Shown: in pieces, positions 1 through 64,000 of the stretch
Numbering within the stretch: the stretch's first letter is position 1
How the letters are laid out: each line of letters opens with the position of its first letter
Source of the DNA: Candidatus Weimeria bifida
Lineage (GTDB): Bacteria; Bacillota; Clostridia; Lachnospirales; Lachnospiraceae
DNA length: 64,000 bases
NCBI GenBank assembly: GCA_009493715.1
Contig: VOGC01000009.1
Coordinates: forward strand, 57,010-121,009
Direction: 5' to 3'
Notes under the pieces: generated by a model
What the model was told of the DNA's origin: nothing
Database searches by the model: none
Seen by the model: only the letters and a program-made list of their open reading frames with translations
Program-made: the position numbers and the translations under genes

Positions 1-1
1 G

Positions 2-1357
2 TCCGGCGGCGAGTCACAGCGAATAAGGCTTGCGACGCAGATTGGCTCAGGACTTGTCGGAGTCGCATATATCCTCGACGAACCGTCGATCGGACTGCAC
101 CAGAGGGATAACGACAAACTTCTGGCATCTCTCAAAGGCCTGCGTGATCTTGGAAATACTCTTATTGTCGTAGAGCACGACGAGGATACGATGAGGGCGG
201 CTGATTTTCTTGTAGACATAGGACCTGGCGCTGGAGACCACGGCGGAGAGGTTGTCGCTGCCGGAACTCCGGAGGAAGTTGAAGCCTGCCCGGATTCCAT
301 TACCGGTCAGTACCTTTCTGGGAAAAGATGTATTCCGGTTCCGGGAGTCAGAAGAAAGCCGACAGGCTATATTACTATAAGAGGAGCCAGAGAGCACAAT
401 TTAAAAAATATAGATGTAAAGATTCCTCTCGGGATCATGACTGTTGTAACCGGAGTTTCGGGTTCGGGAAAGTCGTCACTTATAAATGAGATCCTCTACA
501 AGACTCTTGCCCGTGACCTTAACAGGGCAAGGACTATCCCGGGAGACTGTGACGGCGTAGATGGAGAGGATCAGCTCGACAAGATCATCGATATCGACCA
601 GTCGCCGATCGGCAGGACTCCGAGATCGAACCCGGCGACTTACACCGGAGTTTTCGACCTTATAAGGGATCTTTTCGCAGCAACTCCCGACGCAAAGGCC
701 CGCGGCTACGCAAAGGGCAGATTTTCGTTTAATGTCAAGGGCGGACGCTGCGAGGCCTGCGGCGGAGACGGCATCAAAAAAATTGAGATGCATTTTTTGC
801 CGGATGTGTATGTGCCGTGTGAGGTCTGCCACGGCAGGAGGTACAACAGAGAGACTCTCGAGGTCAAATACAAGGGGAAGTCTATTTACGATGTCCTCGA
901 TATGACAGTAGAAGAGGCTGTAAAATTTTTCGAGCCGATACCTTCGATCTACAGAAAAATAAAGACTCTGATGGATGTTGGACTCGGCTATATTAAGCTC
1001 GGCCAGCCATCGACAGAGCTCTCCGGCGGAGAGGCACAGCGTATTAAGCTTGCGACGGAGCTCTCGAGACGTGGCACCGGAAAGACGATCTATGTCCTCG
1101 ATGAGCCGACGACCGGACTTCACTTCGAAGATGTAAACAAGCTCGTAAATATCCTGCGTGCGCTCTCGGACAGTGGAAATACTGTAGTCGTGATCGAGCA
1201 CAATCTCGACGTTATAAAGACGGCGGATTACATTATCGACTTAGGCCCGGAAGGCGGCGACGGAGGCGGAACCGTGATTGCAGAGGGTACGCCAGAGGAA
1301 ATCTGCAGGGTAAAGAAGAGCTATACAGGACAGTACCTTAAGAAATACCTGAAGTAA
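2..1357 (+). CDS. uvrA: Excinuclease ABC subunit A, 5'-truncated by the window edge
   Basis: Frame is open from base 2 ([15 protein letters not shown]...[11 protein letters not shown]). Second ABC domain has [16 protein letters not shown] and [10 protein letters not shown]; Zn-finger motifs CEACGGDG and CEVCHG. Confidence 0.97.
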
Positions 1358-1440
1358 TATATTGAGCCGTTTTGTTGTGAAAGAATTAAGATATTCAAAA
1401 AATGCCAGAGACATCGGGAAATTTTTGTAAAGTTTGATAC

Positions 1441-1468
1441 TTGAAAAAGGGAAATTTTCCGCTATAAT
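1441..1468 (+). promoter_or_regulatory. Putative sigma-A promoter of mreB/mbl
   Basis: TTGAAA-N16-TATAAT upstream of the ATG at 1546. Confidence 0.5.
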
Positions 1469-1545
1469 ATTTTATGTATGTGTAGAAATAGATTTTCGCG
1501 GGATTTTTCCGCTTTTTTATATAGATTGGAAGGGAGTTCTACAGC

Positions 1546-2547
1546 ATGGCTGCAACAGACATTGGTATAGATTTAGGAACTGCGAGTATCCTCGTTTATC
1601 TGAAGGGAAAGGGTGTAGTTCTGAAGGAACCTTCAGTAGTCGCTTTTGACCGTGACACGAATAAGATCAAGGCTATTGGAGAGGAAGCCCGCCTTATGCT
1701 CGGCCGTACCCCTGGAAACATCGTCGCCGTAAGGCCTCTGCGTCAGGGTGTTATTTCCGATTATACAGTTACTGAGAAGATGATAAAGTACTTCATCCAG
1801 AAGGCTCTCGGAAAGAGAACTTACAGAAAGCCAAGGATGTCAGTCTGCGTTCCTTCAGGCGTCACTGAGGTTGAGAAGCGTGCCGTTGAGGATGCCGCAT
1901 ATGCAGCAGGCGCCAGAGAGGTCTACATCATCGAGGAGCCAATCGCCGCAGCTATCGGCGCAGGCATAGATATCAGCCGTCCTTGCGGTAACATGATCGT
2001 TGATATAGGTGGTGGTACCGCAGATATCGCCGTTATTTCACTCGGCGGATCTGTTGTGTCGACTTCTATAAAGGTCGCCGGCGATAACTTCGACGAGGCA
2101 CTCGTCAGATACATGAGAAAGAAGCATAACCTCCTGATCGGTGAGAGAACTGCAGAGGATATGAAGATAAATATCGGAACCTGCTATCCGCTCTCTACTC
2201 CGGAGACTATGAATGTCAGAGGCCGTAACCTCGTTACAGGTCTTCCGAAGACGATTGAGGTATCATCCGAGGAAACAGAGGAAGCGCTTCGTGAGCCTAC
2301 AGCACAGATCGTTGAGGCTGTACACTCTGTTCTCGAGAAGACTCCGCCAGAGCTTGCTGCCGATGTCGCCGACAGAGGTATTATCCTGACAGGAGGCGGC
2401 GCACTTCTCCGCGGACTTGAAGAGCTGATGGAGGAGAGGACCGGGATCAACACGATGACAGCCGAGGATCCTATGACCTGCGTTGCCATAGGTACTGGTA
2501 AGTATGTCGAGTTCATGGCTGGAAACCACGATCTCTCACAGCCGTAA
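1546..2547 (+). CDS. mreB: Rod shape-determining actin-like protein (MreB/Mbl family)
   Basis: GIDLGT, EEPIAAAIGAG, VDIGGGT and LTGGGALL motifs; RBS GGGAG upstream. Confidence 0.95.
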   Translation: MAATDIGIDLGTASILVYLKGKGVVLKEPSVVAFDRDTNKIKAIGEEARLMLGRTPGNIVAVRPLRQGVISDYTVTEKMIKYFIQKALGKRTYRKPRMSVCVPSGVTEVEKRAVEDAAYAAGAREVYIIEEPIAAAIGAGIDISRPCGNMIVDIGGGTADIAVISLGGSVVSTSIKVAGDNFDEALVRYMRKKHNLLIGERTAEDMKINIGTCYPLSTPETMNVRGRNLVTGLPKTIEVSSEETEEALREPTAQIVEAVHSVLEKTPPELAADVADRGIILTGGGALLRGLEELMEERTGINTMTAEDPMTCVAIGTGKYVEFMAGNHDLSQP

Positions 2548-2552
2548 ATATA

Positions 2553-2644
2553 ATGAATTGGTGGTCAAAAGGTTGACCACCGATTCATATGATTACATTC
2601 GAAAAAAATACGCTCCCGCCTTTCACAGGTGGGAGCGTATTTTT
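2553..2644. terminator. Two consecutive hairpins forming a bidirectional terminator between convergent mreB and HAD genes
   Basis: atgaatTggtggtcaa-aagg-ttgaccaccGattcat, then A-tract tacgctccc...gggagcgta T-tract. Confidence 0.75.
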
Positions 2645-2667
2645 AATGGTGCGGATAGCACCGCTCA

Positions 2668-3390
2668 TTAATTATTTTCCATAATAGCTTTTCTTAGTTC
2701 TTCAGCATTCGACACTATTTTTTCAACAGGTATCCGCTCAAGGTACTCGTGGCTTCTGAAGCCCCAGTCGACCGAGATCACATGCATGTCTGAATTCTGT
2801 CCGGTCGCAAAGTCGACTTCGGAATCGCCAATATAGACGCAGTCTTCACGCGGGATATTTAAAACGCGAAGGCATTCGTTTACCATGTCCGGAGCGGGCT
2901 TTCTCTTGATGCCCTTCTTCTCGCCGAGAGAAAAATCAAAGGCGCCCGGGAACATGTCTGCTACAAGTGTCTGGACCGCCGTGTCCGGTTTATTTGAAAC
3001 GACTGCGGTTTTGATGCCGGAGCTGTGAAGGTCATCCATCAGTTTGAGAATTCCAGGATAGGGTCCGGTCTTATCGGCGCAGTGCGCATCGTAGTAAGGA
3101 CGGTAAATCTCCGAAATCCTTTCGATCTCATCGTCATCTTTAAAGCAGTCATCTGGCTCCTTATCGGTGCCTATCAGGTCGAGCTTTTCGTATGGGAAGC
3201 CCTGCTCGACTGAGAGAGCGCGCTTCAGCGCTACATAGACTCCGCTTCCAAAAAAATACGCCACATTTTTTTCAGTGAAATCATGCTCGTGACCTGTCTT
3301 TTCGAGCGCATAGTCGATCGAAGCTGTAAGGTCGCCGAGGGTGTTCAGGATCGTTCCATCCATATCAAAAACAGCTGCTTTATATCCCAT
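2668..3390 (-). CDS. HAD-superfamily hydrolase (phosphoglycolate phosphatase-like)
   Basis: Motif I FDMDGT, motif II SNK, KP, motif IV YIGDSEVD. Confidence 0.92.
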   Translation of the reverse strand: MGYKAAVFDMDGTILNTLGDLTASIDYALEKTGHEHDFTEKNVAYFFGSGVYVALKRALSVEQGFPYEKLDLIGTDKEPDDCFKDDDEIERISEIYRPYYDAHCADKTGPYPGILKLMDDLHSSGIKTAVVSNKPDTAVQTLVADMFPGAFDFSLGEKKGIKRKPAPDMVNECLRVLNIPREDCVYIGDSEVDFATGQNSDMHVISVDWGFRSHEYLERIPVEKIVSNAEELRKAIMENN

Positions 3391-3514
3391 AATGCATCTC
3401 CTTTATAATCGTTACAATCTGCAATACGCCGGGGGTTTTACCGGGACGCAAGGATACTTTAACATAGAAAACGGAAATGGTAAAATCTGTTTCGATAAAA
3501 ATGCAATAAGGTAT

Positions 3515-3542
3515 TAAACTTTTCGTGATTCCATCCGATAAA
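3515..3542 (+). promoter_or_regulatory. Sigma-D (FliA/sigma-28) promoter of the flgM operon
   Basis: TAAA-N15-TCCGATAA versus consensus TAAA-N15-GCCGATAA, about 60 nt upstream of flgM. Confidence 0.75.
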
Positions 3543-3600
3543 AGCATTGTAAAGAAAATAAAGACCTGTTTTTTAATATATGTTGAAAGGAGTGGTCTGG

Positions 3601-3876
3601 ATGAGAATAAGTGCATATAACGCCATTACACAGGTATATCAGGCCAGAAAACCTTCCACTGCAAAGACTAAGAGGACATCGGGCTTCAGGGACGAAGTTG
3701 ATATCTCAGAAGCCGGTAAGGATTATCAGATAGCGAAGAAAGCAGTTTCTGAGAGTTCGGATACGAGGAAGGATCTCGTATCGGAGATGAAGAAGAAGTA
3801 CGCAGGTGATGTGAAGGTAGATACACTGGACTTTGCCGATGTGCTTTTGCAGAAGGCCCAGGGACTGAAATACTGA
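3601..3876 (+). CDS. flgM: Flagellar anti-sigma factor FlgM
   Basis: 91 aa; RDEVDISEAGKDYQIAKKAV...RKDLV pattern; RBS AAAGGAG; first gene of the flgM-flgN-flgK operon. Confidence 0.8.
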   Translation: MRISAYNAITQVYQARKPSTAKTKRTSGFRDEVDISEAGKDYQIAKKAVSESSDTRKDLVSEMKKKYAGDVKVDTLDFADVLLQKAQGLKY

Positions 3877-4048
3877 TTTTTTTAGCATGAATTGTTACCT
3901 CGTCGACATGGATGTCCGTGGGGTTATGAATTCACCCAGGTTCCAGGGACGGGACGATATACGAAGCAGCGGGCTGCTTTTTATGTACGGGCGGATGGGC
4001 CTTTCATTGCGAAGGGTCCTTCCGCTTTTTGCGTGATAAGGAGAAATG

Positions 4049-4561
4049 ATGGCAAGTCTTGCAGAAGAACTTATCTCTGTGATGCAGGAGGAAACGAAGG
4101 GTTATGATGAGCTCTACGACCTGTCACAGAAGAAGAGAAAAGCTATAGTCCAGAGGAAGCTCAAAGAGCTTCAGAACATAAATACCGAGGAAGAGACGAT
4201 CACGAGCCGTCTGAAGAATCTTGAGAACCGCCGTGTCAAGAACCTGACTGATATGTCAGTCGTTATGGGACACGATAACGAGATCCTGACTGTCACACAG
4301 GTTATAGATCTCCTCGACAATCAGCCACAAGAGCAGAAGAAGCTTAACGATGCGAAGAGGGAACTTGTGAATGCTGCGACCAGGATGCACAAGCTGAATG
4401 AGCAGATCCAGATTCTTTTAAACCAGGCTCTCGAGATGACACAGTTCGATCTGAACCTCTTTGAGAATCTGAAGAAAGCACCCGAGACAGGAAATTACGA
4501 TAAACACGCATATAACACCGGAGACGTGCTGCCGAGTGGCGGCTTTGATCTGAAGCAGTAA
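4049..4561 (+). CDS. flgN: Flagellar export chaperone FlgN
   Basis: Helical, coiled-coil-like ~170-aa protein between flgM and flgK; RBS AAGGAG at 4038. Confidence 0.8.
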   Translation: MASLAEELISVMQEETKGYDELYDLSQKKRKAIVQRKLKELQNINTEEETITSRLKNLENRRVKNLTDMSVVMGHDNEILTVTQVIDLLDNQPQEQKKLNDAKRELVNAATRMHKLNEQIQILLNQALEMTQFDLNLFENLKKAPETGNYDKHAYNTGDVLPSGGFDLKQ

Positions 4562-4573
4562 CAGGAGTAAATT

Positions 4574-6514
4574 ATGGCAAACAGTTTTGGAAGCTTATAC
4601 GTTGGGGCGTCCGGAATCCAGAATTCCCAGCATGGCCTTAACGTTGTAGCTAATAACCTCTCGAATATGGATACCACAGGGTACGTAAGACAGAGGACAT
4701 TTTTTTCAGATCAGATTTATCTGCCGACAGGAAAGTCCGCTATTTCGAACCAGCAGACCGGACTTGGCCTCAAGATCGGTGATGTCATCCATCAGAGAGA
4801 TCAGTTCCTCGATCGGGCTTACAGACAGGAGAGCGGTCGTAAGGCTTATTACGATGCTGCTTACGAAGCCACGGGTGAAGTCGAGAATTTCCTCAGAGAG
4901 GGTGAGGGCACGGCTTTTTCGAGTTCGATCGAATCACTCTATGATGCGTTCAGCCAGTATGCGACAAATCCGGCTGCAGAGGAAATACAGAACCTCGTGG
5001 TCCAGAAATCGCAGCTTTTCTTAAGCCGCGCCAAGTCAGTGTATCAGGGACTTTCAGATTATCAGGACAATGTTAACCAGAAGATAAAGGACGATATCGA
5101 CCAGATCAATTCCATTGGAAAAAAGATCCAGAAGCTGAATGTCACGATCCAGGCTACAGAGGCAGGCGGTGTCGAGACAGCGATGGCGGACCGTGACACC
5201 AGGGACAAGCTTATCGATGACCTCTCGAAGTTCTGCGAAATTTCAACGAAGGAGACACCTGAAGGCGTAGTCAAGGTAAGTATCGAAGGAGTTGAATTTG
5301 TCAGTGAAGACAGAGTTTATCCGATCTCACTTGACACCGACAATACGACCGGATTCGTTACACCTTACTGGCAGCAGCTGTCGAAAAGCTCTGGCAGCCA
5401 TCAGGAGAAAAGATACGTATTTGATACCTATCTTACGGATACGGCGAAGAACCAGGATATCGGAGAAGTCAAGTCACTGCTTTTGATGAGGGGCGACCAC
5501 CGCGCGACCTACAGGGATTTTTACAGGACGACAGATGATGGTGAAATGAATGAGATCGGGGCCAACGAGTATTCAGATACGATAATCTCAAAAGATGATG
5601 GCCGCAAGAAGGCGGGGCTCGGCAAGTCAGTGATCATGAACGCACAGGCGGAGCTCGATCGTATGATGAACAAAGTAGCTTCGAATATCAACGATCTGCT
5701 TTCACCTGTTTCCACTGTTCAGACAATCTATGACAGGAGCGGTGATGATTCTACAAAGACTGAGTTTAACCAGAAGCTTAAGGAACTGTACGATAATGAC
5801 ACTGAGTTTACTGTCAACGGAGTGACTTACAAAATGAAGACCGACGCGGATAAGATCAAGATCATGGATCAGGATTATGCCGTTGTCGGGGCCGATGGCA
5901 AGCTTCCTCCAAACGAACTGTTTTCAAGGGTGGTAGGAGATAAAAATGAAAATGCCACCAAATACCAGAGATATTCGAAGGCCACTCTTTCCTGCAATGA
6001 TGGGTCGACTCTCGATATGTATGTTTACAATAAGGAAGATGATTCAGATCTGGCGAGCCAGTACACACTCTCACAGCTGACTGTAAATTCAAAGCTTGTA
6101 GAGCAGCCGAACAGGATTCCTTACAAGCATCTGAGCGGAACTTTAAACAGTGATTCGTCGAACCTTCATCAGAATGACGATATCGCATACGACATTGCTA
6201 GAAAGATATACGAGTGCTGGGATAACGAGGATTTCAAGCTGAATCCGGCAGATACGACACCGACGACTTTCAACGGATTCTATACGAAGTACATTGGAGA
6301 TCTCGCAGATAAGGGAAATGTCTACAAGACCACATCCGAGGTCCTCTCAGACACAGTCGAAAGTGTTTCCTCGAGCCGCGAAGGCGTTATCGGAGTCAAT
6401 GCTGATGAGGAGCTCGAGAATATGATCAAATACCAGAACGCCTACAACGCATCGTCACGATTTATGAATACTATCACATCGATGATCGATGTGCTTTTGA
6501 ACTCATTGACATAA
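4574..6514 (+). CDS. flgK: Flagellar hook-associated protein 1 FlgK (copy 1)
   Basis: N-terminal LNVVANNLSNMDTTGYVRQR and C-terminal GVNADEELENMIKYQNAYNASSR. Confidence 0.92.
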   Translation: MANSFGSLYVGASGIQNSQHGLNVVANNLSNMDTTGYVRQRTFFSDQIYLPTGKSAISNQQTGLGLKIGDVIHQRDQFLDRAYRQESGRKAYYDAAYEATGEVENFLREGEGTAFSSSIESLYDAFSQYATNPAAEEIQNLVVQKSQLFLSRAKSVYQGLSDYQDNVNQKIKDDIDQINSIGKKIQKLNVTIQATEAGGVETAMADRDTRDKLIDDLSKFCEISTKETPEGVVKVSIEGVEFVSEDRVYPISLDTDNTTGFVTPYWQQLSKSSGSHQEKRYVFDTYLTDTAKNQDIGEVKSLLLMRGDHRATYRDFYRTTDDGEMNEIGANEYSDTIISKDDGRKKAGLGKSVIMNAQAELDRMMNKVASNINDLLSPVSTVQTIYDRSGDDSTKTEFNQKLKELYDNDTEFTVNGVTYKMKTDADKIKIMDQDYAVVGADGKLPPNELFSRVVGDKNENATKYQRYSKATLSCNDGSTLDMYVYNKEDDSDLASQYTLSQLTVNSKLVEQPNRIPYKHLSGTLNSDSSNLHQNDDIAYDIARKIYECWDNEDFKLNPADTTPTTFNGFYTKYIGDLADKGNVYKTTSEVLSDTVESVSSSREGVIGVNADEELENMIKYQNAYNASSRFMNTITSMIDVLLNSLT

Positions 6515-6526
6515 AGGAGCAGATTT

Positions 6527-8692
6527 ATGGCATCTACATTTTTCGGATTGGGAATAGCGGCATCCGGACTCAATGCATTTCAGGCAAAAATAAATACGAC
6601 CGGAAACAACGTCTCGAACCTTAAGACCGAGGGCTATTCGAGACAGCAGGTGAATGTTTCATCGGCAATCTCACTGCGTGCCTATACCCGATACGGGGCC
6701 ATAAGCACCGGTGTTTCAACTGATTCCGTGACCCGTATGAGAGACCAGTATTACAACGTGAAGTACTGGGAGAATCAGTCGAATTACGGTCAGATGAACA
6801 TCGAGGAATATTATATGAAGCAGATCGAGGATTACTTTACTGATAATGCCTCGAATCCGGGTTTTTCGACTATATACGCTAAGATGTTCAACGCTCTCGA
6901 CACTGTAAAAAATAATGCCGGAGACAACACAAAGAGAGCTCAGTTTGTAAGCACTGCCAAAGAGCTTTGTGACTACTTTAATCAGAACGCCGAGAGCTTA
7001 AAGACACTCCAGACAGATGTCAACGACCAGATCAAGGATACGGTTGATTCGATAAATTCTATTGCCAAGAAAATCTCGGTTTTAAATAAGCAGATCAATC
7101 TTATAGAGACTGAGGCGGGGCACCCGAATGCCAATGAGCTCCGTGACCAGAGAGAGCTGCTTATTGATCAGCTTTCAGAGTATGTATCTGTGGAGACAGA
7201 GGAAGTCAAGGTCCGCGACAGCCGCAGTAAGGAGCTTGCGAAGAAAAATCCTAATACAGAGGAGATTTACACAGGCGCCACTACATTCACTGTAAAAGTC
7301 GGCGGACAGCTTCTTGTAGACAATTACGACTACAACCCTCTTCAGGTCAGCGCCCGCGATAAGAAGTATAACCAGTCAGATGTTGACGGCCTCTACGATG
7401 TGACCTGGGCCAAAGATGGCAGGTACAGTGGACAGAGTCTGAATTTATATGGCACGAATCAGGCTGGAAAGCTCCGGGGTCTTCTTGAGATAAGAGATGG
7501 AAATGACCAGGAGAATCTCCAGGGAACAGCCGAGCTCGTAAAGCCGATGATCTATGTGACAAGTGGTAACGGTTCCCAGACTTCAGAAGGCACAATATCT
7601 CCTAATAGTGGAAATGCCTTTACGAATGATCCGGATAAGATCGGACAGATTGTGACAAACAGCGATGGCTCGATAGTAGAGAATCCGAAGGGTGAATACA
7701 GCTCTTCGTATATTAAAATAAAAGAGGGAATCAATATCACTGATGCCGACAGAATGAACATGCCGGAGCAGGGTGCAATTTATGTGAACAATCACAAGTA
7801 CGAGTACAATTCATTTTTTGCACAAACGGATGAGAGTGGAAAGGTAGTTTCCTATATTTTCGAGCTTAAGGAGCCTATTTCAGCAAAGGAGATCGGACAT
7901 GTAGCAGGACATACCGCTACAGTCGGCTCCAGTGTGGATTTCAAGGGAATTCCGTATTATCAGAACGAGATGAATGCTTTCCTCCGCAAATTTGCGAAGG
8001 CTTTCAACAAGATCCAGAAGAGCGGACAGGACGCCAATGGAGACAGCGGCAGATCGATTTTCGTAGCTGATAATACTTCGCAGAGTTCTTCAAATACCGA
8101 GCTTGATTTTACAACTGATTCGGCAGTAGACAATAATTACTATACGACAGACGCAAACAAAAACAGTGTCGTAAATGACAAGCGTGAGACGGTACACGCC
8201 ACCAAAAAAGATGACAATGGCTCATACAAAGACGGAAGGATCACAGGAACGTCCAACAGCTATTACAAGCTTACAGCATCAGACATAAAGATTGCCGATG
8301 CTGTTTCCAAGAGCCCTTCGCTTTTTTCGACGACTATAAACAAGAGCTACAATGGAAATAAGGACCTGGGCTATGATACCTACGATATCATGCAGCAGAT
8401 GTTAGACCTCGAGGACAAGACGACTCTCTACAAGGATGGCACAGGTGATAAATTCCTTCAGAGAATCTACGCGGATGTGACTGTCGACACACAGGAGTGC
8501 ACGCAGTTTACGAAAAATTACAAGGCGATTCAGAAGTCGATTGACACGCAGAGACAGTCTGTATCGGGAGTCGACAAGGATGAGGAGGCCATGAACCTTG
8601 TGAAGTTCCTGAACGCTTACAACCTCTCCTGCAAAGTTATCTCCACTCTTTCAGAAATGTATGACCAGCTGATACTTCGTACCGGAGTATAA
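6527..8692 (+). CDS. flgK: Flagellar hook-associated protein 1 FlgK (copy 2)
   Basis: N-terminal INTTGNNVSNLKTEGYSRQ and C-terminal SGVDKDEEAMNLVKFLNAY. Confidence 0.92.
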   Translation: MASTFFGLGIAASGLNAFQAKINTTGNNVSNLKTEGYSRQQVNVSSAISLRAYTRYGAISTGVSTDSVTRMRDQYYNVKYWENQSNYGQMNIEEYYMKQIEDYFTDNASNPGFSTIYAKMFNALDTVKNNAGDNTKRAQFVSTAKELCDYFNQNAESLKTLQTDVNDQIKDTVDSINSIAKKISVLNKQINLIETEAGHPNANELRDQRELLIDQLSEYVSVETEEVKVRDSRSKELAKKNPNTEEIYTGATTFTVKVGGQLLVDNYDYNPLQVSARDKKYNQSDVDGLYDVTWAKDGRYSGQSLNLYGTNQAGKLRGLLEIRDGNDQENLQGTAELVKPMIYVTSGNGSQTSEGTISPNSGNAFTNDPDKIGQIVTNSDGSIVENPKGEYSSSYIKIKEGINITDADRMNMPEQGAIYVNNHKYEYNSFFAQTDESGKVVSYIFELKEPISAKEIGHVAGHTATVGSSVDFKGIPYYQNEMNAFLRKFAKAFNKIQKSGQDANGDSGRSIFVADNTSQSSSNTELDFTTDSAVDNNYYTTDANKNSVVNDKRETVHATKKDDNGSYKDGRITGTSNSYYKLTASDIKIADAVSKSPSLFSTTINKSYNGNKDLGYDTYDIMQQMLDLEDKTTLYKDGTGDKFLQRIYADVTVDTQECTQFTKNYKAIQKSIDTQRQSVSGVDKDEEAMNLVKFLNAYNLSCKVISTLSEMYDQLILRTGV

Positions 8693-8702
8693 GGAGGCTT
8701 TT

Positions 8703-10460
8703 ATGAGAATAACCAACAATATGATATTGCATAACGCTGCATCAAACATAAACAGCAATAAGATCTTAGTCGACCAGGGTGAGAATCAGATGACCACACA
8801 GACGAAGATCCAGCGTCCGTCGGATGACCCGGTAGTCGCTGTCAGGTCTCTTTCACTCCAGACGAGACTTTCAAAGATCAATCAGTACTACGAGACAAAT
8901 ATCCCTGATGCTGAAGAGTGGATGAACGTCACCGAGACAGCTCTGAACAATATCATTGAAAATATCACCGACCTGAAGAAATACTGCGTTCAGGGTTCTA
9001 CAGGTACGATGCAGCAGGACGACAGGAAAACTATCCTCCAGCAGCTCGAAGCTCTCCAGAAGTCGATCTTCGCACAGGGAAACGCAGACTATGCCGGCCG
9101 TACTGTCTTCACAGGATACCGCACAGACAAGACCCTAGTCTTCACCGATGCCGACTGCGACAAGAAGTACAACATCACTCAGGAGCTTTCGGCAAACGAC
9201 TTCGAGAAGGTCAAGTATTTCAACCACAACGTAGAGGTTCCTTCCAATGCCAGTGAAGTGAATAAACTAGACAGCTCCAACGCACTTACAAAGGATGATA
9301 TCACGATTCAGGACTCTTCATACAAGAGGCTTCGCCTCGGATACGATAATATTTCTGATGTGGAGAGTCTCGTATTTTCATACAAGAACACAAGTGGAGA
9401 AACTGTTTCGAATACCTTTCAATTTGTAGTACAGGATGAGAAAAGAATCCCGCCTCTTGCAAAAGCTGATACCAGTGGAAATCTCACATATGGCAGCACC
9501 AAACAATCTACTTCGAGGTCAGTTAAGGATACGGCCGGCAATACCAACACAATTAATTATGATTATTATACGGTATCGGGATCTACATCAGGTGCAGAGC
9601 CTAAGACAGTATATGTTTTTGAGAATGAAGCCGACTGGGCAGGCTGGAGCGCTGATAAGCAAGGTAAGCAGACAAAGTACGTTCCGGACGATGCAGCTGT
9701 CCTTATAAAAGAGACTGGCGATATTGTCTTTGGAAAAGGTGCTTCTGATGATATGTCAGCAAAGGAGACGGCGGTTTCTGTCAATTACGATAAGAACTCT
9801 TTTTCAGCTGGTGAGCTGAAGCCGGAGTACTATTACGACTGCGTTGACAATACCGGTGTAAATTACAGCGATCTCGATGGAACGGTTGGCAGCAGGCTCG
9901 TTTACAACAGATCGGATATTTCATACGATATCAATTACACGGTGGCTGTAAATCAGACACTTACTGTAAACCTCCAGGCAAATGAGATATTTGACTCATC
10001 TGTTCAGCAGGATATGAAGGACCTTACTTCCGTTATCACGAATACGCAGAATGCGTATGAGAAGCGCGAGAAGATTTCAGCACTGATGAAGGACTCGGAT
10101 TATCAGGGTTCTGAAACACAGAAGAAACTTTCAGAGTGGTACACAGCTGCGAGCAAGGAATACGACTACTACAAGGACTACATGCAGGACGAATTCGAGA
10201 GAGTTCTTGGAAACTGCGACACTTACCTGAATAAGGCAAATCTCGCCGAGACCACACTCGGATGCCGCGGAGATGAGCTTTCGATGACAAAGACTAGAAT
10301 GGATGAGCAGCAGGAGTCAGTTACCGACTTAAAGAGCAAGAACGACAACCTCGACCTGTCGACTATTATGATGAATTATACGGCGTACTACACTGCCTAC
10401 CAGGCATCGCTTGTGGCAGCAGGAAAGCTTGGCCAGCAGTCGCTTCTGAACTATATCTGA
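8703..10460 (+). CDS. flgL: Flagellar hook-associated protein 3 FlgL
   Basis: MRITNNM start, KIQRPSDDPV motif, C-terminal YQASL...QQSLLNYI. Confidence 0.92.
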   Translation: MRITNNMILHNAASNINSNKILVDQGENQMTTQTKIQRPSDDPVVAVRSLSLQTRLSKINQYYETNIPDAEEWMNVTETALNNIIENITDLKKYCVQGSTGTMQQDDRKTILQQLEALQKSIFAQGNADYAGRTVFTGYRTDKTLVFTDADCDKKYNITQELSANDFEKVKYFNHNVEVPSNASEVNKLDSSNALTKDDITIQDSSYKRLRLGYDNISDVESLVFSYKNTSGETVSNTFQFVVQDEKRIPPLAKADTSGNLTYGSTKQSTSRSVKDTAGNTNTINYDYYTVSGSTSGAEPKTVYVFENEADWAGWSADKQGKQTKYVPDDAAVLIKETGDIVFGKGASDDMSAKETAVSVNYDKNSFSAGELKPEYYYDCVDNTGVNYSDLDGTVGSRLVYNRSDISYDINYTVAVNQTLTVNLQANEIFDSSVQQDMKDLTSVITNTQNAYEKREKISALMKDSDYQGSETQKKLSEWYTAASKEYDYYKDYMQDEFERVLGNCDTYLNKANLAETTLGCRGDELSMTKTRMDEQQESVTDLKSKNDNLDLSTIMMNYTAYYTAYQASLVAAGKLGQQSLLNYI

Positions 10461-10513
10461 CAATACTGATTCGTTGAAAAATCATTGACACCCCAGGAAG
10501 GGAAGGAAATCAA

Positions 10514-10987
10514 ATGAAGGTAAACACAAGACTATTTGGAGAGATAGATATCGCCGATGACAAGATTATAGAGTTCCCGGGAGGAATCATCGGTTTTCCG
10601 GACATGCAGAAATTTACCCTGATCTATGATCTGGATGGCAAAGGATCGAAGGAGGACCAGACGGCGCTGATGTATCTTCAGTCTATGGACGAGCCGCAGT
10701 TTGCCATGCCTGTAGTAATGCCGGTGGATATTTTTCCGGACTACAATCCGGTGATAGACGACGATCTGCTGACGGACATCGGAAAGCTGACACCTTTGAA
10801 CACGTACTGCCTGGTGACGATCAGCGTTCCATCTGATATAAAGAAAATGACGGTGAACCTTAAAGCTCCTTTTATCATCAACACTGATACCTTGAAAGGC
10901 GCACAGGTCATGGTGGAGGACGACGTCGCAGTCAAGACTCCGGTATATGATATCCTTGCAGCCCGCAAGAGCGGAAAGGAGGCCTGA
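10514..10987 (+). CDS. fliW: Flagellar assembly factor FliW (CsrA antagonist)
   Basis: TRLFGEI, FPGGIIGFP and TVNLKAPFIIN motifs; directly upstream of csrA. Confidence 0.9.
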   Translation: MKVNTRLFGEIDIADDKIIEFPGGIIGFPDMQKFTLIYDLDGKGSKEDQTALMYLQSMDEPQFAMPVVMPVDIFPDYNPVIDDDLLTDIGKLTPLNTYCLVTISVPSDIKKMTVNLKAPFIINTDTLKGAQVMVEDDVAVKTPVYDILAARKSGKEA

Positions 10988-10989
10988 AT

Positions 10990-11205
10990 ATGCTGGCTCT
11001 TACCAGAAAAAAAGATGAATCGATCATTATCAATGGAAACATTGTTGTCACAGTCATGGAAGTCAAGGGGGATCATGTGAAACTCGGCATCCAGGCTCCG
11101 AAGAATGTTTCAATTTACCGTAAGGAGATATACGAGCAGATCCAGAAGGAGAATGAAGAGGCAATGAACACAAAGAACGTTCAGAACCTGAAGGATCTTC
11201 TGTGA
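10990..11205 (+). CDS. csrA: Carbon storage regulator CsrA
   Basis: MLALTRKKDESIII...VKLGIQAPKNVSIYRKE. Confidence 0.96.
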   Translation: MLALTRKKDESIIINGNIVVTVMEVKGDHVKLGIQAPKNVSIYRKEIYEQIQKENEEAMNTKNVQNLKDLL

Positions 11206-11285
11206 TTTTTTATATATGTTATTCGCCCGAACTCCTGTGAACGACAAAAAATGCAAAAAAAATGCAATCCATATAATGACATGGG

Positions 11286-11313
11286 TTGTATTTTTTTTTA
11301 CAATTGCCGATAT
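11286..11313 (+). promoter_or_regulatory. Possible sigma-D promoter for flaG-fliD-fliS (good -10, poor -35)
   Basis: GCCGATAT at 11306-11313; spacer contains a T9 run; no TAAA at the -35 position. Confidence 0.4.
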
Positions 11314-11368
11314 TAGAACTGAAATACAGGTGTAGTTTATACATTGCCAATACACGGAGGTGGCAGTT

Positions 11369-11833
11369 ATGGACATATCAGTGAAGTCAGGATACTCACA
11401 GCAGGGAAGCTATACAGTGAGTAATTCCTCACAGACAGAAGGCGATTCTCCAGATACGAAGGTATTGGGAAGCGGGAAAACTCAGGACATAGATCCGGTT
11501 AATGCAGAGTCTGCCGACGTGAATGAATCGAAGATCTCATCACAGCAGCAGACAGCAGATCAGGTGGCTGATATTATCTCTGAGAAGAAGGATAAAGAGA
11601 AGCTTGAGAAGAAGCAGAGAGAGCAGATAAAGCAGGCTGTATCTGCTATTAACAAGTACGCGCATGGCACAGAAGCTGTTTTTGGCATTCACGAAAAGAC
11701 AAATCGTGTCACTATAAAGATCGTCGATTGCGATACGAGGAAAGTGATTAAGGAGTTTCCGCCAGAGAAGACGCTCGATATGATAGCGAAGGTTTGGGAG
11801 CTTGCAGGAATTTTAGTTGACGAGAAGAAGTAA
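11369..11833 (+). CDS. flaG: Flagellar protein FlaG
   Basis: C-terminal FGIHEKTNRVTIKIVD...VIKEFPPEKTLD; RBS GGAGG at 11356. Confidence 0.9.
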   Translation: MDISVKSGYSQQGSYTVSNSSQTEGDSPDTKVLGSGKTQDIDPVNAESADVNESKISSQQQTADQVADIISEKKDKEKLEKKQREQIKQAVSAINKYAHGTEAVFGIHEKTNRVTIKIVDCDTRKVIKEFPPEKTLDMIAKVWELAGILVDEKK

Positions 11834-11853
11834 TTTACAAAGGAGAAAAGGCT

Positions 11854-13413
11854 ATGTCATCACCTATCAGAATGAGTGGTATGGTATCAGGACTCGATAC
11901 AGAGTCGATCGTCACAGCCCTGACGAGCAACTACCAGACCAAAGTTGATAATTATAAAAAGGCACAGACCAAGCTTTCCTGGAAGCAGGATGCCTGGAAG
12001 GAAGTAAACACCAAGATTAACGACTTCTACAACAGCCTCGACAAATACAGATATTCTTCAGCCTGGAACCTGCAGAAGGTCACAGCATCTGACTCAACGA
12101 AGGCTGCGGTCTCAGCAGGTGGTTCAGCGTTCAACGGGACACAGACACTCAGCATAAATGCACTTGCGTCCGGAGCATCACTCGTTGGCGGTGAAGTTTC
12201 AAGTATTAAGGGTACGGATAACACTTCGACTGCTGTCACAGGAAGCACCAAGCTCACGGCTTTAGGCGGAACTGAAGGCCAGAATATTACTTTAACACAA
12301 GGCTCTGGCGATAATGCGAAAACTACAGCAACGCTCGAGATCGGTGCAGATACGACTGTAAATGATCTGGTCAATACACTGAAGCAGGCAGGGCTGAATG
12401 CCTCTTTTGATGAGACTCAGCACAGGTTCTATATCAGCTCACAGAAGTCAGGAAAGGATCAGAGCTTTAAGCTGGCTTTAACTGATAGTACCGGAGCAGA
12501 AGTTACTTCAAGTGGTAACGTTTTGGATAAGCTTGGCGTTTCTGCCAGCACAGCTGCCAAACGTTCAGATGGCTCAGATGCTGAGATTGTACTGGACGGA
12601 GTCAAATATACAAACTCCTCGAACAACTTCTCCATCAACGGTCTGAACATCCAGGCGCTCGCAAAGACAGACAGTGATATCACGATCAATACCCAGACAG
12701 ATACTCAGGGCATCTACGATAAGGTGAAGGAGTTTATCTCGTCATACAACGACCTGATAAATGACCTGACCGACAGATACAATGCCGCAAGCTCAGGCAG
12801 CTATGAGCCACTCACAGATGATGAGAAGTCACAGATGTCTGATAAGCAGGTCGAGAAGTGGGAGACGAAGATCAAGACCGGACTCCTGAGACGTGACCAG
12901 ACACTTGATTCTCTGATGACTACTCTGACCAATGGCATGATGGATGTCTATACTGAGGGTGCGGATGCCAATGGAAATGGCGGAACGAAGGTAAGTCTTG
13001 CCACATTCGGTATCATGACGAAGGGTATCCTTCAGTCGGCTACAAACAGACAGAACGAGTACCATATCGATGGCGACGAGGACGATTCATCAGTTTCATC
13101 GAAGACAGACAAGCTTATGACAGCTATCACGAAGGATCCCGATTCAGTGGTTGATTTCATGAAGGATCTGACTACGAAGCTTTCGTCTTCACTGAAGAAG
13201 CAGATGACATCTACATCACTGCGCTCAGTATTTACGGTTTACAACGACAAAGAGATGGCAAGCGAGTACTCGAGCTACACGACTCAGATAAAAGAGTGGA
13301 CTACGAGACTCAACGACATGCAGGACAGCTACTACAAGAAGTTTGCGAAGATGGAGTCTATGCTGCAGGAGCTTCAGAGCAACACAAGTTCTATTTCAGG
13401 AATGATTTCATAA
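11854..13413 (+). CDS. fliD: Flagellar filament cap protein FliD
   Basis: IRMSGMVSGLDTESIV N-terminus; C-terminal YYKKFAKMESMLQELQS. Confidence 0.95.
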   Translation: MSSPIRMSGMVSGLDTESIVTALTSNYQTKVDNYKKAQTKLSWKQDAWKEVNTKINDFYNSLDKYRYSSAWNLQKVTASDSTKAAVSAGGSAFNGTQTLSINALASGASLVGGEVSSIKGTDNTSTAVTGSTKLTALGGTEGQNITLTQGSGDNAKTTATLEIGADTTVNDLVNTLKQAGLNASFDETQHRFYISSQKSGKDQSFKLALTDSTGAEVTSSGNVLDKLGVSASTAAKRSDGSDAEIVLDGVKYTNSSNNFSINGLNIQALAKTDSDITINTQTDTQGIYDKVKEFISSYNDLINDLTDRYNAASSGSYEPLTDDEKSQMSDKQVEKWETKIKTGLLRRDQTLDSLMTTLTNGMMDVYTEGADANGNGGTKVSLATFGIMTKGILQSATNRQNEYHIDGDEDDSSVSSKTDKLMTAITKDPDSVVDFMKDLTTKLSSSLKKQMTSTSLRSVFTVYNDKEMASEYSSYTTQIKEWTTRLNDMQDSYYKKFAKMESMLQELQSNTSSISGMIS

Positions 13414-13433
13414 CAGCTTTTTTCTGAGAGCAA

Positions 13434-13457
13434 AGAGCCGCAGAAATTGCGGCTTCT
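13434..13457 (+). terminator. Hairpin after fliD
   Basis: agagccgca-gaaat-tgcggcttct followed by an A/T-rich tract. Confidence 0.45.
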
Positions 13458-13487
13458 AAATTTTTTTCATAGAAAAGGGAAAATAAA

Positions 13488-13898
13488 ATGCGTAGAAATC
13501 CTTACGAAGTTTACAGAAGAAGTCAGGTAGAGACAGCCTCACAGGCAGAGCTCGTTCTGATGCTCTATGACGGAGCTCTCAAGTTCGTAAATATTGCTCA
13601 CGATGCTATTGAGAAGGGTGAGATTGAAAAGGCGAATACGAATATCAAGAAAGCAGACGACATCATCGTAGAGCTTTTAAGCACTTTAAACCACAAGTAC
13701 GCAGTCGCCGAGGACTTTAAGAATGTCTACGATTATATCAGGGACAGACTTCTCTGGGCGAATATGAAGAAGGACAATGACATCCTTAAGGAAGCTCATG
13801 ACAATATCGAGATCATGAGAGATACCTGGAAAGAGGTCATGAGAAAGACTAACAACGGACAGAATTTAAACGTAGGAGAGCCTGCGGCAACGGAGTGA
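13488..13898 (+). CDS. fliS: Flagellin chaperone FliS
   Basis: VETASQAELVLMLYDGALKF and MRDTWKEVM. Confidence 0.95.
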   Translation: MRRNPYEVYRRSQVETASQAELVLMLYDGALKFVNIAHDAIEKGEIEKANTNIKKADDIIVELLSTLNHKYAVAEDFKNVYDYIRDRLLWANMKKDNDILKEAHDNIEIMRDTWKEVMRKTNNGQNLNVGEPAATE

Positions 13899-13904
13899 TG
13901 TTTT

Positions 13905-14378
13905 ATGGAAGATGAAGCTTACGTCAAAGTGCTGCGTGAGTCTTTGGAAAAAAAGGTGGAGCTTCTGAAGCTGATCTCTCATGAGAACGAGATTCAGAAA
14001 ACTGTCTTGAATGATCAGACGTCGACGCCTGACGAGCTTCAGGAAACCATGGATCACAAGGACGAATGGGTCAATCAGATCTCCACTTTAGATGACGGCT
14101 TTGCTGTGATTTTTGAGAAGGTTAAGCCGCTGCTCACAAAGCAGAGAGACAAATACAGAGATGATATTGCTGCGATGAAGGATCTTGTCAGGGAGATTAC
14201 GGACCTGACTGAGAAAGTCAAGAAGCAGGAGAGCGAGAATTACACTTTAGTAGAGCAGAAATTCGCGGGTATCCGGCAGCAGGTGAAAAAGATCCGGAAG
14301 AGCCAGTCGGCAGTATCAAACTACTACAAGACTATGAACGGCGAGTACAATTCGCAGTTTCTCGACAAGTCCAAATAA
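13905..14378 (+). CDS. FliT/FlgN-like flagellar chaperone
   Basis: Coiled-coil-like 157-aa protein directly after fliS; assigned by position, family not proven. Confidence 0.6.
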   Translation: MEDEAYVKVLRESLEKKVELLKLISHENEIQKTVLNDQTSTPDELQETMDHKDEWVNQISTLDDGFAVIFEKVKPLLTKQRDKYRDDIAAMKDLVREITDLTEKVKKQESENYTLVEQKFAGIRQQVKKIRKSQSAVSNYYKTMNGEYNSQFLDKSK

Positions 14379-14412
14379 AAAAAACGGTCATGCATTGCAT
14401 GACCGCTTTTTT
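14377..14412. terminator. Bidirectional terminator
   Basis: aaaaaaacggtcatgca-t-tgcatgaccgctttttt between convergent genes. Confidence 0.75.
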
Positions 14413-14423
14413 AATATTAATAT

Positions 14424-15542
14424 TCAGATGATAGATTGAATCGAGAGGTCCGGTTCTTTCAACAGGTCTATGATCTCGCCGTCGTCGAACTGTACGATCG
14501 GCCTGCTCTGTGTGTTGTTGTGATGGTGGATGTAGACGACTTTGCAGCGGCGGCCATCATTTAAAATAACTCTGGCATTCTGGTAGGCACCTGCAAGCCT
14601 TCTGAGAAAAGTCATAACGACTTTCGGAGAGTACTTCTGAAGACCGTCATTCTCAAAGGCAGCTATGACCTGGAACGCGCAGAGCGGAGCCCTGTAGACT
14701 CTGGCTGTAGTCATCGCGTCATAGACGTCGGCAACGGCTATGATCGAGGCGATAGGATCTATCTCATCACCTGAGAGACCTCTCGGGTAGCCCGAGCCAT
14801 CGTTTCTCTCGTGATGCTGGAGAGCTGAGGTCAGTATTCTGCTGTCGATATTCGGAATCTTCGAGAGGAGTTTCTTGCCAAGCATAGGGTGCTGCTTCAT
14901 AAGGGCGAACTCCTCGTCTGTGAGCTTACCGTTCTTATTCAGCACCTCATCCGGGATCTGGAGTTTCCCGATGTCGTGAAAATATCCGGCGAGGGTTATA
15001 GTACTCAGAGTATCAGCGTCCAGATTCATCCACCTGCCGATGCCTCTCGCGATGAGGGCCACATTCAGTGAATGAACGTAGACAGCGTCGTCGAGCGAAT
15101 CCATCGTATGGAGGATGTCGAATAAGTCTAATGTAGTCTTCTGAGCGAAGAGCGCTGATACGTTGCGCAGGACAGTCTTGAAATCCACTTCAGGCTTTTC
15201 TGACCTGATAATGCGTGAGAAAAGTCCCCGCATCAGAGCTATGTTCTTCGAATAATCGATCTGAAATGACTGGTAGACCGGGGTGCTCTTAATCTTCTGT
15301 GAGTAAGGTATGGTCTCTTTCGCTTTGACAGGAGCAGGCTCCGGTTTCTCTTCTGGTGCTTCCTCCGGGGCGGCCTCAGATTTGATCTTTACGCTTGCAA
15401 TAGAATAAAACGTAAATTTTGAAATAAGGCTCTTGTCTAAGACTTCGCCGGCTTTCGCTATGCGCTGCCCATGGAGCGTAACGACATCCTTGGCTAAAAC
15501 CATGCCTGGTCTCAATTCACTTGGCTTGTAGTTTATATCCAT
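14424..15542 (-). CDS. HD-GYP domain cyclic-dinucleotide phosphodiesterase
   Basis: HSLNVA, HDIGK, HHERNDGSGYP and AVADVYDAMT motifs. Confidence 0.93.
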   Translation of the reverse strand: MDINYKPSELRPGMVLAKDVVTLHGQRIAKAGEVLDKSLISKFTFYSIASVKIKSEAAPEEAPEEKPEPAPVKAKETIPYSQKIKSTPVYQSFQIDYSKNIALMRGLFSRIIRSEKPEVDFKTVLRNVSALFAQKTTLDLFDILHTMDSLDDAVYVHSLNVALIARGIGRWMNLDADTLSTITLAGYFHDIGKLQIPDEVLNKNGKLTDEEFALMKQHPMLGKKLLSKIPNIDSRILTSALQHHERNDGSGYPRGLSGDEIDPIASIIAVADVYDAMTTARVYRAPLCAFQVIAAFENDGLQKYSPKVVMTFLRRLAGAYQNARVILNDGRRCKVVYIHHHNNTQSRPIVQFDDGEIIDLLKEPDLSIQSII

Positions 15543-15657
15543 TGGGATCCCCCTTTAAATCAACAACTTCCTTCTACATTATAAATTTTTTATATAGCTT
15601 ACGCAATACATTTTTTTATTTATGTATAAAACAGTAGTCGAATTGGCAGGGTTGTAC

Positions 15658-15685
15658 TTGACAGAATCAAAAACTCTGCTAGAAT
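15658..15685 (+). promoter_or_regulatory. Sigma-A promoter of the SAM riboswitch/metK
   Basis: TTGACA-N16-TAGAAT with an extended -10 TG. Confidence 0.7.
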
Positions 15686-15722
15686 TTGACATGTCTTAAA
15701 AATAGTAACTAAATAAAGATTC

Positions 15723-15876
15723 TCTTATTCAGAATGGTGGAGGCACATAGGGCCTGTGAAGCCATGGCAACCCCGTAAAGCCGGCAGGTGCCTTCCTGAG
15801 CGAGACGCATAAGCGTGATTCGAACAATAAGGGGATTTGAACCTATTCAAATCCGCCTTCGGGCGGAATTTTTTTT
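15723..15876 (+). ncRNA. SAM-I (S-box) riboswitch with intrinsic terminator
   Basis: P1 CTTATT...AATAAG, conserved AGAATGGTGGAGG, GGCC..TGAAGCC, GGCAACC and GGTGCC; terminator tccgcc-ttcg-ggcgga plus T tract; upstream of metK. Confidence 0.93.
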
Positions 15877-15891
15877 CCCAAGGAGGAAACC

Positions 15892-17073
15892 ATGGAGAAG
15901 CGTTTATTCACTTCAGAATCAGTTACCGAAGGACATCCTGACAAAGTCTGCGACGCAGTCAGTGATGCCATTCTTGATGCCTGCATGGAGCAGGATCCGA
16001 TGAGCCGTGTCGCATGTGAGACAGCTGCATGCACAGGTTTCATTCTTGTTACAGGTGAGATCACAACAAAGGCCAACATCGATATCCCAGCAATTGTCAG
16101 AAAAACTGTAAATGAGATCGGCTACAACGATGCAAAGACTGGTTTCGATGGAAATACCTGTGCTGTTTTCGTAGCGCTCGACAAGCAGTCACCTGATATC
16201 GCAATGGGCGTTGACAAGGCTCTCGAGGCTAAAGAGGGCGAGCTGAAGGATGACCTTGATACCGGTGCCGGCGACCAGGGTATGATGTTTGGCTACGCTA
16301 CAAATGAGACTGACGACTATATGCCGTATCCTATCTCTCTTGCTCACAAGCTCGCCAAGAGACTTACAGATGTAAGAAAAGACGGAACGTTAAAGTATCT
16401 CCGTCCGGATGGAAAGACTCAGGTTTCTGTAGAGTACGATGAGAACGGAAAGCCATTCCGTCTTGAGGCTGTTGTTCTTTCTACTCAGCACGATGAGGAT
16501 GTAACTCAGGAGCAGATCCACAAGGATATAAAGAAGTATGTCTTCGATCCTGTCCTTCCAAAGGAGCTTATTGATGACAAGACAAAGTTCTACATCAACC
16601 CGACAGGCCGTTTCGTTATCGGCGGACCTCACGGTGACGCAGGACTGACAGGCAGAAAGATCATCGTAGATACTTACGGTGGTATGGCTCGTCACGGCGG
16701 TGGTGCTTTCTCTGGTAAGGACTGCACAAAGGTTGACCGTTCAGCTGCATACGCTGCCCGCTATGTCGCAAAGAACATCGTAGCAGCAGGCCTTGCAGAC
16801 AAGGCAGAGATCCAGCTCTCTTACGCTATCGGTGTCGCACAGCCTACATCAATTAACATCGATACATTTGGAACAGGAAAGCTCTCAGATGAGAAGCTTG
16901 TTGAGATCATCCGTGACAACTTCGACCTTCGTCCGGCTGGAATCATCAAGATGCTTGACCTTCGTCGTCCTATCTACCGTCAGACCGCAGCTTACGGCCA
17001 CTTCGGCAGAAATGACTTAAACCTTCCTTGGGAAGCTTTAGATAAGGTTGACGATTTAAAGAAATATCTTTAA
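15892..17073 (+). CDS. metK: S-adenosylmethionine synthetase
   Basis: [19 protein letters not shown] and GGGAFSGKD signatures. Confidence 0.99.
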
Positions 17074-17098
17074 TCATCTATATAAAAAATGACAGTGG

Positions 17099-17130
17099 TC
17101 TCTGCTGCTATCTGGCGGCAGAGATTTTTT
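17099..17130 (+). terminator. Intrinsic terminator after metK
   Basis: tctctgctgc-tatctg-gcggcagaga followed by T6. Confidence 0.75.
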
Positions 17131-17221
17131 ATTGCAAAATAACCTTATACGTATTAAAATAAAAATAGTGTGCATTGAAAAAGCGCATTCAAACAAACAA
17201 TATTTTGATGAGGTACTTTAG

Positions 17222-18253
17222 ATGAAGATCATTGTAACAGGCGGAGCCGGATTCATAGGCAGCAATTTTGTTTTTTATGAGAGAAAGAAGCATCCGGAGG
17301 ACGAGATCCTCTGTGTCGATTCCCTGACATACGCTGGAAACCTCTCGACACTCGAGCCGGTGATGAATGACGACAAGTTCAAATTTTTTAAGATCGATAT
17401 CAGAGACCGCGATAGCGTCTACAGGCTTTTCGAGGATGAGAAGCCTGATATCGTCGTAAACTTCGCGGCTGAGAGCCACGTGGACAGATCGATCGAGAAC
17501 CCTACGATCTTCCTCGAGACAAATATCATCGGCACTTCCGTACTGATGGACGCCTGCAGAAAGTATGGCATAAAGAGATACCATCAGGTAAGTACCGACG
17601 AGGTCTATGGAGACCTTCCGCTCGACAGACCGGATATGTTCTTCCACGAAGATACGCCGATCCACACCTCGAGCCCGTATTCGACTTCGAAGGCTTCGGC
17701 AGATCTTCTTGTAATGGCATACCACAGGACATACGGCCTGCCTGTTACTATAAGCAGATGCTCTAATAACTACGGCCCTTACCAGTTCCCTGAGAAGCTG
17801 ATCCCTCTTATGATCGCAAATGCCCTGGCTGACAAGCCTCTCCCGGTCTACGGTGAAGGAAAGAACGTCCGTGACTGGCTCTATGTCGAGGATCACTGCA
17901 AGGCTATCGACCTTATCATAAGAAACGCCAAAGACGGCGAGACCTACAATATCGGCGGCCACAATGAGATGAAAAATATCGAGATCGTAAAGCTTATCTG
18001 CGACTACTTGGACAAGCCGTACAGCCTTATAGAGCATGTCGAGGACAGAAAAGGTCACGACATGAGATACGCTATCGATCCGACGAAGATCCACAACGAT
18101 CTCGGCTGGCTTCCTGAGACTGCTTTTGCAGACGGAATCAAGAAGACGATCCAGTGGTACCTTGACAACAAGCCATGGTGGGAGAACATCATCTCAGGCG
18201 ACTATATGAACTACTATGAGAAGATGTACGGAAACCGAAAGGTATTAGATTAA
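17222..18253 (+). CDS. rfbB: dTDP-glucose 4,6-dehydratase
   Basis: TGGAGFIG, AAESHVDRS, VSTDEVYG, YSTSK and SNNYGPYQFPEK. Confidence 0.97.
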   Translation: MKIIVTGGAGFIGSNFVFYERKKHPEDEILCVDSLTYAGNLSTLEPVMNDDKFKFFKIDIRDRDSVYRLFEDEKPDIVVNFAAESHVDRSIENPTIFLETNIIGTSVLMDACRKYGIKRYHQVSTDEVYGDLPLDRPDMFFHEDTPIHTSSPYSTSKASADLLVMAYHRTYGLPVTISRCSNNYGPYQFPEKLIPLMIANALADKPLPVYGEGKNVRDWLYVEDHCKAIDLIIRNAKDGETYNIGGHNEMKNIEIVKLICDYLDKPYSLIEHVEDRKGHDMRYAIDPTKIHNDLGWLPETAFADGIKKTIQWYLDNKPWWENIISGDYMNYYEKMYGNRKVLD

Positions 18254-18265
18254 GAGGAACGATAC

Positions 18266-19153
18266 ATGAAGGGAATTATTCTTGCTGGCGGTTCGGGTAC
18301 AAGACTCTATCCGCTTACGATGGTTACAAGTAAACAGCTTCTGCCGGTATATGACAAGCCGATGATCTACTATCCGCTTTCTACACTGATGCTTGCCGGC
18401 ATCCGCGATATACTTATCATTTCGACTCCGGCAGACACTCCGAGGTTTGAGGAGCTTCTGGGAGACGGATCGCAGTTCGGTATAAAGCTGAGCTATAAGG
18501 TGCAGCCTTCACCGGACGGACTCGCGCAGGCATTCATCATCGGAAAGGATTTCATCGGGGATGACGCGTGTGCGATGGTCCTTGGTGACAATATCTTCTA
18601 TGGAAACGGCCTTGGAGCCCTGATGAGGGATGCAAAGAAGAACGCCGAGGAGAACGGTCAGGCAAATATCTTCGGATACTATGTAAATGACCCGGAGCGC
18701 TTCGGTGTAGTGGAGTTTGACAGGGACGGAAAGGCAGTATCGATCGAGGAGAAGCCGGAGAAGCCGAAGAGCAACTACGCTGTTACCGGACTCTATTTTT
18801 ACCCGGCAGGAGTCGCTGAGATGGCATCAAAGGTAAAGCCGTCCGCCAGGGGCGAGCTCGAGATCACGACCTTAAACGATATGTACCTTCAGGGCGGAAA
18901 CCTGATGGTAAAGCTTTTAGGCCGTGGATTCGCATGGCTTGACACAGGTACGATGGAGAGCCTCCACGAGGCGGCAGGATTTGTCCGCACCGTAGAGACA
19001 CTTCAGGGAATCATGATCTCAGCACCTGAGGAGATAAGCTACAAGAACGGCTGGATAGACGAGGCAAAGCTCCTGGAGTCGGCCGAGAAATACGGAAAGA
19101 GCCCATACGGAAAGCACTTGAAGGCTGTCGCAGAGGGCAGGTTCAGATACTAA
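18266..19153 (+). CDS. rfbA: Glucose-1-phosphate thymidylyltransferase
   Basis: [25 protein letters not shown] and AWLDTGT. Confidence 0.98.
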
Positions 19154-19190
19154 TAGTTACAGAGGAAAGAATAGATTTCAAGGAGCAGCA

Positions 19191-19796
19191 ATGCAGATCA
19201 AAGTTGAGAAAAATGTCGGCGGTATCGAAGGCCTTGCGGTCATCACGCCGAATGTACACAGGGATGAGAGAGGATATTTCGTAGAGACATGGAACTCCCG
19301 CGAGATGAAGGAGGCCGGTCTCGATGTGAACTTCGTACAGGACAACCAGTCGATGTCCGAGAAGGGAGTTCTGCGCGGACTCCACTTCCAGAAGCACTAT
19401 CCGCAGTGCAAGCTGGTCCGTGCGGTGCGCGGCGAGGTCTTTGATGTCGCAGTCGATCTGAGAAAGGATTCGAAGACCTACGGCAAATGGTACGGAGTCG
19501 TCCTCTCAGATGAGAATATGAAGCAGTTCCTTATACCAGAGGGCTTCGCACATGGATTCCTCGTTCTCTCAGATGTAGCAGAGTTCTGCTACAAGGTAAA
19601 TGATTTCTGGCATCCGAACGACGAGGGCGGCATGGCATGGAACGACCCTGAGATCGGCATCGAGTGGCCGAAGGTAAAGGGCAGCTACAACGGGACACCT
19701 TCCGCTTCAGGCTACACCTTAGAGGACGGCACACCGCTTATCCTCTCGGACAAGGACCAGAAGTGGGCCGGTATAAAGGATACTTTCTCTTTCTAA
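19191..19796 (+). CDS. rfbC: dTDP-4-dehydrorhamnose 3,5-epimerase
   Basis: DERGYF, QDNQS, GVLRGLHFQ and PEGFAHGF. Confidence 0.96.
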   Translation: MQIKVEKNVGGIEGLAVITPNVHRDERGYFVETWNSREMKEAGLDVNFVQDNQSMSEKGVLRGLHFQKHYPQCKLVRAVRGEVFDVAVDLRKDSKTYGKWYGVVLSDENMKQFLIPEGFAHGFLVLSDVAEFCYKVNDFWHPNDEGGMAWNDPEIGIEWPKVKGSYNGTPSASGYTLEDGTPLILSDKDQKWAGIKDTFSF

Positions 19797-19885
19797 ATTT
19801 TAGTAAAATATTGTGGCACGGAGCCGGGCGGTCGTAGCCTGCCCCGTGCCATCATCTTGCAGAGATATTGGAGAATTTTTGAACA

Positions 19886-20239
19886 ATGGCGATGATTGAA
19901 TGCGAAAATTGCGGGACCATGTACGATGAGTCACTGGACCATTGTCCGGAGTGCCTGTCATCTGTCCACGAGACAAACGACGACGGCGAAGAGTGCGGGG
20001 GAATATTTGAGCCGGTCTCAGTCTGGATAAAGGACAAGGGAAGGCCTGAGCTCATCTGCCGCTGCCAGTTTTGCGGAGCCTTAAAGACAGAACCGATCGA
20101 GGAGGACGACAACCCGGTTACTATTATGTCGATCGCATCAAGGCCTCTGGCGAATCCTCCGTTCCCTGTCGAGAGGCTTCAGGAACTTACGGACCTGATG
20201 GGCGGACAGGGAGATATGAGCGGATATTACAGGAAATAA
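19886..20239 (+). CDS. RNHCP-like Cys-rich protein (divergent paralog)
   Basis: CENC, DHCPEC, CGG...EPVSVW, CRCQFC and DDNP motifs parallel the downstream RNHCP protein. Confidence 0.75.
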   Translation: MAMIECENCGTMYDESLDHCPECLSSVHETNDDGEECGGIFEPVSVWIKDKGRPELICRCQFCGALKTEPIEEDDNPVTIMSIASRPLANPPFPVERLQELTDLMGGQGDMSGYYRK

Positions 20240-20258
20240 ACTACGGGTAAAATAGAAA

Positions 20259-20684
20259 ATGAACAGAGAGAACAAGCGTAGAAAATACGATAAGAATTAC
20301 TATAAGAAAAATCCCTGCACCGATTCATTTACCTGCAGGAACTGCGGCTGGCCTATAGTCTCCGCGGGAGCCGGTTCAAATCACCGCAATCACTGTCCGA
20401 ACTGCCTTTGCTCACTTCACGTAGACAATGAGCCGGGAGACAGGGCTTCAGACTGTGGAGGCATAATGGAGCCGATCGGTGTCTGGGTCAGAGGCGATGG
20501 CGAGTGGGCGATAATCCACCGCTGCAGGAGATGCGGCAAACTGTCGTCGAACAGGATCGCGGCAGATGACAATCCGATGAAACTTATGGCGCTTGCCATG
20601 AAGCCGGTGGTAAGTGATTTCCTGGACAGGGGCAGACTTAAGGAGATGCTTTCTTCAATGCAGTCTCAGGGAGATTTAATCTGA
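20259..20684 (+). CDS. RNHCP domain-containing protein
   Basis: Literal RNHCPNCLCSLHVD motif plus CRNC, CGGIMEPIGVW, HRCRRC and DDNP. Confidence 0.9.
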   Translation: MNRENKRRKYDKNYYKKNPCTDSFTCRNCGWPIVSAGAGSNHRNHCPNCLCSLHVDNEPGDRASDCGGIMEPIGVWVRGDGEWAIIHRCRRCGKLSSNRIAADDNPMKLMALAMKPVVSDFLDRGRLKEMLSSMQSQGDLI

Positions 20685-20715
20685 CAGGAGGTATCATAGG
20701 TCCTGTAAAAGATAC

Positions 20716-20744
20716 TTGCGAAACGAGGGGCGTGCAGGTATAAT
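20716..20744 (+). promoter_or_regulatory. Sigma-A promoter of the prsA-like gene
   Basis: TTGCGA-N17-TATAAT. Confidence 0.6.
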
Positions 20745-20790
20745 GTATTAGTTGTGTATCTTTACAACTAATAATTCTGGAGGTTTTTTG

Positions 20791-21846
20791 ATGAGAAGGA
20801 ATAAAGCAGCAGTCCTCGTTTCTATGGCGCTTGTCGGCACCTTTCTTTTGAGCGGCTGCGCAGCGAAATCGAGTGATACACTTATAAATATTGACAATGG
20901 CAAGGCGAAGATTACATACGGATACGGCAACTTTGTAGCCAAATACAACCAGGCCACCTACGACCAGTACTATCTGCAGTACATGGGACAGAATTACTGG
21001 AGCCAGTCGCAGGGCTCGAAGACGATGGAGGAGACTGTAAAGGACAACGTCATCGACGGTATCGAAGAGCAGTATGTCGACAAGCAGCATGCCGGCGACT
21101 ACAATGTCAAGGTTACTTCCGAAGACAAAAAGAAGATAGAAGCGGCCGCGAAGAAATTCATTTCGAAGAATTCCAGCAAGGCCATCAAGCAGATGGGTGC
21201 GACTGAGAGCTATGTCAAGGACCTGCTCGAGTACGAGACATACCAGGCCAGAGTAAGAAATGCAGTCGAGGACAAGGCCAGTGTCACAGTCACAGACGAT
21301 GAGGCCAGGCAGTCAACAATCTCCTATGTATGTTTTTCAACGGCATCGACTACAGACGCTTCCGGTAATGCGAAGACTCTGACAGAAGCTGAAAAGCAGG
21401 ATATGAAGAAGAAGGCGGAAAACGTTGCCAACGCCTCGGATTTCGATAAAGCTGCAAAGGCAGCAGGCGGCAATGTTTCGACGCACTCCTATACAACAAA
21501 TGCCAAATCTTATGACAGTGATGTTCTTGGAAAGGACGTTATTAAAGCAGCTAAGAAGCTGACTAAGGAAGGCCAGATCTCTGATGTAATCTATGTAAAG
21601 AACAGGGGATATTTCGTGCTTCGCATGGATAAGCTTACTGACGAGAAAGCCACAAAGAGCAAGAAGAAAGATCTGACTTCTGAGAAGAAGCAGAAAGTAT
21701 ACGAGAAGCTGGTAAAGAAGTGGGTCAAGCAGGCCAACTTTAAACTGGACAAGAATCTCTGGGAACAGGTCAAATTTGAGGACCTCTTCACCGCCAAGAC
21801 AAAAAATGCCAGCGGAAACGCTTCCGGAAGTTCGATTTCCAAATAA
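20791..21846 (+). CDS. prsA: PrsA/SurA-like peptidyl-prolyl isomerase lipoprotein
   Basis: Signal peptide with lipobox LLSGC; parvulin-like TISYVCFST...GYFVLRM segment; Lys-rich helical domain. Confidence 0.75.
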   Translation: MRRNKAAVLVSMALVGTFLLSGCAAKSSDTLINIDNGKAKITYGYGNFVAKYNQATYDQYYLQYMGQNYWSQSQGSKTMEETVKDNVIDGIEEQYVDKQHAGDYNVKVTSEDKKKIEAAAKKFISKNSSKAIKQMGATESYVKDLLEYETYQARVRNAVEDKASVTVTDDEARQSTISYVCFSTASTTDASGNAKTLTEAEKQDMKKKAENVANASDFDKAAKAAGGNVSTHSYTTNAKSYDSDVLGKDVIKAAKKLTKEGQISDVIYVKNRGYFVLRMDKLTDEKATKSKKKDLTSEKKQKVYEKLVKKWVKQANFKLDKNLWEQVKFEDLFTAKTKNASGNASGSSISK

Positions 21847-21856
21847 TAAAAGATAC

Positions 21857-21884
21857 GACTGCCCGCAGAGGGCAGTCTTGTTTT
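21857..21884 (+). terminator. Intrinsic terminator after prsA
   Basis: gactgccc-gcaga-gggcagtc then a T-rich tract. Confidence 0.65.
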
Positions 21885-21915
21885 AGCTATAAAGAATTTT
21901 TTAAGAGGATCTATT

Positions 21916-23649
21916 ATGAGATTTGCAGCTCACTATCTCGGTGATTACAAAAAAGAGTCACTTCTCGCGCCGGTATTTAAAATGCTTGAGGCCATCTTCG
22001 AGCTTTTAGTCCCGCTTGTAATGGCAAAGATCATTGACGTCGGAATCGCAAATAAGGACGCAGGTTATATTTTAAAGATGTGCGGTGTCCTGATAATTTT
22101 TGCAGTAGTAGGGCTTGTTGTAGCTATTATTGCCCAGTATTTCAGTGCGAAGGCTGCGATAAATGCAGCCGGAAAAATAAGAGAGGACGTATTTTTCCAT
22201 ATAATGAAGTTCTCGAGGGGCTCACTCGAGAAGGCAGGAACCGCATCGCTTGTGACGAGAATTACAAACGATGTAAACCAGGTGCAGAATGGAATGAATA
22301 TGTTCCTCCGTCTTTTCCTGAGGTCGCCTTTCATCGTATTCGGTGCGATGATCATGTCATTTACAGTCGATGTGAAGGCTGCTCTTGTCTTCTGCGTAGT
22401 CATCCCTCTGCTGGGACTAATCGTATATCTCGTGATGAGGGCTACGCTTCCAAAGTTTAAAAGGATACAGGAGGGACTTGAGAAGATCCTTCTGACAGTA
22501 AATGAAAACCTCGAGGGTGTAAGAGTCATCAGGGCTTTCAGAGTAGAGGATAAACAGGACAGGAGGTTCAAGGACGAGACAGCAGACCTCTATGGAAGAC
22601 AGATCTCGACAGGAAGGCTCTCGGCACTCTTAAATCCTGCAACTTACGCAGTTATTAATCTTGGAATCGCATCGATCCTCTGGATCAGCGGAGCGCGCGT
22701 AAATGCCGGAATCCTGACACAGGGTGAGACAGTAGCACTCGTAAACTACATGTCGCAGATTCTGATCGAGCTTATTAAGCTTGCAAACCTGATCATCCTC
22801 CTTACGAGAGCGCTTTCTTCCTGCGGAAGACTTCAGGAGATCCTCGAGATGAATCCGGACGAGAGAGTTCATGAGGAGGCCGCCGCAAAGGAATCAGATG
22901 ATACAGCGATCGAGTTCAAGAACCTCTCATTTACATATCCGGGAAGCCGTGACAGCTCGCTTTCAGATATCAATGTAAGCATCAAAAAGGGACAGAGCCT
23001 CGGAATCATTGGAGGCACTGGTTCAGGCAAGAGCTCTCTCGTAAGGCTTCTGCGCCACGCCTACGATCCGACATCAGGAGAGCTGCTGCTGTTCGGAAAT
23101 GACATTAAGACATACTCGGATGAAGAGCTTGTAAAAATGATCGGACACGTTCCGCAGAAAGCAAATCTTTTTACAGGAACGATAAGCTACAACTTAAGGC
23201 TCGCAAAGCCAGACGCCAGTGAGCAGGAGATGTGGGACGCCCTTGAAGCTGCCCAGGCGAAAGAGATAGTAGAAAATAAGGAGAAAAAACTCGAGGAGCC
23301 GGTATTAAGAGGCGGCACGAATTTTTCAGGTGGACAGAAGCAGAGACTTACGATAGCGAGAGCCCTTATCAAGAAACCACAGATCCTTATCTTAGATGAT
23401 TCGGCATCAGCTCTTGATATGCTGACCGAGCGCCATCTTCACGAGGCGATTTTAAAGCTGCCGTGGCATCCGACATCAGTTATCATCTCGCAGCGTGCAT
23501 CGTCTGTTATGACCTGCGACCAGATCCTCGTGCTCGAGGGCGGAAAGCCGGTCGGACTTGGAACGAGCGATGAGCTACTTAAGACCTGCCCGATCTACAA
23601 AGAGATTTACACGACTCAGTTTGAATACAAGGAGGAGGGCAGATCATGA
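21916..23649 (+). CDS. ABC exporter, fused TMD-NBD (heterodimer subunit with degenerate Walker B)
   Basis: Six-TM N-terminus, GGTGSGKS, FSGGQKQR, ILILDDSASALD. Confidence 0.93.
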   Translation: MRFAAHYLGDYKKESLLAPVFKMLEAIFELLVPLVMAKIIDVGIANKDAGYILKMCGVLIIFAVVGLVVAIIAQYFSAKAAINAAGKIREDVFFHIMKFSRGSLEKAGTASLVTRITNDVNQVQNGMNMFLRLFLRSPFIVFGAMIMSFTVDVKAALVFCVVIPLLGLIVYLVMRATLPKFKRIQEGLEKILLTVNENLEGVRVIRAFRVEDKQDRRFKDETADLYGRQISTGRLSALLNPATYAVINLGIASILWISGARVNAGILTQGETVALVNYMSQILIELIKLANLIILLTRALSSCGRLQEILEMNPDERVHEEAAAKESDDTAIEFKNLSFTYPGSRDSSLSDINVSIKKGQSLGIIGGTGSGKSSLVRLLRHAYDPTSGELLLFGNDIKTYSDEELVKMIGHVPQKANLFTGTISYNLRLAKPDASEQEMWDALEAAQAKEIVENKEKKLEEPVLRGGTNFSGGQKQRLTIARALIKKPQILILDDSASALDMLTERHLHEAILKLPWHPTSVIISQRASSVMTCDQILVLEGGKPVGLGTSDELLKTCPIYKEIYTTQFEYKEEGRS

Positions 23650-25373
23650 AAAAAGATTCGACAATGAAGAGAGTTTTAAAGCTTTTGAAGCCATATACAG
23701 GATTTATTATTTTATCGCTGATATTTGCGCTTGGTACTGTTATTTCGACTCTGATGATTCCGGTACTCGAAGGAAGAGCCGTAGACCACATCATTGGAAA
23801 AGGAAAGGTGGACTTTTCCGGTCTTCTCTTTGTCTTAAAGGAGATAGCAGCCGTGGCAGCCGTCACATTTTTCTGCCAGCTGTTTATGAACCTGATAAAT
23901 AACCACATCACCTATTCGGTGGCTAAGACCCTGAGGCAGAGAGCGTTTGAGAGGCTCCTGCGCGTCCCTGTAAAAGTGATCGACAGCGAGAGCCATGGCG
24001 ATATCGCAAGCCGGATAGTAACGGATGCGGACTCGTTTACAGACGGACTCCTGCTTGGGTTTACACAGCTCTTTACAGGAATCATGACGATAGCAGGAAC
24101 TATCATTTTCATGATAAGGATCCGCTTTACGATAGCCCTTATCGTTATCGCAGCTACCCCGGTATCGCTTCTTATTGCAAAATTTATTTCAGGCAGAACG
24201 TACAGATACTTCACTCAGCAGTCGAAGGACAGGGGCGATTTGACAGAGTACATCGATGAGAGAATTTCGCTTGAGGATCTGGTGAGTCAGCTCGGAGCCG
24301 GAGAATTATCGAAAGAGGAATTTGTAAAAAAGAACAATAAGCTTACGGATTCTGCCACGAAGGCAACGTTTTACTCATCTCTCACGAACCCTTCTACAAG
24401 ATTTGTAAACGCGGTCATATATGCTGTAGTCGGAGTAGTCGGAGCATTTTTGGCAGTGGCCGGAAGCATTTCGGTCGGTGAACTTACAAGCTTCCTCGGT
24501 TACGCCAGAGAGTATGCCCGCCCGTTCAACGAGATCACCGGCGTCATCACAGAGATGCAGAACGCCATGGCCTGCGCTGCCAGGATCTTCGAGATAATCG
24601 ATCAGGATCAGGTCGAGGACTGTGACGGTGAGTTCGACGGAGAGGTAAAGGGCGCCGTAGACATGGAACACGTCGATTTTTCGTATGTTCCTGAGAAGCC
24701 GCTTATTACAGATTTAAATGTCAAGGTAAATCCTGGTGAGAAAGTCGCTATCGTTGGTCCTACCGGAGCCGGAAAGACCACACTTATTAACCTTCTGATG
24801 CGCTTCTACGATGTAAATGCCGGCTCTGTAAAAGTCGATGGCAGAGACATAAGGACGGTAAGCAGAAATGCACTGCGCAGCCGCTTTGGTATGGTGCTGC
24901 AGGAGACATTCCTGTTTTCAGGCACTATAAGAGACAACCTTACTCTTGGAAAACCGGATGCTACGGACGAGGAGATCATAGAGGCTTCGAAAGCCGCCCA
25001 TGCTCACGAATTTATCAGGAAACTTCCTGACGGCTATGACACAGTCCTCTCGCCTTCGGGGACACTCAGCCAGGGCCAGAAACAGCTTCTGTGTATTGCA
25101 AGGCTTATGCTTGCGCTTCCGCCGATGCTGATACTTGACGAGGCAACGTCATCTATCGATACGAGAACCGAGATGAAGATTCAGGACGCATTCAACAAGA
25201 TGATGAAGGGGAGGACGACTTTCGTCGTTGCCCACCGTCTGCAGACCATCCGCGATGCGGACATGATTTTGTACATGGAGAATGGCCATGTTTTAGAGCA
25301 GGGCAATCACAAGGAGCTTCTTGCAAAAAATGGATACTATGCAAAATTGTACAGGTCGCAGTTTATGTCTTGA
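23646..25373 (+). CDS. ABC exporter, fused TMD-NBD (heterodimer partner)
   Basis: GPTGAGKT, LSQGQKQL, LILDEATSSID; ATGA overlap with the upstream gene. Confidence 0.93.
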   Translation: MKKDSTMKRVLKLLKPYTGFIILSLIFALGTVISTLMIPVLEGRAVDHIIGKGKVDFSGLLFVLKEIAAVAAVTFFCQLFMNLINNHITYSVAKTLRQRAFERLLRVPVKVIDSESHGDIASRIVTDADSFTDGLLLGFTQLFTGIMTIAGTIIFMIRIRFTIALIVIAATPVSLLIAKFISGRTYRYFTQQSKDRGDLTEYIDERISLEDLVSQLGAGELSKEEFVKKNNKLTDSATKATFYSSLTNPSTRFVNAVIYAVVGVVGAFLAVAGSISVGELTSFLGYAREYARPFNEITGVITEMQNAMACAARIFEIIDQDQVEDCDGEFDGEVKGAVDMEHVDFSYVPEKPLITDLNVKVNPGEKVAIVGPTGAGKTTLINLLMRFYDVNAGSVKVDGRDIRTVSRNALRSRFGMVLQETFLFSGTIRDNLTLGKPDATDEEIIEASKAAHAHEFIRKLPDGYDTVLSPSGTLSQGQKQLLCIARLMLALPPMLILDEATSSIDTRTEMKIQDAFNKMMKGRTTFVVAHRLQTIRDADMILYMENGHVLEQGNHKELLAKNGYYAKLYRSQFMS

Positions 25374-25455
25374 CTTTTTTTCGATTCTATATAAAATATA
25401 TACGGATATTGAGAATAACTTTACAAAATTGTTACACATGTAAGGATAGGTAATT

Positions 25456-26751
25456 ATGGAACAGTACGTGATGAAAGGCGGTACGCCGCTGATCGGGTCC
25501 GTAAATATATCAGGGGCGAAGAATGCGGCGCTGGCTATTGTGGCAGCTGCCGTCATGTCTGACGAGGATGTGTATATCACAAACCTGCCGGATGTGAACG
25601 ACATTCATGTGATGCTCGAAGCTATAAAAGAGATTGGGGCGAAAGTCGTCAGGCCGGACAGGCATTCTGCGATTATTAACGGGTCAACTATCGACAATCT
25701 CGTAGTAGACTATGAGTTTATCAAGAAAATCCGCGCTTCATACTATCTGCTTGGTTCGCTTCTCGGCAAGTACAAGCAGGCTGAGGTCGCACTTCCGGGA
25801 GGATGTGACATCGGTGCGAGACCTATGGATCTGCACACCAAGGGATTCAAGGCACTCGGAGCTACAGTCGATGAGGGCTACGGGCTTATCTCTGCCAAGG
25901 CGGACAGACTCGTCGGAACGCACATCTACCTCGATAAGGTTTCTGTCGGCGCCACTATAAATATCATGATGGCAGCCGTTATGGCTGAGGGCAGGACCAG
26001 CATTGAGAATGCAGCCAAGGAGCCGCACGTCGTAGATGTTGCGAATTTCCTGAACAGCATGGGGGCCGAGATCAAGGGCGCCGGAACTGACCTGATCAGG
26101 ATAAATGGCGTAGACCATCTGCACGGAACAGAGTACTCTGTTATCCCTGACCAGATAGAGGCCGGTACTTTTATGTATGCTGCAGCAGCTACGCACGGAG
26201 AGATTACCGTAATGAACGTCATACCGAAGCACCTGGAGGCTACGACTGCGAAGCTTCTCGAAGCCGGATGCCGGATTGCAGAGGGAGATGATCTGGTGAC
26301 CGTTTCGGCGAAGGATATAGAGCTCCAGCCGACTCAGGTTACGACACTTCCTTATCCGGGATTTCCGACTGATATGCAGCCTCAGATGACAGTCGTTTTA
26401 GGACTTGCCAATGGAGTAAGCACTGTTACTGAAAGTATTTTTGAGAACAGATTTAAATATGTCGCAGAGCTAAACCGCATGGGCGCGAAGGTAAAGGTCG
26501 AGAGCAACATTGCGATAATCACCGGAGTCGATCACTACACCGGCGCCAGAGTCGATGCACCGGATTTAAGAGCCGGAGCAGCTCTTGTCATTGCAGGACT
26601 TGCAGCAGATGGTTTGACTACTGTAGACGATATCAAGTATATTCAGCGAGGCTATGAGGATTTCACAGAGAAGCTCCGCGGAGTTGGCGCATCGATTGAG
26701 AAAGTTGACGACGAGCGCGCATTAAAGAAGTTTGTTTTTCAGGTGTCATAA
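25456..26751 (+). CDS. murA: UDP-N-acetylglucosamine 1-carboxyvinyltransferase
   Basis: SGAKNA, LPGGCDIGARP (catalytic Cys present), PGFPTDMQ and DLRAGAAL. Confidence 0.97.
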   Translation: MEQYVMKGGTPLIGSVNISGAKNAALAIVAAAVMSDEDVYITNLPDVNDIHVMLEAIKEIGAKVVRPDRHSAIINGSTIDNLVVDYEFIKKIRASYYLLGSLLGKYKQAEVALPGGCDIGARPMDLHTKGFKALGATVDEGYGLISAKADRLVGTHIYLDKVSVGATINIMMAAVMAEGRTSIENAAKEPHVVDVANFLNSMGAEIKGAGTDLIRINGVDHLHGTEYSVIPDQIEAGTFMYAAAATHGEITVMNVIPKHLEATTAKLLEAGCRIAEGDDLVTVSAKDIELQPTQVTTLPYPGFPTDMQPQMTVVLGLANGVSTVTESIFENRFKYVAELNRMGAKVKVESNIAIITGVDHYTGARVDAPDLRAGAALVIAGLAADGLTTVDDIKYIQRGYEDFTEKLRGVGASIEKVDDERALKKFVFQVS

Positions 26752-26753
26752 AA

Positions 26754-27941
26754 ATGAGAATACTGTTTCTACGTTGGAACTGCTTCAATAGAGAATCGAC
26801 GGTAGAGGCGATGAAAAAGCAGGGCCATCAAGTCCTGCCTTTTTTTCACCGCGATTACAATCAGCTCGAGTCCGATGATTTCAAGGAATCATTTGCAGAT
26901 TTTGCAGAAGAAAATAAACCGGATATAACATTTTCCTACAACTATTTCCCGATTGTGGCAGAGTGCTGCCATGACCTGGGGCTTCCATATGTATCAGTTG
27001 TTTATGACAATCCGGCTGTCTATGTCTACTCGTATACGCTGATGTATCCGACGAACCACGTCTATATTTTCGACTCGCAGTGGGTAAGTGAATTCAATGC
27101 CGGAGGACTTAATAACGTACACTACATTACGCTTCCTGCTGATACCAGCCGGATGGACATGATAAAAAAGGACCACGAGAAAAAACACGCCTGTGATATC
27201 TCGTTTGTAGGTGCCTTATATAATGAGAGGCACAATTTTTACGAGAGGATGGAAGAAAACCTTCCGGAGTATATGAGGGGATATCTCGAGGGGCTTATGG
27301 ATGCGCAGTCCCTCGTGTATGGATCTGATATCATTAAGCCTGCCTTGAATGGAGAAGTCATTGCTGCCTTAAGGAAGGCCTTACCGGTATTCCCGGACAA
27401 GCTCTCGGTAGAGCCGGACAACTACAGATTCTTAAAATATGTGATCGGGAGAAAACAGACGAGTCGTGAGAGGATAAAGTATCTGACTGCAATCGGGAAA
27501 GACCACAGGGTCGATCTCTACACTTTAGATGATACGGCTGAGATACCGGGAGTAATTAATCACGGAGTCGCGGACTACGACTACGACATGCCGCTGGTAT
27601 TCGCCCAGAGCAGAATTAATCTGAATATTACTCTAAGGAGCATTGATACCGGAATCCCGCAGCGCTGCATGGATATCATGAGCTGTGGTGGATTTCTTCT
27701 GACAAATTATCAGGCTGATTTTTCACTCGATACGGTAAGCAGTGACGGCTCAGCAGCATTTGTGCCGGGGGTCGATTACGACTTTTACTCGAGTACTGAT
27801 GAGCTGATTGAAAAGGTCGATTACTATTTAAGTCACGAAGAAGAGAGGGCGCAGATTGCTGAGAATGGATTTAAGAAAGTAAAGAAGTACTATTCGATCG
27901 ATTCATTCCTGCACCGGATCCTCGATGAATTTTTAAAATGA
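26754..27941 (+). CDS. CgeB/DUF3880-like glycosyltransferase (copy 1)
   Basis: FSYNYFP, ISFVGALY, SRINLNITLRSIDTGIPQRCMDIMSCGGFLLTNYQ. Confidence 0.82.
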   Translation: MRILFLRWNCFNRESTVEAMKKQGHQVLPFFHRDYNQLESDDFKESFADFAEENKPDITFSYNYFPIVAECCHDLGLPYVSVVYDNPAVYVYSYTLMYPTNHVYIFDSQWVSEFNAGGLNNVHYITLPADTSRMDMIKKDHEKKHACDISFVGALYNERHNFYERMEENLPEYMRGYLEGLMDAQSLVYGSDIIKPALNGEVIAALRKALPVFPDKLSVEPDNYRFLKYVIGRKQTSRERIKYLTAIGKDHRVDLYTLDDTAEIPGVINHGVADYDYDMPLVFAQSRINLNITLRSIDTGIPQRCMDIMSCGGFLLTNYQADFSLDTVSSDGSAAFVPGVDYDFYSSTDELIEKVDYYLSHEEERAQIAENGFKKVKKYYSIDSFLHRILDEFLK

Positions 27942-29114
27942 AAAAGCGGTGTACAAGAGCTTCTGCATGATGGTCTCGTAGGTGTAATTGTTTTTTGTTT
28001 TCTCAAAGCCGGCGTACGCGATCTCACGGCGCCGCTCATCGTGTTCGAGGTAGTAGGCGCAGAGGCCGCGCAGCTCGTCAAGGCTTTCATACATGACGAT
28101 CTCCTCACCTGGAACGAAGAGTTCAGGGATCTCTTCCTGATAGTTTGAGATGCAGAATCCACCGCAGGATGTGATATCAAAAATCCTCTGAGGAAGCCCG
28201 GTACGGATCGTCTTCGAGGTCGTATTTATATTTATTTTGGATTCATGAAAAATGATCGGCATCTCTTCAAGGGATTTCGCGAGTCCGAGATTGTGAATCT
28301 TTGGCATCCCCGAGGTATCAGACCCAGTATAGATCGATGTGTCGAAGTGTTCTGAGAGCATTTTGAAAGTGTCGTCACGCTCTATCGCAGTGACAGCGTT
28401 TCCGAGGTACTCCTGTGCGACTGTCCGCTTATCTGTAAGAAAACTTCCTTCCGGAGCATATGGAAAATTCGGAAGAGCGTTTTTTATCTCCTTTGTGATC
28501 TCATCGGTCAGAAGATCTTCGATGAAAAAATATCCATAGACTGACTCCTGTGCTTTTAAAATTCCGTCGATATATCCGGCGGTGTGCATAGAGAGGCCTT
28601 TCGCACTCAGATGGTATGGATCCTTTTCGGAGTAGAGACTTCCGACGAACGCTATCTCGTGAGAAAATCTCTGCTTCTGTTCTTCGGAAGCGGAGTCTAT
28701 GACCTGCATCCTGCGCTTTACTGAACCGGCGAGCGGCAGATGAAAGACACAGTCGGGATTCAGTGGATGGATCTCGTTGTAGACAGCCCGGTCGAAGATA
28801 AAAGTCCTGTTGTATTTGTTTGTGATAGGACGGGTGTAGAGCTCGAGCACCGGCGCATCGACTACCCACGAGATATACCTCAGATGGTAGATATTCGCGA
28901 GCTCCGAGACATACGGGAAGAAATTGATCGAAAAGAGAAAGTCACACGGGTGCTTTTCAACGAACTCGTTTAATAGCTTAAGGGATGTGGAAGGATAGTC
29001 GTTCTTCACAGTGACTTCGCGGCTGTACTCTATGACTTCAATCCCGAATTCCTTGAATGTGGCTATGATGTCGGGCTCATTCAGGCTTCCATAGCGAACG
29101 AATATGACTTTCAT
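27933..29114 (-). CDS. CgeB/DUF3880-like glycosyltransferase (copy 2, opposite strand)
   Basis: FSINFFP, IAFVGSLY, SKININTTSKTIRTGLPQRIFDITSCGGFCISNYQ; RBS AGGAGG. Confidence 0.82.
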   Translation of the reverse strand: MKVIFVRYGSLNEPDIIATFKEFGIEVIEYSREVTVKNDYPSTSLKLLNEFVEKHPCDFLFSINFFPYVSELANIYHLRYISWVVDAPVLELYTRPITNKYNRTFIFDRAVYNEIHPLNPDCVFHLPLAGSVKRRMQVIDSASEEQKQRFSHEIAFVGSLYSEKDPYHLSAKGLSMHTAGYIDGILKAQESVYGYFFIEDLLTDEITKEIKNALPNFPYAPEGSFLTDKRTVAQEYLGNAVTAIERDDTFKMLSEHFDTSIYTGSDTSGMPKIHNLGLAKSLEEMPIIFHESKININTTSKTIRTGLPQRIFDITSCGGFCISNYQEEIPELFVPGEEIVMYESLDELRGLCAYYLEHDERRREIAYAGFEKTKNNYTYETIMQKLLYTAFSF

Positions 29115-29161
29115 ATGATTCCTCCTGTAAATAAATTCATTATATACTTAAAGAGCAGAAA

Positions 29162-30364
29162 ATGAAAATAAATTCTACAAAAAAGATCCTGGTCTACCGC
29201 TGGAAAGCCTATAACTACGACGACGTGATAGCCGCGTTCGAGAGAGCGGGCTGCGAAGTAAAGTGCATTGCCCAGAAACTCTTGAACTACGAGGTGAATG
29301 ACGACTTCGCTGCGGTTTTTGAAAAAGAGCTGGCGTCTGATAATTATGAATTCGTCTTTTCGATAAACTACTTTCCTGTCATCTCAGACATCTGCCAGAA
29401 AAATGGCATCGAATACGTCTCGTACAGCTGTGACAGCCCGCTGATTTCAATGTACCATGAGTCGGTATTCAACCAAGTAAACAGGATCTTTCTCTTCGAT
29501 GCTTTGGCTGTGGCCAATTTCAGGGCGATCGGTGCATCTCATGTCAGGTATCTTCCGCTCGGAGTCGACACTGCGCGTCTCGACAGGCTCTTCACATTCA
29601 GCTCTCCATTTAAGGAGGAGACTGAAAGGCTGCTCGAGCGCTCCCTTACTTTTGTAGGAAGCCTCTATGAAAAAAATTCCTATGATAAAATATCAGATAA
29701 GCTTCCGGAGTATCTGCGTGGCTACTTTGACGCTGCAATGCAGCTTGAAAGCGCACGATTCGGGACTGAGCATTTTTTCGATGAGATAATGACGCCTGAA
29801 ATCAGTGAAGAGCTTTTGGAGTGCGTAGATTTCGAAAAATCAGACCGCTCATTTTCAGACCTTCCGTTTGTCTTCTCAGTAACCTCACTCGGCTTCAAGT
29901 GCGCGCAGATCCAGCGGAAGCGGGCTCTTACTGACCTTTCAAAAAAGCACAGCGTCTGTCTTTTTACCGAGAGCGATACCTCTGATATTTTTTCTGTAAA
30001 AAATATGGGTGGAGTCGACTACAGGCTTATAATGCCATGGGTTTTCAGGAAATCGGCGATAAGCCTCAATTTTACTATTTCAAATATAAAGACAGGGATT
30101 CCACTTCGGGTCTGGGATGTGCTTGGTGCCAGGGGATTTCTTTTTACGAACCATCAGAAGGAACTCGATATTTATTTTAAGGATGGAGAAGATCTGGTCT
30201 GGTTTGACAGCGAAGAGGAGCTGATCGAGAAAGCGGACTTCTATCTTGATGAAAAAAATGCCTCCCTGCGGGATAAGATCTCGCAGAGAGGTTATGAAAA
30301 AGTCTCCACTTACCATACTTTCGATAACAGGATATCACAGCTTCTCGTCGATAAGGAGTCCTGA
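29162..30364 (+). CDS. CgeB/DUF3880-like glycosyltransferase (copy 3)
   Basis: FSINYFP, LTFVGSLY, SAISLNFTISNIKTGIPLRVWDVLGARGFLFTNHQ. Confidence 0.82.
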   Translation: MKINSTKKILVYRWKAYNYDDVIAAFERAGCEVKCIAQKLLNYEVNDDFAAVFEKELASDNYEFVFSINYFPVISDICQKNGIEYVSYSCDSPLISMYHESVFNQVNRIFLFDALAVANFRAIGASHVRYLPLGVDTARLDRLFTFSSPFKEETERLLERSLTFVGSLYEKNSYDKISDKLPEYLRGYFDAAMQLESARFGTEHFFDEIMTPEISEELLECVDFEKSDRSFSDLPFVFSVTSLGFKCAQIQRKRALTDLSKKHSVCLFTESDTSDIFSVKNMGGVDYRLIMPWVFRKSAISLNFTISNIKTGIPLRVWDVLGARGFLFTNHQKELDIYFKDGEDLVWFDSEEELIEKADFYLDEKNASLRDKISQRGYEKVSTYHTFDNRISQLLVDKES

Positions 30365-31633
30365 GTAAGGGCTTGACGCGTAGACTGCTGTGAAATGATT
30401 CTTCGTAGGATCCTTGTACTCGACTGTGATCTTCTTCACATAGCGGAGCGGGTCGATAGAAGACTTCTCGGCCTCGGTGTGCATCGCGGCCTTGAATTTA
30501 TTAATATTGTGGATCGCGTCCTTTACATCCACACCTGAGATCGAGTCATCAAGCTTGGTCTTGTCGATCTGAAGGAGTCCGTAGTCATCGGCTGTAATGC
30601 CAAGCTGGCCGAGTTCGTCTTTAAGTCCGGTGCTGACTGAGGCCATATCTTTAATCAGGCTGTCGTTTCCGTTCGTATCGGCATACTTGCGGCCGACAGC
30701 GATAAAGCTGTTGTACGAGTCGATAAGGTCAGAAACAGAATCGGCGATCATATCGGTATCTGCTTTGAAACCGACTGTAACAGGCTTTCCTGCCTCGGTC
30801 TTCTCTTTAAGATCGATGGCAAAGCGCTGATTTATCGTAAATGAATTCGAGAGTGAATGGTGCCGAGATCCGTTCAGACGAAATGAAGAATTCGAGGCTG
30901 GCTGGCTTACAGTATCGATACCTAAAGCTTTCAGGGCGTTGTAGCTGGTGCCGGAGCTTATCTTAAAGAGGCAGTCTTCGGTAGAAGAGAGTCCGGTCTG
31001 CTTCGATGTGATCACAAGAGCTGCCATCCGTCCGAAATCCTTGATGCCTGCTGTGAGGCCTGTGTCTGAATTATTTATCAGGCGCTCGATCTTCTGCTGG
31101 ACATCATAGTTCGTGTCACCGTCATTTACCGTGAACTGGAACTCGTATGAGCCGGCATTCGAATCGAGATCGAAACTGTATGAGCCGGGCTTGAACGCAG
31201 TGTCGTCCTTTATAAGGGGATTTCCCTCGTTCACCTGAGGCTTTGCGAGCTCGTCTACATCGATGGTAAAAGTCTCTGATGTGTCGACATCGTCGGACTG
31301 GCTTCCGATATAGTCAACCTTGACCTTGTCTTCATCTGAAGAATAGGCTTTCTTCTCGTTCAGGACGGACTCTATGCTCTCGGAACCGCCGCCCATATTC
31401 AAAACGACGTTCTCGAGCTTGTGCGCGTTCGCCTTCAGGTCGATCGCAAATTCGGCCATACGAGGGGTGTAGTTGATCTTGTAGACCGGAGCGTTCCGGT
31501 TGGTCATGAGCATTCTGCTGTAGACCTTCTGAAGATCGCTCTTCTTATGGTTATCATGCTCCGCGGAGGAAGTCTGATTGCCATAAGTGGACATCAGGTA
31601 GCCTAAAACCAATGTGCTGTTTATGATGGCCAT
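30335..31633 (-). CDS. FliD-like flagellar capping protein paralog
   Basis: C-terminal half resembles FliD_C (NSSFRLNG...SNSFTIN, VSDLIDSYNSF, LGITADDYGLLQIDKTKL); lacks the canonical FliD N-terminus; RBS AGGAGG. Confidence 0.65.
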   Translation of the reverse strand: MAIINSTLVLGYLMSTYGNQTSSAEHDNHKKSDLQKVYSRMLMTNRNAPVYKINYTPRMAEFAIDLKANAHKLENVVLNMGGGSESIESVLNEKKAYSSDEDKVKVDYIGSQSDDVDTSETFTIDVDELAKPQVNEGNPLIKDDTAFKPGSYSFDLDSNAGSYEFQFTVNDGDTNYDVQQKIERLINNSDTGLTAGIKDFGRMAALVITSKQTGLSSTEDCLFKISSGTSYNALKALGIDTVSQPASNSSFRLNGSRHHSLSNSFTINQRFAIDLKEKTEAGKPVTVGFKADTDMIADSVSDLIDSYNSFIAVGRKYADTNGNDSLIKDMASVSTGLKDELGQLGITADDYGLLQIDKTKLDDSISGVDVKDAIHNINKFKAAMHTEAEKSSIDPLRYVKKITVEYKDPTKNHFTAVYASSPYSGLLIDEKL

Positions 31634-31821
31634 AGCACTTCCTCCTTTCTTCCTTGAAATTATACTGCCAGTTTCCGAATCCCTTTCGAAAATAATAATC
31701 TGACAATATGAAAATGCCGGTCAATTTGAATGACATCTGTATCTCCCTATAGAAATACAACCCTATACTATCACAAATACTAAAAAAAATAAAGAAAATC
31801 GTGAAGATAATGTGAAAAAAC

Positions 31822-31850
31822 TTGACAGAATACCTTCTGCATGGTAATAT
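31822..31850 (+). promoter_or_regulatory. Sigma-A promoter of rpmG-secE-nusG-rplKA
   Basis: TTGACA-N17-TAATAT with an extended -10 TG. Confidence 0.7.
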
Positions 31851-31962
31851 TGTTCCCGTGACGGAAGGCAGGGCCTTATTTTTTTGTGCAAAATTAGCGG
31901 AATGCACGAACGAAGAAAGCCCTAACAAACACAACAAATACATTGATTTGGAGGTGGAAGTT

Positions 31963-32112
31963 GTGCGTACAAAAATAACACTTGCCTGCACAGAATGTCA
32001 GCACAGGAACTACAACCTGACAAAAGACAAGAAGACTCATCCAGAGAGAATGGAAACCAAGAAGTACTGCCCATTCTGCAGAAAACACACTTTACACAAA
32101 GAGACTAAGTAA
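31963..32112 (+). CDS. rpmG: 50S ribosomal protein L33 (Zn-binding C+ form)
   Basis: GTG start after [17 protein letters not shown]...[17 protein letters not shown]. Confidence 0.97.
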
Positions 32113-32124
32113 AGGGGCGTTTCT

Positions 32125-32331
32125 ATGGCAGAGACAAAGAAAAAGCGCAAGCGCATTTCCGAATGGTGGGATGGCGTTAAAGCCGAGTTCGGAAAGATAG
32201 TTTGGGCTGACAGAAAGACCGTGGGCCGCCAGACGGTAGCTGTGGTCATTATTTCTGTGGTACTCGCACTGCTTATCGTATTTTTCGATATGATAATCAG
32301 ATACGGGTTGGACAAACTGATTAAGCTCTGA
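32125..32331 (+). CDS. secE: Preprotein translocase subunit SecE
   Basis: AEFGKIVW motif plus a single TM helix; between rpmG and nusG. Confidence 0.93.
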   Translation: MAETKKKRKRISEWWDGVKAEFGKIVWADRKTVGRQTVAVVIISVVLALLIVFFDMIIRYGLDKLIKL

Positions 32332-32347
32332 TGGAGGAGATGCGTTA

Positions 32348-33019
32348 ATGGCAGAGACAGAGACACAGAATCCGGCACAGGATCAGGATGTAGAACAGGT
32401 TGCAGCGAATCAGCCGACAGATCCGGATGTAGAGAAAGTTACGGCGGATCTGGAAGAGGATTCACAGAGCCAGGTACATGACTCAGAAGAGGACTCTGAT
32501 GAGAGTCCGGCAAAGTGGTATGTGGCCCATACCTATTCAGGTTATGAGAACAAAGTAAAGACCACTATTGAGGAAACGGTGGCAAACCGCCATCTCGAGG
32601 ATCAGATCCTCGAAGTTATGGTCCCGACTGAAGAGGTCTCAGAATTAAAGAACGGCAGAAAGCGTCAGGTTCAGAAGAAGCTGTTTCCGGGCTATGTTAT
32701 GATCAGAATGATCATGAACGACGATACCTGGTATATCGTCAGGAACACCCGTGGAGTCACAGGATTTGTAGGACCTGGAAGCAAGCCGGTACCTCTTACA
32801 GAATATGACATGAGAAACCTTGGCATTAAGACTAAGGTCAGAACTGATGTCGATTTTGCCGAAGGAGATACAGTTTCTGTTATCGGAGGCATCTGGAAGG
32901 ATACTACCGGAGTCATTACAGCTCTTAATCCAAGCAAGCAGACGGTTACTATCTCGGTTGAGATGTTCGGGCGCGAAACCCCTGTAGAGATTGGTTTCGC
33001 GGATGTTAAGAAGATCTGA
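32348..33019 (+). CDS. nusG: Transcription elongation factor NusG with an acidic N-terminal extension
   Basis: WYVAHTYSGYENKV, KLFPGYV, RNTRGVTGFVG and MFGRETPVE. Confidence 0.96.
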   Translation: MAETETQNPAQDQDVEQVAANQPTDPDVEKVTADLEEDSQSQVHDSEEDSDESPAKWYVAHTYSGYENKVKTTIEETVANRHLEDQILEVMVPTEEVSELKNGRKRQVQKKLFPGYVMIRMIMNDDTWYIVRNTRGVTGFVGPGSKPVPLTEYDMRNLGIKTKVRTDVDFAEGDTVSVIGGIWKDTTGVITALNPSKQTVTISVEMFGRETPVEIGFADVKKI

Positions 33020-33049
33020 TAAGCGTCAGATCGCGGAAGGAGAATTAAA

Positions 33050-33475
33050 GTGGCAAAGAAGATCGAAGGTTATATCAAACTTCAGATTCAGGCCGGAAAA
33101 GCTACACCGGCTCCACCAGTTGGCCCGGCACTTGGTCAGCATGGTGTAAACATCGTAGAATTCACGAAGCAGTTCAACGCAAAGACAGCTGATATGGGCG
33201 ACACTGTCGTTCCTACTATCATCACTGTCTATGCAGACAGAAGCTTCTCATTCATCACAAAGACTCCGCCAGCAGCTGTTCTTATTAAGAAGGCAGCAAA
33301 GATTGACAAAGCTTCAGGCGAGCCAAACAAGAAGAAAGTTGCAAAGATTACAAAGGCTCAGGTCAAGGAAATCGCCGAGACCAAGATGCCAGACTTAAAT
33401 GCCGCAACGATCGAGTCCGCTATCTCGATGGTCGAGGGTACTGCCCGTTCAATGGGTGTTGAAGTCGTAGATTGA
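33050..33475 (+). CDS. rplK: 50S ribosomal protein L11
   Basis: [18 protein letters not shown]. Confidence 0.99.
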
Positions 33476-33484
33476 TCTTAAATT

Positions 33485-33515
33485 GTGGGAGGGAACCTCT
33501 TCCCATACAGACCAC
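33485..33515 (+). promoter_or_regulatory. Putative L1-binding autoregulatory site before rplA
   Basis: GTGGGAGG...ACCAC bracket around a small hairpin directly before the rplA RBS, resembling L1 mRNA targets. Confidence 0.5.
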
Positions 33516-33532
33516 AGGAGGAATTTTTCATC

Positions 33533-34228
33533 ATGAAAAGAGGAAAAAAGTATCAGGACGCATTAAAGTCCTTCGATAAATCAAAGCAGTACGATCCAGC
33601 AGAAGCTGTTGCGATCGTTAAGAAAAATGCCACTGCTAAGTTCGACGAGACTATCGAAGTTCACATCCGTACAGGATGCGATGGCCGTCATGCTGATCAG
33701 CAGATCCGTGGCGCTGTAGTTCTTCCTCATGGTACAGGAAAGACTGTACGTGTCCTTGTATTCGCCAAGGGTGCAAAGGCTGATGAGGCAAAGGCCGCAG
33801 GAGCTGATTACGTTGGAGCTGAGGAGCTTATTCCGAAGATCCAGAATGACGGATGGCTTGATTTCGATGTTGTAGTAGCTACACCGGATATGATGAGCGT
33901 TGTTGGACGTCTTGGACGTGTCCTTGGACCTAAGGGATTAATGCCAAACCCTAAGGCTGGAACAGTCACGATGGATGTCACAAAGGCTATCAACGATATT
34001 AAAGCCGGTAAGATCGAGTATCGTCTGGACAAAGCAAATATTATCCATGTACCAGTAGGAAAGGCTTCATTCAGTGAGGCTGATCTTGCTGACAACTTCC
34101 AGTCGCTTATGGATGCTATTGTCAAGGCTCGTCCGAGCACACTCAAGGGTACATACCTTAAGAACATCACCCTGACCTCTACCATGGGTCCTGGTGTCCG
34201 TGTAAATGCCGCATCATTCGGCCTTTAA
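33533..34228 (+). CDS. rplA: 50S ribosomal protein L1
   Basis: [15 protein letters not shown] and [11 protein letters not shown]. Confidence 0.99.
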
Positions 34229-34236
34229 TTTCACCC

Positions 34237-34265
34237 TTGACAAATGCATCTGATAGATGTATATT
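34237..34265 (+). promoter_or_regulatory. Sigma-A promoter of rplJL
   Basis: TTGACA-N17-TATATT. Confidence 0.7.
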
Positions 34266-34274
34266 AATAAAGCT

Positions 34275-34384
34275 TGCCATAGACAGCAGGTGCTCCATGG
34301 AGCGCAACGCGTAAGCTACCTGCCGAGGTAATGATTATTCAAGAGATCATTATGAATCCTGTGGCGCGTCCACAGGATTTTTTA
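34275..34384 (+). ncRNA. L10 leader with attenuator
   Basis: AGACAGCAGG...CCTGCCGAGG conserved pairing, then terminator aatcctgtgg-cgcgt-ccacaggatt plus T tract upstream of rplJ. Confidence 0.8.
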
Positions 34385-34424
34385 TTGCAAGCTGCAGTAC
34401 TATACTAACAGGAGGTAAAGTAAA

Positions 34425-34970
34425 TTGGCTAAAGTCGAATTAAAACAGCCTATCGTAGACGAGATCTCAGAGCAGATCAAGGATGCACAGTCTGTTGTCG
34501 TCGTTGACTACCGTGGCCTTACTGTTGCCCAGGATACGGCTCTGCGTAAGCAGCTCCGTGAAGCTGGCTGCACTTACAAGGTTTACAAGAACACGATGAT
34601 GAAGCGTGCATTCGCAGGTACTGACTGTGAGAAGCTTTCCGATGTTCTGGAAGGCACGAACGCCATCGCTATTTCAAAGGATGACGCTACAGCTCCAGCA
34701 CGTATCATTGCAAAGGCAGCAAAGGATGCACCTGCACTCGAGATCAAGGCTGGTGTTGTAGAGGGCAACTTCTATGACGCTGATGGTATGAAGACTATCT
34801 CTTCTATCCCTTCAAGAGACGAGCTCCTTTCACGTCTTCTTGGTTCTCTGCAGAGCCCTATCGCAAACTTCGCGAGAGTGCTTAAGCAGATCGCTGATAA
34901 GGGTGGCGCTGATGAAGCTGCACCAGCAGAAGAGGCAGCTCCAGCCGCTGAAGAAACACCAGCAGAGTAA
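34425..34970 (+). CDS. rplJ: 50S ribosomal protein L10
   Basis: TTG start after GGAGG; VVDYRGLTV, VYKNT and LLGSLQSP. Confidence 0.98.
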   Translation: MAKVELKQPIVDEISEQIKDAQSVVVVDYRGLTVAQDTALRKQLREAGCTYKVYKNTMMKRAFAGTDCEKLSDVLEGTNAIAISKDDATAPARIIAKAAKDAPALEIKAGVVEGNFYDADGMKTISSIPSRDELLSRLLGSLQSPIANFARVLKQIADKGGADEAAPAEEAAPAAEETPAE

Positions 34971-35070
34971 TTAAAGTAATCAAAAAGTATGATATCGGCA
35001 CCGCCGGTCATACAAACGGTTATCGAAAGAAGTGTGCTCGGCGCAGCCGGACATACGAACAGAGATTGAT

Positions 35071-35179
35071 TTATGAACGCCTTAGAGAGTAGATGTCGAC
35101 GGGCGCGACGACTGTGTGTGCTCGCGCGCTAAATGCGCCAGCGAGCGCACCAGTCGGAATTAGCCCGTCGACTTCATAA
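35071..35179. other. Long imperfect stem-loop in the rplJ-rplL spacer
   Basis: GTCGACGGGC (35095-35104) and GCCCGTCGAC (35163-35172) form a perfect IR with nested stems; outer TTATGAA/TTCATAA pair. Confidence 0.75.
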
Positions 35180-35218
35180 CTAAAGCGCTCACCTACAAAT
35201 TTTTCGGAGGAAAAACAA

Positions 35219-35596
35219 ATGGCAAAGATGACTACAGATGAATTTATAGCAGCAATCAAAGAGCTTTCAGTTCTTGAGTTAAATGACCTTGTAAAGGCTT
35301 GCGAGGAAGAGTTCGGCGTATCAGCATCAGCAGGTGTTGTAGTAGCAGCAGGCGGTGCAGCAGGCGGCGCTGAGGCTGAGGAGAAGGACAGCTACGATGT
35401 AGAGCTTACTGAGGTAGGCGCTTCTAAGATCAAGGTTATCAAGGTTGTTCGTGAGGCTACTGGACTTGGACTCAAGGATGCCAAGGATCTCGTTGATGGC
35501 GCTCCTAAGGTTATCAAAGAGGGTGCTGACAAGGCTACAGCTGAGGACCTCAAGAAGAAGCTTGAGGAAGTTGGCGCTAAGATCACTCTTAAATAA
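35219..35596 (+). CDS. rplL: 50S ribosomal protein L7/L12
   Basis: [21 protein letters not shown] and KIKVIKVVR...GLKDAKDLV. Confidence 0.99.
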
Positions 35597-35622
35597 TCCA
35601 ACCATTATTTCAGACTTTACCG

Positions 35623-35654
35623 GCACGGGTGCATATCGCACCCGTGCTTTTTTT
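35623..35654 (+). terminator. Intrinsic terminator after rplL
   Basis: gcacgggtgc-atatc-gcacccgtgc followed by a T run. Confidence 0.9.
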
Positions 35655-35663
35655 TCGCGTTAC

Positions 35664-36047
35664 AAATGAGCGGTGCTGAAATATCGTATCGATGCCGGCG
35701 GACGCTTGCGTACGCAAAGGCAATCGATACGATATTTCAATAGCGCGAACGCGCGAATGAGCAGCCGCGAAGCGGGTGCGAATTGCACCGCTCATTTGTC
35801 CATAGCGCGAACGCGCGAATGAGCAGCCGCGAAGCGGGTGCGAATTGCACCGCTCATTTGTCCATAGCGCGAACGCGCGAATGAGCATGGAGCGGTTGTT
35901 ATGCTGCCGCGAGCCTGAAGGGTGAAGCGGGAGCATTATAAACCGCCCATGCGATAGCCGTCCGCGATTGGCGAGCCCGAAGGGCGAAGACAGAGCGGAA
36001 ACGGCGAACCGCTGGAGCGAAGCGGGTGCGAACAGCACCGCTCATTT
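35664..36047. repeat. Palindromic repeat element: 15-bp terminal IR, 17-bp internal IR and 2.4 tandem copies of a 62-bp unit
   Basis: TIR AAATGAGCGGTGCTG/CAGCACCGCTCATTT; IR 35677-35693/35723-35739; 62-bp units at 35741-35802 and 35803-35864, partial copy 35865-35887, variant 36017-36047. Confidence 0.9.
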
Positions 36048-36076
36048 ATTAGCTTTCAATTAAAAATAATAAACTC

Positions 36077-36106
36077 TTGACATTTGCTCTTGACTTGTGC
36101 TATAGT
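36077..36106 (+). promoter_or_regulatory. Sigma-A promoter of rpoBC
   Basis: TTGACA-N18-TATAGT with an extended -10 TG. Confidence 0.6.
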
Positions 36107-36210
36107 ATAGCGTGCTTTTACCATGGGCACAGATTACGGGATTTTTGTGCGCATTTTGGCCTGTGGAAGACCGCAGTTTAAGTATATTTTTATCGAAAGG
36201 TGAGCTTTAA

Positions 36211-39200
36211 ATGGAGAAAAACAGAATACGTCCTGTTAAATCCGGCAAGGGCATACGAATGAGCTACGCCAGGCAGAAGGAAGTACTGAAGATGCCGAAC
36301 TTCATCGAAGTACAGAAGAAGTCATTTCAGTGGTTTCTTGACGAAGGCCTGAAGGAAGCATTCGATGATATCAACCCTATCACGGATTTCAGTGATCATC
36401 TGAGTCTTGAGTTTGTCGATTTCCAACTCATGAGAGACAAAGCAAAGTACACCATCCCAGAGTGCAAGGAGAGGGACGCTACATATGCAGCACCTCTTCA
36501 GGTGAAAGTCCGTCTTTACAATAAAGAGACAGACGAGATGCAGGAGCATGAGATCTTCATGGGAGACCTGCCTCTTATGACTGAGACTGGTACTTTTGTT
36601 ATAAACGGAGCAGAGCGTGTTATCGTAAGCCAGCTTGTCCGTTCTCCGGGAATTTATTATGGTATCGACCATGATAAGATTGGAAAGAAACTCTATTCAT
36701 GCACTGTTATTCCTAACCGTGGTGCATGGCTTGAATACGAGACTGATTCCAATGACGTATTTTATGTTCGTGTAGACCGTACGAGAAAAGTACCGGTTAC
36801 CGTACTTCTCCGTGCTCTCGGTCTTGGCACCAACCAGCAGATCCTCGATGTATTTGGCGATGAGCCGAAAATCAAGGCAAGCTTCGAGAAGGACCCGTGC
36901 CTTGAGGGAGAGAATGCTCAGGGCAGCCACGAGAAGGGCCTGATCGAACTCTATAAGAAGATCCGCCCGGGCGAGCCTATCACTCCTGAGAATGCAGAGG
37001 GACTCATCACATCGATGTTCTTCGACCCTAGGAGATACGATCTTGCCAAGGTCGGCAGATATAAGTTTAATAAGAAGCTTGCATTCCGCGCCAGGATTAC
37101 AAACCAGATTCTTGCAGAGGATGTTGTAAACGAATCTACAGGAGAGGTTATAGCTGAAGCCGGAACGAAAGTTACCAGAGATATTGCAGACGAGATCCAG
37201 AACGCTGCTGTTCCTTTTGTCATGATCCAGACCGAGGAGAGAAACGAGAAGGTTCTGTCGAATATGATGGTAGACCTCAAGGCCTATGTTGACTTTGATC
37301 CTCTGAAGGAAGTCGGTATCAAGGAGAAGGTTTACTATCCTGTACTCAAAACTATCCTCGATGAGTGCGGCGATGACGAGGAGGCTTTAAAGGAAGCTCT
37401 TATAAGAGATAAGAACGACCTCGTCCCGAAGCATATCACCAGAGAAGATATTTTTGCATCTATTAATTACAACATGCATCTTGAGTGGGGAATCGGTAAT
37501 AAAGATGATATCGATCACCTCGGCAACCGTCGTGTACGTGCAGTCGGAGAGCTTCTCCAGAACCAGTACAGAATCGGACTTTCACGTCTCGAGAGAGTTG
37601 TACGCGAGAGGATGTCGACTACTGATGCAGCTGAGATCCAGCCTCAGAAGCTTATAAATATAAAGCCGGTTACAGCAGCAGTCAAGGAGTTCTTCGGTTC
37701 ATCACAGCTGTCACAGTTCATGGACCAGAACAACCCGTTGTCAGAGCTTACACATAAGAGACGTCTGTCAGCCCTTGGACCTGGAGGTCTTTCGAGAGAC
37801 CGTGCAGGATTCGAGGTACGTGATGTCCACTACACTCATTACGGCCGTATGTGTCCTATCGAGACACCTGAAGGTCCTAACATCGGACTTATCAACTCTC
37901 TGGCAAGTTACGCCAGAATCAATGAGTACGGCTTTATCGAAGCTCCTTACCGTAAGATCGATAAGAGCGATCCTAAGAATCCGCGTGTCACGAACGATGT
38001 TGTTTACATGACAGCAGATGAAGAGGACAATTATCATATAGCACAGGCTAACGAGAAACTCGACGATGAGGGCCACTTCGTAAGACAGATGGTTTCCGGA
38101 CGTTTCAGAGAAGAGACACAGGAGTACGATAAGTCCCTGTTCGACTACATGGACGTATCTCCACGTATGGTCTTCTCGGTTGCTACGTCACTGATCCCGT
38201 TCCTTCAGAACGATGATGCTAACCGTGCGCTGATGGGCTCCAACATGCAGCGTCAGGCCGTACCTCTTCTCACTACCGAGGCTCCGGTCATCGGAACCGC
38301 TATGGAAGAGAGAGCTGCCCGCGATTCAGGAGACTGCGTTATTGCAAAGCACTCTGGAACTGTAGAGAAGTCAGAGTCTACGAGGATTGTTGTCCGCACA
38401 GACGAGGGAGCAAGAGACGAGTACGTTCTGATCAAGTTCGAGAGATCGAACCAGTCGAACTGCTACAACCAGCGCCCTATCGTTTTCAAGGGTGACCATG
38501 TAGAGAAGGGTGAGGTTATTGCCGATGGACCTTCTACCTGCAATGGTGAGCTTTCATTAGGTAAGAACCCGCTGATCGGATTCATGACCTGGGAAGGCTA
38601 CAACTACGAGGACGCTGTACTTCTTTCAGAGAGACTTGTCAGAGACGATGTATTTACTTCTATTCATATGGAGGAATTTGACATCGAAGCCCGTGAGACA
38701 AAGCTCGGACCTGAAGAGATCACTAAGGAAGTACCGGGAGTTGGTGCAGATGCCTTGAAGGATCTGGATTCAGACGGTGTCATCCGTATCGGAGCAGAGG
38801 TCAGGGATGGAGATATCCTCGTTGGAAAAGTTACTCCTAAGGGAGAGACAGAGCTTACGGCAGAGGAGAGACTCCTCCGTGCCATCTTTGGTGAGAAAGC
38901 CAGAGAGGTCCGTGATACATCACTTCGAGTACCTCACGGATACTACGGTATTGTAGTAGCAGCCAAGACATTTACAAGAGAAAACGACGACCTGGCACCT
39001 GGTGTCAACAAGTCGGTACGTATATATATTGCTCAGAAGAGAAAGATCGGCGTCGGTGATAAGATGGCTGGTCGTCACGGAAACAAAGGTGTTGTTTCAC
39101 GTGTACTTCCTATCGAAGATATGCCATATCTTCCTAATGGCCGTCCACTCGATATCTGCTTGAGCCCTATGGGCGTGCCTTCACGTATGAATATCGGACA

Positions 39201-40188
39201 GGTGCTTGAGATCCACCTTTCACTTGCTGCAAAGGTTTTGGGATTCAACATTGAGACACCTATCTTCGATGGCGCAGACGAGAAGGACATCAGAGAATCC
39301 TTAAGGATGGCAAACGACTATGCGAGGATCGACCTTACCGGAAAGGATAAGGAGAGAGGCTTCACAAACGATGCCGGCCAGGAATCTATTTCGTGGGATG
39401 AGTTCAGGGACATGTACAAGGACAAAGTCAGCGAAGATGTCATGAACTATCTGTATGAGCACAGAGAGCATACGAAGCTCTGGCATGGAGTTTCTATCGG
39501 AGAAGATGGTAAGGTACAGGTTCGCGATGGAAGAACAGGAAAGGCCTTCCCTTCTAAGGTTACTGTAGGACACATGCACTACCTGAAGCTCCATCACCTT
39601 GTAGACGACAAGATTCATGCCCGTTCTACTGGTCCGTACTCACTCGTTACGCAGCAGCCTCTCGGTGGTAAAGCACAGTTCGGCGGACAGCGTTTCGGAG
39701 AGATGGAGGTTTGGGCTCTTGAAGCTTATGGCGCAGCCTATACACTTCAGGAGATCCTGACCATGAAGTCGGATGATGTTGTCGGCCGTGTCAAGACCTA
39801 TGAGGCTATCATTAAGGGCCAGAACATTCCTACGCCAGGCATCCCTGAGTCATTCAAGGTAATGCTGAAGGAACTCCAGGCACTCTGCCTCGACGTCAAG
39901 GTCCTCGATGAGAGTGGCGACGAAGTGAAACTTCTGGAGTCACAGGATTACGGAAATACGAACATCAATAAGCTGATCTCAGATGACAGCAGAGACTACG
40001 CTTTCGAGAAGAAAGAGAACTTTGAGAAGCATGGTTTCATTCATCAGGAGGTCAATGATGATACAGGTGAGTTCGAGAATGTACCGTCAGGTGACTCCGA
40101 TAATTTAGACGAGGATGACGGCGATTATGAGCTCGATCCACAGAAACTTGCATCAGAGCTTACAGATATGTCAGATGACGACGAGTAA
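36211..40188 (+). CDS. rpoB: RNA polymerase beta subunit
   Basis: [33 protein letters not shown] (wild-type Rif region), [12 protein letters not shown] and [14 protein letters not shown]. Confidence 0.99.
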
Positions 40189-40203
40189 CGGAAGGAGAAA
40201 TTG

Positions 40204-43200
40204 ATGCCGGAAAAAAAGAAAGAAGCGACAAATCAGTCTGTTGGTTTTGACTCCATAAAGATCGGTCTGGCTTCTCCGGAAACGATAAGACAATGGTCTC
40301 ACGGCGAGGTCAAGAAGCCTGAGACCATCAACTACCGTACTTTAAAGCCTGAGAAGGATGGTCTTTTCTGCGAAAAGATTTTTGGACCAACCAAGGACTA
40401 TGAGTGTCACTGCGGAAAATACAAGAAGATCCGCTATAAGGGTGTTGTTTGTGACCGCTGCGGTGTTGAGGTCACAAAGGCTTCCGTAAGACGTGAGAGA
40501 ATGGGACACATTGAGCTCGCAGCTCCTGTATCTCATATCTGGTATTTCAAGGGTATCCCTTCGAGAATGGGACTGATCCTCGATCTCTCACCAAGATCAC
40601 TCGAGAGAGTTCTCTACTTCGCATCGTACATTGTACTTGATCCTAAGGACACCCCGCTTCAGAAGAAGCAGATCCTTTCGGAGCGTGAGTATCAGACGAA
40701 TGTCGAGCAGTATGGACCTGACAGTTTCCGCGCTGGAATGGGCGCTGAGGCTATCCAGGAACTCCTGAAGGAAATCGACCTTGACAAGGAGTACAAGGAA
40801 CTCACAGAGGAACTCGAAAAGGCATCAGGCCAGAAGAGAGCCCGCATCATGAAGAGACTCGAAGTAGTCGAGGCTTTCCGCAACTCTGGAAACAGGCCTG
40901 AGTGGATGATCCTGAATGTACTTCCAGTCATCCCGCCAGATCTTCGTCCTATGGTTCAGCTGGACGGCGGCAGATTTGCCACATCTGATCTGAACGATCT
41001 GTACAGAAGAATCATCAATAGAAATAACCGTCTGAGAAGACTTCTTGAGCTTGCAGCTCCAGATATCATTATCAGAAATGAGAAGCGTATGCTTCAGGAA
41101 GCTGTCGATGCCTTAATCGATAACGGCCGCCGTGGCAGAGCTGTCACAGGACCTGGAAACAGAGCCTTAAAGTCACTGTCAGACATGCTCAAAGGTAAGA
41201 ACGGAAGATTCCGTCAGAACCTTCTCGGAAAACGTGTCGACTATTCAGGCCGTTCCGTTATCGTCGTTGGACCAGACCTCAAGATGTATCAGTGTGGTCT
41301 TCCAAAGGAGATGGCTATCGAGCTGTTCAAGCCTTTCGTTATGAGAGAGCTTGTTCATACAGGCATTGCTCAGAATATTAAGAATGCCAAGAAGATGGTC
41401 GAGAAGCAGAACGATCCTAGAGTCTGGGATGTTCTTGAGGATGTCATCAAGGAGCACCCGGTTATGCTGAACCGTGCCCCGACACTCCACAGACTTGGTA
41501 TCCAGGCATTTGAACCTATCCTCATCGAAGGAAAGGCCATAAGACTTTCTCCTATGGTCTGCGCAGCATTCAATGCCGATTTCGATGGAGACCAGATGGC
41601 TGTCCACCTTCCTCTTACACAGGAAGCACAGGCAGAGTGCCGTTTTATGCTCCTCTCACCAAATAACCTCTTAAAGCCTTCGGATGGCGGAGTTGTAGCC
41701 GTACCTGGACAGGATATCGTCCTCGGTATTTATTACATGACTCAGATCCGTAAAGGCGTAAAGGGTGAGGGCAAGATCTTCAAGAGTATGAACGAGGCAA
41801 TTCTTGCTCATGAGAATGACGAGCTCGATTGGCACGCTCTGATCAAAGTCCGTGTAGAGAAGACTATGCCGGACGGCAGAAAGCTCTCCGGACTTATCGA
41901 ATCTACTCTTGGACGTTTCCTCCTCAATGAGAAGGTACCTCAGGATCTTGGATTCGTAGACAGAAGCATTCCGGGCAACGAACTTAAGCTCGAAGTCGAT
42001 AAGCTTGTAAAGAAGAAGGATATCAAGGCTATTCTCGAGAGAGTTATGCGTAAGCATGGTGCTACAAGGACAGCCGAGGTACTCGATGATATCAAGGCAT
42101 TTGGTTACAAGTACTGCACACTCTCATCTCTGTCAGTTTCTATTTCAGATATGACTGTGCCGCCTCAGAAGCCAGAGCTTATTGCCGGTGCAGAGAAGAC
42201 AGTTGACGTCATCAATAAGAAATACAGAAGAGGTCTCCTTACAGAAGGTGAGCGTTATAAGGAAGTCATTGAGACCTGGGAGAAGACAGATAAGGAACTT
42301 ACAGACGACCTTCTGAATGGACTTGAAGAACAGAACGAGATCTACATGATGGCCGATTCTGGAGCCCGTGGTTCTGATAAGCAGATCAAACAGCTCGCTG
42401 GTATGCGTGGACTTATGGCCGATACTACAGGTCATACTATCGAGATGCCTATCAAGTCGAACTTCCGTGAAGGTCTCGACGTACTCGAGTACTTCATGTC
42501 AGCACATGGAGCCCGTAAAGGAATGTCCGATACCGCTCTCCGTACTGCAGATTCCGGTTACCTTACCAGACGAATGGTCGATGTATCTCAGGAGCTTATC
42601 ATTCGCGAGAATGACTGCAACGAGGGTACAGGAAAGGAAATCCCTGGCATGTATGTAAGCGCCTTCATGAACGGCAAAGAGCTCGTAGAGAGCCTTCAGG
42701 ACCGTATCACAGGCCGCTACGCTGCCGAGACTATCTGCGACAAGGATGGCAATGTCATTGTAAAGGCCGACCACATGATCACTCCTGCCCGTGCAGAAGC
42801 TATCTGCACCAATGGTGTTGACAAGGACGGAAAGCCTCTTACACGCGTAAAGATCAGAAATATCCTTACATGCCGCTGCAAGAATGGTATCTGTGCTAAG
42901 TGCTACGGCGCCAACATGGCTACTGGTCAGCCTGTTCAGGTCGGCGAGGCTGTTGGTATCATCGCAGCCCAGTCCATTGGTGAGCCTGGTACACAGCTTA
43001 CAATGCGTACCTTCCACTCAGGCGGTGTTGCCGGAACAGATATCACCCAGGGTCTTCCTCGAGTTGAGGAGCTTTTCGAGGCCCGCAGGCCTAAAGGAAT
43101 GGCTATCATCACTGAGATTTCTGGTACAGCTCATATCCGTGATGACAAGAACCACCAGGAGATCGATGTAGTAGCTCCGAACGGAGATACAAAGACATAC

Positions 43201-43857
43201 CTTATCGTATACGGAAGCCACATCAGCATTGCCGATGGACAGCACGTAGAAGCAGGAGATCCGCTTACAGCTGGTTCAATCAACCCGCACGATCTTCTCG
43301 ATGTCAAGGGCATTGAAGCCGTTCAGAACTATATCCTTCAGGAAGTTCAGCGTGTGTACAGACTTCAGGGTGTTGATATTTCCGATAAGCATATCGAGGT
43401 CATCGTACACCAGATGATGAGAAAGGTTCACATCGACGATGCCGGCGACTCAGAATTCCTTCCAGGCAGCCAGGTTGATTTCCTCGAGTATGAGGATGTC
43501 AATGAAAAGCTCGAAGCAGAGGGAAAAGAGCCTGCTAAGGGCGAGCGTGTACTTCTCGGAATCACGAAGGCCGCTCTTGCTACAGATTCGTTCCTGTCGG
43601 CCGCATCTTTCCAGGAGACGACAAGGGTTCTTACCGATGCCGCCATCAAAGGAAAGGTCGATCACCTCGAGGGACTCAAGGAAAACGTTATCATCGGAAA
43701 ACTTATCCCGGCTGGTACCGGTATGAAGCGTTACAGAGATATCAAGCTGAATACCGACTATGAGACCGAGATCCTGAATGGCAACGGAGACGAGGAGGAT
43801 CTTGTCGAGGAAGAGACTCCGGTTGAGGAAGATTCTGACACCATAGACATAGATTAA
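40204..43857 (+). CDS. rpoC: RNA polymerase beta' subunit
   Basis: NADFDGDQM active site, Zn ribbon CHCGKYK...CDRC; RBS AAGGAG. Confidence 0.99.
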
Positions 43858-43871
43858 TAGAAATTTATCTG

Positions 43872-43901
43872 GCCCGCTGGCGTTTGCTGGCGGGCTTTTT
43901 T
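43872..43901 (+). terminator. Intrinsic terminator after rpoC
   Basis: gcccgctggc-gttt-gctggcgggc plus T6. Confidence 0.75.
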
Positions 43902-43908
43902 AAAAAAT

Positions 43909-44673
43909 ATGAATGAAAAAGTATCTATTATAACGCCGTGCTACAACGGTGCGAAATATGTTGGGGAGACGATTGAGTCAGTGCTCGCCCAGGACTACAC
44001 GGACTGGGAGATGATAATCGTAAACGACGGCTCATCGGACAACTCCTGCGATATTGTCTCATCCTATGCGGCAAAAGATCCGCGGATTACTCTTATCAAC
44101 CAGCCGAACGGAGGCTCTGCAAAGGCCAGAAATAATGGCATTGAGCATGCGAACGGCCGATACATTGCGCTTCTCGACGCTGATGATCTTTGGAATCCGG
44201 ACTTTTTATCGTCGCAGGTATCATTTTTAAAAGAAAAAAATGCTGCGGTCGTCTGCTCAAGTTACGCTCATATCGACGCAGATTCAAAAGTCTTTGGAAA
44301 AGTGGACGTGGCTAAGCCAGTCATCACATTGAAGGATATGTATGTGATGAACCGGATAGGCTGCCTGACAGGGCTCTACGATGCCGGTACCTACGGTAAG
44401 GTCTATCTGAGAGAGGAATTGAAAAGCCTGAGAGACGACTACGCGTATTGGATAGACTGCGTCAAAAAGACCGGTGTAGCATATGGAAACCAGAAGGTAC
44501 TTGCCCGTTACAGGGTGCTTGACACCTCCACGACAGGCAACAAGAAAAAACTGATAAAGGTGCAGTGGCATTTTTACAGGGACTATCTGCACTTAAATCC
44601 ATTCAGGGCTTCGGCAAACCTCGTGCAGTGGGGGATTGCAGGCCTGAGAAAATTTGGGAATAGCAATGTTTAA
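43909..44673 (+). CDS. Glycosyltransferase family 2 (TuaG-like)
   Basis: SIITPCYNG, VNDGSSD, ARNNG and LLDADD. Confidence 0.92.
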   Translation: MNEKVSIITPCYNGAKYVGETIESVLAQDYTDWEMIIVNDGSSDNSCDIVSSYAAKDPRITLINQPNGGSAKARNNGIEHANGRYIALLDADDLWNPDFLSSQVSFLKEKNAAVVCSSYAHIDADSKVFGKVDVAKPVITLKDMYVMNRIGCLTGLYDAGTYGKVYLREELKSLRDDYAYWIDCVKKTGVAYGNQKVLARYRVLDTSTTGNKKKLIKVQWHFYRDYLHLNPFRASANLVQWGIAGLRKFGNSNV

Positions 44674-45508
44674 ATTATGTGAATTTCAGGAGCTCACTAT
44701 AACCCGTTTCAAGGAGTTCGGAGCTCTTTTAAGAGAAAATATCCACGATGAAAAAAGCGTCCTGCTTCCGCGGAAAGAAATCCCTGAGGGAGCAGAGATT
44801 GGTGAGCGGATCCGGGTTTTTATCTATTTAGACAGCAGGGACCGGCCAATCGCGACAACGGCCAAGCCGCTTATCACTTTAGACCAGGTAAAAGTTCTAA
44901 AAGTAAGCGATGTTACGAAGATCGGTCTTTTCCTCGACTGGGGTCTGCCGAAGGATCTGATGCTGCCGTTCCACGAGATTAATGGCCGCCCGGAAAAGGG
45001 CGATGATGTCCTGGTACGCCTCTACATCGACAAGTCCGGCCGTCCTGCCGCCACGATGCGCCACCTCTACCACTACCTGCGCACCGACAGCCCTTACCAG
45101 AAAGATGACACCGTAAGCGGCCGAATCTACGAGTTTGGTCACGACTTCGGTACATTCGTGGCTGTCGATGATATTTTTTCAGGTATGATACCGAGACATG
45201 AAGATGTTTCTTCTTATAAAATAGGTGACGTCCTCACCCTCCGTGTCACTGAAGTAAAGCCCGACGGCAAGCTCACACTGACCACCCGAAAAGACGCCTA
45301 CCTTGAGCTGGATGACGACGGAGCAAAGATCATGTCTATAATCGATTCGTACGCCGGTGTGCTGCCGTTTACCGAGAAGGCTTCCCCGGAAGTCATCAAG
45401 CGTGAGACAGGACTTTCAAAAGCTGCATTCAAACGCGCCATCGGGCACCTCTACAAGGAGCGTAAGATAACGCTCGAAGGTGGTCGGATCCGCAAAGTGG
45501 GTCAGTAG
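44666..45508 (+). CDS. cvfB: S1 RNA-binding domain protein (CvfB/YitL family)
   Basis: Tandem S1 repeats (GLFLDWGLPKDL) and C-terminal winged helix SKAAFKRAIGHLYKE. Confidence 0.85.
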   Translation: MFKLCEFQELTITRFKEFGALLRENIHDEKSVLLPRKEIPEGAEIGERIRVFIYLDSRDRPIATTAKPLITLDQVKVLKVSDVTKIGLFLDWGLPKDLMLPFHEINGRPEKGDDVLVRLYIDKSGRPAATMRHLYHYLRTDSPYQKDDTVSGRIYEFGHDFGTFVAVDDIFSGMIPRHEDVSSYKIGDVLTLRVTEVKPDGKLTLTTRKDAYLELDDDGAKIMSIIDSYAGVLPFTEKASPEVIKRETGLSKAAFKRAIGHLYKERKITLEGGRIRKVGQ

Positions 45509-45744
45509 GGACGGTTCTTTTTGTCCCATTTTTGAAATTTTCTGACAAATCAAACCGGCGCTGACACGTGATTATAGTTTCAGCAGGTGGCCACCCGGGC
45601 CGCCGCCAGCGCACACGTTTACGACGAAAAATCCTGAGGCCGCCAGCCCGTTTCAATCTGCGGCGCTGCTTCTTGATGCAGAGCCACCTGTGTTATCTCC
45701 GGACCCAGGCGGCAATTTTATGAAAAAAATTATTTGAGTGACAC

Positions 45745-45773
45745 TTGACAAACAACAGGTAGAATGCTAAATT
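45745..45773 (+). promoter_or_regulatory. Sigma-A promoter directed at trxB
   Basis: TTGACA-N17-TAAATT with an extended -10 TG. Confidence 0.7.
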
Positions 45774-45793
45774 AAATTGCGTACAATTTAATT
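45770..45793. promoter_or_regulatory. Palindromic operator overlapping the -10 (MarR/OhrR-like)
   Basis: AATTAAATTG-cgta-CAATTTAATT, a perfect 10-bp dyad. Confidence 0.55.
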
Positions 45794-45960
45794 ACAGTTT
45801 CTTGCTGTAAAATGACTCTATGGGAGATTACCATGGCCAATAAAAAATAGTTATACTTTGACACATGTATACCCGAATTACACTGCGGCAAGATTTTCTA
45901 AATTGTCAGATAATGGGACAAAAAGAACCGTCCCTGGTGTCCCAGGAAAGGAGAATTTTT

Positions 45961-46872
45961 ATGTATGATACAGTGATCGTCGGCAGCGGGCCGGCTGGAC
46001 TTACGGCTGGAATTTACGCGAAGAGAGCAGGACTTGAGTGTGTTGTGATCGAGAACACTCCGATCGGAGGCGGGCAGATCGCTACGACCGACAGAGTCGA
46101 CAATTACCCGGGGCTTCTCGGCGTAAATGGCATGGATCTCGGGATGAAGTTCAGGGAGCATGCAGAGAAGCTCGGCTGCGAGTTTAAAGATGGCCAGGTG
46201 GTAGAGATAGAGGATAAGGGCAGTGCCAAAATCGTAAAGCTTCAGGATGGAAGCGGGATCGAGACGAAGACCGTAATCCTGGCACTAGGTGCTGATCACA
46301 GACAGCTCGGTGTTCCGGGAGAAAATGAGCTTCGTGGAAAGGGAGTTTCCTACTGCGCGACCTGCGACGGAGCATTTTTCAGAGGAAAAGATGTAGCAGT
46401 TGTAGGAGGCGGAGACGTAGCTTTAGAGGATGCAGCGTTCCTTTCGAGGTTTGCCTCCAAAGTATATCTGATACACAGGAGAAATGAGTTCCGCGGAGCC
46501 AAGGCGTTAGCAGATGAGGCAGCTTCAAAGGAAAATGTTACATTTGTATTTGATACAATTGTAACAAAGGTTGACGGTGAAAATTCTGTTACAGGTGTAG
46601 AGACAGAGAACAAAAAGACCGGTGAAAAAGGGGCTATTCCTGTGAATGGAGTCTTTATGGCAGTCGGAACAAAACCGAATGTAGAGGGAATTGCGGGACT
46701 GCCTGAGGCCGATGAAAAGGGCTATATCACGGCCGGAGAGGACTGCGTCACAAGTATTCCGGGAATTTTTGTGGCAGGAGACCTTCGTACGAAGCAGCTC
46801 AGACAGGTCATCACAGCTGCAGCGGATGGAGCAAATGCAGTGACGAGCGTCCAGAAATACCTAAGTAATTGA
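45961..46872 (+). CDS. trxB: Thioredoxin-disulfide reductase
   Basis: GSGPAG, redox CATC, GGGDVA and FVAGD; RBS AAAGGAG. Confidence 0.96.
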   Translation: MYDTVIVGSGPAGLTAGIYAKRAGLECVVIENTPIGGGQIATTDRVDNYPGLLGVNGMDLGMKFREHAEKLGCEFKDGQVVEIEDKGSAKIVKLQDGSGIETKTVILALGADHRQLGVPGENELRGKGVSYCATCDGAFFRGKDVAVVGGGDVALEDAAFLSRFASKVYLIHRRNEFRGAKALADEAASKENVTFVFDTIVTKVDGENSVTGVETENKKTGEKGAIPVNGVFMAVGTKPNVEGIAGLPEADEKGYITAGEDCVTSIPGIFVAGDLRTKQLRQVITAAADGANAVTSVQKYLSN

Positions 46873-47040
46873 CGATAAAAATGAAACTATTTACGAAAAA
46901 ATAGTTTATTACGATGATATTTCAACTGGCACAATCGGTTGCAAATAAAAAATTACTGCCCGATAATTAGTGGCTGATGCGCTATTTTGCCCCAAAATAT
47001 GGCGATTTCGAGGATTTTTTACATAAATTTTTGAAAAAAC

Positions 47041-47092
47041 TTGACAAAAAACCTCTAAGAGTGTATAGTAACAATCGTAACAAATTTGTAAT
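47041..47092 (+). promoter_or_regulatory. Sigma-A promoter with a WalR-like direct repeat
   Basis: TTGACA-N17-TATAGT; CGTAAC-N5-TGTAAT at 47076-47092 versus the WalR consensus TGTWAH-N5-TGTWAH. Confidence 0.55.
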
Positions 47093-47133
47093 AAATTTTA
47101 AGTAGAATATAACAATTAGAGGAAAAAGTTTAA

Positions 47134-48441
47134 ATGAATCGTAATCGTAGAATTCAGGCAGCAGCAGCAATTACCCTTTCAGCAGGTATCATGTTTGCAG
47201 GAGCTTCAATCAATGCACAGGCAGCTCCTTTAGCAGGTGCATCCGCTACTATTCTTGAGGCATCAGCTGAGGATGCAGCATCAGGTAACGCTGCAGCACA
47301 GGTTACAGGTACAGGCTCGACTCTTTCAGGTGTCAGCAGAGTACTTGCAGAGACAGTTTCAGATACATCTGAACAGCTCGACGCGAAGGAGCAGCAGGCA
47401 GCAGATCAGCAGGCAGCTAAGGAAGCAAAGTATGATAAGCTCGCAGTCGCTAAGGTTTCTGATCATGCTAATGTCAGAAAGCATGCTAATGCTGACTCGA
47501 AGCTTGTAGGACTTATTTATAACAATAACGTAGGCCAGGTTCTTGATACAAAGAATGGCTGGACGAAGATTAAGTCAGGGGATGTTACAGGCTGGGTCAA
47601 GAACGACTACATCACAGTAGGAAGTGAGTCAGCTGTAAAGAGTGCCACTGTAAAGAAGGCTTCAGTAAAGACCACTACATTAAAGATCAGAGAGAAAGCT
47701 GATAAGAATTCAGATGTTGTGGATTTGATTCCTGGTGGTACATCACTTAAGGTATTAAGCACCAAGGATAAGGACTGGGTCAAGGTTCAGAGTGGTGATG
47801 ACACTGGTTATGTAGCAGCTGATTATGTTACAGTGAAGAGTACTTATCATTATGCTAAGACAGTTGAAGCTGTAAAGGCTGATAACCAGAAGAAAGAGAA
47901 CGCAAAGAAGGCAGCCGCAGCTAAGAAGGCCGCAGCCGCACAGAGAACGACTACTCAGACTACAAGAACTACTACAAGACATACTCAGCAGGCCGCAGCC
48001 GCTCAGACACAGACTACAGCACCTGCCAAGACACAGACTACAGCACCTGCCAAGACACAGAGTTCAGCACCAGCTAAGACATACAGTGCTCCTTCAGGTG
48101 GAAATGGAAGCGCAGTTGCAAGTTACGCTTGCCAGTTCGTTGGAAACCCATACAGATGGGGCGGCACATCACTTACAGGCGGAGCTGATTGCTCAGGATT
48201 CGTTATGAGCGTTTACAGCAAGTTCGGTGTTGGCCTTCCTCACTCATCAGGAGCAGACAGAGGCGTTGGCCGTGCTGTTTCTACATCAGATATGCAGCCG
48301 GGAGATATCGTTTGCTTCCCAGGTCATGTAGCTATTTACATTGGTGGTGGCCGTATCGTACACGCAGCTAACTCACGTTTAGGTATCATTACATCAAGCT
48401 TAAACTTTGGTTCGATCGTAGCAGTTCGCCGTGTACTGTAA
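47134..48441 (+). CDS. Secreted SH3b-SH3b-NlpC/P60 peptidoglycan endopeptidase
   Basis: Signal peptide; two SH3b repeats (ANVRKH..GW, LKIREKA..DW); Thr/Ala linker; PYRWGG...DCSGF...GHVAIY...HAA. Confidence 0.92.
   Translation: MNRNRRIQAAAAITLSAGIMFAGASINAQAAPLAGASATILEASAEDAASGNAAAQVTGTGSTLSGVSRVLAETVSDTSEQLDAKEQQAADQQAAKEAKYDKLAVAKVSDHANVRKHANADSKLVGLIYNNNVGQVLDTKNGWTKIKSGDVTGWVKNDYITVGSESAVKSATVKKASVKTTTLKIREKADKNSDVVDLIPGGTSLKVLSTKDKDWVKVQSGDDTGYVAADYVTVKSTYHYAKTVEAVKADNQKKENAKKAAAAKKAAAAQRTTTQTTRTTTRHTQQAAAAQTQTTAPAKTQTTAPAKTQSSAPAKTYSAPSGGNGSAVASYACQFVGNPYRWGGTSLTGGADCSGFVMSVYSKFGVGLPHSSGADRGVGRAVSTSDMQPGDIVCFPGHVAIYIGGGRIVHAANSRLGIITSSLNFGSIVAVRRVL
48004..48081 (+). repeat. 24-nt coding tandem repeat (TQTTAPAK x3) in the NlpC/P60 linker
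   Basis: acacagactacagcacctgccaag twice plus a degenerate third copy. Confidence 0.8.
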
Positions 48442-48455
48442 TTATTAGAATTTTT

Positions 48456-48492
48456 AAGGCCGTATCCGGCAACACCGGATGCGGCTTTTTTT
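48456..48492 (+). terminator. Intrinsic terminator after the NlpC/P60 gene
   Basis: gccgtatccgg-caaca-ccggatgcggc plus T8. Confidence 0.8.
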
Positions 48493-48539
48493 TATGTATT
48501 TTCTTGCATAAGTGCAATTATTATTCTAAAATAATACAA

Positions 48540-50159
48540 ATGAAAGAAAGAAAAATCCTGAAAAACAAAGCGTACCTCTACCTGACGGAGTTTTTCTCCG
48601 GGATGGCTCTGATGGCCGTGGAGATCGGGGCACAGAGACTTATAAGCCCTTATTTTTCGTCGTCACAGATAGTGTGGACGATAATTATAGGAACCATTAT
48701 GATCGCGATGGCGCTTGGAAATGTCTACGGAGGCAGATCAGCTGACAAGGACCCGGACCCGGACAAGCTCTACAGAAGGATACTTATAGCCGCGATCTGG
48801 CTCGCACTGATCCCGGTCGTTGGAAAATATGTCATCATCGGAATATCAGCTCTCCTTATTTTTAAAGTTAGCCACGGATTTTTGATCATTGCGGCATTTG
48901 TAGTCTGCATGGTCGTCTTTGTATTTCCACTGTTTCTCCTGGGTACTGTCACTCCATCGCTCGCGAAGTACACGATGGGAAGCCTCGAGGACAACGGAAA
49001 AATAGTCGGAACGCTCGGAGCTGCAAACACGATCGGAAGCATCATCGGCACATTTATGCCGACGTTTGTGACGATACCGGCTGTCGGGACGAACATCACG
49101 TTTTTGATATTTTCCGGGATACTTATAGCTCTTTCGGTCATATATTTTATAAGCATAGGATTTTCGCAGCATAAGAAAAAAATCATAGCTTCCTGCCTTA
49201 TATTTGCACTGTGTATAGTCTTCGGACACCAGACTGATTTCGCGTTCTGGGAGTCGAAAGAAGGTGTAAAATACGAGGGTGAGAGCATTTACAATTACCT
49301 TCGCGTAAAGGATGACGGCCAGCAGGTCGCGCTTTCGACTAACGTGCTCTTCGGAGTGCAGTCCATTTACAACAAGAAAAAGAGCCTGACAGGCATGTAT
49401 TACGACTACGCCATGGCAGCGCCACTGATGACTCGGGATGCTGCTAAGAGGCAGGATGTCCTGATACTTGGGATGGGGTCCGGCACTTTTGCACACCAGT
49501 GCAGGGAGTACCTGCCGAACGTGCGCTGCGAAGGAGTAGAGATCGACCAGAAGATCACAGATCTCGCGAGAAAATATTTTGACGAGCCGAAGAGCACGAA
49601 GGTCGTGACATATGACGGCAGGGCGTACCTCAATGCGATTGATAAAAAATACGACGTGATAATGGTAGATGCGTATCAGGACATTACGATCCCGTTCCAG
49701 ATGTCATCAGTTGAATTCTTTAAAATGGTTAAGTCCCATTTAAATGATGGCGGCGTAATGGTCGTAAATATGAACATGCGCGGTCAGTCGAAAGGCTCTA
49801 TCACCGACTACCTGACTGATACGATAAAGACTGTTTTTCCGGCTGTCTATACGGCAGATGTCGAGGGCACCACGAACAGGGAGCTCTTCGCGAGTACTGA
49901 TACAGGCATCAGGGAAAATCTCGAGACGAATCTTTCTATTTCTTCAGAAAATGATGATTTCAGGCAGATGATGAGTACGGTGTCAGGTGACCTTGTAAAG
50001 CAGGACGGTGGAAAGTACATTTTAACTGATGACAAGGCGCCGGTCGAACTTTTAGGGATAAGGGTCATCGACCGACTGATAAACGAAGAAGTCGCATATT
50101 ACAGGGATATTTACAATAAGCGGGGTATCCGCGCAGTGATGCAGGAACTTGGGATCTGA
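48540..50159 (+). CDS. Fused membrane (MFS-like)/spermidine-synthase-like SAM-dependent transferase
   Basis: About seven TM helices, then VLILGMGSG...VEID...DGRAYL...DVIMVDAY. Confidence 0.8.
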   Translation: MKERKILKNKAYLYLTEFFSGMALMAVEIGAQRLISPYFSSSQIVWTIIIGTIMIAMALGNVYGGRSADKDPDPDKLYRRILIAAIWLALIPVVGKYVIIGISALLIFKVSHGFLIIAAFVVCMVVFVFPLFLLGTVTPSLAKYTMGSLEDNGKIVGTLGAANTIGSIIGTFMPTFVTIPAVGTNITFLIFSGILIALSVIYFISIGFSQHKKKIIASCLIFALCIVFGHQTDFAFWESKEGVKYEGESIYNYLRVKDDGQQVALSTNVLFGVQSIYNKKKSLTGMYYDYAMAAPLMTRDAAKRQDVLILGMGSGTFAHQCREYLPNVRCEGVEIDQKITDLARKYFDEPKSTKVVTYDGRAYLNAIDKKYDVIMVDAYQDITIPFQMSSVEFFKMVKSHLNDGGVMVVNMNMRGQSKGSITDYLTDTIKTVFPAVYTADVEGTTNRELFASTDTGIRENLETNLSISSENDDFRQMMSTVSGDLVKQDGGKYILTDDKAPVELLGIRVIDRLINEEVAYYRDIYNKRGIRAVMQELGI

Positions 50160-50221
50160 TCTCTGCGCGGTGCGGCCTGTTTTTATGTCCCTTCCGCGGC
50201 ATTAGAAAAAGGAGGAACAAG

Positions 50222-51913
50222 ATGGGATACAAGGAGAAATACAACGAGTGGCTTGAAAAGCTTCCAGAGGGCAGCGCTCTTCGCGATGAGCTCCTATCTG
50301 TGACAGATGAAGGCGAGATAGAGGAGAGATTTTACAAAGACCTGTCATTTGGAACAGCAGGACTTCGCGGAAAAGTCGGAGCAGGCTCCAATATGATGAA
50401 CGTGATAACTGTCGGGAAGGCCACCCAGGGCATCGCAGATTTTATCGTAAGCCAGGGGGAGGACGCGATGAAGGCTGGGGTCGTAATCGCCCACGACCCG
50501 AGACATTTTTCAAAGGAGTTTTCAGAGCTTGCGGCAGGAATCTTTGCGGCAAACGGCATTAAGGTCTATACATTCCCGGACCTTCGCCCGACACCTGAGC
50601 TTGCTTTTATGATAAGAAAACTGCACACAGTCTCGGGTATAAATATCACAGCTTCGCACAACCCTAAGGAGTACAATGGCTACAAGGCCTACTGGGAAGA
50701 CGGCTGCCAGGTCTCATCAGATATCGCAGATGCGATGACTGACTACATTAATAAGACCGATCAGTGGAACGGCGTAAAGACTGCTGATTACGACGAGATG
50801 GTAAAAGCAGGAAAGATCACAGTTTTAGGACCAGAATACGACAGGATGTACCTTGACAGGATCGAGGCCCTCGCGATCCACAGTGGAGACGAGCTTGACC
50901 TCTCTATCCCGCTCGTCTACACTCCGCTCAATGGCTGCGGATCGATTCCGTTCAGGCAGATGCTTACTGACCGTGGATTTACAAACTGGACTATAGTTCC
51001 AGAGCAGCAGGATCCTGACCCGGATTTTACTACGGTCGGATATCCGAATCCAGAGGATCCGAAGGCGTTTAAACTGAGTGAGAAATACGGACGAGAGAAG
51101 GGCGCAGAGCTTCTTATGGCTACAGATCCGGATTCGGACCGCTTCGCGATAGAGATCAGAAATTCGGACGGAGATTATGTGCCGCTGAATGGAAATCAGA
51201 CCGGGTATCTTCTCGTAAACTATATTCTGGAAGGCCACAAGACCGCAGGCACGCTTCCAGAGAAGGGAGCCATGGTAAAGTCGATTGTTACCTCTACTCT
51301 TTCGACGAGGATGGCAAAAGCTTACGGAGTGGATATGTTCGAGACCCTTACAGGCTTTAAAAATATCTGTGGAAAGATCCCGTATCTCCATGAACACGGT
51401 TACACCTATCTCTTCGGATACGAGGAGTCTGTAGGGTACGCTGCCTGCGAGGACATAAGGGACAAGGACGGCATCTCAGCCGGAATGCTCGTTGCAGAGG
51501 CAGCGGCCTACTACAGGAAGCAGGGAAAAACGCTCTGGGACGTTTTAAACGACATCTATGCGAAGTACGGCTGCTTTGCCGAGGATGAGCCGAACATCAT
51601 ACTTGAGGGCATTGAGGGCTCAGAGAGGATCGGACGCATGATGAAGTGGGTCCGTGAAAATGAGCCGGAAAAGATTGCAGGAAATAAGGTAGAGAAGATA
51701 ATCGACTATATCGACGGATATGAGGACATTCCGCCACAGAACTGTCTCAAATTTTTCCTGGCAGGAGATTCCTGGTTTGCGATCCGTCCGTCGGGCACCG
51801 AGCCGAAGATCAAGTTTTATTTTTACTCATGCCGCAATTCACTGGATGAGGCCCATAAGGCAAATGACGCGATAAAGAACGAGGTCATTGAGACGATCAA
51901 AAAAGTACAGTAA
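50222..51913 (+). CDS. pgm: Phosphoglucomutase/phosphomannomutase
   Basis: FGTAGLRG, phospho-Ser motif TASHNP, metal loop DPDSDR, RPSGTEPKIK. Confidence 0.93.
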   Translation: MGYKEKYNEWLEKLPEGSALRDELLSVTDEGEIEERFYKDLSFGTAGLRGKVGAGSNMMNVITVGKATQGIADFIVSQGEDAMKAGVVIAHDPRHFSKEFSELAAGIFAANGIKVYTFPDLRPTPELAFMIRKLHTVSGINITASHNPKEYNGYKAYWEDGCQVSSDIADAMTDYINKTDQWNGVKTADYDEMVKAGKITVLGPEYDRMYLDRIEALAIHSGDELDLSIPLVYTPLNGCGSIPFRQMLTDRGFTNWTIVPEQQDPDPDFTTVGYPNPEDPKAFKLSEKYGREKGAELLMATDPDSDRFAIEIRNSDGDYVPLNGNQTGYLLVNYILEGHKTAGTLPEKGAMVKSIVTSTLSTRMAKAYGVDMFETLTGFKNICGKIPYLHEHGYTYLFGYEESVGYAACEDIRDKDGISAGMLVAEAAAYYRKQGKTLWDVLNDIYAKYGCFAEDEPNIILEGIEGSERIGRMMKWVRENEPEKIAGNKVEKIIDYIDGYEDIPPQNCLKFFLAGDSWFAIRPSGTEPKIKFYFYSCRNSLDEAHKANDAIKNEVIETIKKVQ

Positions 51914-51943
51914 CTCATAGATACCATAAGGAAGGTGTATTAA

Positions 51944-52561
51944 ATGGATGACATTATCGTTGTAGGAATAGCAGGTGGAACAGGTTCTGGAAAGACTACG
52001 ATCACGCAGACGATCAGGGAGCATTTTGGAAATGAAGTGTCGGTCATTTACCACGACAACTACTACAAGGCCCATCACGACCTCTCGTATGAGGAGAGAT
52101 CGAGGCTCAACTACGACCATCCAAACGCCTTTGACACCGACCTTATGGTAAAGGATTTAACGAAGCTTAAAAACGGCGAGCCAATCGAGTGCCCTGTTTA
52201 CGATTACACGATCCATGACAGGTCCAATACAACTATGACGATACATCCATCGAGTATCATCATAGTAGAGGGCATACTTATTTTTTACGATAAGAGGATA
52301 AGAGACCTCTGCGACATCAAGCTGTTCGTCGATGCCGATGCAGATGTCAGGATCCTGCGCAGGATCAAGCGCGACGTAAAGGAACGTGGCAGGTCACTTG
52401 ATTCTGTGATCGACCAGTATCTTACGACTGTAAAGCCGATGCACGAGGCCTTTGTTGAGCCGACCAAGAAATTTGCCGACATCATAATTCCTGAGGGTGG
52501 CCAGAACAAGGTCGCCATGGAAATGGTAATAAACAGGCTGCAGGCACATCTGAACAGATAA
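51944..52561 (+). CDS. udk: Uridine kinase
   Basis: GIAGGTGSGKTT, NYDHPNAFD and VEGIL. Confidence 0.96.
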   Translation: MDDIIVVGIAGGTGSGKTTITQTIREHFGNEVSVIYHDNYYKAHHDLSYEERSRLNYDHPNAFDTDLMVKDLTKLKNGEPIECPVYDYTIHDRSNTTMTIHPSSIIIVEGILIFYDKRIRDLCDIKLFVDADADVRILRRIKRDVKERGRSLDSVIDQYLTTVKPMHEAFVEPTKKFADIIIPEGGQNKVAMEMVINRLQAHLNR

Positions 52562-52604
52562 AGCGCCTGCTGTAAGTTCATTTTTTTGAGGTATTGATAG
52601 AAAA

Positions 52605-53513
52605 ATGGCACTAGAAACCACTGACCTTTTCAAACAGACTCTTTCGAGGGCGAAGGGCCTTCACCATATGACGGATGAAGAGGTAAAAAAGGTCCAGAAA
52701 GTCGTTTACTCGATCACAAAGGATGTAGCAGAGATATGTGAGGAAAATGACATTCCATATATGTTATCCGGGGGCACCGCGCTCGGAGCTGTAAGGCATG
52801 GGGGATTTATACCCTGGGATGACGACATAGATCTCAATATTTACCGGAAGGACATAGACAGGCTGGCCGATCTGATCGAAGAAAAATATCCGGACAAATA
52901 CTATGTAGTAGTGCCGCTTCGGACGCCGGGCTACTACAGTTCATTTGTGCAGGTGCAGCTTAAAGGTACGACTTTCAGGGAGTATCTCTGGCAGGAAGAC
53001 GGAAAGTGCGGCATCAAGATAGACCTCTGGATTTTGGAAAATGACTACGACAATCCGATAAAGCGCCGCTTCCAGGGCCTGCTCTGCGACGGAGGGTCGT
53101 TTATCCTGTCATGTATCAGGATGCACAGGGAGAAAAAGGAAGTCCTTTCCCTTGCCGAGGGCAACAAAAAAGGCCAGCGGCTTATAAAGATAAAATCAGC
53201 TATCGGAGCGCTTCCGTCGCTTTCACGGTGGTGGTGGTACAGGCGCGTCCAGCACTGGTTTTCAATGTGCCATGACGAACATTCGAAATACATTTCGATT
53301 CCGGGCGGACGCAAGCATTTTTTCGGAGAGATGTATGAGAGGGCAAAATTTTCGGATACGGTGAAGATGAAGTTTGAGGACTCGTATTTCCCTGTAACTA
53401 AAGACTATGACCACTATTTTCATGTGCTCTATCCGGGAGATTACATGCAGCTTCCGCCGCCTGAGAAGCGGGAGGAACATGTACTCTATGAACTCAAATT
53501 CAAAGATGACTGA
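52605..53513 (+). CDS. licD: LicD-family nucleotidyl/phosphotransferase
   Basis: LSGGTALGAVRHGGFIPWDDDIDL. Confidence 0.9.
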   Translation: MALETTDLFKQTLSRAKGLHHMTDEEVKKVQKVVYSITKDVAEICEENDIPYMLSGGTALGAVRHGGFIPWDDDIDLNIYRKDIDRLADLIEEKYPDKYYVVVPLRTPGYYSSFVQVQLKGTTFREYLWQEDGKCGIKIDLWILENDYDNPIKRRFQGLLCDGGSFILSCIRMHREKKEVLSLAEGNKKGQRLIKIKSAIGALPSLSRWWWYRRVQHWFSMCHDEHSKYISIPGGRKHFFGEMYERAKFSDTVKMKFEDSYFPVTKDYDHYFHVLYPGDYMQLPPPEKREEHVLYELKFKDD

Positions 53514-53637
53514 CCGGGAAAACAGTCCTTTTCAGAAAAAACTGGAAAAAATTTGACAAATCATTTATAATAACTTGTAAATTTTGGTAAAATCCAGATT
53601 AAATATATATTAAAAATCAGACAGGAGTTATTTTTTC

Positions 53638-55365
53638 ATGGAAGAACACAGTGGTATTATAGTAGATGACCTGTATTTTGCAAGGGTGCTGCTTCATGTA
53701 AGGGGGCATATCACCGAGGATGTCGGGGAACTTTCGAAGGCAAGCATTTACATCAAGGATTCATTCCAGGGAAAGCTTGTGCCTTCGCACCTCGATTTCG
53801 ACAGAAAAAACAGGACTTTCCACATAGTTTATCATGTGCTCGCCGCAAATGCGGATTACCCGATAGAGACAGGAGACTATTATCTCAGATTAAAAAACCA
53901 TGGAAAAAGGTATTACTCCTACCTGACAGAGAGCCTCAGAGAGACCGAGAAGGACGGAAAGCTTAAGTACATTCCGACCGAGGAGGAGTTCAGGACAGGT
54001 GACTACGATCCGGCACCGTATGAATTTGAGCTCACGAAGAATACGGCAAAGCACGGCACTGAGACCTTTAATATGTACTCTATGATGGATCTCGATGAGG
54101 ATACGCTCTATTTCCGTGTGATCTATATACCTCTGCTTGAAGATATGGGAATTCTCTACAACACAAAGCAGAGATTTATCGAGTGGAAAACGAATATGAG
54201 AAAGGCCTTCAATCCTTTCAAAGAGAGTATCCTGATTAAATATTTTAACAGATGCCAGAAAAAGAGAAAGCAGCTGAGAGAAGCAGGTGCGAAGCCTACG
54301 ATCCTCTTTGCCTCGGGCTCCCGTGCGACGATAAGCGGAAACGAGGGCTTTATCTACGACAGGATGAAGGAGAGAGATCTCCTGAAAAACTACAATGTCC
54401 TGTTCAATTTCAAGGAAAATATCAATCTCCGCTATGGTGCCTTAGGCTCGTTTAAATTTACAAAGCAGCTCGCAATGAGCGATATTATCCTGATCGATGA
54501 CTTCCTTCCTTTCGTTTACAAATTCGACTATCCGAAGGATGTGAAGTTCGTTCAGGTATGGCACGCCTGCGGCGCATTCAAGACTGTAGGACTTGAGCGT
54601 GAGGGAAAGCCGGGAGCACCAAAGACGAATACCAGAGTCCACAAGTGCTACACACATATGCCGGTAAGCTCGGAGCACTCGGGCAGACACAATGCCGAGG
54701 CTTTCGGTCTTCCAGAGAAGGTTTTCCTCCCGATAGGTGTACCGAGGACGGATATATTTTTCGACGAAGAATATAAGAAAAATATGGTCGATAAGCTCAG
54801 GAATGAGTTCCCTATCATAAAACAGCGCAATAAGGTCTATCTCTATGCACCGACTTTCCGCGGCAGGAACGCACACGATGCCCGCTTCCCTATGGAGAGG
54901 ATTGACTGGAAAAAATGGGGAGCATTTTTAAAGGAGAGAAATGAGCTTCTGATCGTAAAAATGCATCCATTCGTTACCAGAGAAATCCCTATTCCGGAGG
55001 AGTACAAGGAATACATCCTCGACTTTTCGAAGTACAGAGAGGTAAACGATATCCTCTTTATCGCTGATGTCATGATAACCGACTACTCGTCGGTAATGTA
55101 TGAGTATTCGCTTCTCAGAAGACCGATGTATTTCTTCGCTTTCGACCAGAGAATGTATGAGAACAGCAGAGATTTCTATGAGCCTTACGAGCAGACCGTC
55201 CCTTCGACCTCTGTTATCTATAAGACTTTCCCCGCACTTTTACACGCTCTCGAGAATACTGACGATTACGACTACGATGCTCTCGACAGGTTCGTAAAGA
55301 AGAACTTCAAATACACAGACGGGAAGTCCACAGACAGATTTATCGATCAGGTCATTTTAAAATAA
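53638..55365 (+). CDS. CDP-glycerol/ribitol glycerophosphotransferase (TagB/TagF family) with an N-terminal extension
   Basis: QVWHACGAFK, GVPRTD, YAPTFRG, KMHPF and ITDYSSV. Confidence 0.9.
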   Translation: MEEHSGIIVDDLYFARVLLHVRGHITEDVGELSKASIYIKDSFQGKLVPSHLDFDRKNRTFHIVYHVLAANADYPIETGDYYLRLKNHGKRYYSYLTESLRETEKDGKLKYIPTEEEFRTGDYDPAPYEFELTKNTAKHGTETFNMYSMMDLDEDTLYFRVIYIPLLEDMGILYNTKQRFIEWKTNMRKAFNPFKESILIKYFNRCQKKRKQLREAGAKPTILFASGSRATISGNEGFIYDRMKERDLLKNYNVLFNFKENINLRYGALGSFKFTKQLAMSDIILIDDFLPFVYKFDYPKDVKFVQVWHACGAFKTVGLEREGKPGAPKTNTRVHKCYTHMPVSSEHSGRHNAEAFGLPEKVFLPIGVPRTDIFFDEEYKKNMVDKLRNEFPIIKQRNKVYLYAPTFRGRNAHDARFPMERIDWKKWGAFLKERNELLIVKMHPFVTREIPIPEEYKEYILDFSKYREVNDILFIADVMITDYSSVMYEYSLLRRPMYFFAFDQRMYENSRDFYEPYEQTVPSTSVIYKTFPALLHALENTDDYDYDALDRFVKKNFKYTDGKSTDRFIDQVILK

Positions 55366-55372
55366 AAAGCCG

Positions 55373-55401
55373 TTGACAGATTGCTGAAAAAGTAGTAAAG
55401 T
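55373..55401 (+). promoter_or_regulatory. Sigma-A promoter of rplM-rpsI
   Basis: TTGACA-N17-TAAAGT. Confidence 0.65.
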
Positions 55402-55419
55402 ATTAAGGCTGATGTAATC

Positions 55420-55500
55420 AAAAGGAGTCCCATTAGCCCCGGGATGACTTTTCATCAATATTAGTTTTTCAGCTGCGTCCGGACATGCGCAGAGGAGAAG
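55420..55500 (+). ncRNA. Probable L13 leader RNA
   Basis: Hairpin agtcc-cattagccccgg-gatgact in the rplM 5'UTR; recalled resemblance to the L13 leader, not checked with a covariance model. Confidence 0.45.
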
Positions 55501-55527
55501 CGACATATTTTTTTGGAGGATATACTA

Positions 55528-55959
55528 ATGAACACCACTTATATGCCAAACCCGTCTAAGGTTGAGCGCAAATGGTATGTTGTCGATGCCGATGGCCAGA
55601 CACTTGGACGTCTTGCATCAAATGTAGCCAATGTTTTACGCGGTAAGAACAAGCCGATCTTCACTCCTCACGAGGATTGCGGAGACTACGTTATCGTTGT
55701 AAACGCTGAGAAGATCAAGGTTACAGGTAAGAAGCTTGACGCTAAGCATTATTATCATCATTCAGATTTCGTAGGCGGACTCAGTGATACAACTCTCCGT
55801 GAGATGATTGCCAAGCATCCTGATCGTGTTATTGAAAATGCAGTTAAGGGAATGCTTCCGAAGGGCGCTCTTGGAAATCAGATGTACAAGAAGCTTTTCG
55901 TTTACGCAGGACCGGATCACAAGCATGCAGCCCAGAAGCCTGAGCAGCTTACATTCTAA
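55528..55959 (+). CDS. rplM: 50S ribosomal protein L13
   Basis: [20 protein letters not shown] and KGMLPK. Confidence 0.99.
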
Positions 55960-55971
55960 TCGGAGGATATT

Positions 55972-56364
55972 ATGGCAACAGCTAAATATTACGGAACAGG
56001 AAGAAGAAAGTCTTCTGTAGCCAGAGTTTACCTTGTACCTGGCACTGGAAAGATCACTATAAATAAAGAGGACATCGATAAGTATTTCGGACTTGAGACA
56101 CTTAAGGTTATCGTTCGTCAGCCTCTCGAGCTTACAGGCACTCTTGATAAGTTCGACGTTTTAGTAAATGTCAAGGGCGGCGGCTACACAGGTCAGGCTG
56201 GAGCTATCCGTCACGGCATCTCACGTGCTCTTCTTACGGTTGATGAAGAGTATCGTCCAGCTTTAAAGAAGGCTGGATTCCTTTCACGTGACCCACGTAT
56301 GAAGGAAAGAAAGAAGTACGGCTTAAAGAAAGCCCGCCGTGCTCCACAGTTCTCAAAGAGATAA
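55972..56364 (+). CDS. rpsI: 30S ribosomal protein S9
   Basis: YGTGRRKSS...[19 protein letters not shown]. Confidence 0.99.
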
Positions 56365-56391
56365 TTTTCCAGAATATCTGGAATCCTTTTG

Positions 56392-56428
56392 GAAGTCTCG
56401 GAAACCATTGGTTTCCGGGGCTTTTTTC
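56392..56428 (+). terminator. Intrinsic terminator after rpsI
   Basis: aagtctcggaaacc-attg-gtttccggggctt plus T tract. Confidence 0.75.
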
Positions 56429-56534
56429 TTATACAAAAAATAGTGAATTTCTTTTCTGATTATGATATAGTTTTGATAGTACTTAGCTGAGTACATATAG
56501 AGGCTCATTTGGCATTTTTAGAAAGGCGAAGACG

Positions 56535-58487
56535 ATGGAGCGGGTCAGAAAATTTTTTAAGCGCACAGCTTATGCAGCACTTGCTGCTGCACTGATGTTT
56601 ATCGCATTATTTGTGTACCTGGAGAGCAGTAAAACGACAGCAGAAGCAGAAGAAGAACCATCTGCTTATGCTTTAAAAATAGCGTATGTGACTGATGCCA
56701 ACGGCTGCATGCATGTTTTTAACACGGATCAGACAAAACCATCTGCTGATGGAAGTATCAAAAGTATCCACAATAATACCTATAAACCGAAAGATAACAG
56801 TAAAACATATGCATATATCACATCACGTGGCGATTTGAGCAACTGTGATTTCAGCAGTATTGGACATGGCAAATATACTGAAGATTCTAATCCTGATAAG
56901 AACGGCTATTTTGAAGTGAAGTCAGTTGATATTGAGGCTGACACAACGGCTGTCAGCGACATGGACCGGGCTTTTGGGTGGTTACAGAATGTAAAAAAGA
57001 TCAATACCGAAAATCTAAATACTGATAATGTGACCAATATGGAGGATATGTTTTACAGATGCATGAGTCTTGTCTCTCTTGATTTAAGTAATTTCAGGAC
57101 AAGTAAGGTAACTGAAATGGGAGGAATGTTCGGATTCTGCAAAAATCTTACTTCGCTGAATGTTTTCAATTTCGATACAAGTCAGGTAAGAAACATGAGT
57201 TGTATGTTTGAATATTGTGAAAAACTTACGTCTCTTAACCTGGATAGTTTTTATACAGCTGTGCTGCAACTCCCTCACTTCTCTTGATTTGAGCAGCTTT
57301 GATACCGGAAATGTGACAGATATGAGTAAGATGTTTTTGAAATGTGAAGGACTTAAACAGCTTGATTTAAGTGGATTTAATACAAGCAGGGTGACCGATA
57401 TGGAAAAAATGTTCTATTACTGCAGTGCCTTCACTTCTCTTGATTTGAGCAGCTTCAATACTGAAAATGTGACAGAAATGGGCAGCATGTTTGAAGGCTG
57501 TACAGAACTCACTACACTTGATGTAAGCCATTTTAATACAAGCAAAGTAACAGATATGCAATCTATATTTAAAGATTGCTGGTCGCTTGCACAGGTGGCT
57601 CTCTCAGAAAACGGGTACGCAAAGTTTGCTGCTGAGCTTCCAACACCGACAATAACAATTAATGGTAAAGAGTCAGATGGAAAATGGGGTCTTGATGGAG
57701 AAACAGTATCAAAAGAATACGCAGCGAAAGACATTCCGTCTGCCGGTAAGTGGTATGCACAGACAGTAGAGAGACCGGCTCAGCCGACAAAACCGACACA
57801 GCCGACAGAACCGACAAAACCAACGCAGCCGACACAGCCAGCAAAACCAACGCAGCCGACAAAACCGACGCAGCCGACACAGCCAGCAAAACCAACGCAG
57901 CCGACACAGCCAACTAAACCAAAAAATCCAGCACAGCCTGCAAAGCCGACTGCGAAGAAGACTACTCCAACCAGAAAATCAGAAAAGACAATTACTGGAA
58001 AGCTTGTCAAAAAAGGAAAGAAGACCATGATCGTTGACAAGAAGACCAGGAAGGCTATAAAGAACAAAATCGTAAAAGTCGGTAAGAAGTATTACTACGC
58101 TGACAAGAATGGCCGGGTAGTCAACAAAATCAAGGTCGTAAAGGTCGGGAAGACTACTTATATTACAAAGAAGAATGGCCAGATTTATACTAACACGACC
58201 ATTAAGGTGGGAAAGACAAAATACAGGATTTCTAAGAACGGTAAGGCCACAAAAATTACTAAGCCGACAAAAGTTAAAAAAATAAAGAAGGCCGCAAAGA
58301 AATCTAAAAAGGTCAATAATTCGAAAAATCAGCCAGTAAATCGAAAAAGACGTCTAAGAAACCTAAGAAGTCAAAATCGAGGAATGCTAAAAAGCCGAAG
58401 AAATCAACAAAGAAGACAGACAAAAAAACTAAAAAATCAAAAAAGATAAAAAAGTCAAAAAAGACGGTCAAGGCGGCTAAAAAGTGA
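56535..58487 (+). pseudogene. BspA/DUF285 leucine-rich-repeat surface protein, interrupted by two frameshifts
   Basis: Signal peptide; 26-aa repeats (LTSLDLSSFNTENVTEMGSMFEGC); PTQ/PTK linker; YYADKNG-type wall-binding repeats; lesions near 57262 and 58324-58328. Confidence 0.8.
57775..57951 (+). repeat. 9-nt coding tandem repeat encoding a (P-T/A-Q/K/E)n linker
   Basis: About 19 units such as ccgacacag, ccgacaaaa, ccaacgcag and ccagcaaaa. Confidence 0.9.
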
Positions 58488-58501
58488 AGAAAACTACTAA
58501 G

Positions 58502-59170
58502 CTATTCTTTCAAAAAATACCCGAGTCCGCGCTTTGTCTTCAGTGTGACTTTCGAGCCTGCTGCTTTCAGCTTGTTCCTGACATACGAAATGTACACGAA
58601 TACGACTCTGTCGTCGGTATCGGAATCGAGGCCCCAGATCTTTTCCATGAAGGTGTCCTGATTGATGAAGGTGTCGTGGTTTAACATCAGCATCTCGAGC
58701 ATCTGGAATTCCTTTGATGAGAGTTCCTCAGAACCTTTAGGACCGTTCAGAACGCTCTTCTTGCGGTCTAAGGTGATGTCACCGAAGGAGAGGTCGACTT
58801 CCTTCGTCTCGGCTGTGCGGCGTGTGATGCTGCGGAGGCGGGCGAGAAGCTCCTTCATAGCAAATGGCTTCGGCAGATAGTCGTCGGCGCCTGCGTCGAG
58901 CCCTTCAACTCTGTCGTCAATCTCTGACTTTGCGGTCAGAAGCAGGACGGGGAGAGTGGAGCCTTCGGCGCGGATTTTTTTAAGGACTTCAAGGCCGCTC
59001 ATGCCTGGCATCATGATGTCTAAGATCGCGGCGTCGTAAGATGCGCCGGTCAGATAGTCGTAGGCGTCGTCTCCATTGTTCACGATATCGACCGAATAGT
59101 TGTTTTTCTTCAGGACAGCAGCGACCGGTTCGGTAAGCTCCTCCTCGTCATCTGCTAAAAGTATTCGCAT
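58502..59170 (-). CDS. OmpR/PhoB-family response regulator
   Basis: ILLADDE, ILDIMMP, LLTAK, GADDYLPKPF and TKRGLGY. Confidence 0.96.
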   Translation of the reverse strand: MRILLADDEEELTEPVAAVLKKNNYSVDIVNNGDDAYDYLTGASYDAAILDIMMPGMSGLEVLKKIRAEGSTLPVLLLTAKSEIDDRVEGLDAGADDYLPKPFAMKELLARLRSITRRTAETKEVDLSFGDITLDRKKSVLNGPKGSEELSSKEFQMLEMLMLNHDTFINQDTFMEKIWGLDSDTDDRVVFVYISYVRNKLKAAGSKVTLKTKRGLGYFLKE

Positions 59171-59195
59171 AGCGTAATCCTTCTCAAAAATTTTA

Positions 59196-60542
59196 TCAAA
59201 GTGTCAGCCTTATTTCGAAGCTCTTCCCATCCTTTGAAAATGCGTGCGCCTCGCCCTTGTGGAATCTGACGATCTCGGCAACGACTGCGAGTCCGATTCC
59301 ACTTCCACCGGTCTTTCGGATGCGGGACTTGTCAAAACGCGCGAAGCGGTCGAAAAGATTATCGAGAGAGCCTGGTGTTATCGCCTCACAAGGGTTTGAA
59401 ACTGTAAGCGTGTAACCGTGACGCTTTAATTTCGTGGCTTTATACGGCTTTCCTTTAAGGCACACAGACACATCGCCAGTGGCGTATTTCATTGCGTTGT
59501 CAAAAATCATAGAGAGGCAGCGGGCCATATTTTCGCGGCTTCCATAGTATGGAAGAAAGTCGGGTACATCTAAGGAGATGTGCTTCCCCTGGTATTCACC
59601 TGCGGTATTTTTTACAAGCTCAGCGAGGTCGAAGCCTGAAAGCTCTGTCCTCCCGCCAGCCTCGTCCATTCTGGCAAGAAGCACTAATTTTTCAGTGAGA
59701 GAAGTAAGGCGGGTGATCTGATTCTTTATGTTTGTGAGCCATTTGCTCCCGCCGTTTTCCATCTCGATGACTTCGGCATTCGACGAGATGATAGCGAGTG
59801 GAGTCTTGATCTCGTGGCTCGCATCGGTAATAAACATCTTCTGCTTCTGAAAAGCAGCTTCGGCCGGTGCCATCGCAAGCTTTGTCAAAAATTTCATCAG
59901 GATAAAAATGGCAAAAACCCCGATAACTCCTACGAGCATCGATGCCCTGAGAAAATTTCTGACGGAGGCCGCGTCTCTTTCTACATTTAAAAAAATGATC
60001 AGATAGTGGCTTGAATCAGTCTGTGTCAGCCTGTAGCGGTAAGCTCCCATGCCTCCGGTACTTTTCCCGCTGGATACAGCTTCTGATATCATATTCTCGG
60101 CCTCGGATGTGCTGATGCTTGCGATATCGGTCATATTGGTCGAGATGATCTGCTTCCTGCTGTCGAGCTGCGCGGAGAAATATCTGGTGTCATACAAAGC
60201 TTCACTCATCTGATTTCCGGAAGGTCCGTCAGGCATGCTGCCGCCGTTTGAACTGCCCTGTTTGTCAGAACTGCTTCCGGAGTTATCAGAACCGGCACCG
60301 CCGCTGGCAGGATTCTTTCCAGCATCAGAAGATGATGCAGCGGGCTTTGGCGGGGGAGTTGTCCCGTCCCTCATATCTTCGAGATTGCCGCCCGACGCCT
60401 GGATCATATCGATCCTGCTGTCGCAGTCCTGTATGTAACTGCGGTAATTCAGGGCGTTTATCGCCACGATTATCAGAAGCATTACAATGATTACTGAAGT
60501 CATTGCCACGCGGATGAATTTTTTCCTCAATGATCTTAACAT
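59196..60542 (-). CDS. Sensor histidine kinase
   Basis: Two TM helices, H-box DASHEIKTPL, N-box FDNAMKY, G-box GGSGIGL. Confidence 0.94.
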   Translation of the reverse strand: MLRSLRKKFIRVAMTSVIIVMLLIIVAINALNYRSYIQDCDSRIDMIQASGGNLEDMRDGTTPPPKPAASSSDAGKNPASGGAGSDNSGSSSDKQGSSNGGSMPDGPSGNQMSEALYDTRYFSAQLDSRKQIISTNMTDIASISTSEAENMISEAVSSGKSTGGMGAYRYRLTQTDSSHYLIIFLNVERDAASVRNFLRASMLVGVIGVFAIFILMKFLTKLAMAPAEAAFQKQKMFITDASHEIKTPLAIISSNAEVIEMENGGSKWLTNIKNQITRLTSLTEKLVLLARMDEAGGRTELSGFDLAELVKNTAGEYQGKHISLDVPDFLPYYGSRENMARCLSMIFDNAMKYATGDVSVCLKGKPYKATKLKRHGYTLTVSNPCEAITPGSLDNLFDRFARFDKSRIRKTGGSGIGLAVVAEIVRFHKGEAHAFSKDGKSFEIRLTL

Positions 60543-60716
60543 GAAAAAAGTATAGCATAATATGATTGACAAATCTATATTGAGGTAGTATAATCAAGAG
60601 CATAAAAGAACATTAGTTCGAATTACGGTGCAGCTATCATTATATTTTTATTAAATCCGAAAGTTTTTTAAAAAGGACTTTCATTTTACTCCCGGATGTA
60701 TTATTATATTAGAGCA

Positions 60717-60764
60717 ACACTATATGTAGTATTTTTTATTGAGAAACACCTCTAGAGATAGTTG
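60717..60764 (+). promoter_or_regulatory. Tandem NrdR boxes
   Basis: ACACTATATGTAGTAT (60717-60732) and CCTCTAGAGATAGTTG (60749-60764), 32 bp apart, versus consensus acaCwAtATaTwGtgt; upstream of nrdD. Confidence 0.7.
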
Positions 60765-60845
60765 TTTTAAGATTCCACCAGCTTGAAGGGGATACAGGGC
60801 CGGGCGGCTGGTACAGATTTGATTTTAAGGAAAGAAGGTTTTTAG

Positions 60846-63155
60846 GTGAACAGTATCGTTGTGAAGACAAATGTGATCAAGAGGAACGGCGCCGAGGTGA
60901 CATTCGACGAGACGAAGATCACTAATGCCATCGCGAAGGCGAATAAGGAGGTAGACGCCATCCATCAGCTGAACCAGGCACAGGTTCAGGCTGTTGCAGA
61001 CAGTATTGCTAAGCAGGTGGCCCAGCTTCCTCATGCGGTGAATGTCGAGGACATACAGGATATGGTAGAGAAGGGCATCATGGAGATGCGCGGTTACGAA
61101 GTCGCTCAGAAGTATGTCCGTTACCGCTATACCAGAGAGCTTGCCAGGAAGTCGAATACGACGGATGACAAGATCCTTTCGCTGATCGATCAGGACAACG
61201 AAGAGGTAAAGGAAGAGAACTCGAACAAGAATCCAGCGATCAACTCTACACAGCGTGACTATATTGCCGGAGAGGTTTCGAGGGACCTTACGAACCGTGT
61301 CCTCCTTCCTGAGGATGTCGTCAGAGCTCACCGTGAGGGCATCATTCACTTCCACGATTCAGACTATTTTGCCCAGAGAGAGCATAACTGCGACCTTATT
61401 AACTTAGACGATATGCTACAGAACGGCACAGTTATCTCTGAGACTATGATCGAGAAGCCGAAGAGCTTCTATACAGCGTGCAACATCACGACACAGATCG
61501 TAGCTCAGGTAGCTTCGAACCAGTACGGCGGACAGTCATTTTCCCTCGCACACCTGGCTCCGTTCGTAGATGTATCACGTCAGAAGCTTAAGAAGCAAGT
61601 TATTGAGGAGAGAAAGGCTGTAGGCGATGACCTGGACGAAGAGAAGGTCATGAAGATCGTAGACCACCGTCTCCAGCTCGAGATCGAGTCAGGTATCCAG
61701 ACCATCCAGTACCAGCTCGTTACTCTGATGACTACGAATGGCCAGACTCCTTTCGTTACTATGTTTATATACCTCGATGAGGCACCTGAGGGACAGACCA
61801 GGGATGACCTTGCCCGTCTTGCGAAGGAAGTCTTCAGACAGCGTATCCAGGGCACTAAGAACGAGAAGGGTGTCTGGGTTACACCGGCGTTCCCGAAGAT
61901 CATCTATGTCCTCGATGAGGACAATATCAGCGAGGGCAGCAAGTACTTTGATCTGACGAAGCTTGCTGCCGTATGCACTGCCAAGCGTATGGTTCCGGAC
62001 TTTATTTCAGCTAAGGTCATGAGGGAAGTCAAGGGCGATGTTTACCCCTGCATGGGATGTCGTTCATTCCTTACTCCTGATAATGAGAAGCAGCGTGAGG
62101 GCCTCTGCAACGACGATAACAAAGCCGGCGCCAAGAACTTTAAGAAGGGCGAGCACAAGTACTATGGCCGCTTCAATCAGGGCGTAGTCACTATAAACCT
62201 CGTTGATGTAGCCTGCTCTGCTGTCAAGGAGTCTGAAGAGGAAGGTACTGACAGATTCGATGAGTTCTGGAGGATATTTGATGAGAGACTTGAGCTCTGC
62301 CACAAGGCTCTTCAGTGCAGACACAACCGTCTGATGGGAACTTCATCAGATGTAGCTCCTATCCTCTGGCAGCATGGAGCTCTTGCCCGTCTGAAGAAGG
62401 GTGAGAAGATCGACAAGCTCCTTTTCGGAAACTATTCCACTATATCACTGGGGTATGCCGGCCTCTATGAGATGACTTATGAGATGACAGGCGTTAGCCA
62501 CACTTCACCTAAGGGTAAGAAGTTCGCACTCTCTGTCATGCAGCACTTGAATGACAAGTGCAGCGAGTGGAGAGCTGCCGAGAACATCAGCTACTCACTC
62601 TATGGAACACCGATGGAGTCCACGACTTACAAGTTCGCTAAGAGCCTCCAGAGAAGATTTGGCATCATTCCTCATGTTACGGATAAGAACTATATCACGA
62701 ACAGCTACCATGTTCATGTTACAGAGGAGATAGATGCTTTCTCGAAGCTGAAGTTTGAGTCGGAGTTCCAGAACCTCTCACCAGGCGGAGCCGTATCATA
62801 TGTTGAGGTTCCGAACCTCCAGAATAATATTCCGGCAGTGCTCGCCATTATGAGGCACATATATGAGAACATCATGTATGCCGAGCTGAATACGAAGAGC
62901 GATTACTGCGAAGTATGTGGATATGATGGTGAGATACGTATTGTAGAGGATGAGAACCACAAGCTCGTCTGGGAGTGCCCTAAGTGCGGTAACAGAGACC
63001 AGACGAAGATGTCTGTAGCCCGCCGTACCTGCGGATACATCGGTACGCAGTTCTGGAATCAGGGCCGTACACAGGAGATCAAGGACAGAGTGCTGCACCT
63101 GTCGATTCCTGAGTTTGAAGGCGAAAATATGAACGTTAACGCAGAATCCAAGTAA
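60846..63155 (+). CDS. nrdD: Anaerobic (class III) ribonucleoside-triphosphate reductase
   Basis: N-terminal ATP cone (VIKRNG...KITNAI), CEVC/CPKC Zn site, glycyl-radical loop RRTCGYIG. Confidence 0.97.
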   Translation: MNSIVVKTNVIKRNGAEVTFDETKITNAIAKANKEVDAIHQLNQAQVQAVADSIAKQVAQLPHAVNVEDIQDMVEKGIMEMRGYEVAQKYVRYRYTRELARKSNTTDDKILSLIDQDNEEVKEENSNKNPAINSTQRDYIAGEVSRDLTNRVLLPEDVVRAHREGIIHFHDSDYFAQREHNCDLINLDDMLQNGTVISETMIEKPKSFYTACNITTQIVAQVASNQYGGQSFSLAHLAPFVDVSRQKLKKQVIEERKAVGDDLDEEKVMKIVDHRLQLEIESGIQTIQYQLVTLMTTNGQTPFVTMFIYLDEAPEGQTRDDLARLAKEVFRQRIQGTKNEKGVWVTPAFPKIIYVLDEDNISEGSKYFDLTKLAAVCTAKRMVPDFISAKVMREVKGDVYPCMGCRSFLTPDNEKQREGLCNDDNKAGAKNFKKGEHKYYGRFNQGVVTINLVDVACSAVKESEEEGTDRFDEFWRIFDERLELCHKALQCRHNRLMGTSSDVAPILWQHGALARLKKGEKIDKLLFGNYSTISLGYAGLYEMTYEMTGVSHTSPKGKKFALSVMQHLNDKCSEWRAAENISYSLYGTPMESTTYKFAKSLQRRFGIIPHVTDKNYITNSYHVHVTEEIDAFSKLKFESEFQNLSPGGAVSYVEVPNLQNNIPAVLAIMRHIYENIMYAELNTKSDYCEVCGYDGEIRIVEDENHKLVWECPKCGNRDQTKMSVARRTCGYIGTQFWNQGRTQEIKDRVLHLSIPEFEGENMNVNAESK

Positions 63156-63229
63156 GCTCCTTTAAGTGAGGTTTTTAGTGAGCTTTTATGGCAGCAGGCT
63201 TATTTGGCCTGCCGCCAGAGTTTTTTCTT

Positions 63230-63757
63230 ATGAATTACGGACAGATTTATTACACAGATATAGCAAATGGCCCGGGCTGCAGGACCAGTCTTTTTGTCAG
63301 TGGCTGTACTCACCACTGTAAAGACTGTTTTAATCAGGAGACCTGGGATTTTTTATATGGTCATGAGTATACGAAAGACGTCGAGGACAAGATCATAAAG
63401 TCTCTTGTGCCTGAATATATAGAAGGCATCACGCTTCTGGGTGGTGAGCCAATGGAAGTTAAGAATCAGCGGACTCTTGTATCGCTCTGCAGACGCATCA
63501 GGAGAGAAGTTGTGCATGCCACGATCTGGATATATTCGGGTTACACCTGGGAGGAACTTACTGACAGGGAGAATAAACGCTGCCACTGTGAAGTGACAGA
63601 TGAGATACTTTCACTTACAGATGTCTTGGTGGATGGAGAGTTCAAGGAAGAACTTAAAGACATATCGCTTCACTTCCGTGGCTCTTCGAACCAGCGCATT
63701 ATAGATGTTCCGGCCACACTGAAAGCCGGGAAGATCGTGCTTTCAGATCAGATGTAG
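63230..63757 (+). CDS. nrdG: Anaerobic RNR activating enzyme (radical SAM)
   Basis: NGPGCR, CTHHCKDC, GITLLGGEP and RGSSNQR; the start could instead be 63188. Confidence 0.95.
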   Translation: MNYGQIYYTDIANGPGCRTSLFVSGCTHHCKDCFNQETWDFLYGHEYTKDVEDKIIKSLVPEYIEGITLLGGEPMEVKNQRTLVSLCRRIRREVVHATIWIYSGYTWEELTDRENKRCHCEVTDEILSLTDVLVDGEFKEELKDISLHFRGSSNQRIIDVPATLKAGKIVLSDQM

Positions 63758-63768
63758 GGAAGGACTAC

Positions 63769-63800
63769 TGGCCGCTGCAGACTGCAGCGGCCAATTTTTA
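63769..63800 (+). terminator. Hairpin after nrdG
   Basis: tggccgctgcag-a-ctgcagcggcca followed by an A/T tract. Confidence 0.7.
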
Positions 63801-63923
63801 TATCTGGATTGCACAAAGCTATTCTGCAGGGCAATGGACATCCGCAGGCGATAATGCTATCATATGCTTTAGTTTTGTATACCAAATTATTTTCATGTTA
63901 ACGCAGAGATCTGGGATTTTATT

Positions 63924-64000
63924 ATGTCGAAGATTTATTTTTTACGTCATGGCCAGACGGATATGAATATAATTCATATGCTTCAGGGCCGAAGCGACAC
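63924..64000 (+). CDS. Histidine phosphatase family protein, 3'-truncated by the window edge
   Basis: MSKIYFLRHGQTDMN...QGRSD carries the RHG catalytic motif. Confidence 0.85.
   Translation, partial: MSKIYFLRHGQTDMNIIHMLQGRSD

Follow-up and report, generated by a model that had tools for sequence, protein, structure and literature searches.

A palindromic block between rplL and rpoB of Candidatus Weimeria bifida as a probable composite of nested hairpin-forming repeats

What is the palindromic block that separates rplL from rpoB in Candidatus Weimeria bifida (Lachnospiraceae)? The block lies in the window analysed here, a stretch of 64,000 nt, and the original prediction, made from the letters alone, read it as a non-autonomous mobile repeat or, alternatively, as a structured noncoding RNA. 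The rplL–rpoB spacer measures 614 nt in the window versus 210–242 nt at six loci of relatives whose RplL is 90–91% identical. Spacers of these relatives consist of a terminator, approximately 13 nt and a promoter, and the rpoB promoter together with its 5′ UTR is conserved among them without the block. The same gap is thus free of the block in relatives, as the mobile-repeat reading had anticipated, and by this comparison the block appears as an insertion into a short terminator–promoter gap (approximately 13 nt in the closest relatives), where it sits harmlessly between the two signals. Our interpretation, to which we assign a probability of about 0.75, is that two non-autonomous, hairpin-forming interspersed repeats, one nested in the other, make up the block: an outer element (35657–36047) and an inner core (Table 1).

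Table 1. Features of the rplL–rpoB gap and a related module elsewhere in the window (positions count from the first letter of the window)
Feature	Position	Strand	Description
Solo right-end module of outer family, AATGGTGCGGATAGCACCGCTCATT	2644–2670	+	Directly behind the T-run of another terminator
rplL intrinsic terminator	35622–35656	+	Hairpin 35622–35648, then T-run
CGCGTTA left-flank stretch	35657–35663	+	Also found in other genomic copies; the outer element probably begins here
Left terminal inverted repeat, AAATGAGCGGTGCTG	35664–35678		100% complementary to 36033–36047
Long hairpin	35677–35739	+	17-bp perfect arms; apex 35694–35722 with ACGCUUGCGU
Unit 1	35740–35801	+	62 nt; 'empty' site for the core
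Unit 2	35802–35863	+	62 nt, same as unit 1; likewise an 'empty' site
Unit 3, 5′ part	35864–35887	+	Core insertion cuts after GAATGAGCA
Core, TGGAGCGGTT...GGCGAACCGC	35888–36012	+	125 nt, two hairpins; 150 bits to model R1
Core hairpin I	35890–35948	+	Part of the 125-nt core
Core invariant linker, CCCATGCGATAGCCGTC	35946–35962	+	Between hairpins I and II
Core hairpin II	35957–36005	+	Part of the 125-nt core
Unit 3, 3′ part (diverged variant)	36013–36047	+	Includes the right terminal inverted repeat, 36033–36047
rpoB promoter	36077–36106	+	TTGACA-18-TATAGT; kept in relatives without the element

Every feature that had been described for the 384-bp palindrome was recovered at its position, including the perfect 15-nt terminal inverted repeats and the perfect 17-nt inverted repeat formed by TGAAATATCGTATCGAT (35677–35693) and ATCGATACGATATTTCA (35723–35739). 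The arms of this long hairpin extend to 24 nt with 88% complementarity and enclose TTGCGTACGCAA, and another genomic copy of the hairpin carries three compensatory pair changes (35684/35732, 35686/35730 and 35692/35724). The segment 35662–35676 also pairs perfectly with 35785–35799 and with 35847–35861, the ends of units; because the end of each unit pairs with the left repeat, a single unit closes a four-stem structure. The minimum-free-energy fold of such a unit-length element (35662–35799) places a 15-bp closing stem around the long hairpin and two small hairpins, with RNA and DNA parameters alike (z approximately −10); across the outer family, the four stems are closed by pairing between the end sequences AAATGAGCGGTGC and GCACCGCTCATTT. 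Folded as RNA, the block gave z-scores of −10.8 on the plus strand and −8.2 on the minus strand, the plus strand being 4–9 kcal/mol more stable; across structural tests, z-scores ranged from −4.7 to −10.8.

All directly visible copies of the outer family follow a terminator T-run. The window copy starts right behind that of rplL, and a hairpin with T-run likewise precedes a copy behind rplT (locus L014), the 2644 remnant and copies at two further loci represented by loose ends. Contigs from elsewhere in the genome connect to the window sequence from 35647 or 35650 on, behind different terminator hairpins. No target duplication was seen for the outer element in the window and other copies, with CGCGTTAC at the end of the left flank and ATTAGC, AATGGC, TTAAAT or GATTTG at the start of the right one. 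Other repeat families are present in the window at approximately 45.5 kb.

The interior of the block had been described as 2.4 copies of a 62-nt unit plus a variant at the right end. The repeats are indeed exact (2.4 copies, 100% identical, 35740–35887), but the assembled sequence holds three units, a number that short-read contigs do not prove exactly, and the third is interrupted by a 125-nt insert. Each unit consists of a GCGC-GAAC-GCGC hairpin, GAATGAGCA, a CCGC-GAA-GCGG hairpin, GTGC-GAATT-GCAC and CGCTCATTTGTCC. The right part of unit 3 is 93.5% identical to the last 31 nt of the unit, and unit pieces of 41 and 24 nt had 0.00 expected occurrences in shuffles. The internal unit would have been amplified to three tandem copies most simply through replication slippage.

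It follows that one part of the earlier description, a single element of three-way-junction units, has to be revised: the block comprises two nested families. Units 1 and 2 read GAATGAGCA followed directly by GCCGCG, while unit 3 continues from GAATGAGCA into TGGAGCGG and resumes with TGGAGCG after AACCGC. What had been regarded as the unique part of the block is a separate 125-nt element and the most abundant repeat of all. The same core is also found within a small hairpin repeat, between GGGACGGT and T..CTTTTTGTCCC, where the insert is exactly 125 nt and eight empty copies of the host repeat exist, and within a palindromic repeat of approximately 250 nt, between GCGCGCA and CGCTCAC, with three empty copies. 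A metagenome-assembled Lachnospiraceae genome from the human gut provides a fourth context. In these host repeats, at least four in all, the core occupies loops or junctions. The junctions of the core can be placed to within 1 nt, one T being ambiguous, and no clear target duplication was found, empty and filled sites differing by zero or one extra T. The 5′ flanks end in ACGGT, GCGCA, GAGCA and TTGCT, each with T next, over only four independent contexts.

Structurally, an invariant single-stranded linker connects the two irregular hairpins of the core, both of which contain a GA/GAA internal loop and a G-N-A triloop. Both hairpins share the tip C-GA-GYCC-GNA-GGRC-GAA-G in direct orientation, and the ends of the core carry only short repeats resembling GAGCGGTT and AACCGCTC. 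The two-hairpin model is 88.9% paired with both-side changes at 14 pairs, and its covariation score is 0.238 versus 0.04–0.09 when the partners are slid. A wobble test of strand counted 9 G-U cells against 10 A-C cells and gives no strand call, nor do these counts tell DNA from RNA. Two small hairpins proposed earlier, GCCC-GAA-GGGC (35975–35985) and CGG-CGAA-CCG (36002–36011), are present as sequence; as a pairing, the latter is not supported by homologues (CAG...CCG in Streptococcus suis), and its bases lie in the basal stem of a longer hairpin, the covarying GCCGU/ACGGC.

Distant homologues of the core, with compensatory changes in their stems, occur in mobile elements of S. suis and Streptococcus agalactiae. 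A comparison of the invariant 17-mer with viral contigs yielded three true streptococcal matches along with eight chance matches in coding DNA, and a 22-mer of the core had no match in viral contigs. In blastn searches, the block matched a single streptococcal record among plasmids and nothing among phages, and the neighbouring repeat of approximately 250 nt had no plasmid match. A search with model R1 uncovered no hidden copies of the core, either in the window or at the rplL–rpoB loci of relatives; at permissive thresholds, Rfam returned nothing for the core in the window, the streptococcal homologue or four related loci. An exact-pattern scan of species-representative genomes with the right end of the unit gave no matches, and literature searches by sequence strings retrieved unrelated primers only.

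The multi-copy, mosaic nature that had been foreseen for a non-autonomous repeat of the MITE or BIME kind was borne out by summed contig depths of 5–90 times the flanks. In three DNA runs dominated by this organism, in which the flanks have depths of 2.7k–5k, the core (35940–36014) reaches approximately 90-fold, the unit approximately 30- to 45-fold and the left hairpin approximately 5- to 10-fold flank depth. The core is thereby the most abundant repeat of the genome, with approximately 90 copies, a figure that represents the summed assembler word depth of short contigs and not a count in a finished genome; many of these copies may have arisen by amplification of composites and not by independent insertion.

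Compared with described systems, the block represents a new family of a known kind, akin to BOX, BIME and Clostridiales-1 repeats. Rfam gave no match anywhere in the window at gathering thresholds. The only family matching the block, with weak resemblance, was Clostridiales-1 (RF01699; 27.0 bits, E = 0.002, 35671–35790, plus strand), below its gathering threshold of 48. When filed, the motif was taken for a probable RNA rather than a mobile repeat (Weinberg et al. 2010, PMC2864571), and its seed alignment includes at least 14 copies on contigs of one genome. Shared with it are a large four-stem structure, Lachnospiraceae and gut Clostridiales hosts, many copies per genome and the order of parts, in which the ends form a closing stem and a long first hairpin precedes two further hairpins. 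In the model the long hairpin has a G-CUUG-C apex, to which ACGCUUGCGU at 35702–35711 aligns, and a second genomic copy has a perfect CGGACGC-UU-GCGUCCG at the apex of the long hairpin. On the other hand, the Clostridiales-1 end sequences UGAUACC/GGUAUCA are not common to the outer element, the tandem internal unit and nested core are undescribed for that family, and its 3′ hairpin consensus (GGAUUGYGGGAGUGC..GCACG.A.CAAUCC) is absent from the window.

In architecture, the block resembles the BOX elements (boxA-boxB(n)-boxC) of pneumococcus and S. suis, which are 67–637 bp long and tightly folded, in a setting where repeat families are inserted into one another (Croucher et al. 2011, PMC3049150). 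Both are modular composites with mutually pairing terminal inverted repeats and a variable tandem internal module that folds alone, and they agree in size range, tight folding and the nesting of repeats in repeats, a likeness of A-B(n)-C layout. BOX elements are reported to make target duplications, which were not seen here, and the present modules differ in their Lachnospiraceae host and in being G+C-rich with G-N-A loops. The BIMEs and REP sequences of Escherichia coli and the REPINs, which RAYT tyrosine (Y1/HUH) transposases mobilise (Bertels and Rainey 2011, PMC3116915), are likewise extragenic, high-copy hairpin repeats just behind genes, mosaics of modules with differing copy numbers on which a once-encoded, distant enzyme presumably acts in folded single-stranded DNA. 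REP sequences differ in their length of 20–40 nt, compared with 62–250 nt for the modules here, and in their conserved GTAG head; in our modules, GTAG appears solely among variants of the triloop region at the hairpin tip. RAYT/REP systems have been described mostly in Proteobacteria.

Classical MITEs combine terminal inverted repeats, present in the outer element as 15 perfect nucleotides, with a fixed-length target duplication, which it lacks. The core, which has no target duplication and carries like subterminal hairpins on one strand, conforms to miniature elements of the IS200/IS605 type. Like the IS200/IS605-derived PATEs, it needs no terminal inverted repeat, keeps a conserved unpaired stretch and inserts into hairpin-rich DNA, and its structured strand is co-oriented with most genes and is likely the lagging-strand template. 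It departs from PATEs in that no conserved 4–5-nt 5′ target is apparent among its four contexts (GGT, GCA, GCA and GCT, then T) and in that tblastn found no TnpA in the window or loci. A further likeness would be to ERIC/IRU sequences, the Correia elements of Neisseria and bcr1 of Bacillus cereus. These are imperfect palindromes of 100–160 nt in transcribed intergenic DNA whose size variants arise through internal insertions; their RNA-type folding is conserved and they influence mRNA stability. A defined target duplication marks both Correia and bcr1 (TA and TTTAT). The present repeats differ from all three in sequence and host, and no target duplication is seen in them.

Could the block instead consist of one or more structured noncoding RNA genes of the Clostridiales-1 type that act in trans as RNA, its copies being gene copies? 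The sub-threshold Rfam match on the plus strand only, the four-stem layout with its apex, the compensatory changes in the long hairpin and core, and a same-strand intrinsic terminator approximately 60 nt downstream of the streptococcal homologues are in line with this explanation, as is the core consensus in metatranscriptomes at depths of 295–869; covariation, an RNA-type apex and core-family RNA are equally expected of a functional RNA. The core-family RNA nevertheless comes from copies elsewhere and not detectably from the window copy. RNA contigs of rplL end at 35629/35630, the native terminator, those of rpoB begin at 36126–36128, and no window-specific RNA contigs were found over 35640–35887 or 36036–36125 in four runs. 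With no transcript detected between the working terminator and the next promoter, and no promoter found inside the block, the RNA alternative of the original prediction is weak for this copy. Approximately 90 near-identical copies, nesting, truncated remnants and the post-terminator position are moreover marks of mobile repeats and the Rfam score is well under threshold, making RNA genes an improbable explanation overall. The location and the terminator-like hairpins with T-rich tracts at each unit end would also suit a cis-regulatory leader or attenuator of rplL-to-rpoB read-through, as known from E. coli. That idea is already largely refuted and hardly credible: the block is upstream of an rpoB promoter that is itself conserved in relatives with its 5′ UTR, the relatives lack the element, transcripts stop and start at the native signals, and these modules are found at dozens of other, unrelated loci.

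An assembly artefact, in which collapsed or mis-joined repeats created the tandem duplication or the entire block, might be suspected since in every public run the short-read contigs end within the element, and short reads alone could not order its interior. We consider this highly improbable: six metagenome contigs from separate samples show the identical element start behind rplL before breaking inside the hairpin, the tandem junction of CATTTGTCC and ATAGCGCG is seen in contigs of independent runs, without differences in one of them (X2, 35740–35825), window-type depth at this junction exceeds that of a single copy (approximately 2.1-fold in X3, 2.6-fold in X1 and 4.5-fold in X5, digester and bioreactor runs dominated by this organism), and contigs starting at 35941–36001 join the right end to the rpoB flank. 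Another explanation would make the core a single-strand DNA origin or signal (sso, oriT-like or ssDNA promoter) of conjugative or phage-like elements that was later dispersed. Homologues do reside on streptococcal mobile elements, one of them (S. agalactiae pR31-snf2-M) approximately 240 nt downstream of a relaxase-like ORF with the motif HTDNDHVHNH, as read by eye, and the purine-rich loops are confined to one strand. ssoA-type origins display conserved RSB and CS-6 sequences in a folded strand (PMC4598088), and the invariant unpaired stretch between covarying hairpins follows the same plan. Yet RSB (TTATGCCGAGAAAATTT) has only TTATGC in common with the core, CS-6 (TAGCGT) is absent from it, TAGCCGT or TAGCTGT occurring instead, blastn found no plasmid similarity beyond the one streptococcal record, the S. 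suis copies lack an adjacent relaxase, and some 90 chromosomal copies are without precedent for an origin, leaving this a very unlikely account.

The composite of nested, non-autonomous repeats thus remains our preferred reading, and from the distribution of the copies we infer that the elements are mobile. No transposase was among the 40 window ORFs scanned against Pfam, in agreement with the earlier statement that the window lacks a cognate one. Neither a transposase nor an autonomous parent (a full-length IS with matching ends) was found in the 64-kb window or approximately 100 kb of related loci, nor was an HUH/Y1 gene, including RAYT, in the window or related loci; an IS200 transposase had no tblastn match in the window or Lachnospiraceae loci. 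When ORFs near core copies were compared all against all, the matches were limited to two amylases and ORFs derived from the repeats. As a partner of the streptococcal homologue, IS200 was considered and dismissed, the copies close to the S. suis homologues being separate insertions beside the pgmA terminator. A group IIC intron remnant, suggested by the post-terminator position, was rejected for want of intron domains and of an Rfam match, a kink-turn because the GA/GAA loop misfits the 3-nt-bulge consensus, and a retron, integron attC site or CRISPR because reverse transcriptase, cassette or spacer organisation is missing.

Spread would proceed by copying folded single-stranded DNA and inserting it at exposed hairpin loops and near terminators. 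The catalyst would be an enzyme that acts in trans from a gene at another genomic site and likely recognises the invariant linker. Our leading guess for this enzyme, a tentative one, is the HUH/Y1 type. The window copy is presumably tolerated owing to its position outside transcription units; at other loci, copies would ride in 3′ UTRs, where they may serve as RNA-stabilising or terminator-like structures. A bolder and rather doubtful proposal is that the core is an undescribed module of two covarying hairpins, with GA/GAA loops and G-N-A tips, around the invariant 17-nt single strand CCCATGCGATAGCYGTC, common to Lachnospiraceae chromosomes and streptococcal phage-like or conjugative elements, which an ssDNA-recognising enzyme inserts, without target duplication, into hairpin loops and beside terminators. 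If true, this would constitute a transposition system of a new kind, directed at hairpin loops, or else a mobile structured RNA of a new class.

For annotation, these results mean that neither a gene nor an rpoB regulator should be assigned to the block. Its presence explains why short-read assemblies break right behind rplL, with about a hundred further breaks probably having the same cause. The comparison further suggests that the Rfam motif Clostridiales-1 is part of the same mobile-repeat world. This gut and digester Lachnospiraceae genome harbours an ecosystem of nested hairpin repeats that home to terminators and to each other's loops. The 125-nt module, with its invariant linker, its empty and filled sites and its streptococcal relatives on mobile elements, offers a handle on the mechanism that may be used in seeking the enzyme that moves such elements in Firmicutes.

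The block at 35664-36047, between rplL and rpoB, is more accurately seen as two families, one nested inside the other: a four-stem outer element resembling the Rfam motif Clostridiales-1, with a three-fold unit, which carries a 125-nt, high-copy, two-hairpin core. Much of the anatomy in the original prediction holds: the 15-nt terminal inverted repeats are perfect, the long hairpin has 17-bp perfect arms around TTGCGTACGCAA, the small GAA-capped hairpins are all present, the exact copies of the 62-nt unit have zero mismatches, and the rplL terminator and rpoB promoter flank the block on either side. In shuffled sequence the expected number of unit fragments is 0.00, and folding of a 401-nt stretch gives z-scores of -10.8 (+ strand) and -8.2 (- strand). 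Of the proposed 2.4 copies with a right-end variant and a unique part, the repeats stand; the 'unique' DNA is instead an insert in a third unit. Units 1 and 2 both read ...GAATGAGCA/GCCGCGAAGCGGG..., and unit 3 reads ...GAATGAGCA/TGGAGCGGTT...(125 nt)...GAACCGC/TGGAGCGAAGCGGG... before continuing to the right terminal repeat. Because the same unit sequence resumes beyond the 125 nt, the block comprises three units, the third cut by the core. The left repeat is perfectly complementary to the end of every unit as well, and therefore a one-unit version closes into a four-stem structure, with RNA and DNA parameters alike. At another genomic locus, seen at the loose end of a contig, a one-unit version already holds the core. 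Amplification is most simply explained by replication slippage, and the duplication is recent, since units 1 and 2 match exactly and the third has diverged.

Features of the block, its relatives and neighbouring elements. Positions are those of the window unless an L number, denoting a fetched locus outside it, is given; depth is summed contig depth relative to the flanks; slashes mark junctions.
Feature	Position	Description
rplL terminator	35622-35648 + T-run	left of block
Near-consensus promoter	36077-36106	ahead of rpoB, right of block
rpoB 5' UTR	36107-36210	ATAGCGTGCTTTTACCATGGGCACAG...GTGCGC...GAAAGGTGAGC; conserved in relatives L022-L029
Left repeat	35662-35676	
One-unit version	35662-35799	
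Core insert	35888-36012	
Core, depth	35940-36014	~90x
62-nt unit, depth		~30-45x
Left hairpin, depth		~5-10x
Extreme right end, depth		~2-4x
Core context (a)		loop of small terminator-like hairpin GGGACAGTAGGGACGGT/T...CTTTTTGTCCC; eight empty copies in same data
Core context (b)		~250-nt palindromic repeat at GCTAGCGCGCA/.../CGCTCAC; three empty copies
Core context (c)	window and L014	window-type unit
Core context (d)	HGM12300	different position in related repeat
Core variant	loose ends at 35891 and 35927 (this and the next entry)	62-nt deletion fusing both hairpin tips (..GGGTGAAG/ACAGAGCGG..)
Family member with different hairpin I	ahead of 35936-36019	GGCGGTGCCGAGTGAAACGACGGCAGCGCC; in DNA and RNA contigs
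Outer-family copy	window block	after rplL
Outer-family copy	L014	after rplT
Outer-family copies	two loci known from loose ends alone	after hairpin + T-run
Solo right-end module, outer family	2644-2670	27 nt, AATGGTGCGGATAGCACCGCTCATT; directly after terminator T-run
9-mer array	L026 1879-2634; L027 1879-3065	GGTTAGAGG... then complement ...CCTCAGACC/CCTCGGACC
Terminator-like repeat	45498-45693 (with the ~150-nt palindromic piece)	GGGTCAGTAGGGACGGTTCTTTTTGTCCC; gives final codons and TAG stop of S1/CvfB-like ORF 44654-45508
Terminator-like repeat, inverted second copy	45912-45944	just 5' of oxidoreductase gene
~250-nt palindromic family	L010 3900-4100; L011 4400-4520; L018 (right end of the repeat)	ends GAAGCAGCGCCGCAGATGG / CCATCTGCGGCGCTGCTTC
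L10 leader (RF00557, 66 bits)	34259-34392	ahead of rplJ
SAM riboswitch (RF00162, 66 bits)	15722-15833	ahead of metK
Streptococcal conserved block	L019 1735-1930; L020 3500-3700; L031 1390-1600	~195 nt, beyond Lachnospiraceae core length

The core is also nested in other repeats, with filled and empty sites. A scan of species-representative genomes found it three times in HGM12300, a human-gut Lachnospiraceae metagenome-assembled genome, and a metagenome scan found it at nine loci on long contigs, which very probably derive from the window organism or a close relative because the rplT locus is shared with the RNA runs. Copies are 89-98% identical over 125 nt and occupy four host contexts; in context (a), filled and empty hairpins differ in length by exactly 125 nt. 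Give or take one T, the core joins its hosts at precise positions, and no longer target duplication is present.

The modules are multi-copy and dispersed, each at a different copy number, including the 62-nt unit whose multiplicity the original prediction had proposed checking. These depths come from contigs aligned to the region in three DNA runs dominated by the window organism (flank depth 2.7k-5k), a member of the Lachnospiraceae that is dominant in several metagenomes of anaerobic digesters and bioreactors; among named RplL proteins, those nearest to that of the window (88-91% identical) are from uncultured Lachnospiraceae and Candidatus Weimeria. Many individual contigs behind the sums lie near 1x or 2x the single-copy value, as would be expected from dispersed copies within one genome, and loose ends carry flanks other than the window's. 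In six independent samples, the rplL contig enters the element identically and breaks within the hairpin.

Comparison with relatives indicates that the whole block is an insertion. The rplL-rpoB spacer measures 210-242 nt in six relatives' loci (RplL 90-91% identical) versus 614 nt in the window, the excess being the block, which is missing from all six gaps; this is the presence/absence difference that the original prediction had named. The terminator T-run lies ~13 nt from the -35 box in the four closest loci and somewhat farther in the other two, and both the rpoB promoter and its 5' UTR are conserved between these loci and the window. Evidently this gap is permissive: in Candidatus Weimeria sp. 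it holds an unrelated 0.5-1-kb palindromic 9-mer minisatellite, a giant array whose length differs between samples L026 and L027. A hairpin and T-run precedes each outer-family copy observed. The terminator of the solo module separates convergent mreB-like and HAD-hydrolase genes, and the module touches the minus-strand gene's stop codon.

Other repeats occur in the window. After the terminator-like repeat that ends the S1/CvfB-like ORF comes a ~150-nt segment of the ~250-nt palindromic family, and at locus L015 a stop codon likewise comes from this terminator-like repeat. At its right end the palindromic family bears tandem units of ~43 nt (GGGCGNCCGNATCTGCRGNGCTGCTTCTTGACTAAT); because their number varies, it is a second family in which an internal or terminal module has been amplified. 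The L10 leader and SAM riboswitch are ordinary and correctly placed.

Folding of the core is conserved. A blastn search of plasmids and phages placed a homologue on the conjugative S. agalactiae record CP138365, 3' of a relaxase-like ORF and 5' of mef(A); further homologues lie on S. suis prophage-like elements, beside variable cargo. Core and streptococcal homologues have in common the invariant stretch CCCATGCGATAGCYGTC and GCGAACCGC, and the stems show compensatory changes (GGCGG/CCGCC versus GGCAG/CUGCC, UCCGC/GCGGA versus UCCGU/ACGGA and GCCGU/ACGGC versus GCUGU/ACAGC). In a 13-sequence alignment, the two-hairpin model is 88.9% paired, with 14 pairs altered on both sides, and scores 0.238 for covariation against 0.04-0.09 with slid partners, the model being built from the same sequences. 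Both hairpins end in the tip C-GA-GYCC-GNA-GGRC-GAA-G, with GAA, GTA, GCA, AAA or ATA as triloop. The + strand fold is 4-9 kcal/mol more stable than its complement, and G-U and A-C mismatches (9 versus 10) do not discriminate between RNA and DNA. The streptococcal block extends as TGAGTGTGTYGCTCT..GTAAAAGCYTAGAAAC..GAACGAAAGGGAT, with an intrinsic terminator next in three records; as its flanks on both sides vary between records, the block acts like a self-contained module set among cargo genes (Mrr-type nuclease, DUF4365, methyltransferase, erm(B), mef(A)).

Four metatranscriptomes of the same reactors show the rplL RNA contig ending at 35629/35630 and the rpoB RNA contig beginning at 36126-36128, with no window-specific RNA contig over the outer element or promoter-proximal flank; the window copy looks silent. 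Core copies elsewhere in the genome are transcribed, since a 119-124-nt RNA contig (depth 295-869) carries family-consensus letters (A at 35971, T at 35976). This RNA fits the usual position of the copies, 10 of 12 lying just 3' of a co-oriented gene. Adapter letters preceding the rpoB contig starts suggest a defined RNA 5' end ~20 nt past the -10 box, and the conserved 5' UTR is possibly an rpoB leader structure.

These data bear on what the block could otherwise be. A non-coding RNA gene would agree with the covariation and the CUUG apex and is a poor match to the silent window copy, the nesting, the remnants and the ~90 copies, which makes it unlikely. Still less probable is an origin-like single-stranded DNA signal, to which the streptococcal contexts point: the core has neither ssoA signatures nor plasmid similarity beyond the one streptococcal record. 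That the block is a cis-regulatory leader is scarcely credible given its position, its absence from relatives and the RNA data. An assembly artefact, which the original prediction had listed as refuting it, is equally hard to credit, as independent runs contradict it; the exact unit number alone stays unproved.

The reading as a MITE- or BIME-like repeat was correct in kind, with dispersed copies, nesting and empty sites found, and the block is a new family of a kind already known. Rfam holds no family for the core, whether in the window, the streptococcal homologue or related loci, and the outer element matches Clostridiales-1 (RF01699) below threshold (27 bits against 48, E 0.002, + strand). 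The Clostridiales-1 seed alignment, to which genomes contribute many copies each and in which the ends pair and the apex is G-CUUG-C, has the layout of the one-unit outer element; given the same layout and the sub-threshold score, we regard Clostridiales-1 as the nearest relative or analogue so far described rather than as the family of this element. The organisation of the block is closest to that of BOX elements, in which the ends pair, an internal module that folds on its own is tandemly repeated a variable number of times, and families are inserted within each other (PMC3049150). It also resembles the BIME mosaics formed by REP sequences.

In line with the original prediction, no cognate transposase was found among 40 window ORFs, and no protein partner was found near the element in those ORFs and the fetched loci. 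We propose that the element may spread in the form of folded single-stranded DNA, inserting into exposed hairpin loops and into DNA close to terminators, through an enzyme presumably encoded elsewhere in the genome; that this enzyme belongs to the HUH/Y1 class, as first suggested, is doubtful. Such spread is suggested by the lack of target duplication, by two like hairpins in direct orientation flanking an invariant single strand, by the unusual stability of G-N-A triloops and tandem G-A mismatches in DNA, and by the fact that the structured strand is the sense strand, which, with 45 of 52 long window ORFs on the + strand, is probably also the lagging-strand template. All of these arguments are compatible with a role at the RNA level too. 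The more interesting question is which enzyme may recognise the invariant linker.

Follow-up and report, generated by a model that had tools for sequence, protein, structure and literature searches.

Why would the region ahead of a thioredoxin reductase gene be bracketed by perfect inverted repeats? In the window (the whole 64-kb stretch of Candidatus Weimeria bifida DNA that was analysed), the 24-mer AGGGACGGTTCTTTTTGTCCCATT occupies positions 45507-45530 of the plus strand, and its exact reverse complement lies at 45912-45935. The original prediction had described this pair, with 381 bp between the arms, and had offered two readings of it: a phase-variable invertible promoter, or two REP copies flanking or capturing a promoter. 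Our repeat search recovered the same geometry. As had been claimed, the left 24-mer begins within the stop codon of cvfB (TAG, 45506-45508), and a further short match (TCTGACAA at 45541-45548, TTGTCAGA at 45903-45910) lies on the inner side of the arms. The inverted repeat can be extended to 33 nt at 91% identity (45498-45530 and 45912-45944), leaving the same 381 nt inside. On the right, the 24-mer ends 9 nt upstream of the trxB RBS (GGAAAGGAG, 45945-45953), which the full repeat, stopping at 45944, touches. No third copy of the 24-mer was found in the 64-kb window when up to three mismatches were allowed, the chance expectation being 0.

Our reading of the locus, to which we give a probability of about 0.8, is that the arms are two copies of a clostridial REP family that bound a 447-nt mosaic inserted into the junction of the cvfB-trxB operon. 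The features to which the text refers are the following.

44666 to 45508, plus strand: cvfB, S1-like RNA-binding protein of 280 aa; the left REP has reshaped the 3' end of the gene
45498 to 45944, no strand: entire REP-bounded mosaic, 447 nt; three relatives lack it where their cvfB and trxB meet at the orthologous junction
45498 to 45528, plus strand: left REP copy, 31 nt (TGGGTCA at 45498-45504, variable GTA, GGGACGGTTCTTTTT at 45508-45522, TGTCCCA at 45522-45528)
45529 to 45549, plus strand: tail of a long-form REP singlet, TTTTTGAAATTTTCTGACAA, which is shared with further singlets of this genome, e.g. at loci L023, L039, L091 and L102
45569 to 45677, minus strand: module B, a second dispersed repeat, with 80-86% identity to REP-adjoining sequences elsewhere in the genome
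45738 to 45773, plus strand: two overlapping sigma-A-type promoter-like sites facing trxB, by consensus match
45770 to 45793, no strand: perfect 10+10 palindrome, candidate operator, AATTAAATTG-CGTA-CAATTTAATT
45903 to 45913, minus strand: tail of the right REP, ATTATCTGACAA on the minus strand; this subtype is also found after copies at L002, L018 and L095
45914 to 45944, minus strand: right REP copy, 31 nt (TGGGACA-CCA-GGGACGGTTCTTTTT-GTCCCA on the minus strand), within the trxB 5' leader
45961 to 46872, plus strand: trxB, thioredoxin-disulfide reductase-like protein of 303 aa, ATG at 45961

The repeat family and its transposases

The public runs that hold the locus are all bioreactor or digester metagenomes and were searched as assembled contigs. 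In eight DNA runs, from communities dominated by this organism, the word depth at the left arm (45506-45531) is 31-75 times that of the flanks (51,325 vs 1,629 in run X2 and 328,927 vs 4,930 in X10, for example). Each run holds 130-160 contigs that match the arms at 90% or more. The depth of these additional contigs equals that of the flanks, which assigns them to the same genome, and since their loose ends are identical to the flanks of copies on the JGI contigs Ga0214925 and Ga0214927, those contigs are also of this organism. Exact 20-nt cores number at least 38 in the 184 kb of pieces retrieved from one assembly of the organism. If up to 3 mismatches are allowed, there are 41 copies (32 of them intergenic), arranged as 21 singlets, 8 '+ -' doublets and 2 tandems. 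Counting copies, as proposed with the original prediction, reveals a repeat with the high copy number and mainly extragenic position of REPs.

The family extends well beyond this genome. The exact core GGGACGGTTCTTTTTGTCCC was found in more than 119 metagenome stretches, among the matches listed, and in 59 stretches of reference genomes, which include Lutispora (among them L. thermophila DSM 19022), Gudongella, Peptoniphilaceae, Clostridium thermobutyricum, Syntrophomonadaceae, and other Bacillota. These matches required the 20-mer core, the exact 24-mer being absent from the reference genomes. A model REP doublet had no match in plasmid and phage collections, a literature search for the core sequence found no paper containing it, and Rfam returned only a spurious lncRNA match for positions 44500-47200 at E values up to 1.

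From 150 distinct copies we derived the consensus TGGGACA-NNN-GGGACGGTTCTTTTTGTCCCA, and the REP unit is 31 nt long: TGGGWCA, three variable nucleotides, GGGACGGTTCTTTTT, and GTCCCA. Neighbouring copies in '+ -' order are spaced 20-50 nt start to start in 36 of 48 pairs, while no '- +' pair is closer than 90 nt; among widely spaced neighbours there are 12 pairs in the former order and 10 in the latter. The repeat thus occurs in inverted pairs, with a bias for close '+ -' spacing that is REPIN/BIME-like. The GGGAC/GTCCC hairpin that had been proposed for each arm exists, but is weak (-3.6 to -5.6 kcal/mol as DNA, z -1.3 to -2.3), and covariation indicates a different stem. Among 86 copies with a variant 3' arm, the outer 5' motif pairs fully with it in 21 and the inner GGGAC in one, with compensatory changes such as CGGAC/GTCCG, AGGAC/GTCCT, GAAGC/GCTTC, and GGTAC/GTACC. 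This covariation implies that the real stem is formed by the outer TGGGWCA and the 3' TGTCCCA, which places the invariant 15-mer in the loop. By its sequence, the unit is a short palindrome able to form a hairpin, though an energetically weak one. GTAG, which had been taken as a REP tag, precedes the left arm only and not the right; it is found at the core in 12 of the 38 same-genome copies and in 10 of 170 others, and is not conserved in the family. The identity of the arms over 24 nt reflects the conservation of the REP core in the family and not a dedicated recombination site. The 15-nt loop, identical across several clostridial orders, together with the covarying stem might hint at a conserved code of recognition between RAYT and DNA, other than the code that GTAG guides in Proteobacteria.

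All ORFs of the fetched repeat loci were clustered into protein families. One family, of about 255-290 aa, is encoded at eleven locus ids, 0-80 nt from copies of the repeat and mostly bracketed by them in '+ ... -' order, as in L038 (148+ / 1023-), L177 (113+ / 992-), L054 (2857+ / 3841-), and L172 (1145+ / 2112-). L038 and L149 are one Gudongella contig, with identical length and protein, which leaves ten distinct loci from the repeat search. The eleventh distinct locus holds a RAYT that was picked by protein homology alone, not by the repeat, and this gene is bracketed by a variant REP, GGAAC...GGGACGGTCTTTTTCGTTCC, with GGGAACGGA-GGGACGGTCTTTTTC-GTTCC upstream and the inverse downstream. 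The core is unchanged in this variant, and the stem shows a compensatory change. The family matches Y1_Tnp of Pfam (PF01797) with E values of 1e-12 to 1e-15. Against REP_Tyr_transpos of NCBIfam (NF047646, cutoff 80), one member scores 83.9 bits and another 74.9 bits, below the cutoff. The best PDB match of the family profile is 4ER8, the TnpArep of E. coli, and both the His-x-His (HUH) motif and the catalytic Tyr of RYIHNNP are invariant. These clostridial RAYTs are extended at the C-terminus by about 120 aa that include an HTH. At least 6,792 homologues were found, several of them named "REP element-mobilizing transposase RayT" by JGI, and one of the 120 that are listed (P0147) is from a rumen organism.

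In other genomes, at these eleven distinct loci, a RAYT gene adjoins the repeat, mostly with a copy on either side in inverted orientation, and there the repeat system has the defining features of REP/RAYT systems. The search for a RAYT suggested by the original prediction was thus successful elsewhere, but not in this organism: among the matches listed, the RAYT HMM found no cognate gene in six-frame translations of the 64-kb window or the fetched pieces. In the runs, nucleotide matches of 80% or more between a RAYT locus and the contigs of this organism consist of REPs only.

Some observations run against a REP/RAYT account of the locus, namely the failure to find a RAYT for this genome, the unconserved GTAG, the weak hairpins, and some 220 nt of single-copy DNA between the arms. 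The idea that the cassette is a decayed RAYT gene was rejected as it has no protein similarity.

Orientation of the segment

Does the segment invert? It would do so if a recombinase encoded elsewhere flipped the 381 nt between the 24-nt arms, which would turn trxB off and direct antisense transcription into cvfB. The geometry fits, with perfect 24-nt repeats, 381 nt apart, around an outward-facing promoter-like site, and trans-acting invertases are known, for example RecV of C. difficile. However, the arms are present in tens of copies per genome, and the chromosome would be scrambled if a recombinase used them as its sites. Their tails are moreover of different subtypes, as for independent members of a family.

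The contigs also speak against inversion. Neither strand-change joints nor loose ends of an inverted junction were found in the eight DNA runs (99% likeness, word depth 1,600-5,500) or in three RNA runs, and every loose end is accounted for by another REP copy. There are 12 contigs on record with the gene for this TrxB, all of them colinear with the sequence studied here. A second orientation was therefore not seen in assembled contigs, a type of data in which variants rarer than the assembler keeps are invisible and which rare inverted forms could escape. In all data seen, the segment is fixed in one orientation. The statement that no recombinase is encoded in the window agrees with our scan for Pfam recombinase families, which found none among the genes of 35961-56872 or 28 mid-sized ORFs of up to 460 aa (26 of them outside this span). 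With multi-copy arms, one orientation, and no recombinase found, the phase-variable promoter is unsupported, and we regard inversion as highly improbable.

The cvfB-trxB junction in related genomes

The organism corresponds to the Lachnospiraceae MAG GCA_003862155.1, near Candidatus Weimeria. Three relatives (P0007, P0022, and P0015) share the gene order of the window: rpoC, a glycosyltransferase (GT2), cvfB, trxB, and NlpC/P60. Their cvfB-trxB spacers measure 25 or 14 nt, versus 452 nt here. In the alignment, homology stops at ...CGC AAA G (45497) and restarts at the RBS (45945), and the extra DNA consists of the 447 nt at 45498-45944, precisely from outer REP end to outer REP end. CvfB of the relatives ends in ..IRKA* and has 278 aa, whereas here it ends in ..IRKVGQ* and has 280 aa, with VGQ* encoded by the REP. 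The comparison revealed no remnant of the ancestral stop codon or spacer outside the REPs, and there is no direct repeat at the borders of the insert. In Weimeria genomes that are less closely related, cvfB is followed by a radical-SAM gene, and the runs X17-X21, considered as a source of empty-site relatives, held only sparse fragments of the same organism. Judged from these alignments, the REP-to-REP segment is an insertion relative to the three related genomes. With no more than 82-84% CvfB identity to the closest relatives, the segment may stem from one insertion or from a REP doublet that was split later.

The inserted DNA is composite. Relatives of module B adjoin REPs at six or more other sites of the genome, with matches in L018 (both arms), L108, L058, L002, L035, and L060. 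L018 carries, at 8665-9914, a REP-bounded non-coding island of about 1,250 nt with module B at both ends. Word depth over 45612-45713 is 3-5x, and module B has no match in Rfam. The roughly 220 nt with the promoter-like sites have no second copy, and the depth of the 429-nt unitig equals that of the flanks.

A MITE, of which the whole element would be multi-copy and flanked by a target duplication, was rejected given the depth of this unitig, the single-copy inner 220 nt, and the lack of a direct repeat at the borders.

Could the bracketing be a coincidence? Two unrelated REP insertions may have hit a long ancestral intergenic region that already held the trxB promoter, in which case nothing was delivered. 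The orientation of the arms could be due to chance, considering the 12 '+ -' and 10 '- +' wide pairs, the tails of the two arms differ, and the inner 220 nt are single-copy. Yet the spacers of the three relatives are just 14-25 nt long, homology breaks exactly at the outer REP ends with no trace of ancestral stop or spacer beyond them, and the left 180 nt are themselves a mosaic of REP and module B of a kind seen elsewhere. These observations make coincidence unlikely.

We thus favour the insertion of a REP-bounded mosaic, and the alternative offered by the original prediction, two REP copies flanking or capturing a promoter, is supported by the link with RAYT and by the comparison with the three relatives. 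The two REPs face each other in the usual '+ ... -' order of the family. They bound a mosaic in which the left REP is followed by module B, some 220 nt of single-copy DNA that holds the promoter-like sites, and the right REP, and which would have entered a once tight cvfB-trxB operon exactly where the two genes meet. It may have arrived by single-strand transposition of the RAYT type, in one piece or in the form of a REP doublet split by later insertions. The more specific proposal that a RAYT moved all 447 nt as one unit (a REPIN with cargo), thereby delivering a regulated promoter and uncoupling trxB from cvfB, is tentative, and we hold it to be rather doubtful.

The gene cvfB now ends in codons and a stop supplied by the REP. 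A terminator-like site (45508-45527) and the T-run ATTTTTGAAA follow cvfB, and we infer that this hairpin and T-run would terminate transcription there. Downstream, the consensus-spaced sigma-A promoter that had been presented as the only one (45745-45773, TTGACA-17-TAAATT with TG) is present, but it overlaps a second promoter-like site, GTGACA-16-TAGAAT at 45738-45765, and the region has four such sites, versus 0.9 +/- 0.9 in shuffled sequences. The candidate operator overlaps the -10 and is unique in the window.

As a regulon signature the palindrome was rejected, since it has just one loose match, in L102, with a similarity no greater than chance would give.

Contig-level RNA depths, which are flat averages, increase from the cvfB 3' end to the cassette plus trxB in X6 (9 to 187) and X5 (190 to 909), a rise that is not seen in X12. 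RNA contigs are colinear with the window from 45504/5 through trxB, across the whole cassette. It is probable that trxB is transcribed from the promoter-like sites inside the insert; the gene would then be uncoupled from cvfB, with the right REP in its leader.

These transcripts also bear on a role at the level of RNA, in which the arms would have been domesticated: the left one as terminator or 3' stabiliser of cvfB, the right one as a hairpin that modulates the translation of trxB, with pairing between the arms that might occlude the RBS. Consistent with this, the terminator-like hairpin and T-run come right after the cvfB stop, 16 of the 38 same-genome copies have at least four T among the next 8 nt, RNA contigs cover the entire cassette, and the right REP directly precedes the RBS, around which the MFE fold pairs the region. 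The folds, however, are no better than those of shuffles, with a z of -0.86 for the leader and the above-mentioned values for the arms. Such a role would besides be a consequence of the REP insertion and not another origin for it, and as an explanation of the arms we find it very hard to credit.

Comparison with known systems

The insertion of a REP-bounded mosaic means that repeats of REP type remodelled the locus of a core gene, with the C-terminus and stop codon of cvfB rewritten and the operon split, and that promoter-like DNA and a hairpin were put ahead of a thioredoxin reductase gene. If the mosaic was indeed mobilised as a unit, clostridial RAYT/REPIN systems would rewire transcription units in addition to littering intergenic space. 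The family with the core GGGACGGTTCTTTTT is widespread in anaerobic Clostridia of digesters, rumen, and gut. To our knowledge, REP/RAYT families have barely been described outside Proteobacteria. We see the core shared across orders with a covarying stem, the C-terminal HTH extension of the RAYTs, and the splitting of an operon with replacement of a stop codon as modestly interesting points. There is also a practical implication: pairs of REPs give false positives in scans that search for invertons by the geometry of repeats, and high-copy repeats should be masked.

The likeness to invertible promoters (fimS, the invertons of Bacteroides, the RecV switches of C. difficile) lies in the inverted repeats of 20-30 nt placed around a promoter, a few hundred bases apart. 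In contrast to these systems, the repeats are here multi-copy, a single orientation is observed, and no invertase was found. The Correia elements of Neisseria are promoter-bearing MITEs, of which whole units are multi-copy, with duplication of a TA target. They resemble the present case as inverted-repeat-bounded elements just upstream of a gene, to which they may supply promoter or RNA-processing signals and so rewire an operon. Here, however, repetition is confined to the ends and module B, the part with the promoter occurs once, and a duplicated target is not seen.

The mosaic of REPs in alternating orientation and other short conserved modules (REP tails, module B), which forms non-coding islands as long as 1.25 kb, recalls the BIMEs of E. 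coli. BIMEs, whose function is defined by their binding of IHF, gyrase, or Pol I, are related to the present elements neither in sequence nor in host.

The closest resemblance is to the REP/REPIN and RAYT (TnpA-REP) systems of E. coli and Pseudomonas, reportedly described by Nunvar in 2010, Bertels and Rainey in 2011, and Ton-Hoang in 2012. As in these systems, we find a short hairpin repeat in tens of copies per genome, mostly extragenic and frequently in inverted doublets, and a Y1/HUH gene bracketed by inverted copies, with 4ER8 as best PDB match and a match to REP_Tyr_transpos of NCBIfam. Group 1 RAYTs also occur in Clostridia, with few flanking repeats (PMC5581495, Bertels 2017). The present system differs from those of E. 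coli and Pseudomonas in its clostridial hosts and in a 15-nt core, GGGACGGTTCTTTTT, that several orders share without change, whereas the REPs of Proteobacteria are for the most part specific to a species. Unlike them, the family described here has no conserved GTAG, and its conserved part is in the loop while the stem covaries. Its RAYTs are also set apart from those of E. coli and Pseudomonas by the HTH-bearing extension of about 120 aa at their C-terminus.

Repeat B and REP-bounded islands

Between cvfB and trxB, the insert bounded by two inverted copies of the high-copy REP repeat also carries a second dispersed repeat, B, with further copies in the same genome.

Window 45569-45677, minus strand: repeat B
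L018 8726-8927 and 9575-9860: further B copies
L018 8665-9914: non-coding island of 1,250 nt with inverted REPs at both ends

B, which has the pattern AAGAAGCAGCGCCGCAGAT..GGGC..CTCAGGATTTTTCG..GTGTGCGC..GGTGGCCACC and no match in Rfam, usually lies directly inward of REP copies. It frequently occurs in inverted pairs and makes up long non-coding mosaic islands; it was also found in loci L108, L058, L002, L035, and L060. In locus L018, an Fe-ADH-like gene lies on one side of the island and a ptsI-like gene on the other; the island has B modules inward of each REP and AAGAAGCAGC..GCTGATACGCGCGC units in tandem at 9575-9650.

Sequences around the trxB promoter-like site and elsewhere in the window

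Window 45770-45793: perfect palindrome AATTAAATTG-CGTA-CAATTTAATT

This palindrome shares bases with the -10 element of the promoter-like site of trxB, occurs once within the window, and is a candidate operator. The public sequencing run X20, labelled "seawater metagenome", contains a 197-nt contig identical to window 45692-45884 (word depth 224), and the rest of the cvfB-trxB locus is absent from this run. The contig looks like carry-over or contamination.

Elsewhere, three paralogous genes at 26754-30361, each encoding DUF3880 plus Glyco_trans_1_2, adjoin flagellar genes (FlgN, FliW, FlaG, FliD-like) and may form a flagellin glycosylation cluster. A 364-aa ORF at 20752-21843 matches none of the Pfam families with an E-value of 1e-5 or lower.

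REP copies at gene 3' ends and clostridial RAYTs

At some genes, the 3' end runs into a REP copy, and the repeat supplies the last codons and the stop.

Genes with REP-overlapped ends: L043 102-992; L079 8547-9428; L099 7173-8054; L138 3168-4058; L153 6733-7614; window 45498-45508 (overlapped 3' end of cvfB)
Clostridial RAYT genes: L003 4249-5106; L038 199-1029; L054 2903-3709; L172 1259-2032; L190 1501-2346

The overlapped genes include, in Lutispora-like genomes, those for membrane permeases ending in ..GRFFLS... Since REP occupies the same position in orthologues, the sequences suggest that these insertions are old and inherited. The clostridial RAYTs (REP-associated tyrosine transposases) consist of a Y1/HUH domain followed by a C-terminal extension of ~120 aa with helix-turn-helix matches (PF13384, PF02796). 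They span 255-290 aa, whereas TnpArep of E. coli has 165 aa.
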